Shown: one piece after another, positions 1 to 1,551 of the stretch
Numbering within the stretch: position 1 is the stretch's first letter
How the letters are laid out: each line of letters begins with the position of its first letter
Source of the DNA: Escherichia coli
GTDB taxonomy: Bacteria > Pseudomonadota > Gammaproteobacteria > Enterobacterales > Enterobacteriaceae
Reading direction: 5' to 3' (one strand)
NCBI RefSeq assembly: GCF_003334335.1
Contig: NZ_QOWQ01000102.1
Length of the DNA stretch: 1,551 nt
Position numbers and translations under genes: made by a program
The notes under the pieces: model-generated
Told to the model about the DNA's origin: nothing
The model's input: the letters and a program-made list of their open reading frames with translations, nothing else
The model's database searches: none

Positions 1-32
<32 letters not shown>

Positions 33-218
33 CCATTTTTACTGTAAAACCGTGGCCAATATTACTTGACCACTACAGCATTACCGAAACGGCTTTCATC
101 GCTGCAAGGTTTTTCTTTGCCGGAATGTATCCGGTCAGCTTATACCCTGCTGATAACCTGCGCCCTTAAACATGCGGGCTGCAGCCTGTTGAGCCTGCCT
201 GAAATGAGCTAGGATTAG

Positions 219-446
219 GTGAAACACCTATCCATCTTGGTGTACTGTACATATGAAGCATGTGCCTTGATGCAGCTTGTAGCGATTTGTATGCAACCGA
301 TGACATTAATCCGTAAGACATGGGAAAAGATAGCAACTGAGATCCTAAGTTTGAATGTTATCACGCCTGCGTTTGAGAAACTTCGTTGGAAAAGTAACCT
401 CGGTAAACCCCCGTGCCCTGAGCTCATTCCGGAGATGCTGTCATAG
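219..446 (+). CDS. Hypothetical small protein (75 aa), unrecognised; possibly spurious
   Basis: ORF from the supplied track with a GTG start at 219 and TAG stop at 444-446. An AGGA motif sits at 211-214, 4 nt upstream of the GTG. No family recognised. It is fully overlapped by the antisense ORF 215-427. Confidence 0.15.
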
Positions 447-486
447 TGACCGTCTTGCTATTGGTGGGAATTGGAGACTGAATGTT

Positions 487-520
487 TTGACAAGACAGTC
501 CGGGAAATTCTGGGTGTAAT
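487..520 (+). promoter_or_regulatory. Candidate sigma70-like promoter upstream of the tRNA remnant (perfect -35 hexamer, poorly spaced -10)
   Basis: TTGACA at 487-492 is an exact -35 consensus. The nearest -10-like hexamer is TGTAAT at 515-520, giving a 22-nt spacer, which is longer than the usual 16-19 nt. A promoter-like motif only. Confidence 0.2.
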
Positions 521-549
521 CATATAAGACAGGTGATATTGCGTTCTCC

Positions 550-620
550 AACCCTTTAGCTCAGTGGTAAGAGGACTCATAATCGCTTGGTCGCTGGTTC
601 AAATCCAGTAAGGGCCACCA
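550..620 (+). pseudogene. Degenerate tRNA-Ile(CAU)-like remnant (tRNA-Ile2 / ileX-ileY family); not foldable into a full cloverleaf
   Basis: Seen in sequence: D-arm GCTC(559-562)/AGTGGTAA/GAG; anticodon loop CTCATAA (576-582, anticodon CAT); variable region TGGTC; T-arm GCTGG(593-597)/TTCAAAT/CCAGT(605-609); acceptor 3' strand AAGGGCC (610-616), discriminator A, encoded CCA (618-620). Defects: the acceptor 5' strand reads AACCCTT (550-556) where GGCCCTT is needed, and only GA lies between the D-stem and the anticodon loop, so the 3' anticodon-stem strand TCGCT (583-587) has no partner. From memory of the enterobacterial tRNA-Ile2 sequence this amounts to a deletion of about 5 nt plus a few substitutions. 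Confidence 0.6.
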
Positions 621-931
621 TCACACACTGCCACTGGCCCATTGCGCCATGCCCGGCGCATATCAGCCACAGAGCCTTTCGGGGATAATTTGCAGAGTGG
701 TCTGGCTGACTTTCTCTGTAGGCAGATCGTTCCCGCTTGATAGCTCATCCCCCAAAGAAACGTCACGATATTTGGTATTTTCAAAATTCAAAAAGAAAAC
801 CCGCAGAGTGGCAACAGAGATTAAAAAGTTTGAGAAACGCGATCTGGCACAGGCGGTGATTGGTGTTGGAGTGATGGTAGATTTTATCAGCCGGATAATG
901 TCGGTTCTGGCTGATAGCTGGGGTTGTTGGT

Positions 932-1126
932 GTGGTCTTCCTATTGATGAAAAAACAAGCAATTACTTGGCATATTATCTGTAACACTTTAAAACTGTTA
1001 AGAAGATCACAATTCATTATGTTTATTATTGTCTGGCCGGAGGGATATTTGTTAAAAAGTGCGCCGTGTGGTGAATCCCCCTGTGCGGTGGGGCGACTGG
1101 TGTACATAGCATTTATTATGTTATGA
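932..1126 (+). CDS. Hypothetical small protein (64 aa), unrecognised; likely spurious
   Basis: ORF from the supplied track with a GTG start at 932 and TGA stop at 1124-1126, about 90 nt upstream of the strong plus-strand terminator. It lies in an AT-rich tract and overlaps ORFs 649-984 (+) and 781-1107 (-). No convincing ribosome-binding site and no recognisable motif. Confidence 0.1.
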   Translation: MVFLLMKKQAITWHIICNTLKLLRRSQFIMFIIVWPEGYLLKSAPCGESPCAVGRLVYIAFIML

Positions 1127-1217
1127 GCGAAGCCTACGCGGGTTCAGTGACACCGACTGAATTCACCGGGAGGCACCCGGCACCATGCAACAGACGCAAG
1201 TTAGGCTAAGCCTTATA

Positions 1218-1246
1218 CCCCTGTAAGTTTTTTACAGGGGTTTTTT
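1218..1246 (+). terminator. Rho-independent terminator (perfect 9-bp stem, 5-nt loop, T6 tract)
   Basis: CCCCTGTAA (1218-1226) pairs perfectly with TTACAGGGG (1232-1240) around loop GTTTT, followed immediately by TTTTTT (1241-1246). Confidence 0.7.
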
Positions 1247-1254
1247 GTGCACAG

Positions 1255-1277
1255 AAAACCCCCAGCTAGGCTGGGGG
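1255..1277 (-). terminator. Candidate rho-independent terminator for minus-strand transcription (convergent with the 1218-1246 terminator)
   Basis: CCCCCAGC (1259-1266) pairs with GCTGGGGG (1270-1277) around a 3-nt loop. On the minus strand the hairpin is followed by TTTTCTGT (complement of 1251-1258). The U-tract is only 4 nt, so this is weaker than the plus-strand terminator. Confidence 0.4.
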
Positions 1278-1551
1278 TTCCGGAAAGCTTTCAGCTTTGA
1301 GCCAGTTATTAAAACTCTGAACCGGTTCCTGGCACGAATATCATTCCCGGCCTGCGCTTTGATTATCTCAGCGACTCCGGCGGGAACTTCAGCCGCAGTC
1401 TGAATCTTTCGCAGGAATTGGGCGATTATTTCAAAGTCAAAGCAGGGGTTGCCCGAACCTTTAAAGCCCCAAACTGTACTGACCCCAAAAAGTTGGACAG
1501 TTAAACACGAGGCATATAGGTCTGATTCCGATATTCAATTGGAGTCAGACC

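Follow-up and report, generated by a model that had tools for sequence, protein, structure and literature searches.

Just downstream of their Q antiterminator gene, lambdoid phages have tRNA genes that are thought to supplement rare codons (PMC3636060). Our comparison set comprised three prophages (L007, from O157:H7, L008 and L009) and phage Evi (L011), in which the late region reads Q antiterminator, DNA methylase (in some), tRNA-Ile, tRNA-Arg, tciA/TerB, tciB/DUF3927 and lysis genes; the gene names ileZ, argN, argO, tciA and tciB are taken from GenBank phage records. In all four, tciB is directly followed by STnc100, a prophage-encoded sRNA (bioRxiv 10.64898/2026.05.13.724894). On the chromosome of complete E. 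coli genomes, ileY adjoins ypjC and ygaQ, and ileX adjoins mug. The tRNA-Ile2 encoded by ileY and ileX has a CAU anticodon that is lysidine-modified. Genes for tRNA-Ile2 are also real targets of integration, as is seen in ET210, where a true integration at ileY has left a 47-nt 3' half, from the anticodon loop to CCA, beside a site-specific integrase (L005 8001-8047). An AlpA/inovirus-Gp2-type island adjoins this ileY site, and the native ypjC-ypjA-ssrA flank follows. An att scar has DNA of the element on one side and DNA of the target on the other, and normally holds the 3' part of the tRNA only.

We analysed a stretch of E. coli DNA of 1,551 nt (the window), in which a preliminary description had noted a decayed tRNA-Ile(CAU)-like copy at 550-620 and had read it as a possible integration-site scar. 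Comparison with the systems above suggests that this relic is very probably a dead ileZ (tRNA-Ile2, CAU) from the late region of a lambdoid/Stx-type phage, lying in prophage rubble. The features of the window are as follows, those within 550-620 being parts of the relic.

1-77, strand not assigned: end of an IS3-family (ISEc31-like) element (NCTC86 annotation; homology with L001 and L002 begins at 78)
171-467, plus strand: fragment of a P2-type replication endonuclease (gpA), amino acids 159-261, with in-frame stops (tblastn, E 1e-16)
468-527, plus strand: methylase tail, the last 20 codons and stop of a lambdoid-prophage DNA methyltransferase (tblastn, blastn, synteny in L008 and L009)
550-620, plus strand: putative pseudo-tRNA-Ile2 (anticodon CAT), a decayed copy of lambdoid-phage ileZ (Rfam, ARAGORN, alignments, fold)
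550-556: acceptor 5' strand, AACCCTT
557-558: U8/A9
559-573: D arm, with D stem at 559-562, D loop at 563-570 and D-stem 3' strand at 571-573 (last base gone)
574-575: anticodon-stem 5' strand, of which just two bases remain
576-582: anticodon loop, CTCATAA
583-587: anticodon-stem 3' strand
588-592: variable loop
593-609: T arm
610-616: acceptor 3' strand
617: discriminator A
618-620: CCA
552-633: block of tRNA-Ile, 3' spacer and start of the next tRNA (match in L007, E 1e-24)
626-642, plus strand: stub of the 5' end of a second phage tRNA (argN-type), about 16 nt (alignments to L007, L009 and L011)
643-774, plus strand: spacer homologous to the interval between the last phage tRNA and tciA (84% identity to L007 6294-6507, E 3e-63)
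775-861, plus strand: first 29 codons of tciA (TerB-family) (tblastn E 4e-13, block alignment)
862-915, plus strand: internal piece of tciB (DUF3927), fused to the tciA stub (tblastn E 2e-6; PGAP partial DUF3927 protein)
1036-1250, plus strand: STnc100 prophage sRNA gene, full length (Rfam 138.5 bits; terminator at 1217-1241)
1257-1316, plus strand: IS200 left end, the first 60 nt of the STnc490 model, truncated (Rfam STnc490, 62.4 bits)
1318-1478, plus strand: internal fragment of iroN (98% identity to annotated iroN genes)
1479-1551, strand not assigned: end of an IS150 (IS3-family) element inserted in iroN (annotation under the match; L001 features)

The coordinates first given for the tRNA-like copy proved exact. 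The Rfam tRNA model matches 550-617 with 30.7 bits (E 4.9e-4), barely above the gathering score of 29, whereas intact prophage ileZ copies reach 72.5 bits, and 552-620 shows 90.5% identity with chromosomal ileY (E 3e-16, searched against 28 Gb) and 87.8% with ileX. Judged from these comparisons, the relic is a genuine tRNA-derived sequence, far beyond a chance match. The alignments to ileX and ileY also bear out that it is not the normal gene, as it carries a 5-nt deletion. It had been proposed that the 5' strand of the anticodon stem and the first two acceptor pairs are lost, and both losses are evident in the Rfam alignment, where five positions are gapped at the 5' anticodon stem and acceptor positions 1:72 and 2:71, both A-C, are unpaired. 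Pairing is still possible at five of seven positions in the acceptor stem, three of four in the D stem, two of five in the anticodon stem and all five in the T stem, and the complete cloverleaf of a functional tRNA is thus not formed. ARAGORN called no tRNA in the window. The minimum free energy of the relic is -17.4 kcal/mol, at the level of shuffled sequences (z -0.48); intact ileZ and ileY have -33.5 and -34.1 kcal/mol, with z of about -4. The contrast drawn earlier between a nearly intact 3' half and a decayed 5' half stands in one respect, because a single 5-nt deletion and two 5'-terminal G>A changes all fall in the 5' half and account for it; it does not extend to the other substitutions relative to prophage ileZ, of which there are about three in each half. 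PGAP gives no annotation to the relic in the carrier records inspected.

The origin of the deletion is illuminated by a sister locus in AHB30 (L016 12126-12197), whose flanks are 94% identical to the window. At the junction of the D stem and anticodon stem, intact ileZ reads GAGCGAGCGACTCAT, containing a tandem GAGC-GAGC (GAGCGAGCGA), whereas AHB30 has GAACGACTCAT (a 4-nt loss) and the window GAGGACTCAT (a 5-nt loss). Because the sister has a 4-nt deletion at the same spot, the lesion is an old one and the sequence is drifting. Presumably, slippage removed one GAGC of the tandem in the common ancestor, after which the window and AHB30 lineages would have drifted by one base each, the window losing one more base. 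The AHB30 copy has 72 nt and scores 41 bits on Rfam; ARAGORN accepts it as a tRNA, and PGAP annotates it as tRNA-Ile, which is probably a false positive. Further along the AHB30 locus (L016 12608-14163), two STnc100 copies (12608-12824 and 13825-14035) are followed by a full STnc490/IS200, and a group II intron D1-D4 fragment (12948-13117) lies between the two copies.

These calls on the sister copy raise the question of whether the relic, in spite of its shortened anticodon arm, could still work as an unusual tRNA or yield a tRNA-like RNA that undergoes RNase P processing or has some other use. Such a reading would be in keeping with the Rfam score above the gathering threshold, with the intact T arm, five acceptor pairs, discriminator base and CCA, and with the intact-looking STnc100 gene in the neighborhood. 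We consider it very unlikely, however. Besides the broken anticodon, D and acceptor stems, the silence of ARAGORN and the fold at shuffle level, a promoter scan, which is weak evidence, found no sigma-70-like promoter on the plus strand upstream of the relic. Moreover, the AHB30 and window copies differ inside the lesion itself (4 versus 5 nt, G versus A) and diverge at about the rate of their flanks, as neutral drift would predict. Because the anticodon arm cannot form and no promoter-like site lies upstream, the relic would most likely be without function.

To which tRNA gene the relic traces back is best seen from the sequence around it. In a sensitive search with 78-1490, a second class of relatives with 69-87% identity was found, and these are lambdoid prophages in which the annotated order is DNA methyltransferase, tRNA-Ile, tRNA-Arg (one or two), TerB-family protein and DUF3927 protein. 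The window is collinear with L007 at 552-633, 643-861, 871-915, 1069-1096 and 1156-1190, the order being kept throughout, and L008, L009 and L011 are collinear with it in the same way. Upstream of the relic, the translation of 468-527, ELETECFDKTVREILGVII followed by a stop, aligns in tblastn with the C-terminus of the phage methylase, ELETGRFEQTVREVQDLIV and stop, and the DNA is 74% identical to the 3' end of the methylase gene in blastn. Weak matches of 60-80% to 468-527 occur in about 590 genomes, and every sampled one lies inside a methylase gene, which in intact prophages is directly upstream of ileZ. Downstream of the relic, the alignment of 574 to 635/642 runs into the next tRNA and then jumps in L007 from 6089/6162 to 6294. 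This corresponds to a deletion of about 205 nt that follows the stub, with one end inside the second tRNA and the other about 40 nt beyond the last tRNA, and with the loss of the tRNA-Arg gene(s). The tciA stub has no start codon and carries a 7-nt insertion, and the remaining approximately 390 nt of the gene are deleted. Methylase/Q, tciA, tciB and STnc100 are thus all represented in the expected order and on the same strand, STnc100 at full length and the others as fragments; tRNA-Arg is represented by the 16-nt stub only. STnc100 is the last recognizable lambdoid feature of the fragment.

STnc100 is also the sole element of the fragment that still looks intact, the surrounding protein genes all being broken, and it may still be expressed or be retained for some reason. 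In the O157:H7 prophage, the AgvB (anti-GcvB) sRNA lies directly after STnc100 (L007 7214-7275, minus strand), and the window has no counterpart of it.

It is also evident that the relic belongs to the tRNA-Ile2 lineage, with a CAT anticodon and 87-90% identity to ileZ, ileY and ileX. In the tRNA body it is closer to ileY than to the sampled prophage ileZ copies (about 87% identity), which counts against an origin from ileZ, and at positions 43/44 it has TT, the ileX/ileY type, where the sampled ileZ copies have CA. These two observations would suit the capture, together with host DNA, of an ileY-like tRNA-Ile2 locus from the chromosome of E. coli or of some other enterobacterium. Other observations do not. 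Across the 5,426 complete E. coli genomes, the likeness to the ileX/ileY loci ends at the tRNA termini (query positions 53-121 only), whereas the likeness to prophages continues beyond the tRNA on both flanks. The T-loop of the relic, TTCAAATCC, has the A of the ileZ type, where ileX and ileY carry G. The 3' flank, TCACACACTGCCAC, resembles that of prophage ileZ, TCACAAACCGCCAT, and the ileX/ileY flanks are unrelated. Finally, the signature of the relic lineage was sought among 100,044 species-representative genomes, and its sole match was a tRNA of Candidatus Gullanella, an unrelated endosymbiont. Capture of a chromosomal locus is therefore extremely improbable, and descent from a phage ileZ remains the preferred reading. 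Because the relic has TT at 43/44 and the sampled ileZ copies have CA, its parent would have been an ileZ variant unlike the sampled ones, with TT at these positions, whose intact form was not found in our searches. Besides this TT, an intact parent would be expected to carry the D-loop GGTAAGAG and to be flanked by TCACACACTGCC. In IMG/VR, the exact 35-nt pattern of the 3' half occurs at three loci, all unrelated, and the gapped lineage signature has zero matches.

The fragment is located in an E. coli pathogenicity island, which is a mosaic. A stretch of 181 nt around the relic (500-680) is present in 321 of the 5,426 complete E. coli genomes, with 95-100% identity. The island contains malX, an enterotoxin gene, rbsK-fucP, iro genes and afa-type fimbrial genes, and it begins beside clpA with a tyrosine recombinase gene. 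From this gene down to the relic, the distance is 29 kb in WP2-W18-ESBL-10 and 12 kb in AHB30. At the clpA end of the island (L019 32441-34517 and L017 5924-8006), ARAGORN found no tRNA, and a serW 3' end used as query had no match. Two annotations of "RtT sRNA" lie between clpA and the integrase.

Within the window, the mosaic junctions are at 467/468 and about 1256/1257, both away from the tRNA. At the first, the gpA fragment, whose DNA (171-467) is 77-79% identical in blastn to annotated "replication endonuclease" genes, meets the methylase tail, and pieces from two unrelated phage types, P2-type gpA and lambdoid methylase, are thereby joined. At the second, lambdoid sequence gives way to the STnc490 match. 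This match corresponds to the left end and 5' UTR of IS200, which in the window is cut at about 60 nt and fused to the iroN fragment; in L016 and L002, STnc490 is complete (124 nt) and IS200 tnpA comes next. In L001, iroN picks up again after the IS with its C-terminal part.

The position of these junctions bears on whether the relic marks a past integration into tRNA-Ile2, either as what is left of attL/attR or as a target tRNA that was displaced; an integration-site scar or island-boundary marker had been the first suggestion. The ET210 case shows that such integrations occur, the best-preserved part of the relic is the very segment repeated there, and the surrounding island is rich in mobile-element debris. 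Nevertheless, both flanks of the relic are phage-internal and collinear with the neighborhood of ileZ, and the relic is of full length including the D arm, not a 3' half. We searched for repeats of at least 15 nt of the tRNA 3' half (574-625) in four genomes (L001, L002, L006 and L010) and found none within 20 kb on either side. According to the annotation, L001, L002 and L006 have no integrase gene in the 20 kb to each side, nor has L010 in the 8 kb inspected to each side; the island's own integrase is 29 kb off, adjoining clpA, and neither mosaic junction falls at the tRNA. The left flank of the relic is, like the 181-nt stretch, found in 321 genomes, and judged by these equal totals no interrupted copy is evident. 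Thus none of the hallmarks of an att scar was found, whether a direct repeat, a nearby integrase with host flank, or occupied and empty states of the site. As the preliminary description stated, the window itself contains neither convincing genes around the relic nor an integrase, and the 3' end of the tRNA does not occur in it a second time; of the checks that it proposed, the search beyond the window turned up no integrase or repeat within the spans given above, and the comparison of genomes no interrupted copy. Because the relic is full length and has phage-internal sequence on both sides, we rejected the att-scar reading, given also the missing repeat and nearby integrase, and regard it as highly improbable.

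Descent from a phage ileZ can be pictured as follows. The source gene would have belonged to a late-region cluster that comes after the Q antiterminator gene, and in many phages after a DNA methylase gene as well, and that consists of ileZ, one or two tRNA-Arg (argN/argO), tciA, tciB and STnc100. In the phage, the ancestral ileZ would have provided a tRNA, presumably lysidine-modified, for reading the rare codon AUA in late genes. A prophage piece of about 0.8 kb (468 to about 1256) would then have persisted inside the mosaic island, in which ileZ lost 4-5 nt at the junction of the D stem and anticodon stem as well as the first two acceptor pairs. Deletions took away the neighboring tRNA-Arg genes and most of tciA, and the upstream Q/pR' region gave way to the P2-type gpA fragment.

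A decayed phage-borne tRNA gene is a known kind of object, and it is the ordinary explanation here. There is a very slim chance of something less ordinary, namely that the relic, or above all its 72-nt sister, is transcribed and put to use as a tRNA-like RNA of a non-canonical kind, for example a decoy or a signal for processing, or that the 47-nt 3' half, with 45 of 47 positions identical to ileY, is a secondary attachment site for ileY-targeting integrases. Two implications follow from the ordinary explanation, and they have little weight outside annotation. First, because phage-borne tRNA genes decay in place together with their prophage, a tRNA-like relic in an island need not mark an integration site. 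Second, such sequences can mislead automatic tRNA counting, and likewise software that relies on tRNA fragments to call island boundaries, because the relic just passes the Rfam cutoff and RefSeq lists its sister as tRNA-Ile.

Among the known systems, the ileZ-argN-argO cluster of lambdoid/Stx-converting phages (e.g., Lahn2, Nil3 and O157:H7 prophages) is the one that the locus resembles in position and orientation, the relic lying between the DNA-methylase/Q region and tciA-tciB-STnc100, and also in the 3' flank, the T-loop variant and an identity of about 87% in the tRNA. Unlike ileZ, the relic lacks 5 nt at the 5' anticodon-stem strand and has two broken acceptor pairs and TT for CA at 43/44, and, unlike the cluster, it has had its tRNA-Arg partners deleted and resides in a fragment of about 0.8 kb in an island rather than in a prophage. 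Chromosomal ileY and ileX, the tRNA-Ile2 genes of E. coli, share with the relic 88-90.5% identity in the tRNA body and the anticodon loop CTCATAA, but their flanks are unrelated to those of the relic, which has A for G in the T-loop and a broken cloverleaf. The 47-nt ileY repeat of ET210 covers the same segment, from the anticodon loop to CCA, as the well-preserved part of the relic (45/47 identity), whereas the relic is of full length and stands without an adjacent integrase, a partner repeat or a native target flank.

Follow-up and report, generated by a model that had tools for sequence, protein, structure and literature searches.

An AT-rich tract in a decayed E. coli prophage remnant is probably the spacer and upstream module of an STnc100-family small RNA gene

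The window, by which we mean the whole 1,551-nucleotide (nt) stretch of DNA analysed here, is accessory E. coli DNA, a patchwork of phage scraps lying between insertion sequence (IS) elements. Its left edge (1–77) is the end of an IS3-family element and serves as context only; positions 1–69 correspond to an IS3-family transposase pseudogene in one matching locus (L002), and homology to the window begins at 78 in most genomes. At the right edge, the end of an IS150-family element occupies 1475–1551 on the minus strand, with its transposase coding sequence running from ~1501; from the sequence, we take the terminal TGTACTG at 1475 to be the IS150 terminus. The closest matches to the window are 99.6% identical over 78–1551, sit beside a decayed iro (salmochelin) cluster, and are themselves bounded by IS3-family and IS150-family elements. 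A core spanning 298–1315 recurs in O104:H4 within another island setting, beside IS21, IS200 and hypT. The allele is present in roughly 7% of E. coli genomes, O104:H4 strains included.

Flanked by pieces of IS3, IS200 and IS150, the window appears to hold a decayed remnant of a lambdoid late-region "moron" segment within an E. coli genomic island. The remnant runs from a tRNA pseudogene through a tciA'-'tciB fusion to an STnc100-family small RNA (sRNA) gene. This is the order found in the moron slot of phage Evi and of PPyecE_EH1910, where tRNA-tciA-tciB-STnc100 lies between the antiterminator gene Q and the lysis (holin/endolysin) genes; in the annotation of the loci matching the window, the remnant contains neither Q nor lysis genes. 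Upstream, a plus-strand pseudogene at 176–432 is a scrap of a P2-like phage replication gene, with 78% identity to a gene of Klebsiella phage 4LV2017 and its relatives; RefSeq carries it as a frameshifted partial hypothetical protein. To judge from these similarities, the window combines fragments of P2-like and of lambdoid phages, which are unrelated. The segment at 451–542 shows ~70% identity to DNA just upstream of the tRNA genes of an Stx2a phage (L005, 1185–1277), and may be what is left of the PR'/tR' region. The tRNA pseudogene follows at 550–617 on the plus strand: it retains a CAU anticodon loop, and its match to the Rfam tRNA model (30.7 bits) has a gap of 5 nt within the anticodon stem; ARAGORN reports no tRNA in the window. 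In phage Evi the corresponding DNA (3717–3790, 88% identical to 552–620) contains an intact tRNA that scores 72.5 bits (3715–3787).

The fusion pseudogene, at 649–984 on the plus strand, joins a TerB-like N-terminus to a DUF3927 core, as identified by PHROG, Pfam and BLAST comparison. It forms an open reading frame (ORF) of 111 amino acids in which the first ~35 residues derive from TciA and are followed by the middle of TciB. Profile matches cover residues 44–77 (phrog_632, tellurite resistance), 70–89 (phrog_1470, TciB-like) and 72–89 (Pfam DUF3927). BLAST pairs 643–861 with 4001–4220 of phage Evi, at the start of tciA, and 871–915 with 4613–4657, in tciB, so that ~390 bp have been deleted between tciA' and 'tciB relative to that phage. 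RefSeq annotation of the fusion is inconsistent among genomes, naming it a partial DUF3927 gene, an intact 58-aa DUF3927 protein or a "tellurite resistance protein". A preliminary description of the locus had suggested that DNA of this kind is often horizontally acquired or decayed, and both attributes are borne out by the lambdoid late-region remnant, the IS pieces, the adjoining iro island and the frameshifted pseudogene.

Downstream lies the sRNA gene itself, a plus-strand member of the STnc100 family (RF02076) at 1036–1250. The cmscan match is full length (model positions 1–206) and scores 138.5 bits against a gathering score of 47 (E = 4.7e-32). The core common to all STnc100 classes begins at 1069 with UGGUGAAUCCCCC, and 1069–1189 is 93% identical to phage Evi by BLAST. 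An intrinsic terminator at 1217–1250 is made up of an 11-bp stem closed by a 3-nt loop (1217–1241) and a run of T, and it coincides with the terminator helix in Rfam's model. By these structural models the copy is predicted to be intact, terminator included. Immediately beyond it, the truncated left end of an IS200 element, with the STnc490/art200 region, occupies 1257–1315 on the plus strand. The Rfam STnc490 match scores 62.4 bits at 1257–1343 with an internal gap, and homology to the complete IS200 of O104:H4 (L006) ends at 1315, where the element is cut in the window. STnc490 is the IS200 antisense RNA art200 (PMC4513863). In intact prophages a convergent AgvB/AsxR-type sRNA lies 3' of STnc100; it is absent here (1251–1343 compared with L004 4925–4986), and the IS200 end occupies its position. 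Locus L002 carries an IS4 insertion at 1263–1273, and 1316–1474, which separates the cut IS200 from the IS150 end, showed no homology in the comparisons carried out.

Members of the STnc100 sRNA family are borne on prophages in multiple copies, and the copy 3' of stx2B is EcOnc27, also called sRNA103 (PMC4104026, PMC12711010). Family members other than the one studied here are expressed from prophages in lysogens. EcOnc27 of Sakai Sp5 binds Hfq, as detected by CRAC crosslinking, and appears as species of ~235/247 nt on Northern blots (PMC4104026, PMC12711010); STnc100_4 of EDL933 was likewise confirmed by Northern blot (PMC5331693); and the LT2 copies carry RpoD and RpoN ChIP-exo signal (PMC10794520). 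Tree et al. (2014) located sRNA genes at this same moron position, 3' of PR' (PMC4104026), and a 2026 preprint relates STnc100 to PasD (10.64898/2026.05.13.724894). Motif text searches, the Pas papers and the LT2 ChIP-exo supplements yielded no transcription-start coordinates for STnc100, EcOnc27 or PasD. On single phage contigs, STnc100-type genes also occur in tandem arrays of 2–3 copies spaced ~230–480 nt apart (L051 at 1342/1588/1818, L063, L075, L080 and L081).

Between the remains of tciB and the sRNA core lies an AT-rich tract at 951–1060. An exact count gives 29.1% GC over these 110 nt, against 49.1% in the left flank (841–950), 56.4% in the right flank (1061–1170) and 47.1% in the whole window, in agreement with the earlier hand count of roughly 30%, clearly below the flanks. 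The GC profile that had been proposed as a check places 951–1060 as the joint lowest-GC 110-nt stretch in the window, and the best-scoring AT-rich segment, the core of the tract, is 942–1030 at 23.6% GC. When the window was shuffled 2000 times at the mononucleotide level, the lowest-GC 110-nt stretch averaged 35.7% (sd 2.2), and a value as low as that of the tract arose in only 0.8% of cases (p ~0.008). A GC content of 29.1% or less over 110 nt occurs at 0.7% of positions in ~60 kb of E. coli island DNA from the neighbourhood, and at 1.0% of positions in 1.1 Mb of related viral loci. The tract is thus real and non-random, a 1-in-100 feature and not an extreme one. The surrounding region had been called gene-poor, a view that does not survive the annotation: the tract abuts the STnc100-family gene, overlaps the Rfam match in its last 25 nt, and over its 3' two-thirds is that gene's conserved upstream module.

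The 5' third of the tract has a separate origin. Family matches in the fusion ORF stop at residue 89 (nt 915), and the tciB stop codon of the phage relatives aligns with the TGA at 948–950; 951–984 therefore reads as the out-of-frame, frameshifted tail of the tciB pseudogene. The tract as a whole would ancestrally have been the intergenic spacer between tciB and the sRNA gene. We weighed these data against the idea that the tract encodes protein, either a DUF3927 C-terminus (808–984) or a small hydrophobic protein from an ORF at 947–1126 that overlaps the sRNA. One genome does carry a RefSeq DUF3927 protein at 808–984, the frame at 932/947–1126 is open, and ribosome footprints have been recorded on some EDL933 STnc100 copies (PMC5331693). 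A genuine DUF3927 C-terminus was rejected since the Pfam and PHROG matches end before the tract and the tail (916–984) is out of frame with phage TciB. The small protein was rejected as well: ORF 947–1126 has no PHROG match, and among 125 family members the matching frame stays open for a median of only ~135 nt with no conserved start. We consider a coding role for the tract extremely improbable.

How STnc100-type genes are transcribed bears directly on the remaining two-thirds of the tract. We collected 120 viral loci with the invariant 5' motif TGGTGAATCCCCCNNNGCGG (L009–L128, also the source of the tandem arrays) and aligned their 102 unique upstream regions. In one group, class A, the best sigma-70 match has a −10 element ending 6–8 nt before UGGUG in 23 of 51 non-redundant upstream classes. 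This match typically takes the form TTGACn-N17/18-TAnnnT (spacing N16–18) and stands before the invariant UGGUGAAUCCCCC. Otherwise unrelated class A upstream sequences thus appear to converge on a promoter that would start the RNA at UGGUG. Because so many of the best matches end at this distance, STnc100-type genes are likely in general to have their own promoter immediately upstream. A start at UGGUG also fits the predicted structure, in which the closing stem begins at GCAUGGUG. The pattern suggests that the first ~30 positions of the Rfam STnc100 model may be promoter or leader in many members.

The sRNA gene of the window belongs to a second group, class B (27–31 unique sequences), in which the pairing of the closing stem GUGUGGUG/CACCAUGC is kept through changes on one side only, such as G-C to G-U. 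Alignment of 27 unique class B upstream regions defines a conserved module of ~75 nt with the form TTTTTAAAT-CTCACAATTCAG-nnn-GTTGACW-GTTGTCTGG-N12-TTTGTTAAAA. Its starting point is the same behind a tRNA and terminator as behind tciB, and in the Stx2a phage the same module is present from CACAATTCAG onward, directly after stx2B. A constant starting point behind different neighbours is what would be expected if the module and the sRNA gene move together. Its copy in the window covers ~996–1068 on the plus strand and is AT-enriched. The tract aligns at ~70% identity with 11 tciB-linked phage relatives, which share the module TTTTAAAT..CTCACAATTCAG..GTTGACW.GTTGTCTGG..TTTGTTAAAA; against phage Evi, BLAST found no match for the tract and left 916–1068 unaligned. 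Over positions −75 to +25 the window is 63–75% identical to its closest class B relatives (best 18). Its module retains the blocks CACAATTC, TTGTCTGG and TTTGTTAAAA, reads TTTATT in place of the TTGACW hexamer, and shows no variation at 996–1068 among the sampled E. coli alleles.

The module does not look like structured RNA. No conserved pairing is predicted upstream of −3 in class B, and the tract taken as RNA folds worse than its shuffles (z = +1.78). We rejected RNA structure in the tract on these two grounds, which together fit promoter DNA or an unstructured leader.

Position weight matrix (PWM) scanning suggests where a promoter could lie. In most class B relatives, TTGACW-N17-GAnTTT is the top or second PWM match, with scores of up to 10.6, and predicts a start ~10 nt before UGGUG. 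The homologous candidate in the window, P_B (1022–1049, plus strand), pairs TTTATT (1022–1027) with GATATT (1044–1049) across 16 nt and has a predicted start at ~1056. Relative to its homologues it has a degraded −35 (TTTATT versus TTGACT/A) and a better −10; its score is 5.2 on a rough PWM, read on the allele of S1-CAM-01-A (L007), which is identical over 1022–1049. A second candidate, P1 (967–996, plus strand), combines TTGGCA (967–972) with TAAAAC/AAAACT (990–996) at a spacing of 17/18 nt. It scores 8.3/8.0, is the third-best plus-strand PWM match in the window and has a predicted start at ~1002. Relatives read TTAGCA-N17/18-TGAAAT/TAAATT at the P1 position, and class B copies behind a tRNA lack any P1 equivalent. 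Neither P_B nor P1 passes a stricter consensus scan of the plus strand. The RpoN ChIP-exo signal at the LT2 copies prompted a search for a sigma-54 promoter (TGGCAC-N5-TTGCW), which we rejected at chance-level matches: the tract's single match with 3 mismatches (968–983) lacks the −12 GC, and the window holds 7 such matches where 8.2 are expected.

The minus strand offers better consensus matches, and a possible antisense reading with them. The consensus scan found TTAACA-16-GATAAT at 974–1001 (read 1001 to 974; 10/12 matches), which is probably spurious, and TTAACA-16-GACAAT at 1028–1055 (read 1055 to 1028; 9/12 matches), which is made of the conserved class B blocks TTTGTTAAAA and ATTGTC. 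The preliminary description could place no well-spaced −35/−10 pair here, which is only partly right: well-spaced pairs exist, these two with 16-nt spacing on the minus strand and weaker ones on the plus strand. It was right that such a tract can be promoter-rich, in that all 3 consensus promoter-like sites of the window fall in the tract and on the minus strand, though their total is within chance expectation (2.1 ± 1.4). As the best consensus matches in the window, these pairs could serve as an antisense or divergent promoter driving RNA into the tciB/tciA remnant. The sites are not conserved, however, and we rejected them as functional elements. The 974–1001 site is allele-specific, since the alleles of O104:H4 and S1-CAM-01-A carry a G at 974, giving a −10 of GATAAC, and the phage relatives read GATACC; the 1028–1055 site reads GACAAC in most relatives and so lacks the final T. 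Nothing intact lies downstream to regulate. An antisense promoter is very improbable, and we judge the minus-strand sites to be by-products of AT-richness.

Comparison with relatives also suggests why the tract is AT-rich. The homologous spacer has 38–42.5% GC in the 11 tciB-linked phage relatives, compared with 33% in the window (951–1068). Measured against the relatives' consensus, which is not a reconstructed ancestor, 951–1068 differs by 24 strong-to-weak and 12 weak-to-strong changes, although strong sites are the minority; we infer a GC-to-AT direction of change in the lineage of the window. The family's promoter and spacer DNA is already AT-rich, and an excess of GC-to-AT change under weak constraint could have carried this lineage further. 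Among the sampled E. coli alleles, 3 of 11 distinct SNP positions (961, 968 and 974) fall within the 110-nt tract, all in its pseudogene-tail part. In strain 98197 (L129) the IS3-family element ISSen4 lies inside the module, and hence the tract, with 1019–1024 duplicated; the module is evidently dispensable there. The SNPs and the insertion jointly suggest weak constraint on at least the 5' third.

Such observations raise the possibility that the tract is simply inert, a decayed spacer separating a defunct gene from a fossil copy of the sRNA, shaped by AT-ward mutation bias and having neither a transcription start nor a function. The 2:1 excess of GC-to-AT differences, the SNPs and the IS insertion all agree with this, as do the loss of the conserved −35 and the patchwork of pseudogenes and IS ends that runs through the window. 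The same DNA nevertheless leads into an sRNA that is structurally intact with its terminator, 996–1068 keeps its conserved blocks and is invariant among the sampled alleles, and the GATATT −10 is better than that of the relatives. An inert spacer is the less likely outcome, but one that we take seriously.

Silencing offers another account of the base composition. AT-rich DNA with many promoter-like matches is a typical substrate of H-NS, and the tract, at 29.1% GC, lies ~20 points below the surrounding host DNA (47–50%) in acquired sequence. It could on this account nucleate H-NS or a similar nucleoid protein and silence the island or the sRNA. Yet the tract is short (~90–110 nt) and set between flanks of 49–56% GC, and the high-affinity H-NS motif TCGATAAATT has no match anywhere in the window at up to 2 mismatches. 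A nucleoid-protein patch, a possibility raised in the preliminary description, is improbable on this evidence; it is compatible with a promoter in the tract and does not exclude one.

We favour the reading that the tract is the spacer together with the promoter/leader module of the STnc100-family sRNA gene, AT-enriched by drift, and consider it probable. It builds on the identity of the neighbouring genes, the homology of the module and the composition of the tract as described above. The first third of the tract (951–984) would be pseudogene tail and the last two-thirds (~996–1060) class B upstream module. The module most likely supplies the sRNA with a sigma-70 promoter of its own, AT-rich in its upstream portion, and it may add a short unstructured 5' leader. 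We infer that transcription starts within the tract in this copy, near 1056.

Several points weigh against this explanation. The conserved −35 has been lost and P_B scores only 5.2, so this copy may be weakly expressed or silent. Even the class B −10 (GAGTTT) is poor, and its conservation could reflect shared ancestry and not selection. The insertion in strain 98197 counts here too. EcOnc27, moreover, at ~235/247 nt exceeds the ~175–195 nt predicted from a start ~10 nt before UGGUG. Its length suggests a 5' end 55–70 nt upstream, near CACAATTC. Transcription would then run through part of the module as leader, from a promoter situated before it, such as P1. A P1 start at ~1002 would give an RNA of ~245 nt, close to the EcOnc27 species, but the P1 −35 is destroyed by the SNP at 968 in the S1-CAM-01-A allele.

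A bolder interpretation would treat the AT enrichment as a rewiring of the sRNA promoter. Loss of the consensus −35, gain of a better −10 (GATATT) and addition of AT-rich upstream DNA would, on this interpretation, place expression under H-NS or stress dependence; alternatively, the tract might start a dual-function RNA that encodes the 59-aa ORF at 947–1126. We regard either version as a long shot.

Set beside known systems, the probable promoter/leader module and its gene present nothing new in kind: the tract is the upstream region of an already known sRNA gene family. The window copy is a full-length member of STnc100, the family of EcOnc27 (Sakai Sp5) and sRNA103 (EDL933) to which PasD1/PasD2 of EPEC are related. 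It resembles other members in its local position 3' of late-region tRNAs and morons, in having its own terminator and in its class B module, which is found also 3' of stx2B in Stx2a phages. It differs in lying within a prophage scrap that lacks Q, the lysis genes and the convergent AgvB/AsxR-type sRNA, and in a module of higher AT content without the TTGACW hexamer. The gene order likewise matches the lambdoid moron region downstream of PR', with its tRNA genes, tciA/tciB or stx, and convergent sRNAs; here, however, the tRNA is a pseudogene, the ~390-bp deletion has fused tciA to tciB, IS3, IS200 and IS150 form the bounds, and the rest of the prophage is gone. With H-NS-silenced xenogeneic DNA the tract shares low GC in acquired sequence and a local excess of −35/−10-like matches, but it spans only ~100 nt and has no high-affinity H-NS motif.

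As a fossil in a decayed island, the window copy has little significance in itself. It does carry a lesson for annotation, in that an AT-rich tract taken for gene-poor DNA belongs to a known and widespread prophage sRNA gene whose regulation is poorly defined. The distinction between a class A promoter and a class B module of ~75 nt could help to establish where these sRNAs truly start, and how they are regulated, in pathogenic E. coli.

Follow-up and report, generated by a model that had tools for sequence, protein, structure and literature searches.

We found that positions 1166-1246 of a 1,551-nucleotide stretch of Escherichia coli DNA (contig NZ_QOWQ01000102.1 of assembly GCF_003334335.1; the whole stretch is hereafter called the window) are the last 81 bases of STnc100, a catalogued prophage small RNA (sRNA), and hence an already known element. 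The initial annotation of the region had described a hairpin carrying a Shine-Dalgarno (SD)-like GGAGG and, after it, a 13-codon micro-ORF whose stop codon lies in a terminator stem. The best explanation, to which we assign a probability of about 87%, is that the region is the 3' module of an Hfq-dependent prophage sRNA of the STnc100 family and that the micro-ORF is non-functional. The family identity, the structure, the lack of conservation of the ORF and the genomic context were established in the present study. As a copy of an sRNA family that standard annotation pipelines label, the locus matters little in the form in which it was filed. Our side observations, if confirmed, would change the interpretation of abundant prophage RNAs, which would combine a conserved structured domain with a fast-evolving targeting tail.

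Eight prophages of strain Sakai carry convergent pairs of sRNA genes at the moron site, on the downstream side of PR'; the pair adjoining stx2B consists of EcOnc27 and AsxR (Tree et al. 2014). EcOnc27 was recorded as an 80-nt Hfq-CRAC cluster on the + strand that ends 3 nt before the AsxR cluster (Tree et al. 2014, Table S2). Its northern bands of about 235 and 247 nt, the longer of which is destabilised in an hfq mutant, were detected with a probe that is complementary to the tail and starts at the homologous ATG. EcOnc27 of Sakai is the same RNA as the Hfq-dependent sRNA103 of EDL933 and 86-24, the over-expression of which raises the espA and fimZ transcripts. One copy in EDL933, STnc100_4, is northern-positive, and the STnc100 promoters of Salmonella LT2 carry RpoD and RpoN ChIP-exo signal. 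In enteropathogenic E. coli (EPEC), PasD1 and PasD2 show Hfq-dependent stability and have RIL-seq partners; according to a 2026 preprint, they share structure, and probably ancestry, with STnc100. Two variants at +90 and +103 after stx2B, a single-nucleotide polymorphism and a 1-nt deletion, fall inside the STnc100 copy of phage Sp5 (L002 3990-4195); in machine learning on O157:H7 isolates, they ranked among the strongest predictors of haemolytic uraemic syndrome (PMC12711010). The family has some medical relevance in that its stx2-adjacent copy binds Hfq, affects espA and fimZ, and holds these predictors.

Collection of homologues

Homologues were gathered from viral contigs and from one genome per species with a hairpin-only probe (CACCGGGAGGCACCCGG), from which the ATG was excluded. 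The probe gave 272 instances; 171 carried the upstream core motif of the family, GAATCYCC, and 132 of those were unique, while the remaining instances include chance matches in high-GC actinobacteria. Copies were obtained from Escherichia, Citrobacter, Enterobacter, Salmonella, Pantoea, Erwinia, Cedecea, Rahnella, Kosakonia and other genera, and the distant copies that we tested were also classed as STnc100 by Rfam. Our own covariance model of the core, which scores 86.8 bits at 1064-1190 of the window, found 118 copies in the fetched loci.

Identification of the STnc100 locus

On the + strand, window 1036-1250 matched STnc100 (Rfam RF02076) in cmscan over the full length of the model (positions 1-206 of 206), with 138.5 bits and E = 4.7e-32; the gathering score of RF02076 is 47 bits. 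We take this interval as the STnc100-family sRNA gene. In addition to scoring above the gathering threshold, it contains a multi-branch core that is closed by 8 bp and includes the CCCC/GGGG and CCGGG-AGGCA-CCCGG hairpins, and it has an intrinsic terminator at its 3' end. One of the readings offered in the initial annotation, that of the 3' end of a small RNA, proved right: 1166-1246 is the 3' third of the full-length match, and its Sp5 homologue is the Hfq-crosslinked segment of EcOnc27.

In the Sp5 phage record, STnc100 ends at 4195 and AsxR lies at 4197 (Rfam ends). Anchored on AsxR, the EcOnc27 cluster maps to about 4114-4195, from the P5 hairpin to the U-tail, which is the counterpart of window 1166-1246; this mapping is accurate to about +/-7 nt, since the RefSeq record has been re-versioned from the 2014 Sakai coordinates. 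AsxR was considered as a 3' part of the STnc100 locus and rejected, as it is a separate gene on the opposite strand that starts 2 nt after the STnc100 end.

Direct reading of the sequence placed CCGGG at 1166-1170, the loop AGGCA at 1171-1175 and CCCGG at 1176-1180, which together form the hairpin. The SD-like GGGAGG is at 1168-1173, partly in the stem, the ATG is at 1185-1187 and the TAA is at 1224-1226. The positions first given for the hairpin, the GGGAGG, the ATG and the stop codon were all correct.

Structure of the core

When folded in isolation, 1064-1250 reproduced the Rfam architecture, at -71.9 kcal/mol (z = -3.56); none of 200 shuffled sequences was equally stable. In the core alignment, which was itself fitted to our covariance model, 95.3% of the cells form standard pairs, compared with 41-49% when the partner columns are slid, and 20 of the 22 pairs vary on both sides.

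The closing helix P1 is formed by GUGUGGUG (1066-1073) and CACCAUGC (1181-1188), and is found in the Rfam structure, in the minimum free energy (MFE) fold and by covariation. It has 8 bp, and pairs 3-8 are formed in 128-132 of the 132 unique copies. Switches between A-U and G-C and between U-A and C-G occur, and all 8 pairs vary on both sides. The annotated ATG is positions 5-7 of the 3' strand. Within P1, hairpin P2 (1078-1093) pairs CCCC (1078-1081) with GGGG (1090-1093) around the loop UGUGCGGU. Its sequence is near-invariant: its columns do not vary in alignment A1 and are 95.7% paired in alignment A2. Hairpin P4 (1140-1148 with 1156-1164) is 97.9% paired, all 5 of its modelled pairs vary on both sides, and it is also seen in the MFE fold.

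The hairpin of the initial annotation is P5 (1166-1180), a consensus hairpin in Rfam and the last one in the multi-branch core. It is paired in 99.3% of the cells (114 distinct copies), and compensatory changes were observed at 3 of its 5 pairs: C-G to U-A in five copies, C-G to G-C in one, and G-C to A-U in one. Searching through the 5' motif alone also gave the variants CGGAG-aggca-CUCCG, UCGGG-aggca-CCCGA and CCGGG-aggcc-CCUGG. Because the variants compensate and the pairing reaches 99.3%, the stem is kept as a stem. Both the stem sequence and the AGGCA loop are almost invariant, which would point to sequence-specific recognition and not to a ribosome-binding site. The suspicion first raised, that the whole arrangement may be coincidental, therefore fits the micro-ORF, which is unconserved and at chance level (see below), and fails for the hairpin and the terminator, which are conserved in the family that the window matches at E = 4.7e-32.

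A pseudoknot joins the segment after P2 to the loop of P4 (1149-1155), with UGGUGU (1098-1103) paired to ACACCG (1150-1155), and it covaries across the STnc100 family. Its register moves by 1-3 columns between lineages, so a count in fixed columns is unusable, and we assessed it by alignment-free tests of own against cross-lineage strands. The duplex energy was -5.0 kcal/mol for strands of the same copy and -2.1 kcal/mol for mismatched strands, and none of 5000 permutations was as low; a run of at least 6 bp was present in 78% of own pairs and in 29% of cross-lineage pairs (84 distinct duplex sequences). The pseudoknot is unmarked in the structure line of RF02076, and we found no mention of it in the publications consulted.

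The core in other contexts

The division into a conserved core and a changing tail raises the possibility that the core is the functional unit, as a portable 5' RNA module placed before varied cargos. We hold this reading tentatively. It would make P5 a sequence-specific recognition element and the core a protein-binding, stabilising or processing signal, and it agrees with the invariance of P2 and P5 in sequence alongside the compensated variation of P1, P4 and the pseudoknot, as well as with the unrelated tails of different lineages. In addition, the core alone (model positions 31-147 in Rfam) was found directly before tRNA genes and before unrelated SD-led ORFs. These tail-less cores, which lie 5-9 nt before tRNA genes or ahead of SD-led ORFs (L013 684-804 and 1310-1425; L191 11068-11186; L010, L073, L137 and L227), suggest a portable 5' module; the ORFs, judged by eye, include TerB-like, porin-like and small membrane proteins. 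On the other hand, most copies (61 unique) just precede a terminator, as in an ordinary sRNA, and direct fusion to a tRNA, with the core 5 nt ahead of the gene, is rare (2-3 cases).

Stated in full, core 1066-1188 might be an autonomously folding, pseudoknotted module with its own promoter that has spread across prophages of many enterobacterial genera, a proposal that we find possible and no better than that. As part of the same joint proposal, its interchangeable cargos might be seed-plus-terminator tails, tRNA genes and moron protein genes. If true, the core would have a separate, undescribed function, for example specific protein binding, RNA stabilisation or a processing signal. This reading is compatible with the sRNA explanation and not opposed to it.

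Two narrower roles of the core were set aside. A role mainly as a tRNA leader was down-weighted, as a tRNA directly follows the core in 2 of about 112 unique hits and in L191. A riboswitch or antiterminator role was dropped, since no alternative pairing that involves the terminators appears to be conserved throughout the family and RNA ending at the terminator accumulates in vivo. In several loci (L130 6178-11404; L189 342-4216; L013 337-2066; L223 and L225), three to five copies of the STnc100 type also lie close together, within a few kb, interleaved with tRNA genes, isrI-like sRNAs and one IS element.

Tail, terminator and transcript ends

The rho-independent terminator is at 1217-1246 (+ strand), with a stem at 1217-1241 (11 pairs) and a U run at 1241-1246; in the terminator scan, the 5' arm is 1217-1227 and the loop 1228-1230, followed by the T run. 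The TAA does lie within the 5' arm, as had been annotated, and this hairpin is the only terminator-like site in the window. Among 117 distinct tails, 81 have a terminator-like hairpin within 130 nt, mostly 28-34 nt after P5. By analogy with the relatives, the terminator is expected to be both the 3' end of the sRNA and the site for the proximal face of Hfq.

Between P1 and the terminator lies the variable tail (1189-1216). The alignment of divergent copies from phages and E. coli genomes ends at window 1187-1190, and beyond it the sequences from P1 to the terminator fall into many unrelated classes, usually of 20-40 nt. The tail is the most likely candidate for the seed that would pair with trans targets. 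The triplets AAC AGA CGC AAG at 1190-1201, three of which conform to ARN, are a candidate site for the distal face of Hfq.

Upstream, a candidate promoter consists of TTGGCA (967-972), a 17-nt spacer and TAAAAC (990-995), and two leader blocks within 967-1063, TCACAATTCA (1006-1015) and ATTTGTTAAAAA (1047-1058), are conserved with phage Sp5. A consensus promoter scan of the window gave no promoter on the + strand. Transcription from 967-995 would start near 1002 and give an RNA of about 245 nt, which fits the EcOnc27 bands of about 235 and 247 nt. The length of 80-150 nt expected in the initial annotation is too short in view of those bands. We judged it less likely that transcription in E. 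coli begins at the closing helix, where TTTGTTAAAA would serve as an extended -10 element, since such a start does not fit the EcOnc27 bands. It does fit distant genera, in which promoters of the TTGAC type end 3-6 nt before P1; in the E. coli copies, a start about 60 nt upstream of the beginning of the closing helix is more likely.

Proposed mechanism and comparison with relatives

Expression, Hfq binding and regulatory effects are known from relatives only, and by analogy would extend to the window's copy. The gene would yield a trans-acting, Hfq-dependent sRNA, about 185-250 nt long and with its 3' end at 1244-1248. In related copies, its own sigma-70 promoter drives the RNA in the dormant phage. 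The RNA would fold into a compact 5' core (P1, P2, P4, P5 and the pseudoknot), followed by the short variable tail and the terminator, with P5 stacked on P1 and the annotated ATG held in the 3' strand of P1. Hfq would bind the segment from P5 to the U-tail, as was shown for the Sp5 homologue, and the tail would base-pair with targets in trans. In an intact phage, the terminator would also shield the lysis genes, which lie downstream, from the promoter of the sRNA. The lambda Q protein is an antiterminator that modifies RNA polymerase starting from PR' to read through terminators. By the same behaviour, Q-modified polymerase from the late promoter PR' would read through the sRNA terminator at induction.

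The window's copy resembles STnc100/EcOnc27/sRNA103 in the core helices, the leader blocks and the 3' module from hairpin to terminator, and apparently in its place relative to a phage tRNA. It differs from EcOnc27 in the sequences of the tail and the terminator; UUAGGC is the only tail element common to the window and the Stx2-phage classes. Furthermore, it is located in a decayed remnant with neither stx upstream nor lysis genes downstream, and its putative convergent neighbour is an STnc490-like element instead of AsxR. PasD1 and PasD2 are likewise prophage-encoded, near the Q antiterminator gene, and depend on Hfq; by the account of the preprint, they are too divergent in sequence for BLAST and have a different seed and different targets. 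AsxR and AgvB (EcOnc02 and EcOnc01) share the moron-site niche downstream of PR', bind Hfq and are convergent partners of STnc100-type genes. However, they are on the opposite strand, measure 51-60 nt, lack a structured core and are classed in different Rfam families; the Rfam scan of the window gave no match to either.

Genomic context and decay of the locus

The window matches E. coli chromosomes, in which the locus lies in a decayed island; the neighbouring genes, a DUF3927 fragment and a hypothetical gene with a frameshift, are pseudogenes. In intact Stx2 phages, Q, three tRNAs, stx2A, stx2B, STnc100, yjhS/nanS-p, the holin gene and the endolysin gene follow on one strand. A degraded phage-type tRNA with a CAU anticodon is present at window 550-617 (or 550-620) on the + strand, with 30.7 bits in the Rfam tRNA model, although ARAGORN called no tRNA in the window. 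Set against the first tRNA of Sp5, it is missing 5 nt in the anticodon stem, its 5' end reads AA where the Sp5 tRNA has GG, and its acceptor end is damaged. This degraded tRNA, upstream of the sRNA and on the same strand, matches the layout of Sp5 and suggests that the window is what remains of the late region of a lambdoid prophage; Q and the lysis genes are absent from the window and its flanks.

The end of an IS150 element (IS3 family), annotated on the opposite strand in homologous genomes, is found at 1501-1551, and IS150 truncates the original sequence 3' of the sRNA locus. The initial annotation had stated that nothing lies downstream for the element to regulate. This holds for the decayed locus, in which IS150 lies near 1501, but not for intact phages, in which nanS-p/yjhS, holin and endolysin genes follow on the same strand; nothing lies downstream here because the prophage has decayed. 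At the other end, window 1-77 is uncovered in the 15 best-matching E. coli genomes listed, the alignments of which begin at 78, and this suggests that base 78 is the boundary of a rearrangement or an insertion.

An STnc490 match (Rfam) was also observed at 1257-1343 on the + strand, with 62.4 bits against a threshold of 56 and its start 6 nt beyond the STnc100 terminator. The first hairpin of the match (CCCCCAGCUAGGCUGGGGG, 1256-1280) is palindromic, and it is on the minus strand alone that a U run (UUUUCU) comes after it. The hairpin looks like the terminator of a convergent transcript on the minus strand, and the true strand of the element is uncertain. In other prophages, this position is that of AsxR/AgvB.

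Prophage decay may have left an inert relic, that is, a family member that is no longer expressed or used. We consider this unlikely, somewhat more so than the portable core. It agrees with the neighbouring pseudogenes, the abutting IS150, the upstream tRNA that is degraded beyond detection by ARAGORN, and the consensus scan that gave no promoter on the + strand. Against it, every helix is intact, as are the pseudoknot and the terminator, the copy retains the leader blocks that it shares with the expressed copy of Sp5, and the variant occurs at 99.5-100% identity in about 387 complete genomes, although this may reflect recent common descent and not selection. The 3' module of an Hfq-dependent sRNA remains our preferred reading of the locus, although this copy, given its place in a decayed island, may be silent.

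The micro-ORF

The micro-ORF (1185-1226, + strand) reads ATG CAA CAG ACG CAA GTT AGG CTA AGC CTT ATA CCC CTG TAA, corresponding to MQQTQVRLSLIPL. The initial annotation had proposed to examine the conservation and covariation of both the hairpin and the micro-ORF; the hairpin is conserved and covaries, and the micro-ORF is unconserved among the 117 distinct tails. An ATG is present at the position of 1185 in 47 of these tails and is absent in 70, which have ACA, GCA, ACG and other triplets in its place together with compensated variants of the P1 helix. The three bases of the ATG belong to P1 pairs 4, 3 and 2, and each switches with its partner: pair 4 is U-A in 107 copies, C-G in 16 and A-U in 4; pair 3 is A-U in 67, G-C in 52, G-U in 8 and C-G in 4; and pair 2 is C-G in 63 and U-A in 30.

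Where the ATG is present, the frames that it opens range from 8 to more than 42 codons, and the peptides fall into unrelated classes (MQWHIAPLSS..., MLCHKSV..., MQYTEIRHI..., MCMMIQIRG..., MQEKECACK...). In 40 of the 47 tails with an ATG, there is no stop codon before the end of the terminator (it comes after the terminator in 28, and is not found within 130 nt in 12), and therefore the terminated transcript has no stop codon at all. The 13-codon form occurs only in the window's variant. The window has 3 pairs of an SD-like motif and an ATG where shuffles give 4.9 +/- 2.8, which is no enrichment, and 46% of random frames reach a stop within 13 codons. Since the bases of the ATG covary, the ATG is often absent, the frames are unrelated and the frequency is that of chance, the micro-ORF is a by-product of the P1 helix sequence in one sub-lineage. 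We judge the frame coincidental, probably with no functional translated product.

An RNA that both base-pairs and encodes a 13-residue peptide, as with SgrS/SgrT or RyhB/RyhP, is very improbable here. In its favour are the Ribo-seq data of EDL933, in which the eleven STnc100 copies have ribosome coverage from 0 to 3.2, with footprints on several of them. These footprints are assigned to no frame, and the coverage differs about 80-fold among near-identical copies; ribosomes may contact some STnc100 copies. The peptide, in contrast, is private to one tail variant, with none common to the family, and the homologous frame of the Stx2 copy in EDL933 and Sakai has 31 codons and runs through the terminator. 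The start codon and the SD-like motif are, moreover, sequestered.

The weakest reading is the leader-peptide or attenuator-like element suggested in the initial annotation, in which ribosomes on the 13-codon frame would reach the 5' arm of the terminator and control read-through into downstream genes; it appears to be largely refuted by the absence of conservation, and we give it next to no credence. The geometry is present, in that the GGAGG precedes the ATG by 11 nt and the stop falls in the 5' arm, and intact phages do have genes downstream on the same strand. However, both the GGAGG (in the P5 stem-loop) and the AUG (in P1) are paired in the consensus structure as well as in the MFE fold, and the three bases of the ATG, which most tails lack, covary with their P1 partners, while the frames differ in length and sequence and mostly have no stop before the terminator. 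The locus has neither a conserved short ORF nor an accessible ribosome-binding site and start codon, nor regulated genes downstream in the same transcription unit. In phages, the terminator is followed by a convergent sRNA gene and not by a regulated ORF; here, it is followed by no regulated genes, and only by non-coding sequence with the STnc490-like element and by IS150. The trp, his and pheA attenuators are similar in that a short frame precedes an intrinsic terminator and its stop codon lies close to the terminator stem or within it. They differ from the window, in which the frame is unconserved and without regulatory codons, its start and SD-like motif are locked in helices, and no operon is under control.

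Finally, CCCCUGU occurs at both 1078-1084 (5' strand and loop of P2) and 1218-1224 (5' arm of the terminator), and either copy could pair with ACAGGGG at 1234-1240. A likeness between the terminator (GCCCCUCUCCGGAGGGGC) and P2 (CCCCCUGUGCGGAGGGGC) is also seen in many copies from E. coli phages. This likeness may be due to chance, alternative pairing or duplication.

Follow-up and report, generated by a model that had tools for sequence, protein, structure and literature searches.

Two adjacent GC-rich hairpins in a 1,551-nt stretch of Escherichia coli DNA (the whole of which we call the window) very probably belong to two different known elements that lie head to tail on one strand. The first (hairpin 1) is, by its alignment to the Rfam family, the Rho-independent terminator of a non-coding RNA of about 210 nt belonging to the STnc100 family, and the second (hairpin 2) is, by nucleotide identity, the subterminal left-end hairpin of a truncated IS200. 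The features of the window are listed below, with the kind of evidence in brackets.

550-617, plus strand: decayed phage tRNA pseudogene, Ile-type, with CAU anticodon (Rfam tRNA match, identity to the intact prophage L129)
1036-1250, plus strand: STnc100-family sRNA gene (Rfam RF02076), full-length and prophage-borne (cmscan)
1217-1246, plus strand: intrinsic terminator of the sRNA, formed by hairpin 1 and its T-tract (scan, fold, Rfam alignment)
1218-1226 and 1232-1240, plus strand: the two arms of the hairpin 1 stem, CCCCTGTAA and TTACAGGGG (read from the sequence)
1246-1315, plus strand: IS200 left-end remnant, IS200 nt 1 to ~70 (identity to the IS200 of locus L003)
1257-1279, either strand: hairpin 2, the IS200 left-end (LE) hairpin, IS200 nt 12-34 (24-mer matches, fold)
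1259-1277: core of hairpin 2, CCCCCAGC-TAG-GCTGGGGG (read from the sequence)
1319-1474, plus strand: internal fragment of iroN, a salmochelin receptor pseudogene (translation, profile, DNA identity)
1475-1551, minus strand: end of an IS150 copy (IS3 family) inserted in iroN (annotation in loci L001 and L002)

Results

Structure and folding of the two hairpins

Both hairpins described in an earlier note on this DNA are present where it had placed them, with the second 12 nt beyond the first, and its call of hairpin 1 as a plus-strand intrinsic terminator is borne out. The 9-bp stem of hairpin 1, which may be extended by an A1217-T1241 pair (to 1217-1241), is followed directly on its 3' side by six T residues (1241-1246). 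Its RNA folds at -15.5 kcal/mol (z = -4.9), and it was the sole call, on the plus strand, of a simple consensus terminator scan of the window. Hairpin 1 on the plus strand has both the GC-rich stem-loop and the U-rich tract of an intrinsic terminator. A spacer of 12 nt (1247-1258) separates the T-tract from the core of hairpin 2, whose stem can be extended to AACCCCCAGC/GCTGGGGGTT (1257-1279).

As the earlier note had also read it, TTTTCTGT comes after hairpin 2 on the minus strand. The minus-strand transcript would have 4 U and then CUGU after the stem, and the scan did not call it as a terminator; on the plus strand hairpin 2 has no U-tract. Tail scores, calculated in the style of TransTermHP with our own re-implementation, were -5.24 for hairpin 1 (plus), -3.5 for hairpin 2 on the minus strand and -1.5 for hairpin 2 on the plus strand. 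The earlier note had said that fold predictions of a second hairpin too weak to terminate would speak against its reading. Hairpin 2 folds at -20.4 kcal/mol (z = -3.7) on the minus strand and at -18.7 kcal/mol (z = -3.5) on the plus strand. The whole 72-nt stretch that carries both hairpins gave z = -4.2 (plus) and -5.6 (minus). None of 200 dinucleotide-preserving shuffles, which served as the null for all folds, folded equally well in any of these cases.

These results bear on the possibility that the hairpins are functionless palindromes which arose by chance in GC-rich intergenic DNA, an idea that homology refutes and to which we assign next to no probability. The window holds one terminator-like site, no more than its shuffles do (mean of 1.3), so that the number of motifs alone is no proof of non-randomness. 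However, no shuffle matched any of the folds, both hairpins occupy conserved positions of curated RNA and IS families, and a 24-mer that starts with hairpin 2 (AACCCCCAGCTAGGCTGGGGGTTC, 1257-1280) recurs as an exact match in at least 120 loci. It is thus homology that proves non-randomness, with both hairpins being conserved parts of known families.

An STnc100-family sRNA gene ends at hairpin 1

The earlier note suggested that at least one of the transcripts ending here may be non-coding, and the plus-strand one indeed belongs to an sRNA gene. The cmscan search returned a full-length match to the STnc100 family (138.5 bits, where the gathering score is 47; E = 4.7e-32; positions 1-206 of the 206-position model), in which hairpin 1 is aligned to the terminal stem-loop of the Rfam model. 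The core of the sRNA (1069-1190) is 93% identical to the STnc100 copy of L129, an intact lambdoid prophage, and the STnc100 core was found in 358 phage records, mostly of Stx-converting phages, out of 50,697 phage records searched. STnc100 is a gammaproteobacterial sRNA carried by prophages. Most Stx phages are described as having it, at a distance of 75 nt downstream from stx2B (PMC12370729), and a common ancestry with PasD has been proposed (bioRxiv 10.64898/2026.05.13.724894).

The STnc100 copy of L129 (155.8 bits) has a terminator of the form GCCCCTC-TCCG-GAGGGGC plus T6 at the same model positions as hairpin 1. The terminator structure is common to the two copies, whereas the terminator sequence is completely different. 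Judging from these alignments, the 3' module of this STnc100 copy appears to have been exchanged, and its seed may be a different one. Nothing similar to 1191-1246, the final ~55 nt of the sRNA, was found in the L129 prophage copy or in any phage record. A small hairpin, AGGC-TAA-GCCT, is found within this unmatched 3' end at about 1203-1213.

For this candidate sRNA copy, no sigma-70 promoter upstream of 1036 on the plus strand passed our promoter scan, and only a -10-like TATTAT can be read from the sequence at 1024-1029. We infer that hairpin 1 still terminates the sRNA at this locus, and its U-tract probably now consists of the host T residues 1241-1245 together with T1246, which is nucleotide 1 of IS200.

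The second hairpin is the left end of a truncated IS200

Positions 1239-1315 of the window are 100% identical over 77 nt, by alignment and blastn, to positions 2001-2077 of L003, an E. coli locus in which this stretch lies upstream of an annotated IS200/IS605 tnpA between brnQ and proY. The identity with IS200 ends at 1315/1316. A megablast search with positions 1030-1465 revealed that ~1241-1315 is a dispersed repeat, found in up to 36 places per genome, and in two further loci (L004 and L128) the same sRNA variant stands directly before a complete IS200. With IS200 numbered according to PMC4513863, hairpin 2 (1257-1279) is nt 12-34, which puts nt 1 at 1246, and the remnant has the same orientation as the sRNA.

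The complete element is 707 bp long (PMC4513863, PMC5435999). Its hairpin at nt 12-34 is described as a strong, bidirectional Rho-independent terminator that stops ~85% of impinging transcription and shields tnpA, thus keeping it silent. The tnpA transcript starts at ~nt 40, its ribosome-binding site is sequestered by another inverted repeat (nt 69-138), and art200, a 90-nt RNA, is antisense to the 5'UTR and first three codons of tnpA (all from PMC4513863 and PMC5435999). Hairpin 2 does look like a minus-strand terminator in its sequence, as the earlier note had it, and the homologous hairpin of IS200 is described as acting in both directions (PMC4513863, PMC5435999).

Only the beginning of this element is present in the window. 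The remnant has retained the left-end hairpin and ~36 nt beyond it, including the region of the tnpA transcription start, and has no second inverted repeat, art200 gene, tnpA or right end. The iroN fragment is found in the place, ~133 nt downstream of hairpin 2, where tnpA would be, and the right-end hairpin with its T-rich terminus, which is present in the full copies in L003 and L128, is absent from the window. Positions 1246-1315 are thus a dead transposon end that can neither move nor be mobilised. The IS200 hairpins were originally described by Beuzon et al. 1999, as cited in PMC4513863 and PMC5435999.

By analogy with the intact element, hairpin 2 may still be able to block transcription from either side at this locus. 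It is probably also the hairpin that is bound by the Y1 transposase, a role suggested by analogy with IS608 and ISDra2 and by the identity of 17 of its 23 positions with the right-end hairpin of IS200 (AACCTCCGGCTATGCCGGAGGAT).

In one E. coli strain (L005, 4230-4250) an IS4 is inserted in the IS200 left-end hairpin after the same sRNA. Similarity to the window stops there in the middle of hairpin 2, and the locus was considered as an empty site and rejected on account of the IS4 within the IS200 hairpin.

A match to the STnc490/art200 model without an art200 gene

The window also contains an Rfam match to STnc490 (RF01405) at 1257-1343 on the plus strand, which starts exactly with hairpin 2 and scores 62.4 bits, over the gathering score of 56. 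An intact IS200 left end scores 146 bits with the same model, and the score in the window is owed to model positions 1 to about 64 only. In practice, the STnc490 model describes the IS200 left end from nt 12 to ~135 in the sense of tnpA. The RNA first named STnc490 is now called art200 and is antisense to the transposase gene of IS200 (PMC4513863). Based on the start position of tnpA, we placed art200 at about nt 66-155, which is almost wholly beyond the truncation at ~nt 70, so there is no art200 gene in the window. The Rfam STnc490 model can therefore fire on dead IS200 ends that have no art200 gene, and automatic annotation would wrongly report an STnc490/art200 sRNA on this 70-nt IS200 stump.

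The right side of the window and transcription towards hairpin 2

The earlier note had found no confident coding sequence on either side of the hairpins. This was half right, as the side to the right holds a fragment of an iroN pseudogene. The plus-strand translation of 1319-1474 (EPVPGTNIIPGLRFDYLSDSGGNF...) matches the FepA-family TonB-dependent receptor at profile positions 434-485 of 727 (E = 2.4e-22), and positions 1318-1465 are 98.6% identical to annotated iroN DNA. The fragment is fused to IS200 nt ~70 by a deletion or rearrangement. Its reading frame stops at 1474, and a sequence beginning TGTACTG starts at 1475. In L001 and L002, the annotation has an IS150 transposase gene that occupies the minus strand from window position 1501 onwards and reads towards hairpin 2, and iroN resumes exactly 1443 bp further on, past IS150.

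The central proposal of the earlier note was that this is the meeting point of two convergent transcription units, in which case hairpin 1 would end a plus-strand unit and hairpin 2 an independent minus-strand unit, resident here and possibly non-coding. We consider this very improbable. The minus strand of hairpin 2 does continue into UUUUCUGU, with a tail score of about -3.5, and the minus-strand frame over 1250-1465 is free of stops. In addition, the STnc100 terminator of L129 is met 6 nt on by the minus-strand terminator of another sRNA, AgvB. However, hairpin 2 and the next 36 nt are IS200 nt 12-70 in the orientation of the sRNA, leaving the hairpin as an IS200 end with no resident minus-strand gene. 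No minus-strand Rfam match passed its threshold, with the one to STnc490 reaching 23.7 bits against a gathering score of 56, and the promoter scan found no promoter-like site on the minus strand within 1280-1551. As for the open frame, positions 1319-1474 are plus-strand iroN, so that it lies antisense to a real gene.

A minus-strand gene in this open frame (minus frame 1, without a stop codon over 1250-1465) was tried as a candidate and rejected for being simply antisense to plus-strand iroN. Across 1280-1474 no minus-strand gene, Rfam family or promoter-like site was found. Instead of one unit on each strand converging on the hairpins, the plus strand has the sRNA and the nearest minus-strand gene is the IS150 transposase. 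The only transcription that might reach hairpin 2 from the right is read-out from IS150.

Such read-out is the premise of another possibility, which is compatible with the pair being an sRNA terminator and an IS200 end but which we regard as unlikely. The hairpin of the dead IS200 stump may have been exapted as a local terminator or insulator that stops IS150 read-out from running antisense into the sRNA and that backs up hairpin 1 on the plus strand. The minus-strand IS150 transposase points at hairpin 2 from ~220 nt away, the stem is stable (-20.4 kcal/mol), and the IS200 hairpin is reported to be bidirectional and ~85% efficient. Against this, IS150 read-out is hypothetical, the locus is a heap of pseudogenes, making selection for insulation doubtful, and the arrangement is rare, with 48 genomes having it among 5,426 complete ones of E. 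coli.

Probable prophage origin of the locus

Positions 78-1551 of the window are 99.6% identical to 48 of the 5,426 complete E. coli genomes, where the locus is part of a much decayed island, next to iroN/E/D/C. The intact lambdoid prophage L129 has a late region with which the window is collinear, and in the pathogenicity island only remnants of the prophage are left. The order in L129 is Q antiterminator, tRNA-Ile/Arg/Arg, TerB, DUF3927, STnc100, AgvB, DUF6645, holin and lysozyme. Window positions 552-642 are 85% identical to the tRNA-Ile region of L129 (2324-2419), and positions 644-861 are 81% identical to the stretch before TerB. The tRNA-like sequence at 550-617 scores 30.7 bits with Rfam, just over the gathering score, and has ~5 nt missing from its anticodon stem; ARAGORN found no tRNA in the window. 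This weak match together with the 85% identity to the L129 tRNA-Ile indicates a decayed phage tRNA pseudogene. An ORF of 111 amino acids at 649-984 had no NCBIfam match.

The first 77 nt of the window fall outside the best E. coli matches, which start at 78, and are probably another IS or a rearrangement junction. Within them, nucleotides 43-72 match the opposite strand of L128 over a short stretch close to an IS1.

A genuine convergent pair of sRNAs is found in L129 at the position where the window has its IS200. In this prophage (3941-4207), STnc100 on the plus strand and AgvB on the minus strand (96.5 bits) stand terminator to terminator, 6 nt apart. AgvB is an anti-GcvB sRNA (Tree et al. 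2014, PMC4104026). Searching the window with Rfam down to E = 1 yielded neither AgvB nor any other minus-strand sRNA.

IS200-group elements insert behind terminators

We compared the filled site in L003 with the empty brnQ-proY site of K-12, which places the IS200 within the T-tract of the brnQ terminator. The filled site reads GTGG-TTTTTT[GTGCACAG...GGAGGATATTTATTT]ATTGTG, with no target duplication and with a boundary ambiguity of at most 3 T relative to the empty site. For the sRNA locus, no such empty counterpart, with this sRNA 3' variant but without IS200, was found in a search of 5,426 E. coli genomes and of 50,697 phage records. All E. coli copies of this sRNA terminator carry the IS200 end, which argues for a single ancestral insertion.

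The exact matches to the 24-mer (at least 120 loci), in a scan of one genome per species, came from a wide range of hosts. They included Yersinia pestis, in which the element is IS1541, Vibrio, Brenneria, Edwardsiella, Pluralibacter and Mailhella/Desulfovibrio, as well as Bacillota, Peptococcaceae, Oxalobacter, Saccharibacteria and Elusimicrobia. In 59 of the 62 copies with enough downstream sequence, a homologue of tnpA (74-93% identical) starts ~133 nt downstream on the same strand.

When the left flanks of these copies were oriented, a GC-rich host hairpin and a T-run were seen just before the IS end in almost all of them, the hairpins having the same orientation as IS200/IS1541. A strict terminator motif was found in 95 of 120 unique IS200-group left flanks (79%) but in only 6 of 113 control sequences 300 nt further upstream (5%), in a sample that was selected by the exact 24-mer and that is dominated by about 55 copies from one Y. 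pestis genome. Likewise, a hairpin stood just upstream of 59 of 75 runs of at least five T at the IS flanks (79%), compared with 189 of 2,762 such runs elsewhere in the same loci (6.8%). Between the end of the host stem and the IS hairpin there are 12-21 nt, and the two junction bases are T in 118 and 107 of the 120 flanks. An IS200-group insertion therefore regularly leaves a terminator, ~10 nt and then a second hairpin as its footprint, and this pattern is not a sign of converging genes.

The excess of terminators at IS200 flanks could reflect the survival of harmless insertions as well as the choice of target. That the transposases of this group actively select intrinsic terminators as integration sites, beyond insertions merely surviving better there, seems to us a plausible reading, although we lean slightly against it. 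The proposed mechanism is that a host hairpin with its T-rich tail would mimic the right end of IS200 (a hairpin plus ATATTTATT). If true, active targeting would account for the tight phasing of the insertions (12-21 nt) and the near-invariant TT at the junction, for tandem IS1541 copies following the right end of another copy and for a pile-up of terminator-seeking elements in L128, and the left-end 24-mer would be under extreme constraint. When we searched the literature for an explicit statement that IS200 or IS1541 targets terminators, we came upon only a 2025-26 preprint on terminator enrichment.

The 24-mer is identical across distant phyla and groups (Enterobacterales, Vibrio, Desulfovibrionaceae, Bacillota, Saccharibacteria and Elusimicrobia) in a sample that was itself selected by the 24-mer, while element subfamilies diverge in the 10 nt that precede it and in the sequence that follows. 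This pattern suggests either very strong constraint or recent horizontal spread.

Two further arrangements were observed. First, four Yersinia pestis loci (L070, L071, L073 and L117) have tandem IS1541 copies, in which a left end comes directly after a right-end hairpin plus ATATTTATT; this is consistent with a right end that resembles the preferred target. Second, in E. coli O55:H7 (L128, 6840-7160), a sequence starting ATGTGCG comes 2-3 nt after an IS200 right-end hairpin plus TTTATTT, together with a match to a domain of group II introns (RF02001, 113 bits). Insertion after terminators is known for some bacterial introns of this group. Here the intron may have taken the right end of IS200 for a terminator, or both elements may have hit the same sRNA terminator.

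Discussion

History of the locus

Our combined findings give the following order of events. An STnc100-family sRNA gene with its terminator, of a kind carried in the late region of lambdoid (Stx-type) prophages, is part of a decayed prophage remnant. An IS200 integrated at the T-tract of the sRNA terminator, in the orientation of the sRNA. Elements of this group integrate a few nucleotides after a hairpin and T-run, without target duplication, and such an insertion gives a host terminator, ~10 nt and the IS hairpin every time, so that the spacing is no coincidence. A later deletion took away all of IS200 past nt ~70 and left the stump joined to the middle of iroN, which IS150 then split.

Both elements have been described before, and the finding is an ordinary one that is explained. 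The locus is a junkyard of known elements, consisting of a prophage remnant, an IS200 stump, an iroN fragment and IS150, and it is present in less than 1% of complete E. coli genomes; in it, the sRNA terminator of a prophage remnant became a landing pad for mobile DNA. The practical lesson lies in annotation. When a real terminator is immediately followed by a hairpin that resembles a terminator of the opposite strand, the left end of an IS200-group element can be diagnosed quickly, even for a 70-nt stump without an annotated transposase gene. An annotator who took hairpin 2 as evidence for a convergent transcript, possibly a non-coding one, would introduce a false gene.

Comparison with known systems

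The sRNA gene of the window resembles known STnc100 in its full-length match to the model, its conserved core and its terminal stem-loop with a U-tract. Its surroundings, although degraded to fragments, are collinear with a lambdoid late region (tRNA, TerB, DUF3927, sRNA). It differs from the L129 copy in the last ~55 nt, which are wholly different, terminator included. The surroundings differ as well, with the window copy being in a decayed island next to an IS200, and the L129 copy in a prophage next to AgvB and the DUF6645 gene.

Compared with IS200 and IS1541, the remnant has an identical hairpin, is 100% identical to E. coli IS200 copies over nt 1-70 and is sited, as are most copies, just after the T-tract of a host terminator. 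Unlike the intact element, it stops at ~nt 70, with the second inverted repeat, art200, tnpA and the right end missing. It has in common with art200/STnc490 a score over the gathering threshold of the Rfam model, but the art200 gene itself is missing, since only the first ~60 model positions are present.

The closest parallel to the arrangement proposed by the earlier note is the STnc100/AgvB pair, in which a GC-rich hairpin resembling a minus-strand terminator likewise comes right after the STnc100 terminator. In that pair, however, the second hairpin ends a real minus-strand sRNA, whereas in the window it is the end of a transposon.

Follow-up and report, generated by a model that had tools for sequence, protein, structure and literature searches.

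Does the right edge of this stretch of Escherichia coli DNA hold a gene, the relic of one, or neither? The window, that is, the whole stretch of 1,551 nucleotides that was analysed (contig NZ_QOWQ01000102.1 of RefSeq assembly GCF_003334335.1), closes with two open frames on opposite strands, which the first-pass annotation had described as start-less and as possible relics of a disrupted gene. The plus frame (1313-1501) runs for 63 codons without a stop, and the minus frame, put at about 100 codons, is open at 1235-1534 and ends with TAA at 1232-1234. In each of the three minus-strand frames, a stop lies no more than about 51 nt from the right edge (1501-1503, 1545-1547 and 1535-1537), as had been noticed. 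The statement that neither frame has an ATG, GTG or TTG is correct for ATG, which is absent from both, but not for the other two codons. TTG occurs in the plus frame at 1418 and 1493, and the ORF listing calls a TTG-started 28-aa ORF at 1418-1504 on the plus strand; the minus frame contains a GTG at 1250-1252, its only canonical start codon, which lies six codons ahead of its stop.

Open frames and homology at the right edge

When the window was shuffled 1000 times with its dinucleotides preserved, a stop-free run of at least 100 codons arose in 669 cases; for 1232-1551 alone, it arose in 99 of 1000. The window contained 15 stop-free runs of at least 50 codons versus 12.7 expected. Openness by itself is therefore unremarkable.

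Every stop-free segment of at least 20 aa in 1232-1551 was searched against Pfam, NCBIfam, PHROGs and PDB, and nothing matched except the plus frame, which matches the iroN gene, and a segment with a match to phrog_8016. Of the two long frames, the plus frame alone gave a homology signal. A lack of homology in every frame, which had been named beforehand as speaking against a relic, was thus not what the searches gave. In the phage collection, 1232-1551 was unmatched; the partial matches there, at 76-85% identity, all lay upstream of 1190.

We dissected 1232-1551 by comparison with annotated relatives (handles of the type L001 denote the compared sequences). What stands at the right edge of the window is ordinary debris from an E. 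coli genomic island, in which four unrelated pieces are joined. The components iroN, IS150, IS200 and STnc100 are each already well known, and nothing here is new in kind. The features are as follows.

1036-1250, plus strand: STnc100-family prophage sRNA gene (Rfam RF02076)
About 1246-1315, plus strand: left-end remnant of IS200C, about nt 1-70 of 707
1316-1317, no strand: junction bases TC, unassignable, between IS200 nt ~70 and iroN nt 1293
1318-1474, plus strand: internal pseudogene fragment of iroN, nt 1293-1449, codons 432-483 of 725
1472-1474, no strand: left copy of the 3-bp target-site duplication AAC (iroN codon N483)
1475-1551, minus strand: 77 nt from the end of IS150 (IS3 family) that lies downstream of its transposase gene, running off the window
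1501-1551, minus strand: last 16 codons and stop of the IS150 orfB transposase, ending in ...GLTPIEYRNQTYMPRV and TAA at 1501-1503
1235-1534, minus strand: 100-codon frame, a chance chimeric frame and no gene

The identities of the segments, the junctions between them and the target duplication are supported directly by the data. We are highly confident in the overall reading of the region as a scar left by successive mobile-element events in an island carrying the salmochelin locus, with the plus frame as a scrap of iroN and the minus frame as a by-product.

The plus frame is a scrap of iroN

IroN is the salmochelin outer-membrane receptor, a TonB-dependent protein of the FepA family that is encoded in the iroBCDEN cluster and serves iron uptake. 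Positions 1318-1474 agree with the intact iroN carried on plasmid p13P484A-2 (L003) at 155 of 157 bases (98.7%); of the two differences, one is silent (at E432) and the other is P457R. The fragment shares its phase with the plus frame 1313-1501, and the plus-frame translation matches NCBIfam NF010051 (FepA family) at positions 432-486 of 727 with E = 5.2e-23, so that homology to the receptor family is found in the correct reading frame. Because 1318-1474 is in-frame iroN, the plus frame is a genuine remnant of a gene that has been disrupted. To this extent the original suggestion was right; the minus frame, which is chimeric and matches no family, is no such relic.

Unlike a receptor gene, the fragment is far from complete. 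It holds 52 of the 725 codons and scores 81.2 bits against NF010051, far under the curated cutoff of 583. It lacks a promoter, a start codon, the N-terminal part, the signal peptide, the plug domain and a complete barrel. In place of the 5' 1292 nt of iroN stands the IS200 stump, and IS150 separates the fragment from the 3' part. Since iroN is thus split by IS150 and deprived of its first 1292 nt, what remains is a dead fragment; judged from its sequence, the scrap is probably functionless and would be unable to be expressed as a receptor. The 157-bp scrap is absent from the RefSeq annotation, in which only the 732-bp 3' piece of iroN is called a pseudogene.

To read the left junction of the fragment, the window was compared at once with IS200C (L002) and with intact iroN (L003). 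Microhomology was considered: AAC occurs nearby in both partners and is followed by two mismatching bases, and the two bases at 1316-1317 are assignable to neither.

The IS150 end and the target duplication

The IS150 end opens with the inverted-repeat sequence TGTACTG, and from 1475 the window reads TGTACTGACCCC.... Positions 1475-1551 show 100% identity to annotated IS150 ends from 2,827 E. coli genomes. With the far end taken from relatives, the element agrees with IS150 in its terminal inverted repeats (TGTACTG...CAGTACA), its 3-bp duplication and its length of about 1443 bp, and also in having an IS3-type transposase (orfB integrase core) that ends near the inverted repeat. The RefSeq CDS of the IS150 family transposase in relatives ends at the equivalent of window position 1501, and the translations agree, with all 16 codons of the window identical to the annotated CDS end of a relative. 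The C-terminal 110 aa of a relative's transposase match NCBIfam transpos_IS3 at positions 272-369 of 369 with E = 8e-43. The minus-strand stop at 1501-1503 is the genuine stop of the IS150 transposase, which the first reading had overlooked.

IS150 stands in the context ...CCAAAC, IS150, AACCTGTATCAA in four of the compared sequences (L001, L004, L010 and L011), and uninterrupted iroN reads CCAAACCTGTATCAA. The presence of AAC on both sides, together with the uninterrupted sequence, indicates a simple insertion with a 3-bp duplication. The length of the element at this site is 1443 bp in the plasmid copy (L011), 1444 bp in two chromosomal relatives (L001, 7398-8841; L004, 4225-5668) and 1360 bp in strain NCTC86 (L010, 4995-6354). 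The 1444-bp chromosomal IS150 is annotated as frameshifted with in-frame stops. Given that IS150 is frameshifted or shortened in these relatives, the copy entering the window may itself be defective. A 14-pair hairpin (GGTCTGATTCCGAT...ATTGGAGTCAGACC; -21 kcal/mol) is located at window positions 1519-1551, within the last transposase codons, and is part of IS150.

An IS200C stump behind the STnc100 terminator

At the left, 1232-1551 begins in the terminator of the STnc100-family gene, and this terminator part (1232-1250) is all that the region shares with the gene. The gene matches the full Rfam model (1-206) with 138.5 bits versus a gathering score of 47 (E = 4.7e-32). Its intrinsic terminator, found by a terminator scan, consists of a hairpin at 1217-1241 with an 11-pair stem, folding at -15.1 kcal/mol, and a T-run at 1241-1246 (TTTTTT). 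STnc100 is a prophage-associated sRNA related to PasD (bioRxiv 10.64898/2026.05.13.724894), and the gene in the window resembles the one described there in its full-length model match, its terminator and its setting in a prophage remnant.

The sequence that follows is the left end of IS200C. Positions 1237-1315 show 98.7% blastn identity to the sequence directly upstream of an annotated IS200C tnpA (L002), and an alignment of five independent IS200C copies (L002, L005, L007, L008 and L009) revealed identity to the window over 1247-1315 and divergence after ...TTATTAAAAC. The first base of IS200C is ambiguous within 1241-1247, because the element inserts into terminator T-runs; nt 1 was set at about 1246 from the published terminator position, nt 12-34 (PMC4513863). 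The published landmarks of IS200 are this bidirectional terminator, the tnpA start near nt 40, a stem-loop in the 5'UTR at nt 69-138, and art200, a 90-nt RNA antisense to the tnpA 5'UTR that starts at nt 153/154 (PMC4513863). As expected for the left end, the stump keeps the bidirectional terminator hairpin, at 1257-1279 (-18.7 kcal/mol), and it retains the region of the tnpA transcription start. Its position directly 3' of the host terminator T-run is shared by four other independent copies. In contrast to the complete element, it has neither tnpA (the Y1 transposase gene) nor a right end, since the similarity stops at 1315 and is followed by iroN, and it lacks the 5'UTR stem-loop, the Shine-Dalgarno sequence and the art200 promoter.

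At 5 of 5 independent sites, IS200C was found directly after a host Rho-independent terminator hairpin, in or after its T-run. These sites are downstream of gndA, brnQ, STnc100, an iroB-side ORF and a plasmid gene. IS200C thus seems to have a strong preference for terminator targets.

The stump also produces an Rfam match to STnc490 at 1257-1343, whose 62.4 bits exceed the gathering score of 56 and could be taken to mean that a functional gene for the art200 antisense sRNA is present. However, model positions 1-64 alone truly align, a deletion bridges the remainder, and the sequence after 1315 is iroN. Furthermore, IS200 is broken at about nt 70, and the art200 promoter and almost the whole of its body lie beyond this breakpoint and are hence absent, so that a 90-nt antisense RNA is not encoded. 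A functional art200 gene is almost certainly not present; since only the IS200 stump is there, the above-threshold match marks a false "gene".

A second match concerns protein databases. A TTG-started ORF on the plus strand (1245-1403) begins over the translated IS200 left end, MCTENPQLGWGFRKAFSFEPVIKT..., and the translation of window positions 1245-1322 matches phrog_8016, a PHROG of unknown function, at profile positions 1-26 of 62 with E = 8e-15. This PHROG probably groups ORFs that were miscalled over the non-coding left end of IS200.

The minus frame is a chance chimera

The minus frame passes in turn through the end of IS150, antisense iroN, the IS200 stump and a part of the STnc100 terminator, and within the IS150 end it is out of phase with the transposase frame. 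Coding sequence commonly gives rise, through its composition, to long open frames on the opposite strand. The antisense strand of intact iroN is stop-free for 158 codons, and the openness of the minus frame is therefore mostly the shadow of a coding strand. The frame is for the most part stop-poor antisense iroN, lengthened by chance over both junctions.

The alternative is that the minus frame is a relic, or even a live remnant, of a protein-coding gene. Its 100 codons without a stop would fit such a gene, as would the equivalent antisense frame of intact iroN with its 158 open codons, but the frame is built from four segments of independent origin. As the pieces were joined by three separate events, no single ancestral gene could span it. 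It has no ATG, and its sole GTG stands six codons ahead of the stop. The translation has no match in Pfam, NCBIfam or PDB, and its matches among PHROGs are at noise level only (E >= 0.23). Runs as long as this one arise in 67% of the window shuffles, which also argues for a chance frame. A protein-coding origin is thus extremely improbable, and we regard the minus frame as a by-product of the scar.

The first-pass annotation had counted it against a live gene that the frame reads through its own terminator hairpin. The frame does read through hairpins: it passes the IS200 hairpin (1257-1279) and enters the 3' half of the STnc100 hairpin (1217-1241). Neither is a terminator of the minus frame, as they belong to IS200 and to the STnc100 sRNA gene.

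The left side of the window

Positions 1-77 are the end of another IS3-family element (ISEc31-like), with a plus-strand transposase stop at 66-68. With IS ends at both edges, the window is the whole stretch between two IS transposase genes. The match in 48 otherwise identical genomes begins only at base 78.

Between this end and STnc100, RefSeq annotation in relatives gives a truncated gene for a DUF3927-domain protein at 772-885 and, further upstream, a hypothetical pseudogene at about 257-443. The phage matches Evi and PPyecE name a nearby TciA/TerB-like protein. These observations fit the remnant of a prophage on the upstream side of STnc100. Positions 550-617 resemble a degenerate tRNA whose anticodon loop carries CAT and whose anticodon stem lacks about 5 nt; this sequence scores 30.7 bits with the Rfam tRNA model versus a gathering score of 29, and ARAGORN called no tRNA over the window. 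It is probably a decayed prophage tRNA gene.

Relatives and the proposed order of events

Window positions 78-1551 are 99.6% identical to 48 complete E. coli chromosomes. The strain NCTC86 is 99.9-100% identical to the window, except for an additional IS4. This IS4 (L010, 3357-4782) lies in the loop and 3' arm of the IS200 hairpin and is flanked by an 11-bp duplication of 1263-1273. In SCEC020026 (L006), a breakpoint is identical to the IS4 site of NCTC86; the genome of the window is without this IS4.

It had been proposed to extend the window rightwards to see whether a gene or a gene remnant continues. Read from relatives that are 99.6-100% identical, not from the source genome, a gene remnant does continue past IS150. 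The order in these relatives is IS150, 732 bp of the iroN 3' part up to its stop, iroE, iroD and iroC, so that the synteny of iroN with iroE, iroD and iroC is preserved there. In the chromosomal relatives, iroE and iroC are frameshifted. Together with the frameshifted IS150, this indicates that the whole iro locus is decaying in this lineage.

A complete IS200 is present at the identical STnc100 junction in E. coli O104:H4 (L005). Window positions 1000-1330 are covered to at least 80% in 382 genomes, and the IS200-iroN fusion is found in only 52 genomes. The complete IS200 and these counts therefore mark the fusion as the derived state. The plasmid copy (L011) has the identical IS150 insertion site with the 5' part of iroN intact, from which it follows that the IS150 insertion was independent of the 5' deletion and probably earlier.

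The history of the scar may be reconstructed as follows. IS200C would have landed in the T-run of the STnc100 terminator, a target of the kind that it usually takes, and IS150 would have entered iroN after nt 1449, duplicating AAC. A later, illegitimate deletion would then have joined nt ~70 of IS200 to nt 1293 of iroN, at the cost of the remainder of IS200, nt 1-1292 of iroN and the DNA between them. What remained would be the 157-nt in-frame scrap of iroN between the IS200 stump and the IS150 end. The deletion is ascribed to illegitimate recombination because its breakpoint is away from the end of the IS. We infer this order of events from the comparison; the insertion of IS150 before the deletion is the most economical order, by parsimony, and a repeated insertion at the same site is possible.

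A possible transcript from the scar

The scar might also give rise to a new chimeric non-coding transcript with possible regulatory effects, in one of two versions. In the first, a transcript would start at the weak tnpA promoter of IS200 (around 1285), pass through the iroN scrap and run antisense to the 3' end of the IS150 transposase gene. In the second, read-through from IS150 on the minus strand would be halted at the bidirectional IS200 hairpin. The retained nt 1-70 of IS200 do include the bidirectional terminator and the stretch in which tnpA transcription is reported to start (PMC4513863), and the hairpin at 1257-1279 is stable (-18.7 kcal/mol). On the other hand, the tnpA promoter is intrinsically weak and its elements are undefined (PMC4513863), a promoter scan of 1232-1551 found no sigma-70-like site, and the fusion is conserved in one clonal lineage only, that of the 52 genomes. 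There is at best a slim chance that such a transcript with regulatory effects exists. The more specific prediction, that the weak outward promoter and the bidirectional terminator of the stump yield a lineage-specific RNA made up of the IS200 leader, the iroN scrap and antisense IS150, has a slimmer chance still; if it were true, the chimeric RNA would dampen the expression of the IS150 transposase or act as a new sRNA.

Meaning of the scar

We conclude that start-less long open frames across mobile-element junctions, such as the minus frame described here, are not to be taken for genes. The finding carries little biological weight, and its value is for annotation. The region records how the salmochelin receptor gene decayed in a single E. 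coli lineage, to which the historic strain NCTC86 belongs, and the agents of this decay are the insertion of IS150 and a deletion anchored in IS200.
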